A stretch of 39,545 nucleotides of DNA, taken from the UHGV virus genome UHGV-0207529; one strand, given 5' to 3'. The stretch comes from a virus. The translations under genes were made by a program, and so were the position numbers. How positions within the stretch are numbered: position 1 is the first letter of the stretch; each line of letters begins with the position of its first letter. Positions 1-39,545 of the stretch are shown here, piece by piece. Below the pieces are notes generated by a model. That model did no database searches, was not told the origin of the DNA, and worked only from the letters and a program-made list of their open reading frames with translations.

Positions 1-36
1 ATACATAGCTGCGGCTATCAAGATGGAGGTATGTTT

Positions 37-480
37 ATGCTCACTTGTTTTGATGTCGCCGACTACTTCTTGGCGCATTGCGATGAAGAAAGTGGCGACA
101 TTATCTCTAACCTAAAAATTCAGAAGTTGACGTATTATGCCCAAGGGTTTTCTCTGGTTCTTCTGGGTAAACCGCTATTTAATGAGAAAATTGAAGCCTG
201 GATGCATGGGCCAGTAGTTCCTGAATTGTATCGTAAATATAGGGACTGTGGTAACGGAGCTTTACCTGCGCCAGAAAACTTTGACGCTAAAAAATTCAGT
301 GAAGATGAAATTGAATTGCTGGATGAGGTGTATAAAGTTTATGGTCAGTTTTCTGCCTGGAAACTGCGCAATATGACTCACGAAGAGCAGCCATGGAAAG
401 ATGCTTACATTGAGGGTGCGGTTAGCCAAGAAATCACACTTGATTCTATGAAAGGTTTTTTCAAAACGTTAATTAACTGA
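37..480 (+). CDS. Panacea-domain (DUF4065, SocA/GepA-like) putative antitoxin
   Basis: Translation has the motif pattern I recall for DUF4065 (LKIQKLTYYAQGFSLVLLGKPLFNEKIEAWMHGPVVPELYRKY). GGAGG lies 8 nt before the ATG at 37 (third codon of the track ORF 31..480). Confidence 0.6.
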   Translation: MLTCFDVADYFLAHCDEESGDIISNLKIQKLTYYAQGFSLVLLGKPLFNEKIEAWMHGPVVPELYRKYRDCGNGALPAPENFDAKKFSEDEIELLDEVYKVYGQFSAWKLRNMTHEEQPWKDAYIEGAVSQEITLDSMKGFFKTLIN

Positions 481-485
481 CGTGT

Positions 486-908
486 ATGTCTAGAGTTAAG
501 GGAAGAATAAAACAGAGGGATAAAGAGAGCTCTGCTACTGTTGGCCTCTCTATCCATCACGAATCTCATGATGTAGACAAAAGTCCGCCTGTATTTTCTC
601 TTAGATACCTACAAAAGGGGTATTGCCTAGATTGCTGCCAAAAGCATGAAAAGGCAGCATTTGCAGATAGGCTGTTCAGGTTAAGTCAGATGTCATGGGA
701 TGAGATACGAAAATCTGATAAACACGGGCTTGGGACGGAAAAAATTGCCAGAAACGCGATAAAGGCTCCGATTCCTAAGCATGTTACTCAAGATGTGGAT
801 TTCATTGCGTTCAGATTTTGCTCTAAGGCACCTATGGTTGGTTATAAGATAGGAGCCACTTTTTATGTCTTATGGCTCGACAGGGAGTTCAAGCTATACA
901 AGCACTAA
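486..908 (+). CDS. Hypothetical 140-aa protein, candidate toxin/effector partner of the Panacea-domain gene
   Basis: Starts 5 nt after the upstream stop and shares its terminator; no family recognised. C-terminal R-x6-H (DREFKLYKH) is only a weak HEPN-like hint. Confidence 0.45.
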   Translation: MSRVKGRIKQRDKESSATVGLSIHHESHDVDKSPPVFSLRYLQKGYCLDCCQKHEKAAFADRLFRLSQMSWDEIRKSDKHGLGTEKIARNAIKAPIPKHVTQDVDFIAFRFCSKAPMVGYKIGATFYVLWLDREFKLYKH

Positions 909-912
909 TAAA

Positions 913-936
913 ACCCACCGTCAGGTGGGTTTTTTG
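913..936. terminator. Bidirectional rho-independent terminator
   Basis: Hairpin acccacc-gtca-ggtgggt followed by a T-run on the + strand and preceded by an A-run; sits between convergent genes. Confidence 0.6.
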
Positions 937-951
937 TTGGAGATAAAATGG

Positions 952-1155
952 TTAACCAAATCGATCCTTAAAGCGCCTATCGCTGTTGCGTCTCTCCATT
1001 TTACTGTTGCAGTACGGACAAAGATGCTGTTTCTTTCCATCGATAGTCCATGTGAAGTACTTTTTCTTAAATCCAGCACCACAGATATCGCAACTTCTTG
1101 GTTTAAACATACTGGCTATGAAGATAAGAACAACAAATCCTATGATCCATTCCAT
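952..1155 (-). CDS. Small membrane-anchored zinc-ribbon protein (hypothetical)
   Basis: 67-aa ORF with a hydrophobic N-terminal segment and CxxC...CxxC cysteines. Confidence 0.4.
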   Translation of the reverse strand: MEWIIGFVVLIFIASMFKPRSCDICGAGFKKKYFTWTIDGKKQHLCPYCNSKMERRNSDRRFKDRFG

Positions 1156-1296
1156 ATCATGTACCTGTTTTAACTTTATTTTTTGATTTTTAGGGATTAA
1201 TCAGAAACTTTATCTTGCGATTAAGCAAAGCTACTAGCTAACAAAAGAGTGCGTATACAATCAATCGTTTCACATCAACCTCAACAAGGAGAAATC

Positions 1297-1482
1297 ATGA
1301 CCATAGAAGAACGCCTGAACAACATTGAGTTGAACCAAACCTTGCTTGACCAGCGACTTTCAGATCTTGAGCTTAAAGATCTAGATGCGCAAATATCGGA
1401 AGCAGAAGCCAAGCTCTCCAGCCTAAACCACCGCAAGAAGCAAATCCGCAACAGAATTACTCAGGGACGCGGAAGCTGTTGA
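1297..1482 (+). CDS. Hypothetical small coiled-coil protein
   Basis: Internal ATG of track ORF 1249..1482, preceded by AGGAGA; heptad-like leucine spacing. Confidence 0.35.
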   Translation: MTIEERLNNIELNQTLLDQRLSDLELKDLDAQISEAEAKLSSLNHRKKQIRNRITQGRGSC

Positions 1483-1666
1483 GGTGGGATGCTAGGTCTC
1501 TATCGTTAAAATCAAGGCTGCTAATCATTTCATTGTAAATGGCGTTTTTATCTTCCATTGGCAGTCTTGAGTAAACCAGACACAGAGCATATTTCAGGGA
1601 GTTTAGCTCTTTCTCTAGCTCTTCCTTGCTTGACGTTTTTGACTTAATAAACTGTTTTTTATTCAT
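1457..1666 (-). CDS. Hypothetical protein co-transcribed downstream of mnt
   Basis: 69-aa ORF whose start overlaps the mnt stop (translational coupling). Confidence 0.4.
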   Translation of the reverse strand: MNKKQFIKSKTSSKEELEKELNSLKYALCLVYSRLPMEDKNAIYNEMISSLDFNDRDLASHLNSFRVPE

Positions 1667-1911
1667 TTTGCATCCTTACCATACATGGTCTTTAGCGTCT
1701 CAAGCAGCGCCTCTTTGAATTTGTCAGCTTCTTGCTGAGCAAATGACTCAACTGACTTTGGCGACCTATCTTCATCAATCGCGGCTTGCAAAATCATGAC
1801 GATCTCGGAGTTAACAGAGCGACCATTTTTTGATGCTCTGACAGCAAGAGCCTCGCGTAAAGATTCAGGGATTCTTACCGTAGTTGGAGAAATTGACACA
1901 CCCTTTGCCAT
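1663..1911 (-). CDS. mnt: Mnt-like ribbon-helix-helix repressor (immI)
   Basis: 82 aa; same length class and RHH pattern as P22 Mnt as I recall it (NGRSVNSEI...); divergent from arc. Confidence 0.8.
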   Translation of the reverse strand: MAKGVSISPTTVRIPESLREALAVRASKNGRSVNSEIVMILQAAIDEDRSPKSVESFAQQEADKFKEALLETLKTMYGKDAK

Positions 1912-2025
1912 ATCACACCTTTGGTATTCAATTTGATATCAAAGTGTATGCAAAAAAATTTTGACTAGATATACTCACTTTGCTATCTTTTGTATTCGAA
2001 AAGAGTTGTTTGTGTGGAGGGTAAC
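1912..2025. promoter_or_regulatory. immI divergent promoter/operator region between mnt and arc
   Basis: Intergenic between divergent RHH repressor genes; contains a perfect 12-bp palindrome tttgatatcaaa and a TTGACT -35-like hexamer. Confidence 0.4.
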
Positions 2026-2178
2026 ATGGAGAAAGAAATAAGTAAGATTTTGGTAAGGATGCCGCAGTCGTTAAAGGATGCTATCGGTAGCAGGGCAAAG
2101 GAAGAGTGCAGGTCGTTTAACTCAGAGGTTATCAAGCGCCTGATAGACAGCCTGAAGAGAGAGGGGGTGATGGTATGA
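2026..2178 (+). CDS. arc: Arc-like ribbon-helix-helix repressor (immI)
   Basis: 50 aa from internal ATG with GGAGGG SD; matches the P22 Arc pattern (MPQ...RSxNSE...EG). Confidence 0.8.
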   Translation: MEKEISKILVRMPQSLKDAIGSRAKEECRSFNSEVIKRLIDSLKREGVMV

Positions 2179-2378
2179 GTAAAGAATGTTGTTTCTGCGG
2201 CATTAGCGAATCAGACGCTGATCAAACATACATTTACTCTAAAGAAACAGGTCGGATGCTGTGTAGTGACTGCGTGTTGGACATCATAAGATACAAGCAT
2301 CTTGGATGTTCTGCCAGCATTAGCAATATAGGTGAAGTATACGAAGGGAAAGATATAACTGATAGAGCAGAAAGTTGA
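2175..2378 (+). CDS. Small Cys-rich (CCxC...CxxC) protein inserted between arc and ant
   Basis: 67-aa ORF overlapping the arc stop (ATGA); putative zinc-binding cysteines. Confidence 0.45.
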   Translation: MSKECCFCGISESDADQTYIYSKETGRMLCSDCVLDIIRYKHLGCSASISNIGEVYEGKDITDRAES

Positions 2379-2441
2379 AGCCCCAACTGCGGGAACAGTC
2401 AGGGCTTCGGTATCGTAAAACCACGCATAGGAATTAACGAC

Positions 2442-3365
2442 ATGAAAAGTATAGCAACAGCAGTATCTACTATCAATGTACCATTCCACGGCGCAGAGCT
2501 TTATGTTGTCAATCACAACGGCGAACCGTATACCCCAATGAAACCTATCGTTGAGGGAATGGGGCTAGACTGGAAATCTCAACATAAGAAGATTTCTCAA
2601 CGCTTCTCGAAGGGTATGGTGGAAATAACCATACCTTCTGCCGGTGGGGTGCAAGCCATGATTTGTATGGCTTTACGAAAATTGGCAGCTTGGTTGAACA
2701 GCATCAGTCCTAACAAAGTCCGCCCTGAAATCCGCGACAAGGTAATCCAGTATCAGGAAGAGTGTGACGATGTGCTATACGAGTACTGGACTAAAGGCCA
2801 TGTAGTTAACCCACGCAAAGCTAAAAAGGCGTTGCCGGGTAAAATCACCACTGAGCAGCAGAAAGCCATTAAACAACTCGTCATGAGTCGCGGTCAGTCT
2901 CTGCCAAAAGAAAAACAGGCTAAGGCGATGATCACCATGTGGTCGTCACTGAAATCTCATTTTGGGTGTTCATACAAAGAAATCAGTGAGGAGCAGTTTG
3001 CCGAAGCACTGTCACTTGCAGCTCGAGTTCCACTTGAAGGCGAGTTTATCGGCAAACAAGAGAAGAAAACCAACGAGCTTTCTGCAAAAGAAGCAAACAG
3101 CCTTGTATGGTTATGGGATTATGCCAACCGCTCACAGGCGTTATTCCGCGAACTGTATCCGGCATTAAAACAAATTCAATCGAACTATTCCGGCAGATGC
3201 TACGACTATGGTCATGAGTTCTCGTATGTTATCGGAATGGCGAGAGACGTTTTAATCAATCACACACGAGATGTTGATATCAATGAGCCAGACGGACCAA
3301 CGAATCTTTCCGCATGGATGAGACTTAAGAATAAAGAATTACCTCCTTCAGTACATAACTACTGA
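2442..3365 (+). CDS. ant: Antirepressor Ant
   Basis: 307 aa, immediately downstream of mnt/arc as in P22 immI; size matches P22 Ant (about 300 aa). Confidence 0.8.
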   Translation: MKSIATAVSTINVPFHGAELYVVNHNGEPYTPMKPIVEGMGLDWKSQHKKISQRFSKGMVEITIPSAGGVQAMICMALRKLAAWLNSISPNKVRPEIRDKVIQYQEECDDVLYEYWTKGHVVNPRKAKKALPGKITTEQQKAIKQLVMSRGQSLPKEKQAKAMITMWSSLKSHFGCSYKEISEEQFAEALSLAARVPLEGEFIGKQEKKTNELSAKEANSLVWLWDYANRSQALFRELYPALKQIQSNYSGRCYDYGHEFSYVIGMARDVLINHTRDVDINEPDGPTNLSAWMRLKNKELPPSVHNY

Positions 3366-3384
3366 CAGATAACCAACGCAACGA

Positions 3385-3407
3385 CCCAGCTTCGGCTGGG
3401 TTTTTTT
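3385..3407 (+). terminator. Rho-independent terminator after ant
   Basis: Hairpin cccagc-ttcg-gctggg followed by TTTTTTT. Confidence 0.65.
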
Positions 3408-3465
3408 ATGCCCAAAATTCACCGTGGCCATGCTGCGGCGATTTCTTGTATCTGGAGCAAATTAA

Positions 3466-5523
3466 ATGACAGACATTACAGCCAATGTTGTGGTAAGCAT
3501 GCCTTCGCAACTCTTCACTATGGCGCGTTCTTTTAAAGCCGTAGCTAATGGCAAAATTTATATCGGTAAAATTGACACTGACCCTGTAAATCCTGAAAAC
3601 CAGATTCAGGTTTATGTGGAAAACGAAGACTGTTCTCACGTTCCTGTTTCGCAACCAATCATCATTAACGCTGCTGGTTACCCTGTATATAACGGACAGA
3701 TTGCCAAATTCGTTACTGTACAGGGCCATTCTATGGCTGTTTATGATGCGTACGGTGTGCAGCAGTTCTATTTTCCGAATGTGCTGAAGTATGACCCGGA
3801 TCAGTTAAGACAAGAGTTAGCAACAGAGGGTAATGAAATACTTGTTGACGACTCCCGTATTGCAGTTAAAAGTGTTCATGTAAATTCAAAACTTAGAACA
3901 CAGCACAATAAAAACGCAGAAATAATCACGCCAAATGATTTTATATCAAATTATGACATGATATCTGCAGCTATTAACTCTGGAGAGAGTGCCGCAGTAT
4001 TTAATTCCAGGTATGCATTCACAATAACAGTTGGGGAATATGGTAATTTTAAATCTATTAGTGATGCTCTAAACTCAGCTGTTGCACTGCGTCCACTATG
4101 GAAAAATGGCATTGATTTTTGCATAATTAAAATTCTTTCCGGTTTTGTGCTCAATGAGCAAATAGAAATTTCAGCAGGATGTGACTTATCATGGATTAAA
4201 ATAATATCAGAAGACTCAGTGGTTTTCTCTGATACCAGTTTGTTTACTAAAACTGTTAGGACGTATTACGAATACAAATATTTATTTTACATTTGCGATG
4301 CAGCAAAAAGTCCTGTATTTGCTATTCAGATTGAAGAAAATAGAGATGATAGCGATGTTTGTGCATTTATTGTAACTCAAAAAGCTGAACTTAATTTCTA
4401 TCCGTATTCAGGTGCTCGAAAGTTCTACGTTGGAATTCATGGTAGCTTTGGTGCAAAAATTAGTGCATATCATACCGGATGTGCTCCTGATGAGGAAAGT
4501 GTTGCTGCATATATGCCAGAAGGGTATTACGTATGTGATTTTTCTTATAGCAGATACTCTTCCCTGCAACTGGTAAATAATGTCAAGGCATCAATGCCTG
4601 TAAGTAAGTTTGAACGGTGCACAGAGAGTACGGTTGCGTCAGTTAATTGTATTTATAATGTTAAAGCAGATTTTCAGGGGTCAAGTGCAAGCTATTGTTA
4701 TATAGGATGGAATGTAAGAGATGGTTCAAATGTTAATATACGCGACCATAAAACTATACATTGCTCATATCGTGGATTAACGTGCATTCATACAGCATAT
4801 GTTGATGCAAGACGACATGACGTTGAAGAAAGTGATGCAGAAACAAGTGGTAAAGTCCTTGAACCAAATATTGAAAAAGGTTTTTATGGATGTGCACTTG
4901 GTGTGCGTATTGATGGTGCGGGTTGTGTTGATGTTGCTGGTAATGATATGCGCAATTGTGGAACAGCCGTTAATGCAGACACTGGTGCTGTTATTTCCGG
5001 AAAGGCTGTAGATATCTCAGGGGTTGAGCTGGGATTTGATTGCCATGCAGGAGCATCTGTTAATTTTCCAAGGCTATGGGGTACAGATATAAAAAAATTA
5101 ATGCACCTCCAAGATGGTGTAAGGTTTAACTCTAATATTTGTCATGTATTTGGTGCAAATCCCACAAAAGATATTAGATGGATTGATGTAGAGAGATCTG
5201 AAGCTTCTTTTATGAATGCAACGCTGGATGCAGATTCAGGATTTATTGCTGACTGTGGTAGTAGGATAACCATTGAAGGAAGTAAAGTTAAAAACCAAAC
5301 AATAAGAAGTTTTTTTGGATCACATGTGGCTATAAATAATACTGTTGCTGACAGAACTTATTCAGATATAGCCGATGTTCCGCAGTTGACTATTAGTGGA
5401 GGATCTTTTATTTCTGCTACAGGATATTCTAATTCTGACTCCAGCCCTCTTAGGTTGAGCACAACACGAAATACACTTGGAGTTGGAGGAGCCATATTTT
5501 CAACCAATGGGGAAGTTTCATGA
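3466..5523 (+). CDS. Tailspike: P22 gp9-type N-terminal head-binding domain with a divergent receptor-binding domain
   Basis: N-terminus [34 protein letters not shown]...VLKYDPDQ matches the P22-family tailspike head-binding domain; the remaining ~570 aa are AT-rich and not P22-like. Confidence 0.9.
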
Positions 5524-5819
5524 TTAAGAGCATTGATGTCACTCCATTTCTTCACTCGCTTTGCGCTTTTGCGGCTCAGGTACTGGTTGGTATTTTTACC
5601 GGAAACTGGGCTTACGGTGCGATAGCCGGTTGTACGTTCTTCATTGCGCGTGAACACACCCAGGCAGAATATCGCTGGATAGAAAAGTTTGGGAAAGGGA
5701 AACGTGTCAACATGCCGTGGTGGGGAGGTTTTGATCCACGCGTGTGGGATGTGGGAAGTTTGTTGGATTTTTCTTTCCCAATTATCGGATGCTTATTGGT
5801 ATGGATTCTTGCATCGTAG
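5520..5819 (+). CDS. Small hydrophobic membrane protein (moron) coupled to the tailspike gene
   Basis: 99-aa ORF overlapping the tailspike stop (ATGA); several hydrophobic segments. Confidence 0.45.
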
Positions 5820-5910
5820 CGAACACATAATTACCGATGAGACAAAACTGAGACACACAAAGCTTTGCACTGGATTGCAAGGCTTTGTGCTCTTCGGTAT
5901 TTAAGGTGGG

Positions 5911-7068
5911 TTACTCCACCTTTTCATCAAGCCAGTCCGCCCACCACTGCATCATTTCTCTGCGCTTATCGAGATACTGAGCATGGTTGTAAATACCACG
6001 CACAGATCCGCCGTTGGCATGTGCCAGTTGCACTTCAATAGCGTCAGCAGGCCATTCGTGCTCGTTCATAATCGTGCTGAATTCATGCCTGAATCCGTGA
6101 CCGCTTTCCAGACCCTCATAGCCGATTTGTTTGATCACAAGCAGTACAGCGTTCTCGCAAATTGGCTTCTTCTTATCGTTGCGCCCGGCAAAAACAAATT
6201 CTGATACTGGTTTAGTGATGGAGCTTAGCGTAGTGAGAAGTTCAACCACCTGGTCTGACATCGGGACCACATGAATTTTGCGTCCCTTCATCACACTGGC
6301 GTCGATGGTGATAATCCTGTTTTCAAAATCGACGTTCTTCCATAGCATGGAACGAAGCTCTTTCGTTCTTAGGGCTGTGTAGCGTAAAACTTTGGTCGCA
6401 ATGAGCGATACGATACTTCCTGAAAATGTTGCCAGTGCTTTGTTGAATGCAGGGATCTGGTCTGCTGGAAGAAACGGGAAGTTCTTCTTGCGGTATCCTT
6501 TCATGGCGTCTGCAAGGTCAGGTGCCGGGTTATATTTAGCCCTTCCGGTGACAATAGCGTAACGGAAAACCTCGCCGCATCTTCTGCGGGCTTTGTTGGC
6601 TCGCTCCATTGCACCGCGATCTTCAAATCTGCGGATTACTTCCAGCAGTTGCATCGGCTCAATATCCTGAATCTCAAGACCGCCGATGATAGGTAAAATG
6701 TCGTCATCAAACATTTTTGCAAGTTCAGTTGCATATCCTACTGACCAGACTTGCTTCTTGTGCTCGTACCATTCCTTGTAAATCGCACTAAAGGAATTGT
6801 TGTTAGACGAAGCCTTTTTCGCTTTTACCGGATCGATGCCAACCGAGATGTCTTTCCTCGCAGTCCATGCTTTATCCCTTGCCTCCTGCAAAGTCATAAG
6901 TGGATATTTTCCGACGGTCAGGATTTTCTCCTTACCGTCAATCTTGTAGCGAAGCTGCCATACCTTTTTCCCTGACACAGGGACATAAAGGTACAGGCCA
7001 TTACCATCGAGAAGGCGGTATGGTTTTTCTTTCGGCTTTGCTGCTTCAATCTGCTTAACGGTGAGCAT
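5911..7068 (-). CDS. int: Tyrosine integrase, P4-like
   Basis: N-terminus IEAAKPKEKPYRLLDGNGLYLYV typical of P4-type integrases; C-terminal HGFRH and catalytic Tyr region (VRGIYNHAQYL). The track ORF extends to a GTG at 7104; the ATG at 7068 (MLTVKQ) is preferred. Confidence 0.85.
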   Translation of the reverse strand: MLTVKQIEAAKPKEKPYRLLDGNGLYLYVPVSGKKVWQLRYKIDGKEKILTVGKYPLMTLQEARDKAWTARKDISVGIDPVKAKKASSNNNSFSAIYKEWYEHKKQVWSVGYATELAKMFDDDILPIIGGLEIQDIEPMQLLEVIRRFEDRGAMERANKARRRCGEVFRYAIVTGRAKYNPAPDLADAMKGYRKKNFPFLPADQIPAFNKALATFSGSIVSLIATKVLRYTALRTKELRSMLWKNVDFENRIITIDASVMKGRKIHVVPMSDQVVELLTTLSSITKPVSEFVFAGRNDKKKPICENAVLLVIKQIGYEGLESGHGFRHEFSTIMNEHEWPADAIEVQLAHANGGSVRGIYNHAQYLDKRREMMQWWADWLDEKVE

Positions 7069-7323
7069 GGGTAAAAATCCGGTGGGTAAAATTATTTTAT
7101 CCACTTTTTACCCGTCATGGAGTGCGGCTGTCAACGATCTGACGCGAACCATTACGAACTGTTAATCTACGGAAGGCTTGATATTCAGGGGATTTTGCGG
7201 ACTGGTACGGATGGGAGCGAACTGATAAATGGTGTCCCCTGCAGACATCTACTTGAGGCGGCAGGGGATTGATTGGAATGGTGTTTTTTAGATGTGAAAA
7301 ATATTTTACCCGCTATTTTACCC
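7069..7323. repeat. Integrase arm-type site candidates (TTTTACCC / GGGTAAAA 8-mers)
   Basis: Five copies: GGGTAAAA at about 7069 and 7084, TTTTACCC at about 7106, 7304 and 7316, bracketing the core at 7230-7244. Confidence 0.5.
7230..7244 (-). other. attP core matching the 3' end of tRNA-Arg (argW)
   Basis: Minus-strand CTGCAGGGGACACCA matches the acceptor stem, discriminator and CCA end of E. coli argW as I recall it; flanked by arm-type repeats. Confidence 0.55.
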
Positions 7324-7518
7324 ATTGGCGCGGCTTAAGAGCTTATTTTTGAATTCACAATGGTCACGATATAACCATCTTGCTCGACCGTGGATAACTT
7401 TGGCTTTAGGCAGGTCGCCGGACTTAATCCGGTCGTAGATGAAGGTTTTACCAAAGCCAGTATCAGCCATGATGAATTTCAAATCAACCAGTGAATCAGG
7501 TTGTAGTTCGTGTTGCAT
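7318..7518 (-). CDS. AlpA-family excisionase/regulator
   Basis: 66 aa with the AlpA-like HTH pattern (TGFGKTFIYDRIKSGDLPKA...GRARW); GGAGA SD upstream. Confidence 0.65.
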   Translation of the reverse strand: MQHELQPDSLVDLKFIMADTGFGKTFIYDRIKSGDLPKAKVIHGRARWLYRDHCEFKNKLLSRANG

Positions 7519-7564
7519 GAGTGCTATCTCCGAATAGGGAATCGAACCTGCAAATCAGGCAATA

Positions 7565-7590
7565 AAAAACCGCATTGATGCGGCGATGGT
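7565..7590 (-). terminator. Rho-independent terminator (minus strand)
   Basis: Hairpin ccgcat-tga-tgcgg with a T-run on the minus strand. Confidence 0.45.
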
Positions 7591-7638
7591 AGATCTGGAT
7601 ATCTTGAGAAATGAACAGGCCTCATCGAGTGTGAGGCG

Positions 7639-7983
7639 TTAGTCCTTGCGTAGCTCGCTGATTCTTCTGTAAGTCTCTGGTGCTTTGTTCCCGTACGCCT
7701 TCATTTCAGACTTCAACAGGGCAACGAGTGAATCCCATTCGTTGAGGATTCCTTTGAATGCCGGAACGCGCTTTGCAACCTTGTCGAATGAATCTCTGAT
7801 TTCTGGAATCTGCTCAACAAGTGCAACGCATCGTCTGAAATCGGCTGCGTCATGTGGAGCACCGAAGCTATGACCATAGATATTCTTTTTCAGTCCACAT
7901 GCGATTGAGGCAAGAGTTGCGCTACTGATGCCAACATCGCCAGTCGATTGCCATTTCAAAACCTTCATAGCCAAATCTGACAT
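7639..7983 (-). CDS. Hypothetical early-left protein
   Basis: Internal ATG (MSDLAMKVL) with GGAGA SD within track ORF 7639..8010. Confidence 0.5.
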   Translation of the reverse strand: MSDLAMKVLKWQSTGDVGISSATLASIACGLKKNIYGHSFGAPHDAADFRRCVALVEQIPEIRDSFDKVAKRVPAFKGILNEWDSLVALLKSEMKAYGNKAPETYRRISELRKD

Positions 7984-8083
7984 TTCTTGTCTCCAATAAA
8001 AAACCGCCATCAGGCGGCTTGGTGTTCTTTCAGTTCTTCAATTCGAATATTGGTTACATTGTTTTCATATATGAATAAATAAA

Positions 8084-8263
8084 TTAGCTTTTTTCGTTGC
8101 CTTCGCGTTCTTTATTAATTTTGACAAACTCGTTTTTACCACGCTCTCCAAATGCGTCTTTAGAGTCGTTGTATCCGCAATCGCAGCACACATAATCACC
8201 AGACCATCCACGCATTGTTTTTTCTTTTGCAATATTTCCAGAACCGCATTTTGGACAAGACAT
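8084..8263 (-). CDS. Small zinc-ribbon protein (hypothetical)
   Basis: MSCPKCGSG...CCDCG double CxxC motif; internal start of the track ORF. Confidence 0.45.
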   Translation of the reverse strand: MSCPKCGSGNIAKEKTMRGWSGDYVCCDCGYNDSKDAFGERGKNEFVKINKEREGNEKS

Positions 8264-8359
8264 ATCACTACCTCCAAAGCATGAGTGAGATGACAACGTA
8301 ACATTGATTGGAGATTAACAATAGATTGCTGATGTAAAAGATATGTATAAGCTTCGCTT

Positions 8360-8893
8360 TCAAAGTGGAGGCTCTGGTAGCGGCATCCAGTGAGTTACGT
8401 CATCCAAGATATTTCCTGATAAATACGTGAAAGCTCTATATTTTTTGTAATCAATTGGATTTACAACCCAGTTCCAATATGCTGCCACGATTTCACCTTG
8501 ACTAAATGCCAGTAACATTTTGGTGTCTTCCGGCATTCGATCACTACAGCTTATCCAACCATCCGGAGTTACCGGAGAGTTGCCATTTACATCGAAGTTT
8601 GGCTCTGCGTCCTGAACCAGGAGGATGTAACCATTCTTGGCAGTATCAAGTTCTAACGCCTCGGTGACGGTGCCGAAATAGCGATTACCTAAATCCGCAT
8701 CACAAGTGCTTACATCAATGGAAACCTCCATGCCTTCGATTAATTCTGGCAAGTTGTAAGTTTGGCTTACAGGTTCTGCTCCCAGCGATGCCAGTGCAAT
8801 TCGTGCCAGTTCCATTTGTTCGCCACGGGTAAGCCCGTTATCAAGCGGATTTTTAATGAATAATTCGATACGTTCTTTGGTAATAGTGGTCAT
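8360..8893 (-). CDS. Phage protein with DUF551-like C-terminal domain
   Basis: C-terminal DGWISCSDRMPED...HWMPLPEPP resembles DUF551. Confidence 0.55.
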   Translation of the reverse strand: MTTITKERIELFIKNPLDNGLTRGEQMELARIALASLGAEPVSQTYNLPELIEGMEVSIDVSTCDADLGNRYFGTVTEALELDTAKNGYILLVQDAEPNFDVNGNSPVTPDGWISCSDRMPEDTKMLLAFSQGEIVAAYWNWVVNPIDYKKYRAFTYLSGNILDDVTHWMPLPEPPL

Positions 8894-8895
8894 AG

Positions 8896-9087
8896 CTATT
8901 TCACCTTAATCTCAACATTTCGCAGCTTTAGCTCTACTGGCTGGTCTGACTTTCCGGTTAATGCTAATGCGAGATTTTCTGGGGTAATGAGAGCAGTTAT
9001 TGTTTTCCCCATTGCCAGACGAATAATTATTCGTATTTCGCGATCGTCACATGCTCCTGGTCGAACGATTGATATTTGTCCGTACAT
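8896..9087 (-). CDS. Hypothetical small protein
   Basis: Internal ATG with strong AAGGAGAG SD; adjacent to the upstream gene's stop. Confidence 0.4.
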   Translation of the reverse strand: MYGQISIVRPGACDDREIRIIIRLAMGKTITALITPENLALALTGKSDQPVELKLRNVEIKVK

Positions 9088-9088
9088 A

Positions 9089-9646
9089 TCACTCTCCTTT
9101 GATGCCAATGCCAGCGGCGCGGGAATCATCCCATCGCTTTACTTCTTCACGAATTACGTCAATGCATTCTTTCGAATCCATTAGGTAATCTTCATCAAAA
9201 AGACGTTCCTGTTCGTTTTCTATCGCAACAATGATTGCTTCAACTAACTTTTGTGCCTGAGAACCACTTTCTAACTCTGCTATGCGCTTACTCCCATCAG
9301 AGATAACACCTTCGTAATACTCACGCTGCTCGTTGAGTTTTGATTTTGCTGCTTCCAGCTCAACGCGCAACTTCCCTACCGTTAGTGCAATATCCTCGTT
9401 CTCCTGGTCGCGGGATTTGATGTATTGCTGGTTCCTTTCCCGTTCATCCAGTAGTGCCAAAGCAATCTTTGGATTAAAGGCAGCAATAAATTCAGCGTTG
9501 TTTTTCAGAACGTGTTGCGCAATGGCCTGACTACTTAGTCGGACCTCATAACCACGTGCGCCACGGTGTGGTTTATATGAGTCCCAGTCTCCCCACGTTG
9601 CCTTCTCTGCCGCCTCACGCAGTGCCTGATAGTCAATCTTGTTCAT
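9089..9646 (-). CDS. Ead/Ea22-like early protein
   Basis: Coiled-coil-rich 185-aa early-left protein; family assignment is from memory. Confidence 0.45.
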   Translation of the reverse strand: MNKIDYQALREAAEKATWGDWDSYKPHRGARGYEVRLSSQAIAQHVLKNNAEFIAAFNPKIALALLDERERNQQYIKSRDQENEDIALTVGKLRVELEAAKSKLNEQREYYEGVISDGSKRIAELESGSQAQKLVEAIIVAIENEQERLFDEDYLMDSKECIDVIREEVKRWDDSRAAGIGIKGE

Positions 9647-9647
9647 G

Positions 9648-9947
9648 TCACATCACCCTGAATCCGTTGCATTTACGTAAGAAATCGCAGATATAGCCCT
9701 TCATTTTTTCATGCCAATCTCGATCATTCCCATTGCACCAACCATCAGGTGGAGTCCAGTTTTCTATCAGAGCAGCCATTTTCTTTGCTTTCGCCGGAGT
9801 AGCTGTTGCGGTATCGCAGTAATGACGAGTGTCAACCAACGCATCCATACCATCGATATCAAGTACGCAAAACCATGTGTGATTCGGAATTCCTACAGGT
9901 GGTATTTGTTGCCCACGTCGACGTTTATCAATAAGATATACACTCAC
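9648..9947 (-). CDS. Hypothetical early protein
   Basis: GTG start with AGGAGG SD; GTGA overlap with the upstream stop. Confidence 0.45.
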   Translation of the reverse strand: MSVYLIDKRRRGQQIPPVGIPNHTWFCVLDIDGMDALVDTRHYCDTATATPAKAKKMAALIENWTPPDGWCNGNDRDWHEKMKGYICDFLRKCNGFRVM

Positions 9948-10573
9948 TGCTTGCCTCCTTTGCGAATCTGTTCCGCCCATTCTTCAAGGGATTTCTCCGC
10001 ATATTCACCGGACAGGCCATCAATCGGATGCGGTTCATTAGCCAACTCTTCTTTCGCTGACAAAATCATGCGTGTAACGTCGAAAACTTCACGCAAAGAT
10101 TTATTGATAAATCCGTGATTGAACGCAGCAGCAAGACGGCTGGCGGTATAGTTAATCCCCTCGTTGCGTGCTTCCGCACGAATTTCAGCCAGAAAAGCAT
10201 CGGTGGCTGAAATATTTCCTGTTGCCTTCATGGCCCCCAAAATAACCAGAACGCCATCTCGCCCAACCTCCTCAGCGATAACCTCGGTGTTGTCGCCAAC
10301 AACATCGCAGAATGCCTGAACTGCCTTACGAGCCAGCTCATTCTCCGCCGCAAGCGCCGAAAACTTCTCGTGTGCCAACTTAACAGCTGCATCAGCCTGC
10401 TTAATTGACTCAATCGCTCTCTGCTGGTCTTCGGACAGAGCCGAAATCTTGGCCTCCGCTTCAGCAAATTTACGCACCAGATATTCAGCGTTTGTTTCGT
10501 TAACCATTAAATCTCGTGGGATGCATTTACCTTTCAGAAAACCATCCATCTCAATTAGTGACATTTGTTTCAT
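9944..10573 (-). CDS. Hypothetical early protein (coiled-coil N-terminus)
   Basis: Internal ATG (MKQMSLIE) in track ORF 9944..10591. Confidence 0.5.
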
Positions 10574-10744
10574 TTCTCCCCACTCCGCCACATCGCATTC
10601 AGATATTTGTTTTGATTTACTGACGGAAAAGAATTTCTCTTAAGCAATTCCTCTCTCGATGGCATTGGCTTTACGCGTTGGCGAATAATCATTTCTGCCG
10701 GAAGAATGCCGGGATTGTATGCAAGTCCTCTCATGGTAAATTCC

Positions 10745-11041
10745 TCAGTCATTACTGATAGCGCCATAGCGTGAGCGGTAATTACGCAGGCGCGGGTCGA
10801 TATATTCAGGGAAGTGGGTATATGTTGCTTTGCGGAATGGTCGGATTGATGTCTGGTAAATTCGATCGCGTTCTTGTTTCTCTGCAAGCCATATACAATG
10901 ACGAAATTCCTTTTCCTCTTTCGTTTCCTGCGGTAGCGACATTATCATGTCGTAGTTTTTTCTGAATTTATCCAGCACCTCCGATACGGAATTGCCGGAA
11001 CAGCGGCGCGGGTCATCCGCACCATACAGAGGCGCTGGCAT
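10745..11041 (-). CDS. Hypothetical early protein adjacent to the recombination module
   Basis: 98-aa ORF with AAGGA SD; sits where P22 has abc genes, but no sequence match is claimed. Confidence 0.45.
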
Positions 11042-11064
11042 AATGGAATCCTTATTTTGCTAAT

Positions 11065-11448
11065 TTAGAAGGGAATTGAATCGTCGTATTCAGGATGATT
11101 TTGATGATTACTACTTTGCTGCTGCGGGCCATTTCCTGAAGCTGCAAATCCAATCTTTGCATTCAGTAATTCAAGAGTGATTGATTGACCATTTTGCCCC
11201 TGATAAACATCAACCCTGATGTTTTCTCCGGTAATTTCCACAATGCCACCTTCAACAAGAACACTACGGTAGTAATCCGCTTGCGCTCCCGGCTTGGCAA
11301 ATACAACGGCGCTGTAGTTTGTCCATTCTTTCTTTTTTGTCTGGCGATCGTAATACTGAACGCCAGCACGGATGTTGAATCCGATATTTTCCCCGGCCTG
11401 AAACTCTCTTGCGGGCTTGTTTAGTCTTACAGTAATCGAATGTGCCAT
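11065..11448 (-). CDS. Single-stranded DNA-binding protein
   Basis: Gln/Gly-rich linker and acidic C-terminal tail ending DDSIPF, as in SSB tails; start overlaps the Erf stop (TAATG). Confidence 0.65.
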   Translation of the reverse strand: MAHSITVRLNKPAREFQAGENIGFNIRAGVQYYDRQTKKKEWTNYSAVVFAKPGAQADYYRSVLVEGGIVEITGENIRVDVYQGQNGQSITLELLNAKIGFAASGNGPQQQSSNHQNHPEYDDSIPF

Positions 11449-12053
11449 TAAGCAGCCGCTCCTTCTAATTCGTCTCGTCTGATGTTGTAAACGTCCTGCG
11501 CTTTGTGCTGCTCCGGTGTGCCTTCGAGCATCTTCCACGCTTTGGCGAACGCCTGTTTAAGCTCTTCCACGGTGTTTTTCTGCATTGCTGCGTCAGTGAA
11601 TGCTTTTAGAACCTGTTCAGGTGTAGGTGATGGTTTTGATTGCTTTGCTGCTGCGTTCTGCTGATGTTTATGCTCGTCTGTATCTGCATCTTTCGCATCA
11701 TCAATGCCGAACAAACCATTGAGGCAATACTTGCGTGCATAAGAGCTTGTAGCTCCCGTAACTTGTGCAGAATCCATTCCTTTCTTGCTTTCTTCCTCTC
11801 GTGCAAGAGCGGTTGCCGTATGACTGTTTTCGCCATCGGTAATAGTTGCCGTGGCTTTCACGTAATACCGATCACCAATCAACACAACTTCATCGCTGAT
11901 TGATAAAAACAGACCATTCAGTAACGGCTTAACGCCTTCAAGAATGTCTTCGCAGCTTCTGTATTTATATTTGCCGAATGAGTTGTACTGATTCTTTGGC
12001 GCGTTCAGATTCTCCTGAATAGCTGCCAGTCTTGCGTAAAATTCTTTGCTCAT
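11448..12053 (-). CDS. erf: Erf single-strand annealing recombinase
   Basis: MSKEFYARLAAIQENLNAPKNQYNSFGKYKYRSCEDILEG matches P22 Erf as I recall it. Confidence 0.85.
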   Translation of the reverse strand: MSKEFYARLAAIQENLNAPKNQYNSFGKYKYRSCEDILEGVKPLLNGLFLSISDEVVLIGDRYYVKATATITDGENSHTATALAREEESKKGMDSAQVTGATSSYARKYCLNGLFGIDDAKDADTDEHKHQQNAAAKQSKPSPTPEQVLKAFTDAAMQKNTVEELKQAFAKAWKMLEGTPEQHKAQDVYNIRRDELEGAAA

Positions 12054-12309
12054 ATGATTGTTCTCAGAATGGACACGGCCCAAGGAAATAACGCTGATTT
12101 AATACTTCTACTCGGGACAAATTAAGGCATACCCGCATTCCTTCGCGGTCGCCATTATGGCGATACCAGAGAGCTTTCTGCGTGTACATGCGTCTCTGTA
12201 ACTTGCTCTCCTTCACTGTGGTTGCAAGTGACATGAATATCTCCTTCGTTACCGATTAATTCTTTCATCTGACGAATGAATTCTTCGTCTGACCAGTTAT
12301 CTGTAAAAC

Positions 12310-12462
12310 TCATTTCCTGCGATACCACGGAAGGTTGATAGCTGATTTCATCGCTTTATTTGCTTCAAGCCACATTTTTGAATCACCAATAAATCTGGCT
12401 ATTACTGCTTTGTTTTGTGCCGCACGAAGCATCTGGTGATTAATGGCTATTTCATTGCGCAT
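12310..12462 (-). CDS. Kil-like small protein (about 50 aa)
   Basis: Not on the track (<60 aa). Hand translation MRNEIAINHQMLRAAQNKAVIARFIGDSKMWLEANKAM... resembles lambda Kil; GGAGG SD. Coordinates approximate. Confidence 0.4.
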   Translation of the reverse strand: MRNEIAINHQMLRAAQNKAVIARFIGDSKMWLEANKAMKSAINLPWYRRK

Positions 12463-12581
12463 AACGCCTCCAGTTGTTTCTTTGCTGCTCTGATTAATTG
12501 TTTAACTCGGCGTGATAATTCAGATTCGTGCGGGTAGAAAGCGGACATGACGCCGCTACCCGCGAGCTGAAAGTGCATCAT
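12447..12581 (-). CDS. CIII-like protein
   Basis: Internal start with AAGGAG SD; AGSGVMSAFYPHESELSRRVKQLIRAAKK parallels the lambda CIII helix region. Confidence 0.5.
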   Translation of the reverse strand: MMHFQLAGSGVMSAFYPHESELSRRVKQLIRAAKKQLEALCAMK

Positions 12582-12656
12582 GGGTAACTCCTTATATTTG
12601 ATTGCATAACGAAAACGCCTCGAGTGAAGCGTTATTGGTATGCGGTAAAGCCGCAC

Positions 12657-13025
12657 TCAGGCGGCTTTGATAGTCATATCATCTGAATCAAATATTCCTG
12701 ATGTATCGATATCGGTAATTCTTATTCCTTCACTACCATCCATTGGAGGCCATCCTTCCTGACCATTTCCATCATTCCAGTCGAACTCACACACAACACC
12801 ATATGCATTTAAGTCGCTTGAAATTGCTATAAGCAGAGCATGTTGCGCCAGCATGATTAATACAGCATTTAATACAGAACCGTGTTTATTGAGTCGGTAT
12901 TCAGAGTCTGACCAGAAATTATTAATCTGGTGAAGTTTTTCCTCTGTCATTAAGTCATGGTCGATTTCAATTTCTATTGATGCTTTCCAGTCGTAATCAA
13001 TGATGTATTTTTTGATGTCTGACAT
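12657..13025 (-). CDS. Hypothetical early-left protein
   Basis: 122-aa acidic ORF in the early-left operon. Confidence 0.5.
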   Translation of the reverse strand: MSDIKKYIIDYDWKASIEIEIDHDLMTEEKLHQINNFWSDSEYRLNKHGSVLNAVLIMLAQHALLIAISSDLNAYGVVCEFDWNDGNGQEGWPPMDGSEGIRITDIDTSGIFDSDDMTIKAA

Positions 13026-13042
13026 CTGTTCATATCCTCACA

Positions 13043-13070
13043 GAAAAAAATCGCCCTCACATTAGAGGGC
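13043..13070 (-). terminator. Rho-independent terminator (tL-like)
   Basis: Hairpin gccctc-acatta-gagggc followed by a T-run on the minus strand. Confidence 0.55.
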
Positions 13071-13206
13071 AAAGAAGATTTCCAATAATCAGAACAAGTC
13101 GGCTCCTGTTTAGTTACGAGCGACATTGCTCTGTGTATTCACTCGTTGGAATGAATACACAGAGCAGTGTTTATTCTGTTTTTTATGCCAAAAATAAAGG
13201 CCACCA

Positions 13207-13458
13207 TCAGGCAGCCTTGTTGTAAATGTTGCAGGTATCAAGTAAGTAATTAGATGGAGCGCCATAAATTATGAATTCATCGTTTGTCGTGTCCATCTCC
13301 ATCTCTTGGCCTATTGCCATTCTTGCGTCAGTGTCATCAGAGGCGAAGCATAAAACAGCCCACGCACCCATTGTTTTAAAAAGAACTGCAATTGGCTGTG
13401 GTTTTACTGAATTTGCGTTAGCGCGAAAATCATAAATCGCACTTTCATGAAATTCCAT
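13207..13458 (-). CDS. Hypothetical early-left protein
   Basis: 83-aa ORF immediately downstream of the N-like gene. Confidence 0.45.
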   Translation of the reverse strand: MEFHESAIYDFRANANSVKPQPIAVLFKTMGAWAVLCFASDDTDARMAIGQEMEMDTTNDEFIIYGAPSNYLLDTCNIYNKAA

Positions 13459-13466
13459 ATCTCACC

Positions 13467-13772
13467 TCAATCGTAATAAGCCGGAATTGATTTTCCGCGT
13501 TGCTTCTGGCGGCCTGAGCAAGTCACACCCATTTCACTGCGTGGTTTGCGGTAGTAAATACGGTTCTGTTTACGCTCGACTTCTTCTGCCTTCTTGCAGC
13601 GAAGGCTTCCGAGTGATGCTGCTTTATCTGCTCTGACGCAACCAGAGAGCTTTAGCGCAATTTTTCGCGCCAGTCGCTGTTCTTGCATTGCCTGTTCACG
13701 TTGAGCCTGTCTGCGTGCTCTGCGGCGATTTCTGGCGTTATCGTCAGCCAGATATGTAATGACTACTGTCAT
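13467..13772 (-). CDS. N-like antitermination protein
   Basis: N-terminal arginine-rich motif NARNRRRARRQAQREQA; first gene of the leftward operon after the pL/nutL region. Confidence 0.65.
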   Translation of the reverse strand: MTVVITYLADDNARNRRRARRQAQREQAMQEQRLARKIALKLSGCVRADKAASLGSLRCKKAEEVERKQNRIYYRKPRSEMGVTCSGRQKQRGKSIPAYYD

Positions 13773-13807
13773 GTTGACCTCCGATGATTGACTTTGGCGA
13801 TTGGATG

Positions 13808-13841
13808 GCCGGCGCTGAACCCCGGCTTACTGGTTAGAGCG
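13808..13841 (-). promoter_or_regulatory. Putative nutL (boxA CGCTCTAAC plus boxB hairpin)
   Basis: Minus-strand CGCTCTAAC followed 6 nt later by the GCCGG...CCGGC hairpin, upstream of the N-like gene. Confidence 0.45.
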
Positions 13842-14039
13842 CCCGCACTACCAGTGACGCTGTCTTGAGGCGCAGATTGGTTACTGCTTGCCATGAGCGC
13901 TGTTTATACATTGGTCGAGCATCAGCCTGCTCATTCATCCAATCCCAAAGCCAACTACTCTTTGGTTCCCGCATTTCGGCGGGACAATCCCATCAATGTT
14001 AAAGAGCCTGCCAATCTGTTCCGTTTGGCTTCCAGCGTC

Positions 14040-14130
14040 CTGCTGATGGCTTAAATTTAAGATCTCTTTAATTAATGGTCAAGAGTATTTTTGAAGAAAA
14101 CTTAAATTTTCTTTCGTAACTTAAGTTTGG
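14040..14130 (-). promoter_or_regulatory. pL/OL region
   Basis: Minus-strand TTGACC, 17 bp, TAAATT; operator-like sites with CTTAA/TTAAG half-sites including the palindrome CTTAAATTTAAG. Confidence 0.5.
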
Positions 14131-14150
14131 CTTTGATTTTTAAAGGAAAT

Positions 14151-14173
14151 AAAAAAAAGGGGCGAATGCCCCC
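14151..14173 (-). terminator. Rho-independent terminator after c2
   Basis: Hairpin ggggc-attc-gcccc followed by T8 on the minus strand, immediately after the repressor stop. Confidence 0.6.
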
Positions 14174-14824
14174 TTATGGAAGGTTTGCTAGTTTTGCATC
14201 GACAACTACGCCGATGATTTTGCAGTTTCCGTTGATCTCGATCATCGGATATTGTGGGTTAAGTGGTTTTAGAAACTTCCTGCCTGCATCAATAACTAAC
14301 TTCTTGAAAGTTGCCTCGTTTTCTCCTTCGAGCTTTGCAACTACCAGTTTCCCGTTACGCGGCTCTACTTCAGGATCGACGAGTATTATCATTCCTTCAG
14401 GGATACTGAGACCGGCCGGAGCCGTCATTGAGTCTCCCTTCACGTCCAACCAAAACGAATCTTCTGAACAGTCTACGGTTGTATCGTACCAGTTATCTAT
14501 TGCACGCTTATGATATGGTTCTACAGCTTCCATCCAGCATCCTGCGCTCACCCAGCTAATCAGAGGGTATGACCCTCTTGGATCATGCCTACTGTGATAG
14601 GCAATGTTTGAAAGACTTTCCTCTCCTTTCATCAGATAGTCAGGGGAACACTTCAACGCATTAGCCAGGGCGAGAAGATTCTCTCCATTTGGCTCTGTCT
14701 CAGAGCGTTCCCACTGAGATATGGCAACATTAGACACGCCGACCATCTTTCCAAGTGCGGCCTGCCTGATCTTGAGTTCTTTTCTCCGAGCGCGAATGCG
14801 CTCTCCCATCAATTGAGTTTTCAT
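14174..14824 (-). CDS. c2: C2 repressor (LexA/S24-type, P22-like)
   Basis: MKTQLMGERIRARRK...VVDAKLANLP is near-identical to P22 C2 as I recall it. Confidence 0.95.
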   Translation of the reverse strand: MKTQLMGERIRARRKELKIRQAALGKMVGVSNVAISQWERSETEPNGENLLALANALKCSPDYLMKGEESLSNIAYHSRHDPRGSYPLISWVSAGCWMEAVEPYHKRAIDNWYDTTVDCSEDSFWLDVKGDSMTAPAGLSIPEGMIILVDPEVEPRNGKLVVAKLEGENEATFKKLVIDAGRKFLKPLNPQYPMIEINGNCKIIGVVVDAKLANLP

Positions 14825-14904
14825 AGTTAAGACATCTTAAATAAACTTGACTTAAGATTCCTTTAGTGGATAATTTAAGTGTTCTTTAATTTCGGAGCGA
14901 GTCT
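14825..14904. promoter_or_regulatory. OR/pR/pRM region with three P22-type operators
   Basis: Three 18-bp sites with TTAAG/CTTAA half-sites (e.g. ATTTAAGTGTTCTTTAAT); pR -35 TTGACT and -10 GATAAT with 16-bp spacer. Confidence 0.65.
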
Positions 14905-15090
14905 ATGTACAAGAAAGATGTTATCGACCACTTCGGAACCCAGCGTGCTGTAGCTAAAGCGTTAGGCATTAGCGACGCAGCAGTCTCTCAGTGGAAGGAA
15001 GTCATCCCAGAGAAAGACGCCTATCGACTGGAAGTCGTTACAGCTGGCGCCCTGAAGTATCAAGAAAGCGCTTACCGCAAAGCGGCATAA
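14905..15090 (+). CDS. cro: Cro repressor (P22-type)
   Basis: 61 aa, divergent from c2; HTH GTQRAVAKALGISDAAVSQW. Confidence 0.9.
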   Translation: MYKKDVIDHFGTQRAVAKALGISDAAVSQWKEVIPEKDAYRLEVVTAGALKYQESAYRKAA

Positions 15091-15198
15091 GCAAATTGCT
15101 CTTTAACAGTCATGGTCCTCATTCCCGCCGAAATGCGGGAATACAACGCGCATAAGTTGATGCGCATAACTTCTTATTTGTTAAGGAAATACTTACAT

Positions 15199-15492
15199 AT
15201 GGTTCGTGCAAACAAACGCAACGAGGCTCTACGAATCGAGAGTGCGTTGCTTAACAAAATCGCAATGCTTGGAACTGAGAAGACAGCGGAAGCTGTGGGA
15301 GTTGATAAGTCGCAGATCAGCAGGTGGAAGAGGGATTGGATTCCAAAGTTCTCAATGCTGCTTGCTGTTCTTGAATGGGGCGTCGTTGACGACGATATGG
15401 CTCGATTGGCACGACAAGTTGCTTCGATTCTCACCAATAAAAAACGCCCGGCGGCAACCGAGCGTTCTAAACAAATCCAGATGGAGTTCTGA
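15199..15492 (+). CDS. cII: CII transcriptional activator (lambda-type)
   Basis: [47 protein letters not shown]... matches lambda CII; internal ATG of track ORF 15112..15492. Confidence 0.9.
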
Positions 15493-15663
15493 GGTCATTA
15501 CTGGATCTATCAACAGGAGTCATTATGACAAAACAACTCAGTCCTTACCAGGACAAAATTCACAAACACATACTACGTGATCGCTTCCTGTCCAGCTTCA
15601 AGCAGCCTGGTCGATTCCGGGCTGAGTTGGAAAAAGTGAAGCTGATGCAGAAGGAGAAAGGTC

Positions 15664-16524
15664 ATGAGTAATCTTGCAACCGTAACACATTTAAGGCCTT
15701 CACAACGGCCTGTGGAGCGTCGTGTGGCAGAAGTTGAAGATGGTTATACCCGTCTTGCAAATGCCCTGTATGAAGAGCTTATCGGCGCAGATTTAACGAA
15801 AAATCAGAGCAAGGTTGCCCACGCCATATGCCGTAAAACATACGGCTACGGTAAAAAGATGGATCGCATCTCTGATAGTCAGTTAGCTCAAATTACCAGG
15901 CTGCCAAGACAGAAGGCAAACAAGGCCAAGAATGAGCTTATCGCGATGAAGGTTATCCTTCGCGAAGGTCAGCAAATCGGGCCTAACAAGAACATCGAGG
16001 AATGGCAAATAGAAGGGTGTCACTACTCTGGTGATAATGTCACTGCATTGGTGACAAAAAGTGTCACCAAAACGGTGACAGCGCTGTCACCAAAACAGGG
16101 ACACACAAAAGAAACTATTACAAAAGAAAAAAGAAATAATAAAAACACTATGTCCGAAAGTGTTCGGACGGAGTGTGAAAAATCATCTGACCGTCACGAA
16201 GAAACCGACAAGGCATTCGAGGAAATATTCTGGTGTGCAGGCATGCGGAAAGCCGGGAAGAAAAACGCGGCTTCGGCATTCAGAACACAGTTCAGGGAAT
16301 GGCGTAAAACTACCAGGGGTACGGCAAGCGAGTTTGCCACGATGCTGGCAGAAGACATCGCATGCAGGAATGGTAAGCAGTTCGGATTCGACAGGTTGTT
16401 ACCATCGAGCTACCTGAACGGTCAACGCTGGAACGACGAGAAGCCAGAAACTATTCAACCACAATCCAAACCATCATCCGCAATCACCGTATCGAAAACT
16501 GGCTACGTGTTTTTCGACAGGTGA
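15664..16524 (+). CDS. Replication initiator, lambda O-like
   Basis: N-terminal O-like domain ([14 protein letters not shown]...DLTKNQSKV...[17 protein letters not shown]); contains ori iterons. Confidence 0.8.
16039..16150. repeat. Origin of replication: three about 19-bp iterons plus AT-rich tract inside the O-like gene
   Basis: Tandem tgtcac...gtgaca dyad-containing repeats (TGTCACCAAAACGGTGACA type) followed by an A/T-rich stretch. Confidence 0.6.
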
Positions 16525-16631
16525 ACCATGAAATCAAAAATCAAATCGCTACTGGTCGCTGGTTATAACCACGGCTGGTTAAGTATTTCGTTTGTCGATT
16601 TCTGGTTTAAAAATCTCAATCTGAGGGAATC

Positions 16632-18512
16632 ATGACGCCAAGTGAACTTAGCGACCTGCTTTGGGAGCAGGTTGACAGGGTGGCTCCGCACCTGTTGCCA
16701 AACGGCAAGAAAGAGGGGCATGAGTGGGTTGCCGGTAACGTCAACGGTGACAAGGGAAACAGCCTTAAGGTCAACCTTAGCGGCAAGAAAAAATGGGCTG
16801 ATTTCGCTGAGGGAGACGGCGGTGACATGCTTGATTTGTGGATGGCATGTCGTGGAATTAACCTGCATCAGGCGATGCAGGAAGCGAAAGCATTTCTCGG
16901 AATCAAGGATGACGATCACCATTTCGATGCCAAACGTGAGAAGAAATTCTCCAGACCTGATCGCAAGAAGATCGCCCGCTACGTTACCAGAACAGAATCC
17001 CATCTTGAGTACCTGCAATCGCGTGGCATATCGCCAGAAATCGTAAAGCGATACGAGGTTGTCAGCGGCAAGGTGTGGAATGGAGAGCGGGAACTGGATG
17101 CTCTGGTGATTCCGTACAAACGCGATGGTGAGTTGTTGCAGGTCAAGCGAATCAGCACTGAGCGCCCGGACGGGAAGAAAGTCATTATGGCAGAAGGTGA
17201 TTGCGAACCTTGTCTGTTCGGATGGCAGGCTCTGGACGCTGGCGTGAGGGCGGTTGTACTTTGCGAAGGCGAAATTGATTGTATGAGCTATGCGCAATAC
17301 GGCATCTCGGCGTTATCCGTGCCGTTTGGTGGCGGGAAAGGCGCTAAGCAACAGTGGATTGAGTTTGAGTATCACAACCTCGACAGGTTTGAGGAAATAT
17401 TCATCTCGATGGACGTTGATGATGTTGGTCGTGAAGCCGCAAGGGAAATCGCAAGCCGACTCGGTGAACATCGTTGCCGTCTTGTTACTCTGCCGTACAA
17501 AGACATCAACGAATGCCTGATGAACGGTGTTACCGAGGATGAAATCTGGCAGTACATCGGCACGGCATCCTACTTCGATCCTGAAGAACTCTACAGCGCG
17601 CGAGAGTTTTACCAGGACACTATCAACGCTTTCTACGGCAAGCAGCAGTATCTGTTTAATCCACCGTGGGAATCTCTGGCAGATAAATTCCAGTTCCGTG
17701 AGGCAGAATTGACGCTGGTCAATGGTGTGAACGGTCACGGAAAAACGGAGGTTGTCGGGCATATGGCACTTGAGGCAATGCGTCAGGGTGTGAAGACATG
17801 CATCGCGTCACTTGAGCTGAAGCCAGGCATTCTCCTTAAGCGACTTACCCGTCAGGCGACGTGCTGCAAGATGCCGCCAGTGCTGGAAATTGACTCTGCA
17901 TTTAAATTTTATGACGAAAGACTTTGGGTGTTTGGTCTGACCGGAACGGCGAAAGCCGACAGGCTGATCGAAATATTCGACTACGCTCGCCGCCGATACG
18001 GGATCCAGTTATTCATCATCGACAGCCTGATGAAATGTGGCATAGGCGACGATGACTATAACGGGCAGAAGGCGTTTGTTGACTCGATTTGCGACTTCAA
18101 AAACAAAACAAACTCCCACGTCATTCTCGTTACTCACTCGCGAAAAGGAGACAGCGAAGAAAAACCAACCGGGAAAATGGACGTAAAAGGCTCTGGAGCG
18201 ATAACAGACCTGACAGACAACCTTTTCATCATCTGGCGTAACAAGGCTCGCGAGAGAGCGTTACAGAGAGTTCAGAGTGGTGAAAAGATGTCAGAGAAGG
18301 ACGAACAGCTACTGGCATCTCCGGCATCTGTTTTGATGCTTGAAAAACAACGTAACGGCGAAGGTTGGGAAGGTGGTGTCCCGTTGTTCCTTGACGAGCA
18401 ATCGCACCAGTTCCTGCAACTTGAATCAGGATCGCCATATAGCTACATCGCCAATATGCCGAAATCGGAATATGACGAGGCGTGGCGACAGGAAAACGTA
18501 ACAGAGTATTAA
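16632..18512 (+). CDS. Primase-helicase (toprim primase fused to DnaB-like SF4 helicase)
   Basis: Walker A (GVNGHGKTE) and Walker B (LFIIDSL) in the C-terminal half; toprim-like acidic motif (VVLCEGEIDCMSY) in the N-terminal half. Confidence 0.75.
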   Translation: MTPSELSDLLWEQVDRVAPHLLPNGKKEGHEWVAGNVNGDKGNSLKVNLSGKKKWADFAEGDGGDMLDLWMACRGINLHQAMQEAKAFLGIKDDDHHFDAKREKKFSRPDRKKIARYVTRTESHLEYLQSRGISPEIVKRYEVVSGKVWNGERELDALVIPYKRDGELLQVKRISTERPDGKKVIMAEGDCEPCLFGWQALDAGVRAVVLCEGEIDCMSYAQYGISALSVPFGGGKGAKQQWIEFEYHNLDRFEEIFISMDVDDVGREAAREIASRLGEHRCRLVTLPYKDINECLMNGVTEDEIWQYIGTASYFDPEELYSAREFYQDTINAFYGKQQYLFNPPWESLADKFQFREAELTLVNGVNGHGKTEVVGHMALEAMRQGVKTCIASLELKPGILLKRLTRQATCCKMPPVLEIDSAFKFYDERLWVFGLTGTAKADRLIEIFDYARRRYGIQLFIIDSLMKCGIGDDDYNGQKAFVDSICDFKNKTNSHVILVTHSRKGDSEEKPTGKMDVKGSGAITDLTDNLFIIWRNKARERALQRVQSGEKMSEKDEQLLASPASVLMLEKQRNGEGWEGGVPLFLDEQSHQFLQLESGSPYSYIANMPKSEYDEAWRQENVTEY

Positions 18513-18542
18513 ATGACCATCTACATCACTGAGATAATAACA

Positions 18543-18572
18543 GGGGCTATTTACACAGTAGCCCTTTTTTAT
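18543..18572 (+). terminator. Rho-independent terminator after the replication genes
   Basis: Hairpin gggctatttacacagtagccc followed by TTTTTT. Confidence 0.55.
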
Positions 18573-18594
18573 TGGATTAAGAACGAGGGGGATC

Positions 18595-18810
18595 ATGATG
18601 GACACCGTTAACGGAATGTGTTCAGACGCACCGCGTGCCAAAAAATGTAAATGCGGAAAATCACCGACAATATTCGACATGGAGAACGGGTGCCAAATCT
18701 ACTGCGCTAACCACGCCGCTGTGGCGGCCGCGAATTATCGCAGTGCGGTAACGGAGTGGAATAACCTGAAATCTGTTAGAGAGGGAAGTCATGAAAAAAC
18801 TAACCTTTGA
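18595..18810 (+). CDS. Small Cys-rich nin-region protein (hypothetical)
   Basis: 71-aa ORF with GAGGGGGA SD; four to six cysteines. Confidence 0.4.
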   Translation: MMDTVNGMCSDAPRAKKCKCGKSPTIFDMENGCQIYCANHAAVAAANYRSAVTEWNNLKSVREGSHEKTNL

Positions 18811-19231
18811 AATTCGATCTCCGGCACATCAGCAAAACGCTATTCACGCAGTACAGCAAATCCTTCCAGACCCAACCAGACCAATCGTAGTAACCATTCA
18901 GGAACGCAACCGCAGCTTAGACCAAAACAGGAAGCTTTGGGCTTGCCTTGGTGACGTCTCTCGTCAGGTTGAATGGCATGGTCGCTGGCTGGATGCAGAA
19001 AGCTGGAAGTGTGTGTTTACCGCAGCATTAAAGCAGCAGGATATTGTTCCTAACCTTGCCGGGAATGGCTTTGTGGTAATAGGCCAGTCAACCAGCAGGA
19101 TGCGTGTAAGCGAATTTGCGGAGCTATTAGAGCTTATACAGGCATTCGGTACAGAGCGTGGCGTTAAGTGGTCAGACGAAGCGCGACTGGCTCTGGAGTG
19201 GAAAGCAAGATGGGGAGACAAGGCTGCATGA
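18791..19231 (+). CDS. ninB: NinB (Orf recombination mediator family)
   Basis: 146 aa; MKKLTFEIRSPAHQQNAIHAVQQILPDPT... matches lambda NinB. Confidence 0.9.
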   Translation: MKKLTFEIRSPAHQQNAIHAVQQILPDPTRPIVVTIQERNRSLDQNRKLWACLGDVSRQVEWHGRWLDAESWKCVFTAALKQQDIVPNLAGNGFVVIGQSTSRMRVSEFAELLELIQAFGTERGVKWSDEARLALEWKARWGDKAA

Positions 19232-20073
19232 TAAATGTCGTTAGTTTCTCCGGTGGCAGGACGTCAGCATATTTGCTCTGGCTAATGGAGCAAAAGCGAC
19301 AGGCTGGTGAAGACGTGCATTACGTTTTCATGGATACAGGGGCAGAGCACCCTAAAACATATGAGTTCATCCGAAATATCGTCAGTAACTGGAAAATAGA
19401 CTTACATTGCCTTCGTGTAATACCTAATCCAGAAATGGGGAAGGCCAGTAGTTATGAAGAGATAGGTGTCACTGATATTGGTCCAGATCTTATACCGTGG
19501 AAAAGGATGTTGAATAAATACGGACATCCATATATCGGCGGTGCGTTCTGTACCGACAGAATGAAGTCTGTTCCATTCACCAAATATTGTCAGGAAAAGT
19601 TTGGGAAAGGAAATTACATCACATGGCTTGGCATTCGCACAGATGAACCAAACAGGCTTAAAAGGGATAATGGTTTTCGGTATCTGGCTGATATAAGCGA
19701 TTTTGAAAAACAGGATGTGCTTGATTGGTGGAGTGAGCAGAAGTTTGATCTTGGCATACAGGAGCATCTTGGTAATTGTGTTTTCTGCATAAAAAAAAGT
19801 ATGCAAAAGGTGGCGCTGGCAGCCATGGATGAGCCAGAACTTGCAGATGCATTTATCAACATCCTTGATACAGAAATAAAAACAGGAAATGAACCGGTTA
19901 TGTATCGAGGGAATAATACACTTAAATCACTGATTGCCTTGTTTAGTGATATATCAAGAGATGAGTTAGCCTCAAGAATGACATCAATGCGACAGTATGA
20001 TTCAGGTTCGTGTTCTGAATCATGTGAAGCATTTTCATGTCAGCTTGGATTTAATTTTGAGGATGCGGCATGA
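19228..20073 (+). CDS. ninC: NinC-like (PAPS-reductase-like fold)
   Basis: [22 protein letters not shown]... N-terminus and C-terminal [10 protein letters not shown] match lambda NinC; ATGA overlap with ninB. Confidence 0.8.
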
Positions 20074-20246
20074 GACGACAGCGACGAAGTTTCACCGACA
20101 TCATCTGTGAAAACTGCAAATACCTTCCAACGAAACGCTCCAGAAATAAACGCAAGCCAATCCCAAAAGAATCTGACGTAAAAACCTTCAACTACACGGC
20201 TCACCTGTGGGATATCCGGTGGCTAAGACATCGTGCGAGGAAATGA
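20070..20246 (+). CDS. NinD/NinE-like small basic protein
   Basis: 58 aa ([29 protein letters not shown]...) not on the track; ATGA overlaps at both ends. Confidence 0.55.
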
Positions 20247-20608
20247 CAATGGATTATTCACAGTTAAGTGATTTTGAAATTAACAAGCGAGTGGCAATTT
20301 GCTGTGGATTTGCTCCCGAAGATTGCGAAATCGCAAAGTTGGGAACATCAATCGTTGGTGTTGCGTGGGATGACGAAACTGGTTATGCAATAAAAACGGT
20401 TGATTACTGTAAAAGCCCATCAGACGCAGAGCCGATTATCGTAGAGAACAGAATTGGCATTATTCCAGCGCCAGAAAATGGATTATGGAAGGCAGCGCAT
20501 AGAAAAGTTGGCAGTGATAGTACCCCATATCATATGACTCAAGATGAAAACCCACTACGCGCCGCCATGATTACCTTTCTCATGATGCAGGACGCTAATA
20601 ATGCTTAG
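20243..20608 (+). CDS. Hypothetical nin-region protein
   Basis: Internal ATG ([18 protein letters not shown]...) of track ORF 20207..20608, coupled to the upstream gene. Confidence 0.5.
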
Positions 20609-20777
20609 CCCATCCCAATCTCTTCAATACCAGAAAGAAAGCGTCGAGCGAGCTTTAACGTGCGCTAACTGCGGTAAGAAGCTGCATGTGCTGGAAGTTC
20701 ACGTGTGTGAGCACTGCTGCGCAGAACTGATGAGCGATCCGAATAGCTCAATGTACGAGGAAGAATACGATGGCTAA
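20601..20777 (+). CDS. ninF: NinF-like small Cys-rich protein
   Basis: 58 aa ([40 protein letters not shown]...) not on the track; overlaps both neighbours. Confidence 0.55.
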
Positions 20778-21381
20778 ACCAGCGCGAAGACGATGTAAAA
20801 ACGAAGAATGTCGGGAATGGTTTCACCCTGCATTCGCTAATCAGTGGTGGTGCTCTCCAGAGTGTGGAACAAAGATAGCACTCGAACGACGAAGCAAAGA
20901 ACGCGAAAAAGCGGAAAAAGCAGCAGAGAAGAAACGACGACGAGAGGAGCAGAAACAGAAAGATAAACTGAAGATTCGAAAACTCGCCTTAAAGCCCCGC
21001 AGTTACTGGATTAAACAAGCCCAACAAGCCGTAAACGCCTTCATCAGAGAAAGAGACCGCGACTTACCATGTATCTCGTGCGGAACGCTCACGTCTGCTC
21101 AGTGGGATGCCGGACATTACCGGACAACTGCTGCGGCACCTCAACTCCGATTTGATGAACGCAATATTCACAAGCAATGCGTGGTGTGCAACCAGCATAA
21201 AAGCGGAAATCTCGTTCCGTATCGCGTCGAACTGATTAACCGAATCGGGCAGGAAGCAGTAGACGAAATCGAATCAAACCATAAACGCCATCGCTGGACT
21301 ATCGAAGAGTGCAAGGCGATCAAGGCGGAGTATCAGCAGAAACTCAAAGACCTGCGAAATAGCAGAAGTGAGGCCGCATGA
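20770..21381 (+). CDS. ninG: NinG (Rap-like recombination endonuclease)
   Basis: 203 aa; matches lambda NinG by N-terminus and Cys/His motifs. Confidence 0.85.
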
Positions 21382-21584
21382 CGTTCTCAGTAAAAACCAT
21401 TCCAGACATGCTCGTTGAAGCATACGGAAACCAGACAGAAGTAGCACGCAGACTGAAATGTAGTCGCGGCACGGTCAGAAAATACGTTGATGATAAAGAC
21501 GGGAAAATGCACGCCATCGTCAACGACGTTCTTATGGTTCATCGCGGATGGAGTGAAAGAGATGCGCTATTACGAAAGAATTGA
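21378..21584 (+). CDS. ninH: NinH
   Basis: 68 aa; [37 protein letters not shown] matches lambda NinH. Confidence 0.8.
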
Positions 21585-22233
21585 TGGCAGCAAATACCGA
21601 AATATTTGGGTAGTTGGCGATCTGCACGGATGCTACACGAACCTGATGAAAAAACTGGAGGCGATAGGATTCGACACCAAAAAAGACCTGCTTATCTCGG
21701 TTGGCGATTTGGTTGATCGCGGTACAGAGAACGTCGAATGTATGGAATTAATCACATTCCCCTGGTTCAGAGCTGTACGTGGAAACCATGAGCAAATGAT
21801 GATTGATGGCTTATCAGAGCGTGGAAACGTTAATCACTGGCTGCTTAATGGCGGTGGCTGGTTCTTTAATCTCGATTACGACAAAGAAATTCTGGCTAAA
21901 GCTCTTGCCCATAAAGCAGAAGAACTTCCGTTAATCATCGAACTGGTGAGCAAAGGTAAAAAATATGTCATCTGCCACGCCGATTATCCTTGTGACGAAT
22001 ACGAATTTGGAAAGCCAGTTGATCATCAGCAGGTAATCTGGAACCGCGAACGAATCAGCAACTCACAAGACGGGATCGTGAAAGAAATCAAAGGCGCGGA
22101 CACGTTCATCTTTGGTCATACGCCAGCAGTGAAACCACTCAAGTTTGCCAACCAGATGTATATCGATACCGGCGCAGTGTTCTGCGGAAACCTCACATTG
22201 ATTCAGGTACAGGGAGAAGGCGCATGGGCATAA
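21562..22233 (+). CDS. Ser/Thr protein phosphatase (lambda NinI type)
   Basis: [24 protein letters not shown]...GNHE metallophosphatase motifs; internal start of track ORF 21487..22233. Confidence 0.9.
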
Positions 22234-22712
22234 GAGAACTAAACCTCACCAAAGAGCAGCACGAGTGGCTGAATGGCTGGCTTGAACTGTGGGGCGCATG
22301 GGTTTATTCAGGTCGTCTGGAAAAGCGCATGAGCAGCGTAATAGCGAAGTTCATGGAGAGCGTAGAGCCGGGAAGAGTTATGACAAGGCCAATGTGCAAT
22401 GATGATGATGGAATGTTGATTTCTCAGGTCGTCGATTCCGTCATGTACATTGACAAGAAAGCCTTTGGCATCCTCCTCAGCTACTACGCTCATGGATCTT
22501 CCAAGCACGCCATTGCATCTTACTATCATCGCGTCGCAAGACCTCGCAAGATGTTATGCCGGGGCGGCGGGCGCATTCAAAAACCATCGCTCGCAACCTG
22601 TCGTCGGGAAGTTGACGAAATCCTCAATGCCTCGTTGTTTATGATTTACCCGGTTCTGGATAGTGCGTTTAAAAACCGGAAACGTGTAGAGAAAATTAAA
22701 CATGTAGCATAG
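22224..22712 (+). CDS. Late-gene antiterminator Q-like
   Basis: 162-aa ORF in the Q position, between the phosphatase and the late promoter/tRNA/lysis block; family assigned mainly by position. Confidence 0.55.
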
Positions 22713-22718
22713 AACGTG

Positions 22719-22800
22719 TTGACATCATTGAGCAAATGAGCAACACTATTGGCATAAGCTGCCGTTAGTGACTCTTAAGTTGCAACGGTGGCTTTTTTTA
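22719..22800 (+). promoter_or_regulatory. Putative late promoter pR' with short leader and tR'-like terminator
   Basis: TTGACA immediately after the Q stop; -10 ambiguous; a hairpin plus T7 run about 70 bp downstream. Confidence 0.4.
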
Positions 22801-22803
22801 TTT

Positions 22804-22878
22804 GGGTCAGTCGTATAAAGGTCATTACGGAAGGCTGTTAACCTTCTTATCGTGGTTCGAGTCCACGCTGTCCCGCCA
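22804..22878 (+). tRNA. tRNA-Asn (GTT) candidate, non-canonical D-arm
   Basis: Hand-folded: T-arm cgtgg-TTCGAGT-ccacg, anticodon stem gaagg/ccttc with loop CTGTTAA, acceptor 6/7 paired, CCA end. Coordinates approximate. Confidence 0.45.
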
Positions 22879-22883
22879 AACAT

Positions 22884-22959
22884 GCTGGTTTAGCTCCAAT
22901 GGTAGAGCGGTCGCCTTGTAAGCGAATGGGTAGCGGTTCAAGTCCGTTAACCAGCACCA
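22884..22959 (+). tRNA. tRNA-Thr (TGT) candidate
   Basis: Hand-folded: acceptor gctggtt/aaccagc, D-arm TAGCTC...GGTAGAGC, anticodon loop CTTGTAA, T-loop TTCAAGT, CCA end. Coordinates approximate. Confidence 0.6.
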
Positions 22960-23048
22960 TAACTGAGCCGTATCCACTGGCTATCCTGAATTCATCAGTG
23001 ATAGTTACGCTGCGGCCTTCTACACATGATCTTCGTGAAAGCGGGTGA

Positions 23049-23081
23049 CAGGAGGTCGCGCTAACAACCTCCTGCCGTTTT
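23049..23081 (+). terminator. Rho-independent terminator downstream of the tRNAs
   Basis: 8-bp stem caggaggt/acctcctg followed by ccgtttt. Confidence 0.5.
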
Positions 23082-23201
23082 GCCCGTGCATATCGGTCAC
23101 GAACAAATCTGATTACTAAACACAGTAGCCTGGATTTGTTCTATCAGTAATCGACCTTATTCCTAATTAAATAGAGCAAATCCCCTTATTGGGGCTAAGA
23201 C

Positions 23202-23525
23202 ATGAAGATGCCAGAAAAACATGACCTGTTAGCCGCCATTCTCGCGGCAAAGGAACAAGGCATCGGGGCAATCCTTGCGTTTGCAATGGCGTACCTTCGC
23301 GGCAGATATAATGGCGGTGCGTTTACAAAAACAGTAATCGACGCAACGATGTGCGCCATTATCGCCTGGTTCATTCGTGACCTTCTCGACTTCGCCGGAC
23401 TAAGTAGCAATCTCGCTTATATAACGAGCGTGTTCATCGGCTACATCGGTACTGACTCGATTGGTTCGCTTATCAAACGCTTCGCTGCTAAAAAAGCCGG
23501 AGTAGAAGATGGTGGAAATCAATAA
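23202..23525 (+). CDS. S: Holin S (class I, dual-start)
   Basis: 107 aa; [34 protein letters not shown]... matches lambda S, including the Met1/Met3 dual start. Confidence 0.95.
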
Positions 23526-23985
23526 TCAACGTAAGGCGTTCCTCGATATGCTGGCGTGGTCGGAGGGAACTGATAACGGACGGCAGAAAACCAGAAATCA
23601 TGGTTATGACGTCATTGTAGGCGGAGAGCTATTCACTGATTACTCTGATCACCCTCGCAAACTTGTCACGCTAAACCCAAAACTCAAATCAACAGCCGCC
23701 GGGCGTTACCAGCTTCTTTCCCGTTGGTGGGATGCCTATCGTAAGCAGCTTGGACTGAAAGACTTCTCTCCGAAAAGCCAGGACGCTGTGGCACTGCAGC
23801 AGATTAAAGAGCGTGGCGCTTTACCGATGATTGATCGCGGTGATATTCGTCAGGCAATTGACCGTTGCAGCAATATCTGGGCTTCACTTCCGGGCGCTGG
23901 TTATGGTCAGTTCGAGCATAAGGCTGACAGCCTGATTGCAAAATTCAAAGAAGCTGGCGGAACGGTCAGAGAGATTGAGGTATGA
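23509..23985 (+). CDS. R: Endolysin R (lytic transglycosylase)
   Basis: 158 aa; [35 protein letters not shown] matches lambda R. Confidence 0.95.
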
Positions 23986-24419
23986 GCAGAGTAACCGCGA
24001 TCATCTCCGCTCTGGTTATCTGCATCATCGTCTGCCTGTCATGGGCGGTTAATCATTACCGTGATAACGCCATGACCTATAAAGGCCAGCGAGATAAAGC
24101 CACATCCATCATCGCTGATATGCAGAAGCGTCAACGTGATGTAGCAGAACTCGACGCCAGATACACAAAGGAGCTTGCTGATGCTAACGCGACTATCGAA
24201 AGTCTCCGTGCTGATGTTTCTGCTGGGCGTAAGCGGCTGCAAGTCGCCGCCACCTGTGCAAAGTCAACGACCGGAGCCAGCAGCATGGGCGATGGAGAAA
24301 GCCCAAGACTTACAGCAGATGCTGAACTCAATTATTACCGTCTCAGAAGTGGAATCGACAGGATAACCGCGCAGGTTAACTACCTGCAGGAATACATCAG
24401 GACGCAATGCCTGAAATAA
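23982..24419 (+). CDS. Rz: Rz i-spanin
   Basis: N-terminal transmembrane segment followed by coiled coil; directly after R. Confidence 0.85.
24175..24366 (+). CDS. Rz1: Rz1 o-spanin lipoprotein, embedded in the +1 frame of Rz
   Basis: Lipobox LLGVSGC followed by a proline-rich segment; entirely inside Rz. Confidence 0.6.
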
Positions 24420-24619
24420 TTTTTTTGCAAATCACAAAGTCAATTTAATGAGCCTCGCGATGCGGGGCTTTTTTTACATCTGAATTTCACAGCGCATCTC
24501 ACGCGCATATTAACGAGAGCCTTTCAGTAAGCGAGCCTGAGAAATGCCGTTATAGGTGGCGACCTCTCTCGGGCGGCTTTTCTGTGAGACAGGCTCACTT
24601 TCTAAAAGGTAAAGACGCT

Positions 24620-25144
24620 ATGAATAATCATTCAGTTATTCCAGCCTTCGACTTCCGAGAAATGGTGCAAGCCAAAAACGGAGAGGTCGTTACCACATCC
24701 AGAAAAATTGCCAAGTACTTCGGCAAGCGACACGGTGATGTTCTCAGGAAAATCGAGCAGGTTAAGGCTGATTGCTCGCGTGAGTTTAGCCAACGCAATT
24801 TTGCGTCGGCTGATTATATCGATGAGCAGGGCAAGGTTCGCCCGATGTACAGCCTGACGAAAGATGGCTGGATCATGGTTGTGATGGGGTTCACCGGGAA
24901 AGCTGCTGCGGCAATCAAGGAGAGCTATATCGCAGCATTCAACTGGATGGCAGAACAACTGAGCCGCCGCATGGCAATTGGCGAAGAAATGCAGCACCGC
25001 TACGCCATCAAAGAAACACGCTCAAAGCTGAAAGGTACGATCGGCAGTCGGTTAATGAACGAACGGAAGAAAGAGAAGCGTGTCCTGGCTGTCGAGCATG
25101 AATACATCTTGCAGGTGACACAGCCTGAACTGCTGATTAATTGA
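24620..25144 (+). CDS. Rha-family phage regulatory protein
   Basis: Internal ATG (MNNHSVIPAF...); Rha-like N-terminal domain pattern (GEVVTTSRKIAKYFGKRHGDVLRKIEQ). Confidence 0.55.
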   Translation: MNNHSVIPAFDFREMVQAKNGEVVTTSRKIAKYFGKRHGDVLRKIEQVKADCSREFSQRNFASADYIDEQGKVRPMYSLTKDGWIMVVMGFTGKAAAAIKESYIAAFNWMAEQLSRRMAIGEEMQHRYAIKETRSKLKGTIGSRLMNERKKEKRVLAVEHEYILQVTQPELLIN

Positions 25145-25247
25145 AGATGTCATTACAAAGCCTATCTACGGGGGGCTTGATAATGGCTTATACCCTGCAC
25201 GGGATAACTTAACTGATATCCCTTTTAACGGATAAACGGAGCCAACA

Positions 25248-25490
25248 ATGGCAGAGATTATTTCCATGACTGAAGAACAGAAATTCCAGCTAGAGATTTA
25301 CAAACTGGTCATGAACCAGAACGCAGCCGCAGAAGAAGCATTTCAGTTCATTGGTACTGACGAGTTGAAGCTTGAGCTATTCAAAATTCACTTCCAGTCA
25401 GGCGGCGCTAATTCGGATATCACGACCCGCACATTTGAAGCGGTGCGTAAATCGAAGGAAGCGTTAGACCTGTTCACTACCGGAGCATAA
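25248..25490 (+). CDS. Hypothetical small protein upstream of terminase
   Basis: 80-aa ORF with GGAG SD. Confidence 0.45.
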   Translation: MAEIISMTEEQKFQLEIYKLVMNQNAAAEEAFQFIGTDELKLELFKIHFQSGGANSDITTRTFEAVRKSKEALDLFTTGA

Positions 25491-25492
25491 AC

Positions 25493-25933
25493 ATGGCGCG
25501 CCCAACAAAGTATCAAGAGGCGTACGCCGAACAGGCACGCAAACTGTGCTTGCTGGGCTACACCGATGCAGAGCTTGCTGATTTCTTCGAAGTCAGTGAG
25601 TCAACTATTAACAAGTGGAAGCTTGATTATCCTAAGTTTTCGGAGTCCATAAAAAAGGGTAAGGCCGTCGCTGATGCAGAAGTTAGTGATCGTCTTTATC
25701 AACGCGCTATGGGCTTCGTGGCTCCAGACATCGATATTCGTGTTATTGAAAACAGTATTGTCGAAACTCCGCTTGAGAAGTATTACCCGCCTGATACAAC
25801 CGCTGCCATCTTCTGGCTTAAGAACCGACAGAAGGATAAATGGCGCGACAAGGTTGATCATGAGCTAACAGGCAAAGACGGCGGCGCAATCCAGATTGAA
25901 ACATCACCGATGAGCACTCTATTCGGAAAATGA
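25493..25933 (+). CDS. Terminase small subunit
   Basis: 146 aa immediately upstream of, and overlapping, the large terminase; HTH-like N-terminus. Confidence 0.75.
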   Translation: MARPTKYQEAYAEQARKLCLLGYTDAELADFFEVSESTINKWKLDYPKFSESIKKGKAVADAEVSDRLYQRAMGFVAPDIDIRVIENSIVETPLEKYYPPDTTAAIFWLKNRQKDKWRDKVDHELTGKDGGAIQIETSPMSTLFGK

Positions 25934-27345
25934 CCTCGATTAATCCTATCTTTGAACCGTTCATTGAGGCGCATCGCTACAAAGTCGCCAAAGGCGGTCG
26001 AGGTAGCGGTAAATCATGGGCAATTGCGAGGCTGCTTGTTGAGGCGGCACGTCGGCAGCCTGTGCGTATTCTTTGCGCTCGTGAACTGCAAAACAGTATC
26101 AGCGATTCGGTAATCCGGTTGCTTGAAGACACCATAGAGCGGGAAGGGTATTCGGCTGAGTTTGAAATTCAGCGTTCAATGATTCGTCATCTCGGAACGA
26201 ATGCTGAGTTCATGTTCTACGGCATCAAAAACAACCCGACGAAGATTAAATCGCTAGAAGGTATTGATATCTGCTGGGTGGAGGAAGCGGAAGCGGTAAC
26301 GAAGGAATCATGGGATATCCTGATACCAACCATCCGCAAGCCGTTTTCCGAAATATGGGTGAGCTTTAACCCTAAGAACATCCTCGACGATACCTATCAG
26401 CGATTTGTCGTAAATCCTCCCGATGATATTTGCCTGCTGACGGTGAACTACACCGACAACCCGCATTTTCCTGAAGTTCTCCGTCTGGAGATGGAAGAGT
26501 GTAAACGCAGAAACCCGACACTGTATCGTCACATCTGGCTTGGTGAGCCAGTAAGCGCAAGTGATATGGCAATCATCAAACGTGAATGGCTTGAAGCCGC
26601 AACCGATGCGCACAAGAAACTCGGATGGAAAGCGAAAGGCGCTGTTGTCTCTGCGCATGACCCATCAGATACAGGGCCAGATGCTAAAGGTTATGCATCG
26701 CGTCACGGTTCGGTTGTTAAGCGCATTGCCGAAGGCCTGCTGATGGACATCAACGAGGGTGCTGACTGGGCTACTTCGCTGGCGATTGAAGACGGCGCTG
26801 ACCATTACCTGTGGGATGGTGATGGCGTTGGTGCCGGGCTACGCAGACAGACAACGGAAGCGTTCTCCGGTAAGAAAATCACCGCCACGATGTTCAAGGG
26901 TAGCGAATCGCCATTCGATGAAGATGCGCCTTACCAGGCCGGAGCATGGGCTGATGAAGTCGTGCATGGCGACAACGTTCGCACTATTGGCGATGTATTC
27001 CGCAATAAGCGAGCGCAATTCTATTACGCGCTGGCTGACAGGCTGTATCTGACATATCGGGCGGTTGTTCACGGTGAGTATGCAGACCCAGACGACATGC
27101 TGAGTTTCGACAAAGAAGCGATAGGCGAGAAGATGCTGGAGAAGCTGTTTGCAGAACTGACGCAGATTCAGCGCAAATTCAATAATAACGGGAAGCTGGA
27201 GCTTATGACTAAGGTCGAAATGAAGCAGAAGCTCGGTATTCCATCTCCTAACCTGGCTGATGCGCTGATGATGTGTATGCATTGCCCGGAGTCGGCTGCG
27301 CAACCCGACTATTCCAGTTACTCAATTCCTTGTGGTGTAGGTTGA
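25930..27345 (+). CDS. Terminase large subunit
   Basis: Walker A-like KGGRGSGKS near the N-terminus; 471 aa; directly upstream of the portal gene. Confidence 0.9.
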   Translation: MTSINPIFEPFIEAHRYKVAKGGRGSGKSWAIARLLVEAARRQPVRILCARELQNSISDSVIRLLEDTIEREGYSAEFEIQRSMIRHLGTNAEFMFYGIKNNPTKIKSLEGIDICWVEEAEAVTKESWDILIPTIRKPFSEIWVSFNPKNILDDTYQRFVVNPPDDICLLTVNYTDNPHFPEVLRLEMEECKRRNPTLYRHIWLGEPVSASDMAIIKREWLEAATDAHKKLGWKAKGAVVSAHDPSDTGPDAKGYASRHGSVVKRIAEGLLMDINEGADWATSLAIEDGADHYLWDGDGVGAGLRRQTTEAFSGKKITATMFKGSESPFDEDAPYQAGAWADEVVHGDNVRTIGDVFRNKRAQFYYALADRLYLTYRAVVHGEYADPDDMLSFDKEAIGEKMLEKLFAELTQIQRKFNNNGKLELMTKVEMKQKLGIPSPNLADALMMCMHCPESAAQPDYSSYSIPCGVG

Positions 27346-27346
27346 T

Positions 27347-29545
27347 ATGGCAGAAAAAAAGATGACTGACTGGCATCGCAAGGTGCTGTGCAACTTTGAT
27401 AATGCCTGGTCAGCAACGCAGGATATGCGTGAGCAGATTATTGAGGCTCAACGTTTCGTCCGGGTGTCCGGCGCACAGTGGGAAGGCAGCACAAACGCTG
27501 GTTACTCATTTGATGAAGGCAGGTTTGAGCATTACCCGCGCTTTGAACTGAATAAGATTGCCCGTGAATGTGATCGCATCATTGGCGAGTATCGACAGAA
27601 TCGCATCAGCGTTAAATTCAGGCCGAAGGACGATAAGGCATCGGAAGCGTTAGCCGAAAAGATGAATGGTAAATTCCGCGCTGACTATCAGGAAACATCC
27701 GGTGGTGAAGCGTGTGATAACGCATTTGATGATGCTGTAACGGGAGGATTCGGTTGTTTCCGCATGTGTGCCGATTACGAAGATGAAATGGATCCGAGTA
27801 ACGAGCAACGCCGTATAAGCCTTCTCCCGGTTTACGACCCAGCGACATGCGTCTTCTTCGATCAGGACAGCAAGCAATATGACCGCTCTGATGCTATGTG
27901 GGCTATGGAAATGTTCTCCATGACGCCTAAAGCGTTCGAGGCTGAATACCCTGATTCCATCGCAGCAAGTCTTCCTCGTGATGACACTGGTACTCAGTAT
28001 GACTGGTCAACGCCCGATGCCATCTATGTTGGACGTTACTACGAAGTCCGCATAGAGAAGGTGAAGCTCACGGCGTGGCGCAACCCTGTTAGCGGAGAAA
28101 CGGCAATCTATGATGAAGAGCAAATCAAAGATATTGTCGACGAGCTGACCGATGGTGCATTCGAACTGATTGGCGAGCGAACGGTGAAGAAGCGCCGCGT
28201 TTATTGCGGTCTTCTGTCTGGCGCTGAATGGCTGGAAGAACCGAAGCGTATTCCGGGTGAACATATTCCTCTCATCCCGGTATATGGGCGTCGTTCATTT
28301 GTTGATAATCAGGAGCGAATCGAAGGCCACGCAGCAAAAGCGATGGATGCACAGCGTCTTGAGAACCTGATGGTTTCCATGATTGCAGATAACGCTACTC
28401 AGGCTGGCGGAGATGGCATTCCTATCGTGGATGTTGATTTTATCCCCGGTCCATTAATGAATCACTGGGCGGAGAGGAATAAGAAAAGACCAGCCGTTCT
28501 TCCTATGACCAGCAAGAAGGACAAAAACGGAACAGTCATTTCAGAAGCTCAGGTTGCTGGCTGGACACCTCCGACACAAATGCCTCCTGCTCTTGCCGGG
28601 CTATTGCAGTACACCGGAACGGCTATTCAGCAAATTACAGGCGCGTCGCAGCTTGAGAACATGCCGAGCAACGTCGCTACCGATACCGTTGATAGCATCT
28701 TTAACCGGATGGACACGCAGTCCTATATCTACATGGACAACATGGCTAAATCCATGCGCCGCGCTGGCGTCGTGTGGCTTTCTATGGCGCGTGAGGTCTA
28801 TGGCAGTGATACGCCGATGCGTATCGTTAATGAGGACGGCAGCGATGACGTGGCGCTGATGACTGGTGAAGTGGTTGACCGTCAGACAGGGCAGGTTATC
28901 GCGCTTAATGACCTTTCGCAGGGTAACTATGAAGTGACTGTCGATGTTGGTCAGTCGTTCGCTACTCGCCGTGATGCAACGGTTAAGTCGTTACTTTCCA
29001 TGCTGGCACTTATCCCACCAGGAACGCCGAAGCACGACCTTGTATCGTCGATGATTCTCGACAATATGGACGGCGAAGGGATGGACGACCTTAAAGAATA
29101 CAACCGCAATCAGTTGCTTCTGTCTGGAGTTATCAAACCGAGAACGCCTGAAGAACAGCAGATGGTTGAACAGGCGAAACAACAACAGGCCAGTCAGCCG
29201 GATCCGGCTATGGTTGCTGCGCAAGGTCAGCTTCTTGCTGGTCAGGCTGAATTGCAGAAAGCGCAGAACGAACAAGCAGCCATTCAGGTTAAAGCATTCC
29301 AGGCACAGACGGATGCTCAGGTTGCTGCGGCAAATGTTGTGAAAATCCTCGCATCTGCTGATAGCCAGCAGAAATCTGATATCCGCGAGGCTCTGAAACT
29401 GCTCGGACAGTTCCAGCAACAGCAAGGAGACAATGCCCGTGCTGATGCAGAGCTTGTCCTGAAAAGTCAGGCACAGGGCCATGCGCAGCGCATGGACATC
29501 AGCAGCATCCTGCAAAAATCAACTCAGCAACAACCACAGCAGTAA
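27347..29545 (+). CDS. Portal protein (P22 gp1-type)
   Basis: 732 aa; GEHIPLIPVYG and the C-terminal Gln-rich helical barrel segment match P22 portal as I recall it. Confidence 0.9.
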   Translation: MAEKKMTDWHRKVLCNFDNAWSATQDMREQIIEAQRFVRVSGAQWEGSTNAGYSFDEGRFEHYPRFELNKIARECDRIIGEYRQNRISVKFRPKDDKASEALAEKMNGKFRADYQETSGGEACDNAFDDAVTGGFGCFRMCADYEDEMDPSNEQRRISLLPVYDPATCVFFDQDSKQYDRSDAMWAMEMFSMTPKAFEAEYPDSIAASLPRDDTGTQYDWSTPDAIYVGRYYEVRIEKVKLTAWRNPVSGETAIYDEEQIKDIVDELTDGAFELIGERTVKKRRVYCGLLSGAEWLEEPKRIPGEHIPLIPVYGRRSFVDNQERIEGHAAKAMDAQRLENLMVSMIADNATQAGGDGIPIVDVDFIPGPLMNHWAERNKKRPAVLPMTSKKDKNGTVISEAQVAGWTPPTQMPPALAGLLQYTGTAIQQITGASQLENMPSNVATDTVDSIFNRMDTQSYIYMDNMAKSMRRAGVVWLSMAREVYGSDTPMRIVNEDGSDDVALMTGEVVDRQTGQVIALNDLSQGNYEVTVDVGQSFATRRDATVKSLLSMLALIPPGTPKHDLVSSMILDNMDGEGMDDLKEYNRNQLLLSGVIKPRTPEEQQMVEQAKQQQASQPDPAMVAAQGQLLAGQAELQKAQNEQAAIQVKAFQAQTDAQVAAANVVKILASADSQQKSDIREALKLLGQFQQQQGDNARADAELVLKSQAQGHAQRMDISSILQKSTQQQPQQ

Positions 29546-29635
29546 TTAACCCATAACGTGCAATGGCTGTCTTTATGAGGCCTGGCACCCTATTGCCTTC
29601 CGATGGGCTGAACATCGAGTAAACAGGGGTAACAA

Positions 29636-30529
29636 ATGGACCAGATGGCAGAAAACACACCAGAAGTTGAAATCGAAACCGACGCGTCAGAGCAGATTCC
29701 TGATGATGTCGAACTGGCTGAAGAAGTCGAAACAGAAGATGGCAGTGAGTCCTCCGGCAATGATGCAGAGGAAGCTACTGAAACTGATGACGACGAATCA
29801 GAGCAGGAATTCTACTTTGGTGATGAAAAGCTGGATTCGCCAACCAGCGAAGATAGCGCAGAGCATGGACTGGTAAAACACCTGCGCAAGACGATTAAAG
29901 AGAAAGACCGCGAGCTGAAAGAGCTGATGCGTCAGTCTCAGAAACCCGTCGAGCAGCAGCCGGTAATCACTCAACCACCGCGAATGCCAAAACTGGATGA
30001 TGAGGACATCGGTTTCGATGAAGAAATCTATCAGCAACGCATGGCTAAGTGGGCAGAGGATAACGGAAAGTACCAGCAACAGGAGATGGCTCGCAAGCAG
30101 AAGGAGCAGGAGCTTCAGGCTGCTTATCAAGAGCGATTATCCAAATATCAGCAACGTGTTAAGGCTCTCAAGGTTCCTGGCTATCAGGAAGCAGAACAGG
30201 CCGTACTCGAGGAAATCCCCATCGAGACACAAAACGCGATCCTGTTTGAGTCAGAGAAGCCGGAAATCGTTGTTCTGGCGCTTGGTCGCAACGCTGAACT
30301 GCGCAAGCAACTGGCAGAAGCTACCAACCCCGTAGCAATTGGTCGTCTGCTGGAACGTATCGAATCTAAGGCCAGAATCATGCCAAAAGCAAAAACCACG
30401 GCAGCCACAACCCCGACAGTTAAGGGGAGCAACGGCGCAGTAATCAACAACCTCGACAAATTGAAAGCCAAGGCGCTGGAAACTGGTGACTGGACGCCGT
30501 ATTTCGCCGCTAAAAAGGCAAAAAAATAA
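29636..30529 (+). CDS. Scaffolding protein (P22 gp8-type)
   Basis: 297-aa acidic, helical protein between the portal and coat genes. Confidence 0.8.
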   Translation: MDQMAENTPEVEIETDASEQIPDDVELAEEVETEDGSESSGNDAEEATETDDDESEQEFYFGDEKLDSPTSEDSAEHGLVKHLRKTIKEKDRELKELMRQSQKPVEQQPVITQPPRMPKLDDEDIGFDEEIYQQRMAKWAEDNGKYQQQEMARKQKEQELQAAYQERLSKYQQRVKALKVPGYQEAEQAVLEEIPIETQNAILFESEKPEIVVLALGRNAELRKQLAEATNPVAIGRLLERIESKARIMPKAKTTAATTPTVKGSNGAVINNLDKLKAKALETGDWTPYFAAKKAKK

Positions 30530-30547
30530 CCTATCGGAGCATTAAGC

Positions 30548-31807
30548 ATGGCTAACCAATTAGCAAAAGACCTTGAAATCATGTTCGAAAACTACGTTGA
30601 AGGCTTTGAGGCCGCCTGCGTAGTTTCCCGTAACGCTAAAAAATTCCGTCCCGGTGATACAGCAATGCAGCGAGCAGGTGATGTTCTGTATCGTCCGCAG
30701 CATTACCACATGAACATTGAGGAGGGCTTGGACCTCAGCGAAAAAACACCAACAGCACTGGTTCAGCGCCTTGTTCCTTCTGTGTTCAAGGAGCCGAAAA
30801 ACATTCTGTACACTCTGGATGCGCGTGAAATGCGTGACCCGGAACATAAAACTGAAGCTGGTCGAGCCGCAGGTATGCGCCTTGCTGCACAGATTGACTC
30901 TGACCTGATTTCCATGGTCACGCAGCGTGCTACTAACGTGGTCGCAATCCCTGCCTCAGAAAATGGCTCACGGGGCCTTGCCTTGTGGAATGGTGCGGCA
31001 GATATTGATGCCACCATGACCGCGATTGGTGTACCTCAGGGTATCAACCGTCGCTCTTTCTGGAACCCCTTCAACTACAAAGACCTTGCTGGCGAGCTTG
31101 GTCACCGTGCCTACGCTCAGGGCGCAACCCTGACAGCATACGAAAAAGCGCAGATCCCTCCTGTTGCTTCCTTTGATAGCTACAAGACCGATATTTCTGG
31201 TCGATTACCGAAAGGAAGCGCTGAATCCTTGACAGTATCAGGCCAACCTGAACACAAGGTTGAAGCGAAAGATTTAAATGGTATGCCAGTTGATAACCGA
31301 CAGGGGACTATTACGGTATCTGCTAAAGGCTTGCAGGTTGGCGATGCGTTTACCATCGCAGGTGTGAATTCCGTACACCAGATCACCAAAGATACCACCG
31401 GGCAGCCGCAGGTATTCCGCGTTCTGGCAGTAGACACAGCAGGAACCACCGTAACAATCTCTCCAAAGATTCTCCCTGTTGAAAATGCCGATGTTGCGAG
31501 CCGTCCATATGCAAACGTCGATGCCAAGCCGGCAGAAACTGCAGCAATCACCATTCTCAACAAGAACGCAGCACCTGCTAACCTGTTCTGGGCTGATGGT
31601 TCTGTTGAGCTGATGTACGGCAAACTGGCGTTCCCGACTGGTCAGGGTCCACAGGTAATGACAGCAACCACCGAGCAGGGCGCTACGCTGATCATGTCTT
31701 ACGCCTTCGACCACATCAAAGGCGTAACCACTGCTCGTTTCACCACTCTGTACGGCTGCTCTGTACTTGTTCCTGAATATACGGGCATCGTTATTGCCGG
31801 GCAGTAA
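30548..31807 (+). CDS. Major coat protein (P22 gp5-type)
   Basis: 419 aa in the coat position; conserved NLFWADG-type motif. Confidence 0.9.
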   Translation: MANQLAKDLEIMFENYVEGFEAACVVSRNAKKFRPGDTAMQRAGDVLYRPQHYHMNIEEGLDLSEKTPTALVQRLVPSVFKEPKNILYTLDAREMRDPEHKTEAGRAAGMRLAAQIDSDLISMVTQRATNVVAIPASENGSRGLALWNGAADIDATMTAIGVPQGINRRSFWNPFNYKDLAGELGHRAYAQGATLTAYEKAQIPPVASFDSYKTDISGRLPKGSAESLTVSGQPEHKVEAKDLNGMPVDNRQGTITVSAKGLQVGDAFTIAGVNSVHQITKDTTGQPQVFRVLAVDTAGTTVTISPKILPVENADVASRPYANVDAKPAETAAITILNKNAAPANLFWADGSVELMYGKLAFPTGQGPQVMTATTEQGATLIMSYAFDHIKGVTTARFTTLYGCSVLVPEYTGIVIAGQ

Positions 31808-31814
31808 TTTTGGT

Positions 31815-31836
31815 GGGGCTTCGGCCCCATTTTTAT
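31815..31836 (+). terminator. Rho-independent terminator/attenuator after the coat gene
   Basis: Hairpin ggggc-ttcg-gcccc followed by ATTTTTATT. Confidence 0.6.
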
Positions 31837-31848
31837 TGGGAGAAGACA

Positions 31849-32037
31849 ATGGCACGAACAATGCTCTATAAGCCTGGCAACATGATCACCTGTGGTCAGT
31901 TTGCTGTCGATTACATCATTGTTGATGACGAAGAAGTTAAATCTCACCTGAAAAAAGGTTGGGTAAAAACTCCTGAAGAAACCGCAACGAAGCAAAAAGT
32001 GGCTAAGGCGGAAGAAGATGGCGAAAACGAAGGGTGA
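31849..32037 (+). CDS. Hypothetical small protein between coat and gp4
   Basis: Internal ATG with GGGAGAAG SD in track ORF 31810..32037. Confidence 0.4.
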   Translation: MARTMLYKPGNMITCGQFAVDYIIVDDEEVKSHLKKGWVKTPEETATKQKVAKAEEDGENEG

Positions 32038-32479
32038 TCTCGTTCTAAAGGCTTTACGAAAAGCCGGGCTGTATTCCAATGCCACGTTGACAGATGCTGA
32101 CCCTCAGGCAATTGAAGATGCCATTAATGACCTCGAAGACATGATGGCAGCATGGCAGGCGAAAGGTATCGAGCTTGGATATCAGTTTGCTGATACAGAA
32201 AACGGCATCATGCCGTTACCTGACGATGATTCAGGTATCCCTGCATGGGCAAATGATGGCGTCGCTTTGAAGCTCGCTGTGCAGGTGTGCATGGATAACG
32301 TCATTCAGCCGTCGGATGCTCTCCTGACCGCTGCTGACAGTGCATATCAGACAATCTGTATCGCTTTAACCAAAATACCACCACTTGAGCGACGAAATGA
32401 CATGCCTCGCGGTAGTGGTAACAAAAGCGCGTTTACGTGGAATCGGTTTTACATCGAGAAAGATAATCCGAGTACGTGA
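32018..32479 (+). CDS. Head completion/tail adaptor protein (P22 gp4-type)
   Basis: KTKGDLVLKALRKAGLYSNATLTD...DLEDMMAAW matches the P22 gp4 N-terminus as I recall it. Confidence 0.8.
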   Translation: MAKTKGDLVLKALRKAGLYSNATLTDADPQAIEDAINDLEDMMAAWQAKGIELGYQFADTENGIMPLPDDDSGIPAWANDGVALKLAVQVCMDNVIQPSDALLTAADSAYQTICIALTKIPPLERRNDMPRGSGNKSAFTWNRFYIEKDNPST

Positions 32480-32488
32480 GGTGAATAA

Positions 32489-33907
32489 ATGCCGATTCAG
32501 CAACTTCCGCTTATGAAAGGTGTCGGAAAAGACTTCCGAAACGCCGACTATATCGACTATCTGCCAGTGAATATGTTGGCTACACCCAAAGAAATCCTGA
32601 ACAGTAGCGGATATCTTCGCTCATTCCCGGGCATTGCCAAACGTTCTGATGTGAACGGTGTATCGCGCGGCGTCGAGTACAACATGGCGCAGAATGCTGT
32701 TTATCGCGTGTGTGGTGGCAAACTGTACAAAGGAGAAAGTGAAGTCGGTGATGTTGCCGGAAGTGGTCGCGTATCAATGGCACATGGTCGGACATCACAG
32801 GCGGTAGGCGTTAATGGTCAACTGGTCGAGTATCGCTATGATGGCACGGTTAAAACCGTCTCAAACTGGCCTACAGACAGCGGATTCACGCAGTATGAGT
32901 TAGGTTCTGTTCGTGACATTACTCGTTTACGTGGGCGTTATGCGTGGTCAAAAGACGGCACTGATTCATGGTTTATCACTGACCTTGAGGACGAATCGCA
33001 TCCTGACCGTTACAGTGCTCAATATCGCGCAGAATCGCAGCCGGACGGCATCATAGGTATCGGCACATGGCGAGATTTCATCGTCTGTTTTGGTTCATCG
33101 ACGATTGAATATTTCTCCCTGACTGGTGCAAACACCGTTGGTGCCGCTTTGTATGTTGCACAGCCATCACTGATGGTGCAGAAAGGAATTGCCGGGACTT
33201 ACTGTAAAACGCCGTTTGCTGATTCGTATGCGTTTATCAGCAATCCGGCAACAGGTGCGCCGTCTGTATACATCATCGGCTCCGGTCAGGTGTCACCAAT
33301 CGCCAGCGCGAGCATTGAGAAAATACTACGCTCCTACACTGCTGATGAACTGGCTGATGGCGTGATGGAGTCTCTGCGATTTGATGCGCATGAGCTGCTG
33401 ATTATTCACCTGCCGCGCCATGTCCTCGTGTACGACGCATCTTCAAGCGCCAATGGTCCGCAATGGTGCGTACTGAAAACAGGCCTGTATGACGATGTGT
33501 ACCGCGCTATCGACTTCATTTACGAAGGCAATCAGATAACGTGCGGCGATAAGCTGGAATCCGTGACCGGGAAATTGCAGTTCGATATCAGCAGCCAGTA
33601 TGGGCTACAGCAAGAACACCAGTTGTTTACACCACTCTTCAAAGCTGAGAACGCCAGATGTTTTGATCTGGAGGTGGAATCATCGACTGGTGTCGCTCAG
33701 TACGCTGACCGCCTGTTCCTCTCTGCAACCACTGACGGCATCAACTGGGGACGTGAGCAGATGATTGAGCAGAATGAACCGTTCGTTTACGACAAACGCG
33801 TTTTGTGGAAGCGAGTAGGGCGCATCAGGAAAAACATTGGATTCAAATTGCGCGTTATCACGAAGTCACCTGTCACTCTGTCAGGCTGCCAGATAAGGAT
33901 CGAGTAA
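32489..33907 (+). CDS. Tail hub protein (P22 gp10-type)
   Basis: 472 aa, same length as P22 gp10, in the conserved position. Confidence 0.8.
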
Positions 33908-34608
33908 TGGCTGATTCGAATCTCAATACACCTGTTGTGGTTCAGGCTACGCGGCTTGATGCTTCAATTTTGCCACGCAATATATTCAGCCAGTCTTACC
34001 TGCTGTATGTCATTAATCAGGGGGCTGATGTCGGCGCAATTGCCGGGAAGGCAAATCAGGCTGGTCAGGGCGCTTACGATGCTCAAGTGAAAAACGATGA
34101 ACAGGACGTCGAACTGGCAGATCACGATGCAAGAATCACCGCAAACACAAAAGCGATAAATCTCCTTGAGGTCAGGTTAACAACTGCCGAAGGGAAGATT
34201 GTCGTACTGCGTAGCGATGTTGATCACTTGCTGGGTGAGGTTGTCGATATTCAGGCGCATCTGGTCACTGTTGACCAAAGACTGGATGACGTAGAAAACG
34301 ATGTCTCTGGCATTAAGAGTGATTACGTATCGAAAACCGTAACAGAATCGCAGTCTCTTGCGTCACCGCTGGATGTAAAAACATCATATTCAGTTGATGG
34401 AATTCAGGTCGTTGGAGCAAGGCAGACAGGATGGACTGCAGCCACAGGTACGCCACTTCTTGGCTCATTCAACGCAAACCAGTCATACACTGTCGGCACT
34501 ACGTACACGCAATCCGAAGTCGCGGCTCTCGCTACAGGTTTGGAGCAGGCGCGGCAGCGTATTCTGGCGCTTGAAACAGCACTTAGATTACATGGGCTGA
34601 TTGACTGA
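33907..34608 (+). CDS. Tail needle protein (P22 gp26-type)
   Basis: 233 aa; [36 protein letters not shown]... and C-terminal RLHGLID match P22 gp26; TAATG overlap with the upstream gene. Confidence 0.85.
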
Positions 34609-35063
34609 TGATTACATTCAAACCAACGCGAAACATCGACATGATCGAAGCAGTCGGAAATCACCCTGACATTATTGCCGGAAGCAACAACGGTGATGGA
34701 TACGACTACAAGCCTGAATGCCGTTACTTCGAGGTTAACGTGCACGGGCAGTTCGGAGGAATTGTTTACTATCAGGAGATTCAGCCGCTGACATTCGATT
34801 GCCACGCCATGTACCTGCCAGAGATTCGCGGCTTCAGCAAGGAAATCGGGCTGGCGTTCTGGCGATACATTCTGACTAACACCACCGTTCAGTGCATCAC
34901 ATCGTTCGCCGCACGCAAATTCCGCCACGGGCAGATTTACTGCGCAATGATTGGCCTTAAGCGTGTCGGAACCATCAAGAAATACTTTAAAGGCGTGGAT
35001 GACGTGACGTTTTACAGCGCCACACGCGAAGAACTAATCGACTTCCTGAATCACGGGAGATAG
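34608..35063 (+). CDS. P22 gp14-position protein
   Basis: 151-aa ORF between the needle and ejection genes; assigned by position. Confidence 0.55.
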   Translation: MITFKPTRNIDMIEAVGNHPDIIAGSNNGDGYDYKPECRYFEVNVHGQFGGIVYYQEIQPLTFDCHAMYLPEIRGFSKEIGLAFWRYILTNTTVQCITSFAARKFRHGQIYCAMIGLKRVGTIKKYFKGVDDVTFYSATREELIDFLNHGR

Positions 35064-35065
35064 CC

Positions 35066-35761
35066 ATGTTATATGCATTTAAGCTGGGCAGAAAACTGCG
35101 CGGCGAGGAACCTTATTGCCCTGAAAAAGGCGGGAAAGGTGGCAGTTCTGATAAAAGTGCAAAGTATGCCGCAGAAGCTCAGAAGTATGCAGCAGACCTG
35201 CAAAATCAGCAGTTCAACACCATCATGAACAACCTGAAACCGTTTACTCCTCTGGCTGGGAAGTATGTCGGCAGCCTTGAGAACTTATCGTCTCTGGAGG
35301 GGCAAGGTCAGGCACTTAACCAGTATTACAACTCTCAGCAGTACAAAGACCTTGCAAGTCAGGCTCGCTATCAGAGTCTGGCGGCAGCGGAAGCAACAGG
35401 TGGATTGGGTTCCGCTGCAACCGGTAATCAGTTAGCAACAATCGCACCAACGCTTGGTCAGCAATGGCTATCTGGTCAGATGAACAACTACCAGAATCTG
35501 GCAAATATTGGTCTTGGCGCTCTTCAGGGGCAGGCAAACGCCGGGCAAACATATGCCAACAACATGAGCCAGATTTCACAGCAAAGCGCGGCACTGGCGG
35601 CGGCAAACGCTAATAGACCTTCCGGCCTTCAATCTGCAATAGGCGGGGCTGCCTCTGGAGCAATTGCTGGAGCACAGCTTGGCAGCATTGTTCCCGGTAT
35701 TGGTACTGGTATTGGTGCCGCTGTTGGCGGCGGTCTTGGTCTTCTTGGTTCACTGTTTTAA
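35066..35761 (+). CDS. Ejection protein (P22 gp7-type)
   Basis: 231 aa; Gln/Ala/Gly-rich low-complexity C-terminus; conserved position. Confidence 0.7.
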   Translation: MLYAFKLGRKLRGEEPYCPEKGGKGGSSDKSAKYAAEAQKYAADLQNQQFNTIMNNLKPFTPLAGKYVGSLENLSSLEGQGQALNQYYNSQQYKDLASQARYQSLAAAEATGGLGSAATGNQLATIAPTLGQQWLSGQMNNYQNLANIGLGALQGQANAGQTYANNMSQISQQSAALAAANANRPSGLQSAIGGAASGAIAGAQLGSIVPGIGTGIGAAVGGGLGLLGSLF

Positions 35762-35771
35762 GGGTTAATCA

Positions 35772-37136
35772 ATGGCTACGTGGCAACAGGGTATTAATTC
35801 TGGTGGTTTTCTGGCTGGCATTGGTGCGCAAAATGAGAATGCGCCAAAAGCAAGCGACATTAACGCAACGCTTGGTCTGATCCGCGAAAACAATGAGTTG
35901 GCTCGCTCAGGTGCAAATAACGTTGGTCTGACCGCGTTACGTGGTCTGGCTGGAGTTGCTGATATTTATAAGCAGGAACAGCAACAGAAAGCGATTAATG
36001 CGTTCAATAAGGTTCACGCTGATGCATGGGCTTCTGGTGATCCATCGGGACTATTTAAGTTTGCCCAGAAAAATCCAGCGTTTGTTGCACAGGCACAACA
36101 GGCGTTTTCCGGTCTTAATGAGCAGCAACGCAACGATATGGGCGATTTAGCCATGAGGGCTAACGTCGCTCTTTCTCAGGGACCGGAAGCCTACAGTAAA
36201 TTCATTACTGACAACAAGGACAGGTTAAATCGCGTGGGGGCGAATGCTGACTGGATGATTCAGACAGGTATTCAGAATCCAGAGCAGCTATCACACATGC
36301 TGACTACTATGTCTCTCGGTGCACTTGGACCAGAAAAGGCGTTTGCTGTTCAGGATAAGATGGCTGGTCGTGAAATTGATCGAGGCAGGCTGGCAGAGAC
36401 AATCCGCAGCAATCAGGCTGGCGAGGCGCTAACAGCGCGTGGTCAGAATATCACGATGCGCGGTCAGGATTTATCGATGCAGAGAGCATCAATGAAAGGG
36501 GCGGTTGGGAATAATGAGCGTACAGTTCAGTTAGCAGATGGCAGAACTGTAACGGTAGGCGGGAAGCTTCACGGCGCTGGGGCTAATGCGTTCTACGAAG
36601 GTATCGACAACGAGGGGAATATGGTTCGCGTTCCTGCTGGCTCTATTGCCGCTCCGGCTACATCGGCAGCAAGTGCGCAGAATTACGCAATGAAGAAAGA
36701 TCTTGATGCAATTTCTGGTGCATCAATTGACGATCTTGGCTTCATGACTGGCATTACAGGCTCTTCAGGTTCTCCTGCTCTTGGTGCAGATATTCGTAGC
36801 CGTGCATCTGGTGGTGATCAGAGGAAACTATACAACGCTGCACAGCGAATCCAAGGAAAGATGCAGAATCAGGGCATTGCAGCAGCCAGAGACATGGGGG
36901 CATCCGGTATCAACACCGTTGCAGAAGCAAAGATGTATTTTCAAGGTATGCCACAGGTTGATTTCTCAAGCCCTGAAGCACTGCAACAATCAATGCGCGA
37001 CATTCAGCAATATACCGACAATTACAACCAACAATATAACGTTAATGTTGGTAAATCTCAGCGGCAGCAATCTCAACCTACACAGGTATCACAGCCAGCA
37101 GCCGGCAGTAACTTTTCTTCACTATGGGGTGATTAA
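35772..37136 (+). CDS. Ejection protein (P22 gp20-type)
   Basis: 454 aa in the conserved position. Confidence 0.75.
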
Positions 37137-39001
37137 TGGCTAAAGCATGGAAAGATGTTATCGCCTCTCCACAGTATCAGGCGTTAACTGAAGAACAGAA
37201 AGCACAGGCTCAAGCGCAATATTTTGATGAGGTTGTTGCCCCTAAGGCTGGTGACAAATGGGCTGAAGCAAGAGATCAGTTTTATGCAGCATACCCTCCG
37301 CATCAGCAGCAGAAAGAAGAACCATCATTGATGCAACAAGCTGGCGATTGGCTCACAGGTGGTCAAAGTGCAGGGCAAATTGCAGAGCAGGCTGGTCGCG
37401 GTCTGGTAAACATACCATTTGACGTATTGCAGGGTGGCGCAAGTCTGATTAATGCAATCAGCCAGGGGCTTGGTGGCCCCAAGGTTTTGGACGATGTCTA
37501 TCGTCCAGTAGATCGACCAACAGACCCTTATGCGCAAGCTGGAGAAACAATTGGCGGGTATTTAGTTCCAGGAGTTGGAACGGCAGGAAGCATGGCTATT
37601 GGATCACTGGCAGAGGCCGCAAATCAGAAAGGCGATTTCGCACAAAATGCAGCTAAAAATGCCGGAGTTAACCTTGCCGCTCAGGGGGTTCTTTCCGCAG
37701 CAGCAAAGGGAATAGGGCGTGGAATTACTGCTGTTCGTGGCGAAATATCACCAGCAGATCAGCAATTGCTCAAGCGTGCCGCTGCGGCAGATGTACCAGT
37801 TATGACATCGGATGTAGTTCCTCCAAAAACAAAACTTGGCAATCAACTGCAGGGTTACTCAGAAGGAGTCATAGCTGGTACTGGACCAATGAGAGCCGCA
37901 CAGCAGGATGCCAGAACCAAGCTTGTTAATCGCTTCACCGAAAAATACGGCGACTACGATCCATCTGTAGTCGTTGATAGTCTAAAGTCAGGCGTTGCAA
38001 GGGAAAAATCGTTAGCCAAGTCAAAACTAAACAGCCTGTCAGGAAGAATGGTTGGAAAGCCAGTTGATACAAGTGGCGCCATAAGAGCTATCGACGGAGC
38101 AGTAAACGAACTTGGGAAACTTAAAGGTGTTTCTGACACCCAGACCATTTCTGCGCTTAATGATTATAAGAATGCCATTCAGGAGATAACAAATGGAGAT
38201 GATGCCTTTGAGTTACTTGATAAGCTGAGAACTCAGTTCCGCATTGACGTAAAAGGCGATCGTACAGTTCTGCCATCAATGTCGCAAACAATGGTCGACA
38301 GGGTCTATAACTCGCTAACCAATAGCCTTAGTAAATCTATAGCGAAAGGACTTAGCCCAAAAGATGCTTCAGCATGGAGAGCGGGAAAAGCTGATTATGC
38401 AAAAATGGCAACACATGCAACTCAAACGCGCCTTAAAAACGTTCTAAACAAAGGAGATTTAACTCCCGAGGCTGTAAATACCATTGTGTATGGACAATAT
38501 GGGTCAGATATAGCTCGATTGTACGGGAAACTCGATCAAAAAGGTAAAGACATGCTAAGGGCGGCATATATCAGCAAAATAGCTGACAAGGTAGGTGACA
38601 GCCCTCAGAAAATGATGACCGAGCTTGGCAAGCTGCAAAAACAAGCAAATGGTCAGGTGTTTAAAACTGTATTTGGTGGGAAGAACGGAAAAGAGATAGA
38701 GGGGATGTTATCTATTCTCGATGCTACCAAAAGAGCATCTGAGGCTAATGTTGTGACGAAGACTGGCATGACACTCGCGCCTTTGGTAAGGGTTATTGGT
38801 AACCTAAAAACCGGAGGCGCGCTATTGGCTGGGGAAACAGGGATTGGCCTTATGTCGAGGGTTTATGAAAGCCCTATGGCCAGGAATGCGCTCTTACGTC
38901 TGGCAAACACCAAAGCAGGAACGCCAGCCTATGAAAGAGCATTAAGTAACGCTGCAAATGCCATCAGACCGCTGCTTGCCACTGAGGCAACACAGCAGTG
39001 A
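37136..39001 (+). CDS. Ejection protein (P22 gp16-type)
   Basis: 621 aa, last gene of the ejection block. Confidence 0.75.
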   Translation: MAKAWKDVIASPQYQALTEEQKAQAQAQYFDEVVAPKAGDKWAEARDQFYAAYPPHQQQKEEPSLMQQAGDWLTGGQSAGQIAEQAGRGLVNIPFDVLQGGASLINAISQGLGGPKVLDDVYRPVDRPTDPYAQAGETIGGYLVPGVGTAGSMAIGSLAEAANQKGDFAQNAAKNAGVNLAAQGVLSAAAKGIGRGITAVRGEISPADQQLLKRAAAADVPVMTSDVVPPKTKLGNQLQGYSEGVIAGTGPMRAAQQDARTKLVNRFTEKYGDYDPSVVVDSLKSGVAREKSLAKSKLNSLSGRMVGKPVDTSGAIRAIDGAVNELGKLKGVSDTQTISALNDYKNAIQEITNGDDAFELLDKLRTQFRIDVKGDRTVLPSMSQTMVDRVYNSLTNSLSKSIAKGLSPKDASAWRAGKADYAKMATHATQTRLKNVLNKGDLTPEAVNTIVYGQYGSDIARLYGKLDQKGKDMLRAAYISKIADKVGDSPQKMMTELGKLQKQANGQVFKTVFGGKNGKEIEGMLSILDATKRASEANVVTKTGMTLAPLVRVIGNLKTGGALLAGETGIGLMSRVYESPMARNALLRLANTKAGTPAYERALSNAANAIRPLLATEATQQ

Positions 39002-39018
39002 CTAAATGCCATGGATGG

Positions 39019-39207
39019 TTATTTCCCTAGCACATGAAACAATGTTTGCTTTAATTCCACCCATACAATTATGACCACTATAGACAGACAAAAGAAACTG
39101 AATGCATTGGCATCACGATCGAAACCTTCTCCGGCACTAAATCCGTAAAAGGTCATAAAAAATATAAAAATTGCGCACTTTGCAACGTTTACAAATTTTT
39201 TCTTCAC
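39019..39207 (-). CDS. Small hydrophobic membrane protein (hypothetical)
   Basis: 62 aa, GTG start preceded by AAGGAGG; two hydrophobic segments; convergent with gene 16. Confidence 0.45.
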   Translation of the reverse strand: MKKKFVNVAKCAIFIFFMTFYGFSAGEGFDRDANAFSFFCLSIVVIIVWVELKQTLFHVLGK

Positions 39208-39545
39208 ACCAACCTCCTTAGTTTTGCGCAGGATACCAGATGATACTGTATTGGTGGAGTGGTGTGTGAAAACGTGTCAACGACAAACCATCCACAACTT
39301 GGACGAATGATTTAGCAAAAAGTGCTATTTTTGGTGTTTAGTGTCATAGAAAAGTGAATAGCTCACTTTTCAACATTGCATGAAACTTGCAGGAAATGTG
39401 ACATTACCTTATAGGTAACTTCGGCGAAAATGCAGTAAATGTGAAACGTAATGATTTAAACGTGTCGAGAAAGTGGTTGTAAGTTAGCCTCTGAAGGATT
39501 GATGACAGCTTTGTTATGGTATTAAATGCAACTTGACACAGTTGT
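39208..39545. promoter_or_regulatory. AT-rich intergenic control region with a 9-bp perfect palindrome and repeated motifs
   Basis: Palindrome GAAAAGTGA-ATAGC-TCACTTTTC at about 39349-39371; repeated AAATGTGA and AACGTGTC motifs; promoter-like TTGATG, 17 bp, TTAAAT. Confidence 0.4.

Follow-up and report, generated by a model that had tools for sequence, protein, structure and literature searches.

The interval between arc and ant was analysed in the window, meaning the whole 39 545-nt stretch of UHGV virus genome UHGV-0207529, and a two-part explanation was reached, to which a probability of about 0.6 was assigned: the hairpin in front of ant is the terminator of the antisense RNA sar, and the 67-codon open reading frame that precedes it (ORF67) is a cargo gene whose product resembles the docking domain of ClpX. 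The hairpin is the terminator stem of a predicted sar transcript, running leftward from Psar inside ant over the ant ribosome-binding site, and adds nothing new, sar having long been known. ORF67 is an operon-embedded cargo cassette, translationally coupled to arc, rather than a classical moron.

Layout of the immI region and the sar hairpin

The window is P22-like (Lederbergvirus-type) and represents a mosaic E. coli phage or prophage, with vB_EcoP-720R6, CUS-3 and phiv205-1 as the nearest records. As in a P22-type immI region, the tailspike gene is preceded by mnt, arc and ant homologues arranged and oriented as in P22. The mnt-like repressor gene (82 aa; 1663–1911, minus strand; Pfam Arc, E = 1e-10; FitA-like RHH, 2e-8) is divergent from arc and agrees in position with P22 mnt. 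The arc gene (50 aa; 2026–2178, plus strand) was assigned by Pfam Arc (E = 4.4e-12), and genes identical or similar to it are called 'Arc family' by PGAP. Downstream of ORF67 (2175–2378, plus strand) lies ant, encoding an antirepressor of 307 aa (2442–3365, plus strand; Pfam P22_AR_N, 1e-44, and P22_AR_C, 6e-30), and the arc-ORF67-ant operon is closed by an intrinsic terminator with an 8-bp GC-rich stem and then a T run (3383–3402, plus strand). The tailspike gene, with a P22 Head_binding domain (Pfam), occupies 3466–5523, and a Phage_rep_O protein (lambda-O-type initiator) is encoded at 15664–16524. The ant moron of the window also holds a Panacea-domain pair.

Promoters were located by consensus scan. 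The sole plus-strand promoter-like site between 1600 and 3500 was a sigma-70 site at 1961–1989 (TTGACT-17-TATCTT with TG before the −10 hexamer; 9/12), and we infer from its likeness to P22 Pant (PMC12111858) that it acts as Pant. On the minus strand, a Psar-like site (TTGATA-17-TATACT, TG before −10; 10/12) was found in the first ant codons at 2448–2476. P22 Psar lies in the same place, the promoter here being a consensus match only; its −10 hexamer ends at 2448, so that transcription would begin some 7 nt downstream, at position 2440, where the Rfam match has its 5′ end.

The antisense RNA itself was predicted by Rfam at 2373–2440 on the minus strand (sar RNA, RF00262; 68 nt), with 84.6 bits against a gathering score of 43, E = 2.4e-17 and coverage of model positions 1–68 of 68. 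A single base separates its 5′ end (2440) from the ant ATG (2442), and its sequence is antisense to the ribosome-binding region of ant as well as to the final two codons and the stop codon of ORF67. The minus strand was predicted to fold into a 5′ stem-loop and a 14-bp 3′ hairpin containing G.U pairs (−28.3 kcal/mol; z = −4.75), and 0/200 shuffled sequences folded as well. The 3′ hairpin, with a 4-nt loop, spans 2377–2408 and was assigned as the sar terminator from the fold and the Rfam match.

In the first-pass annotation a stem-loop of 7 bp with a long loop had been placed at about 2378–2409, regarded as inserted together with the ORF and possibly sar-like. The hairpin is real, and its suggested sar-like nature was borne out by the full-length Rfam match and the P22 layout; the 7-bp long-loop form, on the other hand, belongs to the wrong strand. 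Only seven pairs had been seen because the G.U pairs of the minus strand turn into C-A mismatches on the plus strand, where the same hairpin is a weak interrupted stem (z = −1.9). The notion of a joint insertion was abandoned, the hairpin being the ordinary sar terminator that is also present in P22. A plus-strand hairpin acting as an attenuator was likewise rejected, the T run being absent and the fold weak.

ORF67 and the arc-to-sar cargo slot

A cysteine-rich ORF of 67 aa between arc and ant had been proposed, and it was recovered as described, with a protein that starts MSKECCFCGISESDADQTYIYSKETGRMLCSDCVLDIIRYKH. The reported ATGA overlap was found at the junction with arc (ORF67 ATG at 2175–2177, arc stop at 2176–2178), and the CCxC and CxxC motifs correspond to C5-C6-F-C8 and C30-S-D-C33. 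ORF67 is preceded by GAGGGGGTGAT, a Shine–Dalgarno sequence close to perfect that lies within the final codons of arc. The product was predicted to consist of a C4 finger, a helix behind it and an acidic tail that is probably disordered; the zinc-finger core (residues 5–42, CxxC-x21-CxxC plus helix; 2187–2300, plus strand) is the part that resembles the ClpX zinc-binding domain.

No promoter of its own was found for ORF67 between Pant and the gene by consensus scan, and no plus-strand terminator after it was found in the scan, so that the own promoter and terminator by which a classical moron is recognised are both lacking. Control by Arc and Mnt, which had also been suggested, would follow from the place of ORF67 inside the Pant operon and is expected on that positional ground.

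An open frame of 67 codons is by itself not beyond chance; ORF67 was set above chance by its coupling to arc, its conservation and its syntenic distant homologues. It matched phrog_7150, a phage family without assigned function, over its entire length (E = 3.4e-50; residues 1–67 on profile positions 1–67 of 67). The exact protein is present in GenBank as 'hypothetical protein' (e.g. AQX97568.1) and on at least 1000 contigs, and it is 100% identical in phage CUS-3 and E. coli NU14. In the CUS-3 record the region is named boundary sequence bsq2, and both arc and ORF67 are unannotated; for NU14, ORF67 is omitted from the RefSeq record and is listed in GenBank as hypothetical protein B0908_13480. 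No annotation of ORF67 was present in the RefSeq PGAP records examined.

ORF67 DNA was detected in 373/5426 complete E. coli genomes. Sixty-six records had at least 99% identity and were presumed intact, NU14 being the only one among these that was translated. A further 308 records fell at 95–99%, and those sampled were nearly all of one 97.4% allele; in the one copy of this allele that was translated (O157:H7 H6437) the frame is broken by a 1-nt insertion in a T run. Frameshifted ORF67 probably occurs in about 300 EHEC genomes. The H6437 copy belongs to a lambdoid prophage (Sp6 in Sakai) whose immI module is decayed, arc also having a stop codon. The cassette is about 98–100% identical across arc backgrounds that are about 80% alike or less, and therefore moves as a unit. 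Within E. coli, five DNA alleles with one synonymous and three non-synonymous variants were found, and a selection test at this level was uninformative because the variation is too low.

Distant relatives were collected at 26–37% identity. An exhaustive phmmer search of 1.8 billion representatives yielded P0014, a 68-aa Salmonella protein; the top matches in that search, long proteins with TPR or Ig repeats, were discarded as spurious, arising from repeated matching of the low-complexity tail, and P0014 was the sole real relative there. A second 68-aa Salmonella protein, P0019, was added by profile search and a 63-aa E. coli protein by the locus census described below. Word-indexed protein searches returned only near-identical clusters together with P0014 and P0019, a search of IMG/VR returned only the ORF67 subfamilies already found, and no relatives were found in GTDB representative genomes. 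P0019 and the 63-aa protein match phrog_7150 positions 1–42 (E about 5e-8), and their genes lie in the same slot, with a 4-nt overlap with the arc stop and an end at the sar hairpin before ant. Residues M1, C5, C6, F7, C8, G9, S22, K23, T25, C30, C33, I37 and E57 are invariant in the four family members, and pN (0.42–0.46) was below pS (0.61–0.94) in the finger region of three DNA sequences. The comparison of immI regions that had been recommended came out in favour of the gene: in the homologues that occupy this slot, the frame, the start overlap, the four cysteines and the SKxT motif are all preserved. Taken as a whole, the evidence makes it very likely that ORF67 is a real gene encoding a zinc finger.

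The occupancy of this position was surveyed by scanning IMG/VR for the sar terminator sequence and adding E. coli and Salmonella loci, giving 137 loci, of which 117 were scored; about 20 were left out, the arc motif being unrecognised or the match too near the locus end. In 52/117 loci arc abuts the sar hairpin (gap of 0–35 nt), and in 65/117 a cargo ORF lies between them. The cargos form about nine families: ORF67, its 68-aa and 63-aa relatives, a 60-aa ClpX finger, a 74-aa C4 protein, proteins of 57, 73 and 80 aa, and an 89-aa membrane or coiled-coil protein. All intact cargos begin 4 nt before the end of the arc stop (ATGA or GTGA), and all cargos finish with AAA-NNN-TGA (or GAA-AGT-TGA) directly before the hairpin, this shared end being the complement of the U-rich sar terminator tail. 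The left border of the slot is the conserved C-terminal end of arc, in which the Shine–Dalgarno sequence is embedded, and its right border is sar. As unrelated cargos share it, position in the slot says nothing about a ClpX-related function.

A ClpP-like gene stands beside mnt in related prophages and is missing from the present window. It was enriched at cargo-bearing loci (18/41 versus 7/53), counts that are not phylogenetically independent, and it was rejected as evidence bearing on ClpX, being absent from the window and not specific to zinc-finger cargos.

Resemblance of the product to the ClpX zinc-binding domain

When the four-member family was aligned with a ClpX zinc-binding-domain profile in hhalign, a match of 89% probability (E = 2.4e-6; 41 columns, including all four cysteines) was obtained from profiles that were very shallow (Neff about 2 for the family and about 1.5 for ClpX) and in a setting where Cys-rich motifs inflate such scores. 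An unrelated CxxC..CxxC ORF of the same window served as control and gave 5%. Searched against 177 635 PDB sequences, the family profile had a sole match, to ClpX of Neisseria meningitidis (6vfs; residues 5–45, E = 0.012), and ORF67 alone had no significant match in the PDB. The profile phrog_5259 was matched both by ORF67 (6.7e-5) and by the bona fide 60-aa ClpX-finger cargo (1.1e-5), and P0019 carries the UniRef name 'ClpX-type ZB domain-containing protein'.

For the ClpX finger, ORF67 gave no Pfam match at E ≤ 1 and no NCBIfam match at E ≤ 10. The PF06689 threshold of 27 bits was reached by none of the family, the best scores being those of P0014 (13.2 bits) and the 63-aa relative (12.0 bits), and ORF67 was therefore not filed as a member but only as a probable remote relative. 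AlphaFold2 models of ORF67 contained short strands and a helix at residues 31–42, but their confidence (pLDDT of 56 from a single sequence and 53 from three sequences) was too low for them to be used. With these models, Foldseek returned nothing from the PDB at E ≤ 0.001, only fingers of RING, PHD and ribosomal type at E > 0.2. Weak sequence matches of ORF67 to RNF4 and RNF31 were set aside as generic Cys-pattern matches, and searches of the literature on phage ClpX-finger proteins yielded nothing relevant, nor any paper on ORF67 itself.

In common with the N-terminal domain of ClpX (PF06689, zf-C4_ClpX; 1OVX, 2DS5–2DS8), ORF67 has the arrangement C-x-F-C-G...(I/L)-C-x-x-C-V followed by a helix. 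It differs in being free-standing, without the AAA+ module, in the length of the loop between the cysteine pairs (21 residues, compared with 18 in E. coli ClpX), and in having an SKxT motif and an acidic tail of its own. Homology between ORF67 and the ClpX domain was judged somewhat better than an even chance on these sequence comparisons, and ORF67 is described as ClpX-domain-like, a probable remote homologue that is best placed, as a new and divergent addition, among phage proteins of the free-standing, ClpX-finger-like kind.

A close counterpart, carried by other P22-like prophages of E. coli, is the 60-aa 'ClpX C4-type zinc finger protein' (WP_047668240.1/WP_115194777.1), whose gene has the slot, ATGA overlap and sar-hairpin end of ORF67 and whose product is similar to it in size and Cys pattern. 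This protein is a clear ClpX-finger homologue (PF06689, 37.7 bits; 1OVX, E = 3e-6), and its BLASTP alignment with ORF67 was not significant (E = 0.14). The 74-aa C4 cargo was not counted as a ClpX finger (Pfam E = 0.0015; hhalign, 6%).

Possible function and comparison with known systems

The ClpX zinc-binding domain is dimeric, and the adaptors docking there include SspB and RssB. It has been described as a docking site shared by adaptors and by substrates, lambda O and MuA among them (PMC7804408). In P22, infection or derepression sets off Pant, which Arc shuts off and which Mnt keeps silent in lysogens (PMC12111858). On this background, ORF67 would be read from the Pant transcript, translated by coupling to arc and made in a brief early burst before being shut off by Arc and Mnt, the timing being that expected by analogy with P22. 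As a free copy of the docking domain, the product might compete for ClpX partners or pair with the domain of ClpX itself, and the outcome would be a shift in the proteins degraded by ClpXP early in infection; the lambda-O-type initiator of the window is a candidate beneficiary. That ORF67 modulates ClpXP in this way, as a docking-domain mimic, is offered as the most likely mechanism, though tentatively and at less than an even chance. A broader version, in which P22-like phages have repeatedly loaded the slot with ClpX N-domain decoys or poison subunits (ORF67 and the 68-, 63- and 60-aa proteins), is speculative and on the doubtful side; such decoys, produced within minutes of infection, would shield N-domain-dependent substrates, the phage initiator among them, or block adaptor-mediated delivery.

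Three other explanations were weighed against the ClpX-related reading. The product could be a zinc-finger regulator of immI itself with no connection to ClpX, binding DNA, RNA or Ant and so tuning ant translation or sar-ant pairing or serving as an anti-antirepressor. Co-transcription with arc and ant and coupling to arc are in keeping with this, as are the frequent binding of nucleic acids by small C4 fingers, the ClpX similarity below family thresholds, and the position of the ORF67 stop inside the sar terminator stem with sar complementary to its last codons. This last overlap, however, is forced on every cargo by the terminator tail, and the one specific similarity found points to a domain for protein docking, the zinc-binding domain of ClpX. 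P22 and the 52 surveyed loci in which arc abuts the hairpin have no slot gene and other loci have unrelated cargos, so that the immI circuit needs none; a regulatory role was considered unlikely. A generic early accessory gene with some other target (anti-defence, superinfection exclusion or host takeover), in which the finger is merely a scaffold, would fit a slot that swaps diverse small cargos, among them the 89-aa membrane protein, and a surrounding ant moron that is variable and has exclusion genes (PMC2629481), the moron of the window having its Panacea-domain pair; an early Pant burst would suit counter-defence. Against it, no defence or anti-defence model was matched, and several independent cargo families are ClpX-finger-like (ORF67 and the 68-, 63- and 60-aa proteins, the 74-aa protein weakly), which favours a recurrent specific function over arbitrary cargo; this explanation was held to be rather improbable. 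The earlier idea of an anti-defence protein in particular found nothing in its support, PADLOC being without a match.

A third possibility is that ORF67 is filler with no function, an open frame that arose by chance in the mosaic boundary sequence separating arc from sar. The frame is unannotated in CUS-3 (as bsq2) and in the RefSeq PGAP records examined, it is shifted in about 300 EHEC genomes, and within the species there is almost no variation on which selection could be tested. Yet homologues of 26–37% identity keep frame, overlap, the four cysteines and SKxT in the slot, pN is lower than pS, the Shine–Dalgarno sequence is strong and the ATGA coupling exact, and the frameshifted copies belong to a decayed module whose arc is broken too. 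Filler was therefore regarded as highly improbable, and the reading of ORF67 as a ClpX-docking-domain-like cargo gene was retained.

Several consequences follow. ORF67 is a widespread gene that is absent from the CUS-3 record and the RefSeq records examined, which constitutes an annotation gap. The classic immI circuit holds a precisely bounded, translationally coupled cargo slot, delimited at its 3′ side by the tail of the sar terminator. Several independent cargos resembling the ClpX docking domain suggest that temperate phages may tune host ClpXP specificity at infection. To our knowledge, few phage-encoded ClpXP modulators have been reported. Should ClpXP modulation prove true, ORF67 would represent a new class of phage-encoded modulator under the Arc/Mnt timer (Pant control, in P22); should it prove false, ORF67 remains an ordinary small accessory gene.

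With respect to published work, the ant moron between gene 16 and the tailspike gene has been described as a region of high genetic flux, with ten types in sixteen genomes (Villafane et al. 2008, PMC2629481), highly variable and with exclusion genes among its contents (PMC2629481). That study covers variation of the whole moron and does not describe the arc-to-sar slot at fine scale, its fixed 4-nt coupling or the ClpX-finger-like cargos. According to the same source CUS-3 apparently has no arc (PMC2629481), but CUS-3 does encode arc as well as ORF67, and the published inference of an arc-less CUS-3 is an annotation gap.

The region of the window otherwise resembles P22 immI (Sauer et al. 1983 and Liao et al. 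1987, as cited in PMC2629481) in having a divergent mnt, a Pant-like promoter, arc, sar on the opposite strand, Psar in ant, ant itself, a terminator and the tailspike gene. The P22 ant terminator is at the same place as that at 3383–3402, and the P22 sar terminator hairpin likewise adjoins the stop codon of the upstream gene. The Arc and Mnt sequences of the window are divergent from those of P22. The statement in the first-pass annotation that P22 arc is followed directly by ant agrees with BK000583, in which the end of the arc CDS overlaps the 3′ end of sar by 2 nt and ant comes next. In P22 the arc stop is 6 nt before the sar hairpin, whereas in the window the 200-nt ORF67 cassette lies between the two.

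Genes flanking the arc-ant region

Two genes encoded on the plus strand at the start of the window were found to lie 5 nt apart: a SocA/Panacea antitoxin-domain protein gene at 31-480 (PF13274, E 2e-24) and a 140-aa partner ORF at 486-908 (phrog_8366), for which PADLOC gave a weak NsnC-like match (1.8e-7), with a terminator hairpin at 910-932 on the 3' side of the partner. The same pair is present in E. coli NCCP12480. The pair at 31-908 resembles a toxin-antitoxin or defence pair of the PanA type, located in the ant moron, the variable region from gene 16 to the tailspike. A second 67-aa Cys-rich ORF is located at 952-1155 on the minus strand and contains a hydrophobic N-terminal segment and a CxxC...CxxC arrangement; its matches were to zinc ribbons only and all were weak, and it is unrelated to ORF67, the 67-aa C4 zinc-finger ORF between arc and ant (hhalign 5%).

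The mnt stop codon overlaps by 4 nt with a 69-aa ORF on the minus strand (1457-1666, phrog_16466), for which a Pfam search returned no match. Related prophages of E. coli and Salmonella instead hold a 178-aa ClpP-like gene (PF00574, E 1e-11) at this position after mnt; the window lacks it. This gene was present after mnt in 18 of 41 loci bearing cargo, that is, a small ORF between the arc stop codon and the sar terminator hairpin, versus 7 of 53 cargo-less loci (counts not phylogenetically independent), and its presence was not restricted to zinc-finger cargos.

Annotation and decay of the module in other genomes

Arc and ORF67 are both unannotated in the CUS-3 GenBank record (CP000711), where the region (1357-1838 of the CUS-3 locus) is labelled 'bsq2 boundary sequence'. 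CUS-3 has been said to apparently lack arc (PMC2629481), a reading that stems from the missing arc annotation in that record. In all RefSeq PGAP records examined, arc was called and ORF67 omitted (e.g. NU14, locus positions 2386-2790).

A decayed mnt-arc-ORF67-sar-ant module, with an internal stop in arc and a 1-nt insertion in ORF67, was located within a lambdoid prophage of E. coli O157:H7 H6437 (locus positions 2016-3671), between the tail genes and near nleL; the module is also present in the Sakai prophage Sp6. This 97.4% ORF67 allele is present in approximately 300 complete EHEC genomes.

Variants of the cargo and its slot

Alleles of a 60-aa ClpX-finger cargo were compared between the E. 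coli NCCP12480 locus (2321-2503) and locus L008 (621-803); they differ as KYSFCG versus KCSFCG, and the Cys to Tyr replacement of the first zinc ligand may yield a non-zinc-binding variant. In the E. coli MLI104K2 locus (609-869) an arc-like frame continues through the sar hairpin as far as ant, and the annotation treats the whole as one 86-aa protein of the YlcI/YnfO family. This is probably a variant of the arc-sar slot that arose by fusion or deletion.

Edges of the region compared with P22

One candidate operator is a near-palindrome of 18+18 nt (1920-1955, 78% complementary, centre TTTGATATCAAA) that lies on the Pant side of mnt, ahead of the -35 hexamer; its sequence is unlike the P22 Omnt and Oarc operators. 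The 3' edge of the cargo slot was examined at window positions 2370-2378 and over the matching 9-12 nt of 137 loci. Every cargo ORF ends in Lys/Glu-x-stop (AAA CAG TGA, GAA AGT TGA and similar), a stretch complementary to the U-rich 3' tail with which the terminator of sar, the antisense RNA, finishes; the cargo 3' end is therefore under a dual coding and RNA constraint. P22 carries the same AGTTGA after its arc stop codon.

Follow-up and report, generated by a model that had tools for sequence, protein, structure and literature searches.

A mobile receptor module in a P22-like tailspike, predicted to target the related K52 and K116 capsules of Escherichia coli

Background

Which bacterial surface structure is recognized by a tailspike whose front end belongs to phage P22 and whose remainder does not? 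The question is raised by a gene in the viral genome UHGV-0207529, a stretch of 39,545 nucleotides that we refer to as the window. An earlier interpretation made from the letters of the DNA alone (the sequence-only reading) had described this gene as a mosaic and had supposed that its receptor-binding part might define a new host serotype range. Here we examine the gene, its relatives and the genomes that carry them, and propose a receptor.

Results and discussion

A P22-type tailspike in a P22-like neighborhood

The window has the make-up of a P22-like mosaic, its relatives being Sf101, HF4s, JEP4, HZ41, HK620-like phages and Sf6; the genome as such is absent from the phage collection compared. 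The gene under study (Table 1) is preceded by a GGAG ribosome-binding site 9 nucleotides 5' of its ATG, and a terminator-like hairpin with a T-run (3385-3410) lies after ant and just before it. The order of Arc/Mnt-like ORF, ant, spike and int is P22-like and recurs in JEP4 and in the prophages described below. The gene thus occupies the Lederbergvirus-type position, after the ejection-protein genes and the immI arc/mnt/ant genes and beside the integrase. Its product matches the phrog_5662 'tail fiber protein' profile from aa 1 to 685 (profile positions 37-729; 1267 bits). We conclude that this is the tailspike gene of a temperate P22-like (Lederbergvirus-type) podophage.

Table 1. Coordinates of the tailspike gene, its domains and the neighboring features in the window
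Feature	Position	Strand	Remarks
P22 immI-like region	1990..3410		upstream of the spike gene
Arc/Mnt-like ORF	1990..2178		62 aa; part of P22 immI-like region
Cys-rich ORF	2175..2378		67 aa; part of P22 immI-like region
Ant antirepressor	2442..3365		phrog_245
Tailspike gene	3466..5523	+	ORF with ATG, 685 aa plus stop; phrog_5662
Head-binding (virion adaptor) domain	3466..3804	+	aa 1-113; PF09008
Linker/neck	3805..3882	+	aa ~114-139; holds main recombination junction
N-terminal cap subdomain	3883..4170	+	aa 140-235; helices 146-152, 162-175 and 198-207 in the model
Right-handed beta-helix body (predicted)	4183..5520	+	aa 240-685; presumed glycan-binding/catalytic part
Predicted membrane protein	5520..5819	+	99 aa; ATG overlaps tailspike stop (ATGA); phrog_1443, function unassigned
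int (integrase)	5911..7104		

The small gene directly 3' of the receptor module has a GC content of 47%, unlike the spike module. It is found in the same place in JEP4, HZ41, HEMP4 and the 118UI prophage, and also 3' of tail-fiber genes in phage 21 and many lambda-like or lambdoid phages. It may be a moron or a superinfection-exclusion gene, an assignment that does not imply membership in the spike.

The assignment of the first ~115 residues to the P22-family head-binding domain, already made in the sequence-only reading, is confirmed. Pfam Head_binding (PF09008) spans aa 1-113 over its entire profile (1-113 of 113, E = 1.2e-65), which places the protein among the P22-type tailspikes, and the solved P22 and Sf6 N-terminal domains are 73-90% identical to this segment. 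A phmmer search of PDB sequences matched the N-terminus alone (Sf6 gp14, aa 1-160; P22 gp9, aa 1-116), and the Pfam scan of the 685-aa protein gave no further credible match beyond Head_binding. Residues 1-113 are thus a canonical head-binding domain, by which the spike is plugged into the tail hub.

An AT-rich module with a predicted beta-helix fold

Nucleotides 361-2058 of the gene have a GC content of 37.1% (GC3 21.8%) versus 46.7% for the whole window, in agreement with the earlier remark that the C-terminal part is markedly AT-rich; the N-terminal 360 nucleotides stand at 42.5% (GC3 40.8%). The GC minimum of the 39.5 kb falls in the C-terminal module, whose value is matched or undercut in just 0.26% of equal-length windows. 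The drop sets in at ~3800-3830. At the same place, nucleotides 354-362 of the gene (window 3819-3827), its DNA-level match to other E. coli genes for P22-type tailspikes, of which there are more than 1,100, comes to an end.

Beyond the neck, searches by sequence and profile met no characterized family. The alignment to the P22 gp9 endorhamnosidase ends at aa 116, and the profile of the window protein's own family has no PDB match past the neck. Neither sequences nor profiles of endosialidase GH58, K5 lyase or the Klebsiella K-lyases matched, and Pfam found no SGNH/GDSL hydrolase domain and no Beta_helix domain (PF13229) in the window protein itself. An NCBIfam search of the C-terminal module returned no match, a profile of the 24-sequence family found no solved relative in the PDB past aa ~180, and a viral fold search of BFVD gave uncharacterized or generic beta-helix proteins alone. 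As judged by these comparisons, the window protein lies outside both the P22 endorhamnosidase family and the known capsule-depolymerase sequence families.

An AlphaFold2 monomer model built on an alignment of 24 relatives reached a mean pLDDT of 85.5, with values exceeding 90 almost throughout aa ~180-685 and low values at aa 121-124 in the neck. It lays out a helical cap (aa ~140-235), followed by a long run of short strands; the cap bears a conserved RTQHxKN..DF motif that is common to Sf6 gp14. The Foldseek neighbors of the model are phage spikes and polysaccharide-active beta-helices, the best being the receptor-binding protein of phage Andhra, and the beta-helix adhesins pertactin, Vag8 and TibA are also among the matches. 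Among the relatives, Pfam gave weak matches to Beta_helix (PF13229) in three, with a best E of 1.9e-4, and to NosD in one. Given that the model, the Foldseek neighbors and the weak Beta_helix matches point to the same fold class, the earlier statement that this region bears no resemblance to the P22 beta-helix stands for the sequence, but not for the fold class. The fold predicted for the receptor module is pectin-lyase-like, a right-handed parallel beta-helix, and on this predicted fold the protein has the kind of receptor domain seen in P22-type tailspikes.

The protein is therefore a P22-type tailspike by adaptor, gene context and fold. P22 gp9, Sf6 gp14 and HK620 gp9 resemble it in the head-binding domain (73-90%), in gene position and in the plan of adaptor, neck and beta-helix. 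The closest functional precedent is the spike of CUS-3, a temperate P22-like prophage of K1 ExPEC, which targets a group-2 capsule and has an N-terminus 95.8% identical to ours over aa 1-118; its endosialidase receptor module, however, is unrelated, and Pfam and PDB searches gave no endosialidase match for the window protein. The top fold match, gp15 of Staphylococcus phage Andhra (PDB 8EGR), binds wall teichoic acid, and gp12 of phi29 (3GQ7) is a more distant likeness. Both differ from the window protein in having another N-terminal anchor and Gram-positive hosts, and at 14-17% identity with no profile-level match the likeness is one of fold.

A mobile cassette with two recombination junctions

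The gene did not prove to be new. NCBI holds an identical protein (P0001, 'bifunctional tail protein [E. coli 174750]'; 100% over 685 aa), the tailspikes of HZ41 (OM022251) and JEP4 (MT740315; gp20, QOC67869) are 99.6% and 97.4% identical in amino acids over the same length, and phrog_5662 covers it from end to end. These three represent the same gene, followed by the same 99-aa ORF and integrase, and the differences between JEP4 and the window protein are confined to aa 1-90. Among prophages, the genes found in the records of seven complete E. coli genomes show 98.6-99.3% DNA identity.

The receptor module is also found behind other virion adaptors. A tail fiber of the 130-kb phage 92CQ (XVC02409) is ~100% identical from aa ~140 onward, the identity beginning within aa 129-140. 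In two epsilon15-type spikes, those of HEMP4 and of the 118UI prophage (WP_000218903), identity is 46% in aa 141-235 and ~98-100% in aa 240-685, so that the same beta-helix body is joined to different adaptors in the 92CQ fiber and the epsilon15-like spikes. The cap, then, is kept at ~100% identity in 92CQ and at just 46% in the epsilon15-type fusions, which places a second recombination junction inside the module, at aa ~232-240 (window 4159..4183; nucleotide 694 at the DNA level). Relatives at 34-69% identity have P22-type, TSP1/gp66-type, tail-collar or T7-fiber N-termini, and many Asp, Glu, His and Arg residues remain invariant in the alignment down to 34% identity, D240, D250, E291, D358, D419, H442 and D494 among the invariant positions. 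The family is rare, with 15 representatives at E<1e-30 among 1.84 billion; two of its protein clusters, P0001 and P0002, have ~190 database members each. Judging from these alignments, the module is a mobile cassette that has passed nearly unchanged among P22-like, epsilon15-like and large phages; the horizontal swapping proposed in the sequence-only reading is thus borne out, with the same module behind P22-, epsilon15-, TSP1/gp66-type, tail-collar and T7-fiber N-termini.

A further GDSL/SGNH domain (alignment columns ~1235-1404) is appended at the C-terminus of two relatives at 45-51% identity, P0013 (863 aa) and P0018 (841 aa), and this esterase domain is a hint that related substrates are O-acylated. 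In 92CQ (PV682554, 59-71 kb) several receptor proteins are encoded side by side, the module among them; its neighbors include a second tail fiber and a 'colanic acid degradation protein', an arrangement that suggests a multi-spike virion.

Specificity could not be taken over from any relative. A near-identical tailspike of known specificity had been named beforehand as the finding that would overturn the sequence-only reading, and none appears in the searchable literature. The same literature holds no receptor or activity data for JEP4, HZ41 or VEc3, and the tailspike/O-serogroup catalog of Pas et al., supplements included, gives no specificity data.

O-antigens of the carrier strains

O-types were read from the PGAP wzx/wzy names in five strains carrying the module: PCP07083 is O7, FORC_082 is O5, MS 198-1 is O11, 118UI is O15, and CB7286 belongs to the O17/O44/O73/O77/O106 group. 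Co-occurrence was scored per genome record with a chimeric megablast query composed of the module and a marker gene. By this measure the O7 wzy marker was positive in 1/16 carrier records, and an O7-specific spike, the candidate suggested by the first carrier, was rejected. The diversity of O-types and the rarity of O7 wzy together make O-antigen specificity unlikely. Colanic acid, ECA and other universal glycans were considered as the O-types varied, and were set aside once the association with capsule loci described below had emerged.

Two of these strains have irregular surface-glycan loci. In FORC_082 (NZ_CP026641, 1,827.5-1,834.7 kb) the colanic-acid gene fcl is truncated and wcaJ is frameshifted, both annotated as defective; since flgG is also frameshifted in this assembly, these defects may be sequencing errors. 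The O15 cluster of 118UI (NZ_CP032515, 2,355.9-2,358.2 kb) has ISAs1 copies between galF and wzx.

Carriers share K52- and K116-type capsule loci

We take O11, O15, O17, O73 and O77 to be O-types of the CC69 clonal group, and the presence of such O-types among the carriers led us to locate their kps loci. Region 2 of 118UI encodes a 525-aa ORF, a 123-aa phosphatase-like ORF, a 248-aa GT2, an 829-aa acyltransferase, kpsT, a 1248-aa TagF-like protein and a 330-aa GalT-like protein. That of PCP07083 encodes a GalT-like ORF, a 1249-aa TagF-like protein and a 262-aa acyltransferase. The shared region-2 proteins of the two strains are 63%, 47% and 71% identical, and the kTYPr catalog gives 63.1%, 48.4% and 68.5% between K52 and K116 (PMC13171606 supplements). 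As the ORF lengths and identities match the tables of PMC13171606, we assign 118UI to K52 and PCP07083 to K116. A degenerate IS3 lies between kpsS and the K52 region 2 of 118UI (3,560.1-3,561.2 kb).

A kps marker was present in 16/16 carrier records and the 118UI-type (K52) region 2 in 10/16. Across 5,426 E. coli genomes, 50 have the module or the K52/K116-type TagF-like gene, and a K52/K116-type locus occurs in 49 (0.9%). The polymerase gene of this type is found in 15/16 carriers versus 34/5,410 non-carriers (Fisher p=3e-31, or 3e-29 after removal of one duplicate genome, in a test that ignores relatedness). Conversely, by these markers the module is present in 10/40 K52 records (~25%) and 5/9 K116 genomes. 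In complete E. coli genomes, then, the module occurs almost only together with a K52/K116 group-2 locus, irrespective of O-antigen. This genomic association is the kind of capsule-type-restricted occurrence seen for capsule-specific depolymerase spikes, and the 'new host serotype range' of the sequence-only reading finds no support in its O-antigen sense, with carriers of O5, O7, O11, O15 and the O17 group associated instead with K52/K116 loci.

Several of the K52 carriers are probably one CC69-like clone. The carriers as a whole are not, because their backbones, integration sites and sources differ: P22-type prophages occupy argW or the bio/ybhB site, those of the epsilon15 type lie beside yfgI, the isolates come from humans, chicken, pig and seawater, and an identical spike (WP_447311267.1) is shared by one K116:O7 strain and one K52:O17-group strain. 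The genomes of EC332 (NZ_AP039429), MS 198-1 (NZ_CP146687) and GPEC1186 (NZ_CM142789) each contain two separate copies of the module, presumably because one cell harbors a pair of prophages of identical specificity.

The sole carrier without a K52/K116 locus is EC332, whose group-2 region 2 (4,236.8-4,247.1 kb) contains glf, a ugd-like nucleotide-sugar dehydrogenase gene, an acyltransferase gene and two GT2 genes. Its spike, WP_366972078.1, lies at the same bio/ybhB site as that of the K52 strain 24A16CRGN010. K-locus replacement is documented in CC69 (PMC13171598), and such a replacement after lysogeny would explain the mismatch; a capsule switch in EC332 is thus possible.

A predicted capsule-targeting spike and its alternatives

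The explanation that we favor for these observations, with somewhat better than even confidence, is that the gene encodes a tailspike directed at the capsule and probably able to depolymerize it, with the related teichoic-acid-like K52 and K116 capsules as its targets. The argument is one of genomic association, and no published phage enzyme for K52 or K116 was found in the searchable literature. The spike would be a homotrimer whose beta-helix binds the K52/K116 capsule and probably cleaves its polymer at a glycosidic or phosphodiester bond, allowing the virion to tunnel its way down to the outer membrane, as CUS-3 does with its K1 endosialidase spikes and phi29 with gp12 on wall teichoic acid. 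The enzymes making the two polymers would be homologous (galactosyltransferase, TagF-like polymerase and acyltransferase), and the presence of TagF-like polymerases and acyltransferases in both loci suggests that the polymers are teichoic-acid-like and O-acylated. With just 47% identity between the polymerases of K52 and K116, the two capsules need not share an epitope.

For K52, we assume a backbone of galactose phosphate with O-acetyl and O-propionyl groups. A title cited in the PMC13171606 supplements describes K52 as a fructose-containing polymer.

Gp12 of phi29 degrades wall teichoic acid. The fold neighbors that use this polymer, the esterase domain appended in some relatives and the many invariant residues agree with a capsule-binding, probably depolymerizing spike, short of proving it. 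A more specific, and distinctly more tentative, version of our proposal is that the cassette may be the first identified phage depolymerase for E. coli K52/K116, cleaving the hexose-phosphate backbone and sharing a beta-helix lineage with Andhra gp15 and phi29 gp12; we would put this at rather less than an even chance.

The alternative that fares best, though we consider it unlikely, is that the spike recognizes another surface target, such as an exopolysaccharide or the LPS core, and that the link to K52/K116 is an indirect one through lineage, ecology or capsule-permissive infection. EC332, with the prophage and another K locus, is what this would lead one to expect, and a Fisher test blind to phylogeny could overstate the association. 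Disfavoring it is the convergence of several O-types, sources, backbones and integration sites on two related K loci that are present in 0.9% of genomes, while the K-locus replacement described for CC69 would account for EC332.

Slightly less probable still is a spike that binds the capsule without depolymerizing it, acting as a pure adhesin or as a modifier of the polymer, for instance through de-O-acylation. The module showed no catalytic motif, its closest structure, Andhra gp15, has no shown activity, and adhesins are among its fold matches, all of which would fit an adhesin. Against this, the Asp, Glu, His and Arg residues kept invariant between distant relatives speak against such a spike, and a polymer modifier would be at odds with a window protein that has no SGNH or other esterase domain. 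To our knowledge, virion-borne beta-helix spikes of podophages are almost always enzymes, which we also count against a pure adhesin.

Finally, the reading from which this work started, a classical O-antigen-specific tailspike defining a new O-serogroup host range, has in its favor that the O-antigen is the target of most P22-like spikes (P22, Sf6, HK620) and that these share the architecture of head-binding domain and beta-helix, but with five O-clusters in five carriers, O7 wzy in one carrier of 16 and an identical spike in O7 and O17-group strains, it is highly improbable.

Conclusions

The gene itself is ordinary, because the exchange of receptor domains between modular tailspikes is textbook knowledge and GenBank already contains the exact gene, unannotated. 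The sole new element is a testable receptor prediction for a capsule-targeting spike, namely the K52 and K116 group-2 capsules. K52 dominates uropathogenic CC69 and was the E. coli K type ranked top in invasive potential (PMC13171598), and K116 is likewise linked to invasiveness (PMC13171606). If the prediction is validated, the depolymerase would serve as a typing reagent and an anti-virulence tool, would offer a route to the K116 structure, and would exemplify enzymatic action on phosphodiester-linked capsules.

Follow-up and report, generated by a model that had tools for sequence, protein, structure and literature searches.

The tailspike-integrase interval of the virus genome UHGV-0207529 raises the question of what a very small membrane protein does when its gene directly follows that of the protein with which the phage recognizes its host. 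An earlier note on this DNA had described the 99-residue hydrophobic reading frame in this interval (here ORF99) as a moron that occupies the place where relatives carry O-antigen modification genes, with a lysogenic-conversion or exclusion function as a plausible role. We analysed the whole stretch of 39,545 nucleotides (the window) and the family to which ORF99 belongs. The main new result is the position of the homologues, which lie directly after a receptor-binding protein (RBP) gene across phage types. The features of the locus are:

3466..5523, + strand: tailspike gene, 685 aa, with a P22-type head-binding N-terminal domain and a receptor-binding domain (phrog_5662)
5509..5515, + strand: Shine-Dalgarno-like GGGGAAG, read from the sequence, 4 nt 5' of the ORF99 ATG and within the tailspike coding sequence
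5520..5819, + strand: ORF99, 99 aa, ATG start, three-helix membrane protein of the phrog_1443 family
5856..5889, no strand assigned: hairpin of 14 bp in the convergent spacer, candidate bidirectional terminator
5904..5921, no strand assigned: second hairpin, of 7 bp, overlapping the integrase stop codon
5911..7104, - strand: tyrosine integrase gene (PF00589, PF22022, PF13356), convergent with ORF99

The placement of the reading frame agreed with what had been noted before. The ATG of ORF99 (5520-5522) overlaps the TGA of the tailspike gene (5521-5523) in an ATGA at 5520-5523, which bears out the proposed translational coupling to that gene, and 91 bp separate its end from the convergent integrase gene. 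The interval between tailspike and int contains no ORF besides ORF99. The tailspike itself matches the P22 head-binding domain in Pfam over residues 1-113 (PF09008, E 1e-65). Relatives of ORF99 begin with ATG-GAT; the same codon in the window, codon 5 of ORF99, is ATT, and the start used here is a new ATG four codons upstream of the relatives' start, placed on the tailspike TGA. The shifted start codon is common to HZ41 and JEP4.

That ORF99 is a moron in the strict sense is not borne out for this window. No promoter-like site was found within 200 bp upstream of ORF99 (5300-5520 scanned), the start codon lies on the tailspike stop codon, and the GC content of ORF99 (47.0%) is that of the phage (46.7% for the window). 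The foreign-looking composition is that of the receptor-binding C-domain of the tailspike, with a GC content of 37%, and not that of ORF99. Because of the missing promoter-like site, the ATGA overlap and the phage-average GC content, ORF99 seems to be the final cistron of this phage's late operon. Hairpins near ORF99 were found only downstream of it; the 14 bp hairpin is kept in JEP4, Gally and 611R6, and folding of positions 5815-5925 gave a z-score of -6.2. Homologues are usually operonic with late genes and leave no space for a promoter, and it is only in Gally-type relatives that the homologue is preceded by a terminator and by an AT-rich, promoter-like spacer. Since its translation is coupled to that of the tailspike gene, synthesis of ORF99 would accompany that of the tailspike in the late phase of the lytic cycle. 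Around the locus, ARAGORN detected no tRNA or attP remnant in 5000-8000, and an Rfam search over 5200-7400 returned nothing except a sub-threshold isrK-like match inside int.

ORF99 is an intact, ordinary member of phrog_1443 under purifying selection, beyond a chance reading frame. The phrog_1443 HMM matched it with an E-value of 9.1e-54, residues 5-98 aligning with positions 1-94 of the 97 in the profile, and the family motif H12 ... R-E-x-x-Q-x-E ... W76 ... P87 is complete. A search of 5.8 billion proteins gave 424 homologues, a full HMMER scan gave 438 homologue clusters at 50% identity, and homologues were present in 1828 of 5426 complete E. coli genomes (about a third), with a median of two copies. 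The dN/dS of the E. coli copies is 0.16-0.17, and in distant copies the invariant residues are written by freely varying synonymous codons. The earlier note had allowed that the reading frame might be a fragment of a larger disrupted gene. This was rejected: members are mostly about 90-140 aa long, with a mode of 95-99 aa, no fusions occurred among the best 150 representatives, and the family is full length at about 95-100 aa. Searches of ORF99 against Pfam, NCBIfam and PADLOC gave nothing meaningful (a single chance match to MlaA, E 0.15; no PADLOC family at E<=10), PHROGs gave families of unknown function only, and 48 distant members searched against Pfam gave only scattered, weak, single matches.

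Hydropathy analysis showed three hydrophobic stretches in ORF99, and the AlphaFold model (pLDDT 92.6) contains helices at residues 8-27, 30-57 and 78-98, so that the earlier description of a small polytopic membrane protein is upheld by both methods. Structural comparison of the model found no informative relative. The protein can be divided as follows:

5541..5648, + strand: helical hairpin of TM1 (aa 8-27) and TM2 (aa 30-43), which contains the near-invariant His12
5649..5756, + strand: invariant polar loop (aa 44-79), in which R44, E45, Q48, E50 and W76 are invariant or near-invariant family-wide
5757..5813, + strand: TM3 (aa 80-98), in which D83 and P87 are conserved; a single residue follows it

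Among the three regions compared, dN is lowest in the loop (0.22, as against 0.7-0.85 for the TM segments), and from E. coli to Sphingomonas its motif ...MPWWGGFD..W hardly varies. Judging by the basic loop 1 and by the Arg-rich C-terminal tails of chromosomal relatives, the topology is probably N-out/C-in, which would place the invariant loop, rich in His, Arg, Glu and Trp, at the periplasmic face. Charge counts alone leave the topology ambiguous, with a mean of 5.6 K+R in the conserved loop itself.

In P22-like, lambda-like, P2/HP1-like and DGR-carrying phages, and in jumbo lytic phages too, homologues were found directly 3' of the distal RBP gene, often with an overlap; the linkage of the family to RBP genes is independent of the type of RBP. 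In P22-like phages, at least six unrelated tailspike types stand upstream, with junction gaps of -4 to 240 bp and a protein identity among the homologues of 78-100%. In these phages ORF99, a spacer of ~98 bp and int form a block that is conserved behind different tailspikes (int identity 88-100%), and the mosaic junction is exactly at the 5' end of ORF99. The lambdoid order is Stf(LamG) - p92 - (fibre) - ORF in phage 21, mEp460 and the Rac of E. coli B, where p92 (phrog_1361/18574) is a second small family that co-travels in the same slot. The junction with the RBP gene is 0 or -4 nt in P2/HP1-like prophages of Leclercia and Aeromonas, and junctions of -8, +9 and -13 nt were found behind S74, SGNH and pectate-lyase spikes. 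In a DGR cassette the homologue lies between the mtd-like gene and bAvd/RT, in the lytic jumbo phage ACP1 it lies between two fibre-like genes, and the linkage recurs in Comamonas, Pantoea and Chelativorans prophages. The kinds of upstream RBP further include LamG, S74, SGNH-esterase, pectate-lyase-like, gp37-like, P2-type and Mtd-like proteins, lytic phages included, and the lytic phages keep intact homologues inside their structural gene clusters. The presence of the same gene behind mutually unrelated RBPs argues against a serotype-specific O-antigen function and favours late expression together with the RBP. Some copies have a chromosomal context that does not look like a prophage, namely next to pirin in Aeromonas, behind ligA or pnp in alphaproteobacteria, and in Leclercia at a locus that is fixed; homologues are also present in genomes of the Sphingomonas group.

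The slot immediately 3' of RBP genes, often with translational coupling, is the usual one for fibre chaperones, and the family shares it with p92, so ORF99 could act at the membrane to help tail fibres or tailspikes mature, reach their place or attach. We consider this very improbable. Chaperones co-vary with the fibre tip, whereas the ORF99 family is constant behind unrelated tips, and assembly in the cytoplasm would hardly use a polytopic membrane protein as its chaperone. P22-type tailspikes are not known to need such a factor for folding, and P22, Sf6 and HK620 are not among the 60 phage records listed of the 67 with a match.

The constant block of ORF, spacer and int behind variable tailspikes, with its junction exactly at the ORF 5' end, would also be expected if ORF99 were a small membrane protein of general function, with a housekeeping role in the cell, kept by RBP genes mainly as a homology arm for the exchange of RBP cassettes and with little phage-specific function. 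The non-prophage-looking chromosomal copies in several genera are in line with this explanation, as is a segment of ~90 nt (codons 25-55, 5592..5684, + strand) in which the DNA is near-identical, synonymous sites included, between P22-like and lambda-like E. coli phages. We rejected an RNA or DNA element within these codons; since distant homologues vary freely there, we take the identity to reflect recent common descent or recombination among E. coli phages and not a constraint on the whole family. A homology arm would, however, hardly account for the strong purifying selection in phage copies (dN/dS about 0.17), for the intact copies kept in lytic phages with compact genomes, or for a post-RBP position that is kept at 30-50% protein identity, a divergence too great for homologous recombination. 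We regard this explanation as distinctly improbable.

The locus had first drawn attention for its link with O-antigen genes. That relatives carry such genes between tailspike and int was confirmed in vB_EcoP-611R6, which has an OafA-type O-acetylase gene directly after the tailspike gene, in the same chromosomal slot as ORF99, and the ORF99 homologue further on; the two coexist in this phage and are thus not alternatives. In other P22-like phages, P22 among them, the junction carries gtrABC. The earlier remark that ORF99 is too small for a Gtr or Oac enzyme also stands: the protein has 99 aa, and Pfam returned nothing for it at E<=1. The GtrA-like domain (PF04138) has about 120 aa and four TM helices, and acyltransferase-3 O-antigen acetylases have about 330 aa or more and about 10 TM helices; neither GtrA nor the acyltransferase-3 domain of Oac/OafA was matched by ORF99, and no ORF for a GtrB- or GtrC-like partner lies between tailspike and int.

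A compact conversion factor could still act by other means, either by being an enzyme of very small size or by inhibiting a host enzyme such as Wzy, WaaL or one of the Und-P cycle, and alter LPS, O-antigen or other undecaprenyl-linked glycans when expressed in the lysogen. The O-acetylase at this locus in relatives agrees with such a role, and so do the upstream RBPs, which are mostly glycan-directed (tailspikes, LamG, SGNH esterase, pectate lyase, S74). One membrane face carries a conserved H/E/D/W cluster, which could serve as a binding site for a sugar-pyrophosphate or a metal, and the terminator and promoter-like spacer upstream of the Gally-type homologues are moron-like. Against this, the gene is independent of the tailspike type and hence of the O-antigen type, it is usually operonic with late genes, and it is present in the structural gene clusters of lytic phages as well as in the Sphingomonas group; Sphingomonas is usually regarded as being without classical LPS. 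Examples of small phage proteins that change O-antigen patterns are known (PMC12373910, where D3 Iap and the epsilon15 polymerase inhibitors are cited), and Gnarl1-3 and D3 Iap alter the O-antigen without being glycosyl- or acetyltransferases. Like ORF99 they are small, occur in lytic and temperate phages and have been proposed to serve in exclusion or debris masking, but Gnarl1-3 are soluble whereas ORF99 is a membrane protein. Homology to them was rejected, as the family HMM gave bit scores of only -0.9 to -2.0 against Gnarl1 (KpV79), Gnarl2 (Mup07) and Gnarl3 (Mangalitsa). With the same gene behind at least six unrelated P22-type tailspikes and many other kinds of RBP, a serotype-converting role is unlikely, and we find conversion by the wider range of means just described quite unlikely too.

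The main rival explanation is a holin-like or antiholin-like lysis-timing factor, that is, a late membrane protein that modulates holin firing or senses the periplasm in superinfection. ORF99 resembles class I holins such as lambda S105 and P22 gp13 in having about 100 aa and three TM helices, and probably also in an N-out/C-in topology and in late expression, and the holin genes t of T4 and 17.5 of T7 also follow tail-fibre genes. In at least four independent lineages, the homologue separates the last tail-fibre gene from the lysis cassette: it precedes an Rz-like spanin gene in Comamonas (L016), a hydrophobic 132-aa ORF together with a GH108 endolysin gene in Pantoea (L035), and GH108 in L143, and in a metagenomic lineage (L140) it stands directly ahead of Phage_holin_3_3, muramidase and DUF2514. 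One distant member gave a weak match to Phage_holin_8 (E 0.004). However, the window already has a complete lysis cassette at 23202-24419 (holin phrog_126, endolysin phrog_90, spanin phrog_13), away from ORF99, and L140 has a separate holin downstream of the homologue. The E. coli members end 0-3 residues past TM3 and lack the charged C-terminal tail typical of holins, the 36-residue invariant loop is atypical of them, and there are chromosomal copies without lysis genes. ORF99 matched no holin family in PHROGs or Pfam, and homology to the phage's own holin was rejected by profile comparison (hhalign probability 0.6%). A role in lysis timing thus appears unlikely; if it were true, the family would be a new class of holin or antiholin.

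We favour a serotype-independent role of ORF99 in the envelope or in exclusion, to which we give a probability of roughly 30%. ORF99 is a member of a widespread small inner-membrane family that travels with phage RBP genes. Once inserted by its three helices, the protein may engage, through the invariant loop, an envelope component conserved across Proteobacteria, so that the infected or lysogenic cell and its debris would offer other phages little opportunity for attachment or DNA entry. Late expression, to which the ATGA overlap, the missing upstream promoter-like site and the confinement of hairpins to the downstream side all point, is consistent with this role. So are the RBP linkage across morphotypes, the abundance of the gene in E. 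coli (1828 of 5426 genomes), its freedom from O-antigen type and its coexistence with the O-acetylase in 611R6. On the other hand, ORF99 has no homology to an exclusion, defence or conversion protein in PADLOC, Pfam, NCBIfam or PHROGs, the charge counts leave its topology ambiguous, and the non-prophage contexts (pirin, the Leclercia locus, ligA/pnp) suggest a cellular function not specific to phage conflict. A generic target is also speculative, because we know of no inner-membrane entry factor common to podo-, sipho- and myoviruses.

Exclusion or receptor masking is plausible by analogy with llp of T5 and cor of T1, phi80 and N15, small envelope-protein genes that adjoin receptor-binding genes and whose products block the receptor in infected or lysogenic cells. 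The genes for Cor (phi80, N15, T1, HK022) and Llp (T5) resemble ORF99 in lying beside an RBP gene in temperate and lytic phages, and the proposed benefit is the same, namely exclusion of kin phages and protection of the progeny from debris. Cor and Llp are outer-membrane lipoproteins specific for FhuA, whereas ORF99 has three helices, belongs to the inner membrane and shows no tie to any single receptor type, and it may be their serotype-independent counterpart in the inner membrane. No sequence relation to Cor or Llp was found in any library searched. A Cor/Llp-like lipoprotein was rejected, as H-S-L-C15 does not fit the lipobox ([LVI][ASTVI][GAS]C), with Leu at position -1; Cys15 is not conserved and is replaced by Ile in distant members.

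The fixed place behind unrelated RBPs and the near-constant loop point to a common requirement tied to host recognition or to late infection. Taken furthest, this suggests, tentatively and with a good deal of doubt, that the family is a universal companion of host-recognition modules, co-expressed with any RBP in podo-, sipho-, myo- and jumbo phages. Its invariant loop would act on one conserved component of the proteobacterial envelope, for example the undecaprenyl-phosphate glycan-carrier cycle or the DNA entry site, and so provide receptor-type-independent masking, exclusion or superinfection sensing. Such a protein would represent a new functional class and not another serotype-converting enzyme. 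A serotype-independent block of attachment or entry, if true, would bear on host range, on prophage-mediated resistance and on phage therapy in wild E. coli. The gene, often in several copies in E. coli and carried by phages of at least four architectures, has no name and no Pfam family. In the annotation of phage 21, JEP4, Gally and mEp460, as in that of thousands of E. coli genomes, its homologues appear as 'putative membrane protein' or 'hypothetical protein', and a literature search on the motif, phrog_1443, WP_000355360 and Ybl63 returned no relevant paper; Ybl63 was the sole non-generic source name met for the family.

ORF99, a 99-codon gene of the P22-like (Lederbergvirus) window genome, begins on the stop codon of the tailspike gene: its ATG (5520-5522) and the tailspike TGA (5521-5523) overlap. 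The earlier note took it for a membrane-protein moron with a plausible lysogenic-conversion or exclusion function, and its coordinates, the overlap and the convergent tyrosine integrase gene (int) were all found as that note had described them.

Features of the ORF99 locus
3466-5523, + strand: tailspike gene, 685 aa; P22 head-binding domain PF09008 at residues 1-113 (E 1e-65); phrog_5662
4 nt upstream of the ORF99 ATG: GGGGAAG run
5520-5819, + strand: ORF99; ATG start, 99 codons
5856-5889, ORF99-int spacer: hairpin 1, 14 bp, kept in phages JEP4, Gally and 611R6
5904-5921, ORF99-int spacer: hairpin 2, overlapping the int stop codon
5911-7104, - strand: int, convergent with ORF99

The ORF99 protein matched phrog_1443 (function unknown) end to end (E 9e-54); there was no match in Pfam or PADLOC, and NCBIfam gave only a chance match to MlaA (E 0.15). 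Searching 5.8 billion proteins through a word index retrieved 424 relatives, and when 1.84 billion cluster representatives were scanned in full with HMMER, 438 clusters scored E <= 0.001; among the 150 of these that were listed, the length was mostly 90-140 aa. The relatives were named 'hypothetical' in every source, with one odd UniRef name, 'Ybl63', for which nothing relevant was found in the literature. The dN/dS ratio among E. coli copies was 0.16-0.17, and distant copies retain the same residues with freely varying synonymous codons. ORF99 is a real, complete gene and an ordinary member of a catalogued, never-studied family; the alternative considered in the earlier note, a fragment of a larger gene, is excluded by the full-length phrog_1443 match, the purifying selection and the length of the relatives. 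Escherichia phages HZ41 and JEP4 match this region at 99.8% and 98.7%, respectively, and their version of the protein is identical, and a prophage copy is present in E. coli FORC_082.

The confident AlphaFold2 model (36-sequence alignment, mean pLDDT 92.6) has three helices (8-27, 30-57, 78-98), and residues 58-77 form an ordered loop. This loop between helices 2 and 3 is the most constrained part of the protein (dN 0.22 versus 0.7-0.85 in the membrane helices). A 12-residue stretch, a G and an 18-residue stretch are invariant within about 50% identity, and H12, R44, E45, Q48, E50, W76 and P87 persist to about 30% identity. Charge counts in 314 family members were ambiguous for topology, because the conserved loop itself carries on average 5.6 K+R and 4.5 D+E. 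The composition of variable segments usually reports the cytoplasmic side. Since in chromosomal relatives the C-terminal tail is Arg-rich (e.g. ...SRAGRTRQSRRRR) and the short turn between helices 1 and 2 contains basic residues, we moderately favour an N-out/C-in orientation in which the invariant loop faces the periplasm. Whichever orientation holds, H12, R44-E50 and D83 share the membrane surface of the loop.

The main result came from a neighbourhood survey of 131 retrieved loci: in phage context, homologues lie directly behind the distal receptor-binding gene. In P22-like prophages (23 loci), six unrelated tailspike receptor domains (663, 685, 707/712, 799, 861 and 883 aa) precede the gene with a gap of -4 to 240 bp, and the ORF, a spacer of ~98 bp and int form a constant block. 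Lambda-like carriers (phage 21, mEp460, many 'Lambda_ev' isolates, E. coli B Rac, E. ruysiae) have the order J, side tail fibre (PF08400 N-terminus, LamG-like C-terminus), 92-aa protein (phrog_1361), often a second fibre gene (phrog_4563), homologue, and then the prophage end or cargo, e.g. sitABCD. Prophages of Comamonas, Pantoea and Chelativorans and a metagenomic phage have a fibre gene whose product shares homology with the lambdoid LamG-type C-domain (phrog_5939), followed by the genes for a p92-like protein (phrog_18574) and the homologue. In P2/HP1-like prophages (Leclercia, Aeromonas) the homologue abuts or overlaps by 4 nt a Phage_tail_fib/Peptidase_S74 fibre gene, with further tail genes after it; in other prophages it lies 9 nt after, or overlaps by 8 or 13 nt, an S74 fibre, SGNH-esterase tailspike or pectate-lyase-like spike gene. 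Comamonas nitrativorans and Pigmentiphaga carry it inside a diversity-generating retroelement (L034, L036; 4839-8057), between the mtd-like variable target gene (phrog_2889) and bAvd/reverse transcriptase. At least one copy occurs in 1828 of 5426 complete E. coli genomes (median two, maximum seven). Chromosomal copies that do not look like prophage genes lie beside pirin (Aeromonas), at the same position in five genomes of Leclercia, and after ligA or pnp in the Sphingomonas group and other alphaproteobacteria.

Two further features of these loci were observed. The small p92 family (92 aa, function unknown) is encoded after the LamG-type fibre gene and before the homologue in phage 21 (L003, 4710-4988), Comamonas (L016, 5435-6001) and the metagenomic phage (L143, 4475-4999), an arrangement common to E. 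coli lambdoid phages, Comamonas prophages and the metagenomic phage; the window lacks p92. The operon for the iron/manganese transporter sitABCD, which PMC6969025 reports as frequent cargo of lambda phages from the infant gut, lies directly downstream of the homologue on the opposite strand in lambdoid loci (phage 21, L003, 5386-8835; L008).

Homologues were also found in lytic phages: between two fibre-like genes in the jumbo Aeromonas phage ACP1, within the P22-type structural module of Aeromonas phage 4_4512, and among small genes near the genome start of 62AhydR11PP. Their presence in structural clusters of lytic phages suggests a function during lytic growth. The main rival reading is a lysis-timing factor, as the lysis cassette forms the next genes after the homologue in four lineages, and size, helix number and likely topology would fit; we consider it doubtful, because ORF99 has no charged tail, possesses a long invariant loop and does not resemble the phage's own holin, and a full lysis cassette is present elsewhere in the phage. 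That the protein assists fibre maturation is the least probable of the readings weighed.

Since no homology-based assignment is possible, we can only infer a mechanism. In the reading we prefer, with a probability of about 0.3, ORF99 protein would be co-expressed with the receptor-binding protein and located in the inner membrane, where its invariant loop would act on a conserved envelope component, so that the producing cell, lysogen or debris would resist further attachment or entry. Small envelope proteins encoded beside host-recognition genes are a known kind; Cor and Llp are encoded beside receptor-binding genes in lytic and temperate phages alike. The same logic may apply to ORF99, but it would work at the inner membrane and regardless of receptor type. 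The ORF99 family has no relation to any characterised protein of this kind, and no paper found describes how constant it stays behind receptor-binding proteins of all kinds. In the most far-reaching reading, to which we give a low probability, the family would be a universal inner-membrane factor linked to receptor-binding proteins, with a conserved host target.

The usual start of the family, ATG-GAT-ATA, reads ATT-GAT-GTC in the window, JEP4 and HZ41, where ATT is codon 5; translation starts instead at a new ATG lying four codons before it, which also creates the ATGA overlap (5520-5537). Besides JEP4 and HZ41, eight IMG/VR prophages whose tailspike has 685 aa share this shifted start, and it occurs with none of the five remaining tailspike types. 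The coupling of ORF99 to its tailspike therefore arose secondarily, through the recombination that brought the two genes together. The tailspike C-domain (3826-5523) is a compositional outlier (GC 37% versus 42.5% in the head-binding domain and 46.7% in the window), which suggests recent import of the receptor-binding domain. Over codons 25-55 (5592-5684) the DNA is near-identical between P22-like and lambda-like E. coli phages, including synonymous sites that vary freely in distant homologues, whereas flanks within the same gene differ by 15-25%; the segment could be a recombination hotspot or a homology arm at the right edge of an exchangeable receptor-binding cassette. The mosaic junction at the 5' end and the 90-nt DNA-identical patch would also suit a housekeeping membrane protein kept as a recombination flank for such exchange, which we judge improbable.

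The earlier note's statement that relatives carry O-antigen genes in the tailspike slot holds for vB_EcoP-611R6, where the order (L005, 2408-4291) is tailspike, OafA-type O-acetylase immediately after it, a 114-bp remnant annotated 'tail fiber protein', and homologue. The remnant suggests that the homologue came from a fibre-bearing (lambdoid) phage. Serotype-specific modification by ORF99 is unlikely, because the gene occurs irrespective of tailspike type; a serotype-independent conversion factor acting on lipid-linked glycans is also rather unlikely. Gnarl1-3, small O-antigen-altering phage proteins (PMC12373910), have no sequence relation to ORF99.

Since no promoter-like site was found upstream of ORF99 in the window, its start overlaps the tailspike stop, and its GC is 47.0% against 46.7% for the window, it reads as the last cistron of the late operon rather than as an autonomous moron. 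In Gally-type relatives the homologue is preceded by a terminator (ACCACCTCCATTGGAGGTGGT, then a run rich in T) and by an AT-rich spacer that contains a promoter-like site, and it may therefore be expressed independently in some phages. The 91-bp ORF99-int spacer forms two strong hairpins (z = -6.2 versus shuffles), probably terminators for the ORF99 and int transcripts. As ARAGORN detected no tRNA gene in 5000-8000, attP may instead lie beyond int (7105-7317), a position suggested by the layout of the 611R6 prophage. A sub-threshold Rfam match to the Hfq-binding sRNA isrK inside int (6506-6596, + strand; 19.9 bits versus a gathering score of 50, E 0.19) is most likely due to chance. A putative antisense ORF of 99 codons with a GTG start (5358-5657, - strand), taken from a mechanical ORF list only, covers the end of the tailspike gene along with the first half of ORF99.

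Follow-up and report, generated by a model that had tools for sequence, protein, structure and literature searches.

The intergenic region 7069–7323 of the window (the whole stretch of DNA analyzed, 39,545 nucleotides) is almost certainly the attP site for the argW tRNA gene, part of the IntS/TorI recombination module common to KplE1 (CPS-53), HK620, Sf6, CUS-3, and Kapi1. It is flanked by a minus-strand gene on each side, int on the left and torI on the right. The window itself is the complete 39.5-kb genome of a mosaic, P22-like (Lederbergvirus) temperate coliphage. In the int-attP-xis segment, it shares 99.4% identity with phage HZ41 and approximately 96–97% with HK620, Sf6, IME10, N7, and others; of the first 25 kb of the window, only approximately 40% is covered by Sf101, HF4s, and HZ41, the best relatives overall. 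The finding of an attP site for argW is already known, the module having been mapped and biochemically tested in KplE1, HK620, and Sf6. For this phage the analysis fixes the annotation, with argW as the integration site, intS and torI as the prophage ends beside argW and dsdC, respectively, and a defined regulatory layout of int; beyond the correct annotation, its significance is small. The features of the region are listed below, with conservation in the Klebsiella phage vB_Kpn_Chronis (Chronis) where it was scored.

5911–7068, minus strand: intS, integrase gene (385 aa), ATG at 7066–7068 and stop codon at 5911–5913
7069–7076, minus strand: Int arm-type site TTTTACCC, abutting the int ATG, inside HK620 attP repeat 1207–1232; 8/8 bases kept in Chronis
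7084–7091, minus strand: Int arm-type site TTTTACCC, inside the same HK620 repeat 1207–1232; 7/8 bases kept in Chronis
7095–7102, plus strand: degenerate arm-type site TTTTATCC with one mismatch, inside HK620 attP repeat 1232–1253
7105–7134, minus strand: PintS promoter, -35 TTGACA at 7129–7134, 18-nt spacer, -10 TAAAAA at 7105–7110
7106–7113, plus strand: Int arm-type site P'1 TTTTACCC, overlapping the -10 of the int promoter; 8/8 bases kept in Chronis
7135–7159, minus strand: predicted TorI (RDF) binding block I5-I4-I3, GATCG at 7135–7139, GTTCG at 7145–7149, GTTCG at 7155–7159, 10-bp phasing
7198–7222, minus strand: predicted TorI binding block I2-I1, GTCCG at 7198–7202 and GTTCG at 7218–7222, 20 bp start to start
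7229–7244, minus strand: attP core (crossover region) CTGCAGGGGACACCAT, argW nt 61–75 plus one base
7304–7311, plus strand: P-arm Int arm-type site TTTTACCC, inside HK620 attP repeat 1441–1463
7316–7323, plus strand: P-arm Int arm-type site TTTTACCC, inside the same HK620 repeat 1441–1463, overlapping the torI stop codon
7318–7518, minus strand: torI (hkaC), recombination directionality factor (RDF, excisionase), 66 aa, stop codon at 7318–7320

The 15-mer CTGCAGGGGACACCA occurs in the window as a single copy on the minus strand (7230–7244), where none is expected by chance. It is identical at all 15 positions to the last 15 nt (nt 61–75) of the tRNA-Arg gene argW annotated in a K-12-lineage genome (GTCCTCTTAGTTAAATGGATATAACGAGCCCCTCCTAAGGGCTAATTGCAGGTTCGATTCCTGCAGGGGACACCA). 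In the preliminary description, the match had been given as the acceptor stem, discriminator, and CCA of argW. The match to the 3' end of the gene is real, and the alignment with the actual argW sequence (15/15 plus one flanking base) bears it out; the wording was slightly short, as four nucleotides of the T-stem precede the 7-nt acceptor strand, the discriminator, and the CCA. The identity with attB runs one base (the T after CCA) beyond the 15-mer, hence the 16-nt core at 7229–7244, which is exactly the published core of KplE1, HK620, and Sf6. KplE1 sits in argW and is bordered by this duplicated 16-nt sequence (PMC2951348). The attP core is also annotated in HK620 (AF335538) at 1368–1383 and in Sf6 (AF547987). 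The Kapi1 att site was reported to equal those of Sf6, HK620, and KplE1 save for one extra base, a 5' A (PMC8787464); the core is 16 nt long, and 17 nt where the host attB carries an A at the next position. As a separate observation, the phage carries tRNA genes of its own, tRNA-Asn(GTT) and tRNA-Thr(TGT), located 5 bp apart at 22804–22959 on the plus strand.

Both proteins of the module were found to be identical to their counterparts in E. coli K-12. The integrase matched IntS at 385 of 385 residues and contains the Pfam domains Arm-DNA-bind_3 (PF13356, 2e-25), Phage_int_M (PF22022, 6e-28), and Phage_integrase (PF00589, 5e-39). The product of the gene on the other side of the core, 74 bp away from it, matched the 'Tor inhibition protein' of PDB entry 1Z4H, the KplE1/CPS-53 excisionase, at 66 of 66 residues, and the annotations of the lysogens also name it torI. 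It had been called an AlpA-like excisionase. A small DNA-binding RDF it is, but membership in the AlpA family found no support in Pfam or NCBIfam: Phage_AlpA (PF05930) gave no match at E ≤ 0.01, the sole Pfam match was HTH_17 (E = 0.0079, 16.9 bits, below the 27-bit cut-off), and NCBIfam returned none. The protein is TorI. An additional 46-aa open reading frame on the minus strand (7185–7325) runs across the att core and has homologues in hkaB of HK620 and gene 17 of Sf6. It had no Pfam match, integration would split its reading frame, and it is probably not a real gene.

The identity of both IntS and TorI means that the experimental results obtained for KplE1 carry over directly. Purified IntS, TorI, and IHF turn attL and attR into attP in vitro, site mutagenesis has also been reported, and KplE1 and HK620 substrates were used to show the binding and recombination activity of the identical proteins (PMC2951348). 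An IntS orthologue, a TorI orthologue across the core, the 16-nt core, lysogens running from argW to dsdC, and the motif set place the window within the IntS/TorI module. The arm-binding and catalytic domains of the integrase, together with the above-chance repeats flanking the core, likewise assign the site to the heterobivalent (lambda Int-type) att sites.

The octamer TTTTACCC was found seven times in the window versus 0.85 expected, a number reached in 0 of 100 shuffles, and the binomial probability that a given 255-bp stretch would hold at least five of the seven is approximately 2e-10. The five copies of 7069–7323 agree in position, orientation, and 12-bp spacing with their first description. 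The distance of 'about 120 bp on each side' of the core held for the int side, where the nearest copy is 116 bp away, but it is 60 bp on the xis side. The count of five also had to be extended by one, to six sites, the degenerate copy TTTTATCC at 7095–7102 (plus strand), 11 bp upstream of the P'1 copy at 7106–7113, having been overlooked. With the HK620-to-window offset of 5861, the attP repeats annotated in HK620 at 1207–1232, 1232–1253, and 1441–1463 fall at 7068–7093, 7093–7114, and 7302–7324 and correspond to three pairs of octamers; Sf6 carries the same core and repeat annotation. In KplE1, attL contains four IntS arm-type sites, P'1–P'4, with TAAA in every one (PMC2951348). By numbering carried over from KplE1, the degenerate copy at 7095–7102 is probably P'2, one of these four published P' sites, 7084–7091 probably corresponds to P'3, and 7069–7076 to P'4, again with probability rather than certainty. 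The P arm remains with torI in attR, as seen in K-12 and strain PCP07083.

The stretch from the core to int holds all five TorI sites along with the intS promoter. KplE1 attL has five TorI sites (GTTCG, GATCG, and GTCCG) in two blocks, with I1 and I2 separated by 12 nucleotides, 2 nt between the sites of the block of three, and a 63-bp offset between the blocks (PMC2951348). The spacings in the window, 20 bp in block one, 10 bp in block two, and 63 bp between them, equal the published ones. The KplE1 intS promoter has a mapped transcription start, -35 TTGACA, and -10 TAAAAA, the latter overlapped by P'1 (PMC2951348). The window promoter went unreported in a generic sigma-70 scan, because its -10 TAAAAA is without the final T that the scan requires. 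Thus, the four P' sites with TAAA, the five TorI sites in two blocks, and PintS within the P' arm are all present with the published spacing, a statement that concerns presence only. For IHF, the consensus scan (WATCAANNNNTTR) returned one-mismatch matches only, at 7098–7110 (plus strand), 7262–7274 (minus strand), and 7482–7494 (plus strand); these were the best consensus matches, and we claim no IHF site in the window.

The location of P'1 over the -10 might suggest that the TTTTACCC repeats are merely operator or promoter elements for the autoregulation of int and not arm sites for recombination. The intS gene is indeed repressed by both IntS and TorI, the effect of IntS being approximately five-fold (PMC2951348). 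Nevertheless, two of the copies lie across the core, at least 190 bp from the promoter, and end up in attR once the phage is integrated, and the integrase carries the Arm-DNA-bind_3 domain. In the literature, too, the repeats count as intasome arm-type sites, and repression persists when P'2–P'4 are mutated singly (PMC2951348). We consider a purely regulatory role very improbable. The operator and arm-site roles are compatible and not mutually exclusive.

The junctions of lysogens located the crossover. A 301-bp query across the site was compared with 5,426 complete E. coli genomes, of which 1,901 matched, and among the matches listed nearly all began on the int side, extended as far as query position 205 (window 7244), and passed from there into an annotated tRNA-Arg. 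In K-12, the 16-mer ATGGTGTCCCCTGCAG occurs twice, once at each end of KplE1. The left flank of the window matches K-12 attL (186/190) and not attR, and the right flank matches attR (107/110) and not attL; none of the differences, four in 190 in the P' arm and three in 110 in the P arm, falls within a named motif. The prophage of strain PCP07083 is complete and P22-like, its tailspike is that of the window, and its match to window 3466–7244 is unbroken. Its layout is dsdC – core (attR) – torI ... tailspike – intS – core (attL) – argW – yfdC, with exactly 16 bases duplicated and the core copies 39,405 bp apart. The empty attB (dsdC-argW-yfdC) rebuilt from the outer flanks in K-12 was found in natural genomes with 100% identity over 411 bp, and the contiguous empty site dsdC-argW-yfdC was present in 912 genomes.

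The crossover region is therefore located within 7229–7244, and the integration product is yfdC-argW-attL-intS ... torI-attR-dsdC. The 3' end of argW is rebuilt on integration, since it lies within the core. In nearly all of the matches listed, in K-12, and in PCP07083, the breaks come exactly at the core and not beyond the 3' end of int, the outcome that would have spoken against the site as first described. Junctions and argW identity agree on an attP between int and the xis-like gene, and PCP07083 has the two genes at opposite prophage ends as foreseen, with intS facing argW and torI facing dsdC. Likewise, the 'P4-type' arrangement, with attP upstream of int, is the one described for this module (PMC2951348, PMC8787464). 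The sequenced Kapi1 junctions show the same picture, attP lying between int and xis and the two genes ending at opposite ends of the prophage (PMC8787464). No evidence contradicting the attP explanation was met.

An unrecombined attP was observed in 17 E. coli genomes. In E. coli no107 (NZ_CP075374.1, 1557767–1561067), it has gtrA-intS of one prophage on one side and torI of the following prophage on the other, a position that fits a tandem double lysogen at argW. Another such match lies on a 178,896-bp record of strain CDF6, in which tailspike, intS, and torI are contiguous.

A second fragment of argW was found close to the site. The 16-mer TTGCAGGTTCGATTCC, at 7538–7553 on the minus strand and 19 nt upstream of the torI start, is an exact copy of argW nt 46–61. 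Together with the core, it tiles argW nt 46–75 with a 1-nt overlap, in the same order and orientation, and the two pieces are 293 bp apart, an interval taken up exactly by torI together with the two P-arm sites. The 16-mer is kept in K-12 KplE1, HK620, and Sf6 and is absent from Chronis. In PCP07083, it forms a direct repeat with the copy inside argW at attL.

These properties, along with the CUS-3 record (CP000711), which labels this T-arm 16-mer 'attL core' and 'attR core' (loci L002 1870–1885 and L005 893–908; cf. L006 1829–2029), raise the question of whether TTGCAGGTTCGATTCC is the recombining core, with torI and 7229–7244 outside the att crossover. Such a possibility is even more improbable than the purely regulatory one, and the junction data refute it. 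In the CUS-3-like lysogen NU14, phage DNA runs past TTGCAGGTTCGATTCC and through torI to CTGCAGGGGACACCAT beside dsdC, and in PCP07083 and K-12 the window homology lies on both sides of 7229–7244 only. In HK620, Sf6, and the window alike, torI is located between the two argW pieces. Crossover in the T-arm 16-mer would, moreover, leave argW disrupted, whereas the empty site predicted from 7229–7244 was found exactly. The NU14 prophage reaches the true core; therefore, the CUS-3 deposit ends approximately 310 bp short of the real attR and is without torI. A by-product of the analysis is thus that the 'att core' labels of the CUS-3 GenBank record mark a different argW-like repeat and not the true core. 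The third placement, a lambda-type attP past the 3' end of int, in the interval between the tailspike region and int, with the upstream argW match as a relic, has the precedent of lambda and P22, whose attP is located downstream of int, but it has a vanishingly small probability. It was ruled out by the lysogens, whose match to the window runs unbroken from the tailspike gene across int (3466–7244) and stops only at 7244, and by the lack of any other argW-like sequence of at least 12 nt near the int 3' end.

With 7229–7244 as the core, the position of TTGCAGGTTCGATTCC still calls for an origin of its own. Simple integration, tandem lysogeny, and aberrant excision were considered and rejected, as none of them puts a T-arm piece beside torI. 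The split argW pieces might record the insertion of an RDF-plus-arm cassette into a longer ancestral tRNA-like attP, or the upstream piece might still be a secondary or regulatory site, though we regard this as a rather unlikely speculation. Neither the cassette-insertion nor the secondary-site idea was found in the accessible literature on the module. In HK620, TTGCAGGTTCGATTCC overlaps annotated 'pI / cII-binding' features. Immediately upstream of it, a terminator-like hairpin (7569–7584, minus strand) consists of GCCGCATCAATGCGGT followed by a T-run; the stem sequence at this place differs in HK620, Sf6, and K-12, which indicates a mosaic boundary.

Comparison with the named systems places the window closest to those in which the module was tested. 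With KplE1 it shares 100% identical IntS and TorI, the same core, TorI pentamers with their spacing, and PintS hexamers, and P' and P arms identical at 186/190 and 107/110 positions, but KplE1 is a 10-kb defective remnant with attL and attR only, whereas the window has the joined attP in a complete 39.5-kb phage. HK620 and Sf6 have the same gene order, int-attP-hkaC/gene 18, and their annotated core and three repeats map onto the window sites; they differ by a handful of substitutions between motifs and in the mosaic segments of the tailspike and early region. The satellite phage P4 targets a different tRNA gene, leuX, unlike the argW used here. It resembles the window in the attP upstream of int, the int promoter within an att arm, and the repression of int by integrase and RDF, but its RDF, Vis, has been proposed to target int mRNA, whereas TorI is a DNA-binding protein (PMC2951348). 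With lambda, the common features are a heterobivalent tyrosine integrase, a short core flanked by arm sites, the presence of RDF sites on a single arm, and the IHF requirement (PMC2951348). The lambda attP, however, is situated downstream of int, with int and xis remaining together at a single end of the prophage. In the window, int and the RDF gene flank the core, the int-side arm carries the RDF sites, and int has a promoter of its own inside attP/attL.

The mechanism of the window attP may be proposed from the protein and site identity with the tested KplE1 system. IntS would act as a heterobivalent tyrosine recombinase, its N-terminal arm-binding domain contacting the four TTTTACCC-type sites of the int-side arm and the two of the torI-side arm, so as to bridge arm and core. 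Its catalytic domain would exchange strands in the 16-nt core CTGCAGGGGACACCAT common to the argW 3' end. Excision would require TorI and IHF, with TorI predicted to occupy the five (G)(T/A)(T/C)CG pentamers I1–I5 in the interval from the core to the int promoter (PMC2951348). The promoter is inside the P' arm, so IntS bound at P'1 over the -10 and TorI bound at I4/I5 beside the -35 would also repress int (PMC2951348).

Conservation of the motifs was seen in the more distant module of Chronis, approximately 77% identical to that of the window. With motifs defined on the E. coli sequence, 85 of 95 motif positions (arm sites, TorI sites, -35, and core) were kept, versus 106 of 160 other intergenic positions (Fisher p = 2e-5), which independently supports a constraint on these motifs. 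In the TorI blocks, 14 of 15 motif bases of I5-I4-I3 and all 10 of I2-I1 were retained. The homologous core in Chronis (locus L008, approximately 2097–2108) reads TGCAGGGGACAC followed by TTG and not by CA-T. Integration of Chronis at an E. coli-like argW would cost the tRNA gene its encoded CCA, or else the phage would use a different target in Klebsiella.

Follow-up and report, generated by a model that had tools for sequence, protein, structure and literature searches.

Phage transcripts carry well-known hairpins that are processed by RNase III, among them R1.1 of phage T7, the N-leader site of lambda, and lambda sib. A small RNA can also be released in this way. DicF RNA, which is encoded in the dicB operon of the Qin prophage, is reportedly excised from a polycistronic transcript by RNase III together with RNase E, an account that goes back to Faubladier et al. 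in 1990. In that system, RNase III is said to make the 3' end of the RNA and RNase E its 5' end.

In lambda, the gap between ral and ea10 encodes an Hfq-dependent small RNA (sRNA), LPR1, since renamed PreS (Silverman et al., bioRxiv 10.1101/2024.10.31.621285; Mol Cell 2025). PreS is transcribed leftward and occurs as a species of about 88 nt and a stronger, processed form of ~68 nt, with a 3' end at the terminator tL2a. It is made only in lytic growth, being absent in lysogens and appearing on induction, as expected of an RNA that depends on pL. PreS activates dnaN, represses alaS, and supports phage DNA replication (10.1101/2024.10.31.621285). It is one of the earliest examples of a phage sRNA for which reprogramming of host replication has been shown. 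The preprint makes no mention of RNase III, of a hairpin, or of how the 5' end arises, and its text leaves unexplained how PreS is excised from an antiterminated polycistronic transcript.

Gene neighbourhood and conservation of the locus

The window considered here is the whole 39,545-nt stretch of UHGV virus genome UHGV-0207529, which represents a mosaic lambdoid phage. Its leftward genes include an N-like antiterminator (13467-13772), an ORF of 83 aa that occupies the position of ral in lambda, and a homologue of ea10 (Table 1). A reading of this DNA from sequence only had placed a non-coding gap of ~180 bp between the 83-aa ORF and a tL-like terminator. The placement is right (13026-13206, 181 bp) and the gap is without a conserved ORF, but it houses an sRNA gene.

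The 181-bp gap shares 96.7% identity with lambda 33906-34085, the ral-ea10 intergenic region, where the lambda copy of the hairpin described below lies at 34007-34046. Relatives of the gap occur in Stx phages, phage 21, HK022, CUS-3, Sf101, and Salmonella phages. The 181-bp region was found in 2,234 of 5,426 complete E. coli genomes, Stx prophages included. The lambda records J02459 and NC_001416 have no annotated feature at the hairpin/PreS locus, and no Rfam family reaches its gathering threshold for either the hairpin or PreS. The best sub-threshold Rfam matches are RyhB-like (18.7 bits against a threshold of 55) and chance miRNA hairpins.

Table 1. Features of the PreS locus in the window, listed in the direction of pL transcription.
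Feature	Position	Strand	Details and basis
Upstream gene of the pL transcript, 83-aa protein of unknown function	13207..13458	-	phrog_2471; homologue of Sp5 ECs1180 / VT2-Sakai H0090
Terminator-like hairpin over the stop codon of the 83-aa ORF	13197..13218	-	AAGGCUGCC-UGAU-GGUGGCCUU, then UAUUUUU; terminator scan
A-rich single-stranded tract 5' of the hairpin	13171..13196	-	GGCAUAAAAAACAGAAUAA; sequence, fold
Extended stem-loop	13123..13170	-	22-nt arms; repeat finder, folding, relatives
Core inverted repeat	13127..13166	-	15-bp arms, 10-nt spacer; sequence, repeat finder, folds
Predicted partner cut, 5' arm	13159..13160	-	inferred from the offset of a 2-nt 3' overhang, rule of PMC6212723
Site matching the reported PreS 5' end	13131..13132	-	between 13132 and 13131, in the 3' arm of the hairpin; primers mapped to the sequence
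PreS/LPR1 ortholog, 88 nt	13044..13131	-	primers, alaS pairing numbering, alignment to lambda
PreS target-pairing (seed) region, positions 35-56	13076..13097	-	primers M1/M2, alaS duplex, alignment; identical to lambda
Intrinsic terminator tL2a	13044..13072	-	stem 13072-13051 plus U7; terminator scan, O276 annotation, preprint
Downstream gene, ea10 homologue (DUF2528)	12657..13025	-	ORF list and homology

A PreS ortholog in the gap

The extent of lambda PreS can be taken from the primers used for LPR1 cloning and in vitro transcription, which start at GAGCAATGTCGC and end at GGGCGATTTTTTA and delimit 88 nt, and from the numbering of the alaS duplex, in which +1 is the first G (10.1101/2024.10.31.621285). 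Transferred to the minus strand of the window, +1 is the G of GAGCAAUGU at 13131 and the 3' end falls at 13044, giving exactly 88 nt. When aligned, positions 1-66 are identical to lambda, seed included. Relative to lambda, two loop bases of tL2a are changed (position 67, C to U; position 69, G to A), as is the final base of the U tract, which is A in lambda and U here, so that the terminator of the window ends in U7.

Identity to lambda PreS through position 66 indicates that the supposedly non-coding gap holds a PreS ortholog. Like lambda PreS, it is read leftward, occupies the gap that precedes ea10, and ends at tL2a. The terminator that had been described as tL-like in the same reading proves to be lambda tL2a, under which name it is annotated in phage O276 and appears in the preprint, and it constitutes both the 3' end and the Hfq module of PreS. 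Judged by its sequence, the locus is thus an ortholog of a recently described lambda sRNA, and the sRNA itself is already known. Regulation of dnaN and alaS and the Hfq-bound 88- and 68-nt forms are established for lambda PreS; the ortholog of the window is presumed to behave alike. Lambda and the window share strand, terminator, hairpin, and the ea10 neighbour, and they differ in the gene upstream (ral in lambda, an ORF of Stx-phage type in the window) and in the hairpin, which is perfect in the window, whereas the lambda stem has a G·U and an A·A.

Several other identities for the RNA were considered and rejected. AgvB/AsxR (Tree 2014), the Pas sRNAs (Zhu 2026), and HnrS (Poudyal 2026) come from late or moron regions and not from the PreS locus, and the CUS-3 'boundary sequence' bsq5 is located elsewhere. 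Three short ORFs were likewise discarded. The frame of a 50-aa ORF (12974-13126) is broken by a 1-nt indel in the tL2a U tract relative to lambda and Sp5, while a 51-aa ORF (13110-13265) and a 30-aa ORF on the plus strand overlap structured RNA.

Structure of the inverted repeat

The perfect 15-bp inverted repeat that first drew attention to the gap is confirmed. Its arms, TGCTCTGTGTATTCA (13127-13141) and TGAATACACAGAGCA (13152-13166), are separated by ctcgttggaa. On minus-strand RNA, the order is 5' arm (13166-13152), loop, and 3' arm (13141-13127), and the core folds into an uninterrupted 18-bp stem with the loop CAAC. The arms can be extended to 13123-13144 and 13149-13170, which are 91% complementary with 4 nt between them, although the outer 4 bp of the extended stem lie beyond the conserved block and are absent in many relatives.

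This repeat is the longest inverted repeat that the repeat finder returns in the 39.5-kb window. Shuffling the window 30 times (loop 3-20) gave perfect inverted repeats of at most 8-11 bp, compared with the 15 bp observed; the repeat is real and non-random. Folding energies, scored against shuffled sequences, lead to the same assessment on both strands, with z = -6.9 for 101 nt of the plus strand (-39.6 kcal/mol) and z = -8.7 for 201 nt of the minus strand. For the hairpin of the window copy itself, the plus-strand fold is marginally stabler (-31.6 versus -30.3 kcal/mol for the minus strand). The minus-strand stem of the window comprises 18 bp, a mismatch, and 3 bp more, which amounts to the roughly two helical turns of an RNase III site. 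In lambda-type relatives, the stem is only about 14 bp, followed by an A·A mismatch and a further 2-3 bp.

Structural constraint among relatives

Relatives of the hairpin were drawn from IMG/VR via three anchors and from species-representative genomes, and they indicate which strand carries the structure. In 14 of 18 unique lambda-type variants, the pair 13132:13161 would be a C·A mismatch in plus-strand RNA but is G·U in minus-strand RNA, and the same holds for the pair 13142:13151 in all 18. Across the conserved block 13127-13144, 296 of 324 cells can pair on the minus strand versus 268 of 324 on the plus strand. A preference for the plus strand is seen at a single position, 13126:13167, which is not part of this block. 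The minus-strand fold is stabler in most natural copies, for example in the lambda-type copy (-24.2 versus -22.5 kcal/mol) and the junction-type copy (-21.7 versus -15.8 kcal/mol).

Changes within the stem are also informative. On the minus strand, 13132:13161 is G·U in lambda, A-U in the window, and G-C in one contig. As read from these sequences, the series is compensatory, passing through a wobble that exists on the minus strand only. Elsewhere in the stem, the mismatch 13130:13163 has been restored independently from either arm in different lineages.

A second allele of the hairpin was found in 66 viral contigs. It sits at the same place and has an unrelated upper stem, GCGCCUAUAGCAGAUU-UACG-AGUCUGCUAUGUGAGC on the minus strand. 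Its minus strand contains two G·U pairs, its loops are UACG or UGCG, and its plus-strand fold is markedly weaker; one variant has a third G·U and a plus-strand energy of only -8.0 kcal/mol. Both alleles present the PreS +1 region in the same way, with the G at +1 paired with C, the A at +2 mismatched, and positions +3 and +4 paired. Structure has thus been kept while sequence was replaced, which speaks for an RNA element rather than a promoter, since a promoter would need conserved sequence. Taken together, these comparisons favour a structure formed by the RNA of the pL (minus) strand. That the hairpin exists as two structural alleles may be new.

Origin of the PreS 5' end

Of the three roles that had been proposed for the repeat, the one that fits is the last, an RNA-processing hairpin in the pL transcript, as the PreS 5' end maps inside the 3' arm. 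Position +1 lies 5 nt within the 15-nt 3' arm and 9 nt within the extended stem, although the reported +1 may derive from read coverage and an ~88-nt band and could be off by several nt. A scan for a sigma-70-like promoter (-10/-35) before the PreS +1 gave no match. A discrete 5' end within a stable stem is unexpected from RNase E, and in combination with the lack of a promoter match this makes RNase III the most economical explanation.

The proposed sequence of events is as follows. The repeat would act as minus-strand RNA in the N-antiterminated leftward pL transcript, where it would form the 5' boundary of a compact cassette between the gene after N and ea10. Once pL transcription has traversed the 83-aa ORF, the hairpin would fold, and a double-strand-specific nuclease, most likely host RNase III, would cut at 13132|13131 in the 3' arm and at 13160|13159 in the 5' arm. 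The cut would free the 5'-monophosphate end of the 88-nt PreS, whose 3' end, fixed by tL2a, would be bound by Hfq. A second cut, probably by RNase E in the single-stranded CUAAAC loop near 13111, would then yield the abundant ~68-nt form with a free seed. Mature PreS would act as in lambda, raising dnaN, lowering alaS, and supporting lytic replication.

Confidence differs between the components of this model. It is very likely that the repeat belongs to the pL transcript as an RNA element linked to PreS. On balance, it also appears probable that the PreS 5' end is freed from the antiterminated pL transcript by processing at the hairpin, probably through RNase III cleavage. That RNase III specifically is the nuclease, a dependence that we infer, is about evenly poised. 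That the hairpin helps to generate the PreS 5' end may be new.

The predicted cuts can be compared with a rule derived from RNase III cleavage in vivo, in which the two positions between the cuts are paired, usually including a G-C pair (Altuvia et al. 2018, PMC6212723). In the window, these positions hold A-U (G·U in lambda) and C-G, in agreement with the rule. In the second allele, they hold a C·U mismatch and a U·G wobble and do not satisfy it. The short stem of most relatives (~14 bp, A·A, 2-3 bp) likewise counts against RNase III.

The hairpin resembles T7 R1.1, the N-leader site, and sib in being a stem of ~20 bp in an early phage transcript and, in most relatives, in having a mismatch beside the presumed 3'-side cut. 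It differs from these sites in its predicted function, which is release of an sRNA and not control of translation or decay. With DicF, PreS would share the arrangement of an sRNA embedded in a prophage polycistronic transcript with no promoter of its own. The two are not related in sequence, and the 3' end of PreS is an intrinsic terminator.

The predicted fold of the 88-nt PreS has its first six nt (GAGCAA) paired with UUGUUC of the seed, and GUAACUAAAC exposed in a loop. In this modelled structure, loss of about 20 nt, as in the 68-nt form, would unmask the seed.

Since the PreS 5' end falls within a conserved stem that is under strand-specific constraint, the processing model is directly testable. 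A broader version, offered tentatively and somewhat less likely than not, takes the stem-loop as the point at which RNase III enters a self-contained cassette of hairpin, sRNA, and terminator that is exchanged horizontally. One cut there would both free PreS and sever the early message. If this were true, the 5'-monophosphate PreS would prime RNase E maturation to the active 68-nt form, and the severed upstream early message would be exposed to 3' decay, as sib does for int. It would also mean that two hairpin alleles are maintained in lambdoid phages, the perfect stem of the window being a hyper-processed variant.

Cassette boundaries and mosaic junctions

The hairpin is directly upstream in all 190 evaluable PreS-seed loci, a sample that is not free of bias, since one of the scans used an anchor beside the hairpin and another was aimed at the second allele. 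The ends of homology blocks were taken as the ends of BLAST HSPs, because ungapped comparison of breakpoints is distorted by indels. In 54 of 120 loci, the block that covers PreS has its left end at 13044-13047, the end of the tL2a U tract, and in 32 of 120 it has its right end at 13165, the last base of the repeat. Block ends at the hairpin and at tL2a suggest that the minimal exchanged unit is hairpin - PreS - tL2a. Indeed, in CUS-3 this unit lies between two unrelated genes.

Although the upstream genes of relatives differ, they all finish with ...GAA TAA GC right before the hairpin. This common ending points to a module junction in the final codon and stop of the upstream gene. In phage O276 (about 1631-2610 of the locus piece) and in HK022, homology to the window stops at 13154, in the right arm, and IS903 follows. 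IS903 appears to be inserted in or beside the hairpin in both O276 and HK022.

A copy of the locus identical to lambda is also carried by 12 assemblies from unrelated organisms, mostly on low-coverage contigs and, in a few cases, on contigs of ~48.4-48.5 kb. These assemblies include Pseudoxanthomonas, Lacrimispora, Shewanella, Chromatium, Pseudomonas, Neobacillus, a Chromatiales MAG, Leeuwenhoekiella, Oceanobacillus, Kitasatospora, and Arthrobacter. Such stretches are almost certainly contaminating lambda control DNA. Consequently, the scan of representative genomes, which mostly returned lambda contamination, added little diversity.

Alternative explanations

The hairpin could instead be an intercistronic stabiliser or insulator that works without RNase III, blocking 3'-to-5' exonucleases and so protecting the upstream message (the 83-aa ORF here, ral in lambda). 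PreS would then start at or just below the base of the stem, through an RNase E-like cut downstream. Such a role would suit the start of the hairpin 2 nt after the upstream stop codon in many mosaic relatives, the shortness of the stem in most of them, and the start of the major ~68-nt PreS in a single-stranded, AU-rich loop typical of RNase E. However, the defined +1 and the 88-nt size place the 5' end within the stem, where single-strand nucleases do not cut, and the hairpin accompanies PreS whatever the upstream gene. A stabiliser is therefore considered unlikely.

An explanation at the level of DNA is improbable. It would make the repeat a quasi-palindrome without RNA function that serves as, or marks, a junction of lambdoid recombination and that was perfected by template-switch correction between its arms. 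The clustering of homology breaks at the distal end of the repeat is in keeping with this, as is IS903 in or beside the repeat in O276 and HK022, and three 'perfected' versions (that of the window, CACGGAGCA, and CACAGTGC) are what arm-templated correction would be expected to leave. Against this, a second allele with the same fold and wobble pairs confined to one strand imply selection on RNA and not on DNA symmetry, and the position of the repeat is fixed relative to the PreS 5' end.

The sequence-only reading had favoured a strong intrinsic terminator on the plus strand, possibly bidirectional, that would end a rightward antisense or small RNA opposite pL. This is now highly improbable. A T-rich stretch does follow the repeat on the plus strand (13171-13186, TTATTCTGTTTTTTAT), but it is the complement of the A-rich tract of the pL transcript, and its uninterrupted T6 is specific to the window phage, lambda having TTATTT and most relatives TTGTTT. 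Like terminators of the tL2a type, which are Rho-independent, the plus strand has a hairpin and then a T-rich stretch (UUAUUCUGUUUUUU after the extended stem). Unlike them, it has a much longer, AT-rich stem, an interrupted and unconserved U tract, and no incoming transcription unit. The stem of 20-22 bp, with a core of about 40% G+C, is atypical of a terminator, and in the tail, UUAUUCUG, the T6 run lies 9 nt from the stem base. The repeat thus lacks the G+C-rich stem and immediate U tract of a terminator, and neither its plus-strand pairing nor its U tract is conserved. The consensus terminator scan makes no plus-strand call at the repeat.

Comparison with relatives weakens the terminator further. 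At positions that form G·U on the minus strand, most of them have a mismatched plus-strand stem (C·A and U·U), and in the second allele the plus-strand fold is much weaker. The idea that an antisense or small plus-strand RNA ends here fares no better. Between 12697 and the hairpin, the plus strand has no promoter-like site and no credible ORF, and in EHEC Hfq-CRAC data the adjacent ECs1180 of Sp5 has 0-83 antisense reads versus 5,000-138,000 sense reads, so that antisense signal is essentially nil. What speaks for a terminator is the very stable plus-strand fold of the window (given above for 101 nt), a fairly conserved TTATTC motif adjoining the stem in relatives, and four changes relative to Sp5 (three in the stem, one in the T-run), all of which would improve a plus-strand terminator. 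It is the recurrence of TTATTC and the direction of these four changes that keep its small probability above zero. A non-coding gap with a backwards terminator is, on the reading preferred here, an sRNA cassette on the other strand, which is a caution for annotating phage early regions from sequence alone.

A hidden promoter in the repeat, with PreS as a primary transcript from 13131, would account for the discrete 5' end at that position but is likewise highly improbable, given the lack of a -10/-35 match, the wholly different sequence upstream of +1 in the two alleles, and the appearance of PreS on induction and its absence in lysogens, as pL dependence would predict.

Further features of the window

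On the minus strand, the terminator scan identifies two terminator-like sites that flank the repeat, 13218-13197 and 13072-13051. The first covers the stop codon of the 83-aa ORF, and the second belongs to tL2a. The Sp5 homologue of this ORF, ECs1180, ranks 22nd among the Hfq-crosslinked CDSs of EHEC Sakai, with sense reads only. Crosslinking of ECs1180 and the hairpin at 13197-13218 together suggest either that Hfq binds a second 3' end or that the gene is expressed without full induction.

Two further elements lie on the same strand near the hairpin. The tract AAAAAACAGAAUAAAC (13171-13196), just 5' of the hairpin, seems to resemble the A-R-N repeats to which the distal face of Hfq binds. 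A promoter-like site, TGGACA-16-CATAAT (10 of 12), is located at 13268-13295 within the 83-aa ORF and is directed towards the hairpin and PreS; it is missing in lambda, which has ral there.

Other parts of the window reflect its mosaic composition. A full-length match to sar RNA (84.6 bits) lies at 2373-2440 on the minus strand, which indicates a P22-type immI (ant) region alongside early-left genes of lambda/Stx type. Two adjoining tRNA genes (22804-22875 and 22884-22956, plus strand) are arranged as in Stx-type late regulatory regions. Finally, three successive inverted repeats of the type TGTCACC...GGTGACA occupy 16038-16103 and resemble origin iterons or operator-like sites.

Follow-up and report, generated by a model that had tools for sequence, protein, structure and literature searches.

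What does the non-coding DNA at the right-hand end of this virus genome control, and which proteins would bind it? The initial annotation of the window (the whole stretch of 39,545 bp that was analysed, UHGV virus genome UHGV-0207529) had flagged positions 39208-39545 as AT-rich, repeat-rich and non-coding, and had placed here the promoter and a palindromic operator of a Panacea-domain gene, panA, provided that the two window ends are joined. Every motif that it listed proved to be in place. The main new lead from the follow-up is a near-consensus candidate marbox, a putative site of the MarA/SoxS/Rob type, that adjoins the palindrome.

Anatomy of the spacer and its leftward leader

The window ends are joined in relatives. 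Phages E212 and EC.P3 show positions 39202-39545 followed by positions 1-935, at 99.7-100% identity, and the same junction is intact in many IMG/VR contigs and E. coli prophages. Because the ends are contiguous in these related phages and prophages, the region is the spacer between a leftward gene of 62 amino acids and the rightward panA, and it lies directly upstream of panA, as had been supposed. The spacer of 368 bp is indeed AT-rich (39.1% GC, against 46.7% in the window) and non-coding. Its central part contains no open reading frames of at least 20 amino acids, and neither Emek nor any of 85 RefSeq E. coli genomes has an annotation here. The short ATG-started reading frames in the spacer have no ribosome-binding site or are missing from allele B of the cassette described below. 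The main features are as follows.

39019..39207, minus strand: gene for a small hydrophobic protein of 62 amino acids in sieA position, left neighbour of the spacer (open reading frame list)
39208..39257, minus strand: shared 'sieA-slot' leader with ribosome-binding site, short 5' UTR and leftward promoter candidates (cross-phage conservation and position weight matrix, PWM)
39213-39219, minus strand: ribosome-binding site AAGGAGG of the leader (sequence)
39238..39230, minus strand: leftward promoter candidate with extended -10 TGgTATCCT (PWM)
39258..39453, unstranded: distal block, the non-coding left end of the 1.22-kb PanA/PanT cassette (allele comparison)
39454..39545, plus strand: proximal panA upstream region, part 1, which holds the best sigma-70 candidate
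39499-39527, plus strand: best sigma-70 candidate, -35 TTGATG (39499-39504), 17-bp spacer, -10 TTAAAT (39522-39527) (PWM)
1..30, plus strand: proximal panA upstream region, part 2, with 5' UTR and ribosome-binding site GGAGG (25-29) (sequence)
31..480, plus strand: panA, Panacea-domain (SocA-like) antitoxin gene, 149 amino acids (Pfam PF13274)
486..908, plus strand: presumed toxin partner (panT-like), 140 amino acids (allele-B partner and weak matches)
910..933, unstranded: GC-rich hairpin AAAACCCACC-GTCA-GGTGGGTTTT with flanking A and T runs, the terminator at the right cassette end (sequence)

As a kind of element, the spacer is ordinary. The reading that we prefer, and hold with middling confidence, makes it a non-coding control spacer of composite build. 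It would occupy the variable 'sieA slot', which separates ejection-protein gene 16 from the immI (mnt/arc/ant) region in this P22-like (Lederbergvirus) phage, and host factors would modulate PanAT through its distal block. Such a spacer would serve a divergent pair of accessory transcription units, for which expression in the lysogen is presumed.

The leader (39208-39257) would comprise the ribosome-binding site, a short leader and the promoter for whichever leftward gene fills the slot. Its conserved block begins exactly at the GTG start and ribosome-binding site and occurs with at least three different leftward genes. Up to about position 39260, the leader is common to phages without the cassette (611R6, E. 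coli A2). The 62-amino-acid gene found here, which is also present in phiv205-1, JEP4 and UPF_BP1, encodes a protein with two hydrophobic stretches in its translation and no match in Pfam, NCBIfam or PADLOC.

The closest known counterpart is the sieA upstream region of P22 (putative P_sieA), which sits in the same slot, between gene 16 and mnt. Both leftward genes have the GTG start and ribosome-binding site; here, ~34 bp of upstream DNA match the 5' end of P22 sieA, adjoining the annotated P_sieA, at 97% identity. Lysogen expression is known for sieA and presumed for the 62-amino-acid gene. Expression in P22 needs little upstream DNA: 85 bp in front of sieA are enough for exclusion (PMC10883804). 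The two loci differ in that the leftward gene encodes a 62-amino-acid protein here rather than SieA. Furthermore, the homology stops at ~39240, and the DNA from 39258 rightward is the PanAT cassette, which is absent from P22. Except for its leftmost ~50 bp, the flagged region travels with the Panacea gene as one cassette. The initial annotation had missed that these ~50 bp are a P22 sieA-type leader belonging to the leftward gene.

The PanA/PanT cassette and its two alleles

From position 39258 to just past the terminator, the cassette unit is 99.4-99.5% identical in three contexts, and homology stops on either side. The left junction at ~39258 is seen in L051, which was rejected as a non-P22 context since it proved to be a P22-like prophage into which extra tail-fibre fragments have been inserted at this junction. 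The right end lies just past the hairpin at 910-933, which is annotated as a rho-independent terminator in Emek. In other phages, alternative cargo fills the same slot.

PanA matches Pfam PF13274 over residues 30-123 (E = 2e-24) and contains no other domain; its match to the NCBIfam SocA family falls below the cutoff. Only some PanAs have an N-terminal helix-turn-helix (HTH) (PMC8832971). The panT-like protein is 58% identical in amino acids to its allele-B partner and weakly matches PADLOC NsnC and NCBIfam MAG6450, while a Pfam search gave no DNA-binding family.

Positions 39258-39545 plus 1-30 would form the upstream region of a self-contained 1.22-kb 'moron', consisting of this upstream region, panA, the panT-like gene and the terminator. 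The lambdoid morons of the HK97/HK022 literature are self-contained promoter-gene-terminator inserts. The cassette resembles them in being a discrete unit whose junctions are sharp and which brings an upstream region of its own, closed by a strong hairpin terminator, and in carrying accessory genes of the toxin-antitoxin or defence type between conserved phage modules. It differs in the unusual length of its upstream region (~320 bp), of which the distal 196 bp are nearly identical between two deeply diverged cargo alleles, and in having only PWM candidates for a promoter.

The proximal ~120 bp most likely contain a constitutive sigma-70 promoter together with the 5' UTR and ribosome-binding site of panA. 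Here, the best candidate reached a PWM score of 7.9 (99.85th percentile). A stricter scan requiring 9/12 matches to the sigma-70 consensus returned no plus-strand promoter in either allele, so a home-made PWM was used, which gives candidates only.

Comparison of the two cassette alleles revealed three levels of identity. Identity amounts to 96% in the leader, 99.5% in the distal block (one difference in 196 bp) and 87.7% in the proximal region, whereas panA is only 67.6% identical in nucleotides, with saturated synonymous sites (pS 0.80), and the toxin gene 59%. Within alleles, 17 of the 196 distal-block sites are polymorphic, which is not below panA. The near-identity of the distal block between the alleles fits recent recombination better than constraint.

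Among 5426 E. coli genomes, the distal block turned up in 85, and its linkage to panA was broken only in deletion derivatives. Conversely, all 82 E. coli genomes with this panA family carry the 39258-39453 block immediately upstream of the gene. Neither 50,697 phage records nor the 5,426 E. coli genomes yielded a diverged homologue of the block, and beyond the two alleles PanA relatives are at most 62% identical, with unrelated upstream DNA. Phylogenetic footprinting failed because there are no intermediate relatives.

Motifs of the distal block

The distal block contains the following motifs.

39310..39328, minus strand: near-consensus marbox (MarA/SoxS/Rob-type candidate) ATAGCACTTTTTGCTAAAT (consensus and PWM)
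39325..39311, minus strand: 15-mer core of the marbox, GCACTTTTTGCTAAA (PWM)
39349..39371, unstranded: perfect 9-bp inverted repeat GAAAAGTGA-ATAGC-TCACTTTTC (sequence; shuffles, p = 0.02)
39388..39401, plus strand: direct repeat 1, TGCAGGAAATGTGA, weakly marbox-like (7.0 bits)
39431..39444, plus strand: direct repeat 2, TGCAGTAAATGTGA, overlapping a marbox-like sequence

The palindrome is exactly as first described, with arms at 39349-39357 and 39363-39371. When the 368-bp spacer was shuffled with its dinucleotides preserved, 2.1% of the shuffles had a perfect inverted repeat of at least 9 bp with a loop of 3-12 bp. The whole 39.5-kb window contains seven perfect ones of that class, so the palindrome is moderately, not overwhelmingly, unusual. 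Allowing up to 3 mismatches, no second copy was found in the genome. The view that it is not an intrinsic terminator was borne out: only 3 of the 9 stem pairs are G-C, the sequence after the stem is AACATTGC (plus strand) or TATGACAC (minus strand) rather than a T-run, and a terminator scan did not call it. Of the 85 E. coli genomes, 82 had it intact, as did 32 of 34 IMG/VR copies that had been ascertained independently. A general motif was rejected, as 32 of the 34 IMG/VR matches are the same cassette and the other two are unrelated, as chance predicts. The only variant is an A41-type sublineage with two arm changes (left arm A>C, right arm C>T) and with panA and panT intact. These changes hit two different pairs, and hence are non-compensatory and reduce the symmetry to 7/9. 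The palindrome overlaps only weak promoter candidates (39341-39376) and lies ~80 bp from the leftward promoter candidates, on their upstream side. Its GTGA-N5-TCAC is one base short of a CRP site (TGTGA-N6-TCACA), and CRP was rejected on account of this spacer.

Both AAATGTGA direct repeats of the initial annotation are present, and belong to a longer repeat, TGCAG[G/T]AAATGTGA, at 39388-39401 and 39431-39444, 43 bp apart. A 14-nt direct repeat with one mismatch occurred in 1% of shuffles (p = 0.01). Neither copy has the right half-site of a CRP site on inspection. The two AACGTGTC copies were also recovered, as AAACGTGTC at 39270-39278 and 39458-39466. Such a pair is no more than expected by chance, and the right-hand copy is not preserved in the other cassette allele, which has AAACATGTC there. 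The label 'repeat-rich' did not hold up, since the content of exact 7-9-mer repeats was not above shuffles (p about 0.1).

The candidate marbox came to light after ~25 regulator consensus sequences had been tried by eye, and is the sole perfect match in the window to AYnGCACnnWnnRYYAAAY, with 0.03 expected. It also matches the degenerate marbox gcannwwntgnnaaa perfectly. We built a PWM from 33 ChIP-seq MarA sites and scored 79,182 window positions. The marbox core was the top 15-mer of all, at 17.7 bits against 13.1 bits for the next, a score that would place it fifth among the 33 real sites. It is identical at 14 of 15 positions to the verified high-affinity MarA sites of yeeF and ypeC (PMC5684230 Table 1) and at 17 of 21 positions to the mar marbox (PMC8279559). 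Furthermore, GCAGTAAATGTGAAA (39432-39446, overlapping direct repeat 2) fits the degenerate marbox as well; its 12.2 bits are close to the median for real MarA sites, and only six window positions reach at least 12 bits. The marbox was unchanged in 37 phage and viral copies, and is disrupted in E. coli HH97, where the B-box is lost. As the A41-type lacks the palindrome symmetry and HH97 the B-box, neither element is indispensable.

Among the other regulator motifs checked by eye, Cra/LacI-type, Fur, IHF, DnaA box, SlyA, sigma-54, sigma-E and a Chi-like ATTGGTGG were rejected, and so was the CII/C1 site TTGC-N6-TTGC, because the spacing here is N7.

The palindrome lies 24 bp to the right of the marbox, with the two marbox-like direct repeats beyond it, and we read this cluster as a set of probable protein-binding sites acting at the DNA level. 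Class I marboxes are reverse and lie at -56 to -85, while class II marboxes are forward and lie at -36 to -55 (PMC12052159). Relative to rightward transcription, the marbox is in reverse orientation. Its distance would suit class I action only for weak PWM-candidate promoters with a start near 39376-39383, and suits neither the leftward promoter nor the proximal panA promoter. The marbox would act as class I only on a weak rightward promoter whose core sits on the palindrome, with a -35 (GTGTCA or TAGAAA) at 39341-39352 and a -10 at 39364-39376. This candidate scored 4.4-4.8 in the PWM, about the 98.5th percentile. In that arrangement the marbox centre would fall at -58 to -65, and the palindrome would hold a true operator position for a dimeric protein other than PanA, C2, Mnt or Arc.

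Such a layout recalls the marRAB control region (marO), in which a class I marbox precedes a promoter with a palindromic repressor operator in its core. Shared with marO are a marbox identical at 17 of 21 positions, its orientation to downstream transcription, and a palindrome ~20-25 bp downstream of the marbox, where the core of a class I promoter would sit. On the other hand, homology to marO is confined to the marbox, the palindrome does not look like a MarR site, the core promoter is a weak candidate, and no cognate repressor is encoded nearby. The specific proposal that the prophage PanA/PanT cassette, a candidate defence system, is wired into the host MarA/SoxS/Rob regulon by a mar-operon-like layout on a mobile 1.22-kb moron, with a class I marbox activating a promoter whose palindromic core is the operator of a second dimeric regulator, is in our view rather unlikely.

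Weighing the readings of the distal block

A regulator-binding role for the palindrome is possible. Palindromic operators commonly mediate the autoregulation of type II toxin-antitoxin operons. The initial annotation had cast the palindrome as an operator of the Panacea gene or as a site for C2, Mnt or Arc. A perfect palindrome without a T-run, upstream of an antitoxin-toxin pair and travelling with the cassette, resembles such operators, and HTH-bearing PanAs do exist (PMC8832971). However, binding by PanA, a PanA-PanT complex, C2, Mnt or Arc now appears improbable. The best panA promoter candidate lies ~130 bp downstream of the palindrome instead of overlapping it, PanA is a bare Panacea domain without HTH, the toxin matches no DNA-binding family, and the A41-type tolerates its double arm change with the cassette intact. 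Moreover, the upstream DNA of 35-62% identical PanA homologues in Gilliamella and at six further genome loci from five other genera, and that of a Pseudomonas phage homologue with a transposase gene 66 bp upstream, showed no comparable inverted repeat or GTGA..TCAC (8 loci in other genera). The C2, Mnt and Arc variants fare no better: the O_R operators of this phage are of the ANTTAAG-N4-CTTNANT type and its Mnt/Arc region contains TTTGATATCAAA and AGATA-N12-TATCT, none of which resembles the single-copy palindrome. If the palindrome binds a regulator, this is probably a host factor. Action at the RNA level, as a long 5' UTR or small RNA in which the 9-bp hairpin, possibly pairing with GCTCACTT at panA codons 3-5, controls stability or translation, is very improbable. 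The local hairpin is stable (-10.4 kcal/mol, z = -2.7), GCTCACTT recurs at the panA start, and, going by P22 biology, plus-strand read-through from the late operon has to pass through the region. Against this, Rfam 15 gave only chance-level matches on the contiguous E212 copy (E >= 0.9), the whole region folds with z of about -1 on both strands, no promoter-terminator pair frames a small RNA, and the A41-type loses the hairpin (-5.1 kcal/mol) without compensation.

The preferred reading, in which host factors would modulate PanAT expression through the distal 196-bp block, has to be set against a rival one, namely that function is confined to the leader (39208-39257) and the proximal ~120 bp. 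The distal block would then be a hitch-hiking spacer, recently homogenised by recombination among P22-like prophages, and its palindrome, repeats and marbox would be chance features of AT-rich DNA. We consider this somewhat unlikely. It accords with the single difference in 196 bp between synonymously saturated alleles, which points to recent shared ancestry rather than selection, with a polymorphism not below that of panA, and with natural variants that break the palindrome and the marbox while the genes are kept. It also accords with the unremarkable k-mer repeat content and the seven inverted repeats of at least 9 bp in the window. Furthermore, marbox-like sequences are abundant in E. coli and mostly non-functional, and MarA ChIP peaks in prophage remnants lie mostly away from gene starts (PMC5684230). 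It accounts less readily for several independent oddities within ~135 bp, namely the palindrome (p = 0.02), the 14-nt repeat (p = 0.01) and a marbox far above the rest of the genome with a second at the median of real sites, and for a block never apart from panA in 82 genomes.

If the preferred reading is true, the exact boundaries and the control region of a mobile PanA/PanT cassette are defined, in about 1.5% of complete E. coli genomes and several Lederbergvirus phages. The sieA slot would then be a plug-in site with a fixed leftward leader and exchangeable rightward cargo, each with its own upstream DNA. Control by the marbox, if real, would tie prophage-encoded growth arrest or phage defence to drug stress, via the host regulators of antibiotic and oxidative stress. 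If the distal block is inert, the locus is an ordinary divergent-promoter spacer. On sequence grounds, control by the region is a putative function.

Further repeats and periodicities were also recorded, of which the AA/TT periodicity and the AAAWGTGA copies speak, along with the palindrome and the 14-nt repeat, for a non-random layout and so for the preferred reading. MITE-like terminal inverted repeats (18 nt, 72% complementary) were at chance level, and A-tract curvature was rejected, as A-tract centres showed no 10-11 bp periodicity (p = 0.73). AA/TT dinucleotides had a periodicity of 10.75 bp (p = 0.011), largely because of a repeated motif. The motif AAAWGTGA, which was defined post hoc, has five copies in the genome, four of which lie within 95 bp here.

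Setting of the spacer

The window spans the entire genome of a P22-like phage (Lederbergvirus), with genes for ejection proteins as far as 39001, an immI region (Mnt/Arc/Ant) at ~1660-3365, a C2-type immunity region, a 685-aa ORF at the position of the tailspike gene in relatives, and a 397-aa leftward ORF taken as a candidate integrase. Its last 338 bp (39208-39545) had been described as an AT-rich, non-coding control region that would lie upstream of the Panacea-domain gene if the window ends were contiguous. They are: in phages E212 and EC.P3, 39202-39545 runs directly into 1-935 at 99.7-100% identity, and E. coli prophages as well as IMG/VR contigs have this junction too. This gives the spacer a true length of 368 bp (39208-39545 plus 1-30). 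The description of its composition was borne out as well, with a GC content of 39.1% in the region vs 46.7% across the window and no ORF of at least 20 aa in its core. The region carries no annotation in phage Emek or in 85 RefSeq E. coli genomes. It matched no Rfam family, neither strand folded better than shuffles (z about -1), and no promoter-terminator pair framing a small RNA was found in it.

Most likely, the region combines divergent promoters in one composite spacer at the sieA slot, the variable position that holds sieA in P22. Its right three-quarters would be the upstream DNA of a PanAT moron, a mobile element, and its distal block carries candidate host-factor binding sites (marbox, palindrome and phased repeats). 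The control-region claim stood as far as the position upstream of the Panacea gene is concerned, but the first 50 bp appear to belong functionally to the leftward gene, and the palindrome is unsupported as a panA operator. The spacer is an ordinary kind of element with one testable twist, the possible control of a prophage toxin-antitoxin cassette by MarA, SoxS or Rob.

Allele A, in the window, was compared by alignment with allele B, in phages Emek and phiv205-1, and with 30-plus IMG/VR copies. The two alleles revealed three strata of identity in the spacer (leader, distal block and proximal region).

Features of the spacer and its neighbours (identities are allele A vs allele B)
39019-39207, leftward: 62-aa ORF adjoining the 338 bp, protein with two hydrophobic stretches
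39208-39257: leader, 96% identity
39238..39230, minus strand: leftward promoter candidate from the PWM scan, extended -10 TGgTATCCT, in the universally shared part
39270..39240, minus strand: leftward promoter candidate TTCACA-19-TATCAT, among the best two of the PWM scan
39258-39453: distal block, 99.5% identity (1 difference in 196)
39328..39310, minus strand: marbox-like site ATAGCACTTTTTGCTAAAT, consensus and PWM match
39454-39545 plus 1-30: proximal region, 87.7% identity
39499-39527, plus strand: best sigma-70 candidate for panA, TTGATG-17-TTAAAT (PWM, 99.85th percentile)
25-29: panA ribosome-binding site GGAGG, right end of the spacer
31: panA start ATG, Panacea-domain gene (Pfam PF13274, E = 2e-24)
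31-480: panA, 67.6% nt identity (71% aa)
486-908: toxin gene, 59% nt identity (58% aa)
909-940: terminator, about 90% identity

The leftward gene varies, with at least three unrelated genes in this position among the phages compared, yet the conserved block begins precisely at its GTG start and ribosome-binding site. Over its first 34 bp, the leader matches P22 sieA (5' end plus upstream flank, beside the annotated P_sieA) at 97% identity, and it also occurs (to ~39260) in phages with a P63C-domain gene as rightward cargo in place of PanAT. Because the leader is kept across differing leftward genes, P22 sieA and non-PanAT phages, 39208-39257 probably serves the leftward gene, as a predicted slot-specific leader and promoter outside the Panacea module. 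An upstream stretch of 85 bp is enough for exclusion by sieA in P22, and one of 106 bp for the HS1 homologue (PMC10883804).

Two further observations concern the slot. P22-pbi (AF527608.1; locus L004) contains an unannotated 120-aa ORF at 2534-2896 (plus strand) with an HExxH motif (AHECAH) and no Pfam match, which begins 30 bp from the sieA start codon, extends to t_mnt and overlaps the annotated P_sieA. The P63C-domain gene is alternative slot cargo in phage vB_EcoP-611R6 (L052, ~1560-1660) and E. coli A2 (L053, ~1570-1675); its own upstream region has four copies of a quasi-palindrome, ATGCAAGCAT/ATGCTTGCAT, around a TATAAT box, and resembles an operator array more closely than does any part of the PanAT spacer.

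The PanAT cassette and its upstream region

As judged from alignment, the distal block and the proximal region (modules 2 and 3) are parts of a discrete cassette of 1.22 kb. From ~39258 to just past the hairpin terminator (910-933), Emek and the E. coli strains A41 and Z1323CEC0005 are 99.4-99.5% identical, without homology among the three to its right, and Z1323CEC0005 has extra tail-fibre fragments inserted exactly at the 39258 junction. Among 5,426 complete E. coli genomes, 85 contained the distal block and 82 the panA family of the window (34 allele A, 48 allele B), with the block immediately upstream of every panA copy. Of the three genomes with the block alone, ETEC6333 and ETEC6334 have one truncated match in common. 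In ETEC6333, the one examined (L049, ~2170-2180), a deletion joins the distal block at ~39434 to ~1328 of the window, so that panA, panT and the terminator are gone while the marbox, palindrome and repeat 1 are kept.

The 1.22-kb PanAT cassette ends on the right with the hairpin AAAACCCACC-GTCA-GGTGGGTTTT, which is flanked by an A-run and, on the opposite side, by a T-run, and may thus terminate in both directions. Just right of it, a 67-aa minus-strand ORF (952-1155) with a weak zinc-ribbon match is missing from Emek at the same position, and hence is not linked to the cassette. In phiv205-1 (L003) the PanA homologue was recovered as two tblastn pieces, annotated as two short ORFs; this panA is probably frameshifted.

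Synonymous sites of panA are saturated between the alleles (pS 0.80). Beside this saturation, the identity of the proximal 122 bp argues for constraint, which would fit a promoter, 5' UTR and ribosome-binding site. A stricter sigma-70 consensus scan gave no plus-strand match in either allele. The identity of the distal block exceeds what constraint alone explains, which points to recent recombination with a breakpoint near 39454. Given this recombination, and since within-allele polymorphism of the block (17 of 196 sites) was no lower than in panA, its conservation says little on function. Across the window junction, hidden from the initial annotation, an 8-bp palindrome (TGTATACA, 39543-39545 plus 1-5) has a perfect TTGACA (39533-39538) to its left and the ribosome-binding site of panA to its right; it is not kept in allele B, which reads TGGATACT.

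The palindrome and the repeats

The perfect palindrome GAAAAGTGA-ATAGC-TCACTTTTC is present at 39349-39371 as described, as are two copies each of AAATGTGA and AACGTGTC. When the spacer was shuffled by dinucleotide, 2.1% of the shuffles had a perfect inverted repeat of at least 9 bp, and the whole window contains seven. A perfect 9-bp inverted repeat, TTGGTGACA-AAAAG-TGTCACCAA (16048-16070), lies within a 286-aa ORF (15664-16524). The strongest inverted repeat of the genome (13127-13166) has 15-bp perfect arms, TGCTCTGTGTATTCA-N10-TGAATACACAGAGCA, and a T-rich tract after them; it is a possible terminator of the early-left region.

With no T-run and only three of nine stem pairs G-C, the palindrome was ruled out as a terminator, in agreement with the initial annotation. 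A CRP site was rejected on spacing, the dyad being GTGA-N5-TCAC. The proposal that the Panacea gene has its operator here, with PanA, C2, Mnt or Arc as the binding protein, is unsupported, because we found no DNA-binding domain in PanA and no related palindrome upstream of PanA homologues in other bacteria and phages, and because the palindrome is located upstream of the promoter candidates, by ~130 bp for the best one of panA and by ~80 bp for the leftward ones. An N-terminal HTH occurs in only some PanAs (PMC8832971). The palindrome has no likeness to the phage's own C2 operators or Mnt/Arc control region, and no second copy in the genome even at 3 mismatches. Outside the cassette, a search of 2.9 million viral contigs found its exact pattern twice, both times in unrelated surroundings, as often as expected by chance.

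The palindrome was intact in 82 of the 85 E. coli genomes and, among 34 IMG/VR copies collected with a different 20-mer, in 32. The sole variant, GAAAcGTGA...TtACTTTTC, occurs in A41 and loci L054 and L055; TB354 has the same 94.6% match. It hits two different pairs, reducing symmetry to 7/9 and halving hairpin stability (-10.4 to -5.1 kcal/mol), which shows that perfect symmetry is dispensable. Both panA and panT are annotated as intact in A41, the one carrier checked. The chance that both substitutions would fall inside the arms of an otherwise nearly identical block is about 1%; selection or mutability at the palindrome may account for their position.

The label 'repeat-rich' held only in part: exact 7-9-mer counts were not significant (p about 0.1), but the AAATGTGA copies lie within a 14-nt repeat, TGCAG[G/T]AAATGTGA (39388-39401 and 39431-39444), and so long a repeat arose in 1% of shuffles. 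The AACGTGTC pair was at chance level and is not retained in the second allele. An 8-mer defined post hoc, AAA(A/T)GTGA, is common to the palindrome arms and the 14-nt repeats, with four of its five genome copies within 39350-39444. Its plus-oriented copies are spaced by 32, 44, 43 and 32 bp, in phase at about 10.75 bp, a period also seen for AA/TT (p = 0.011).

Marbox-like sites

Picked up after many consensus sequences had been tried by eye, ATAGCACTTTTTGCTAAAT is the window's only perfect match to the marbox consensus AYnGCACnnWnnRYYAAAY (0.03 expected per window). It also perfectly matches the published definition gcannwwntgnnaaa (PMC12052159). The site is 14/15 identical to those of yeeF and ypeC, which are verified and of high affinity for MarA, and 13/15 to that of marRAB (PMC5684230 Table 1), and 17/21 identical to the mar marbox from MarA-DNA structure work (PMC8279559). 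With a PWM built from the 33 ChIP-seq sites in PMC5684230 Table 1, it scored highest of the window's 79,182 15-mer positions (17.7 bits vs 13.1 for the next) and would rank fifth among the 33 real MarA sites. Direct repeat 2, GCAGTAAATGTGAAA (39432-39446, plus strand), scored 12.2 bits, about the median of real sites, and is among only six window positions with at least 12 bits.

Marbox-like sequences are very numerous and mostly non-functional, and MarA peaks in prophage remnants lie mostly away from gene starts (PMC5684230). In E. coli HH97 (L048, ~2040-2060), the B-box is destroyed (TTTAGC to TCTAGA) by a cluster of five substitutions plus a 2-bp insertion within 18 bp, corresponding to 39299-39316 of the window, while the rest of the block is near-identical.

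Class I marboxes are reverse-oriented and centred at -56 to -85 (PMC12052159). Read in this way, the site would fit a transcription start at about 39376-39383. A fitting promoter would have a -35 of GTGTCA or TAGAAA (39341-39352) and a -10 of CACTTT or CAACAT (39364-39376), on the palindrome, where promoter matches are weak (about the 98.5th percentile). If real, this layout would resemble marO, with an upstream activator site and a palindromic operator over the core promoter.
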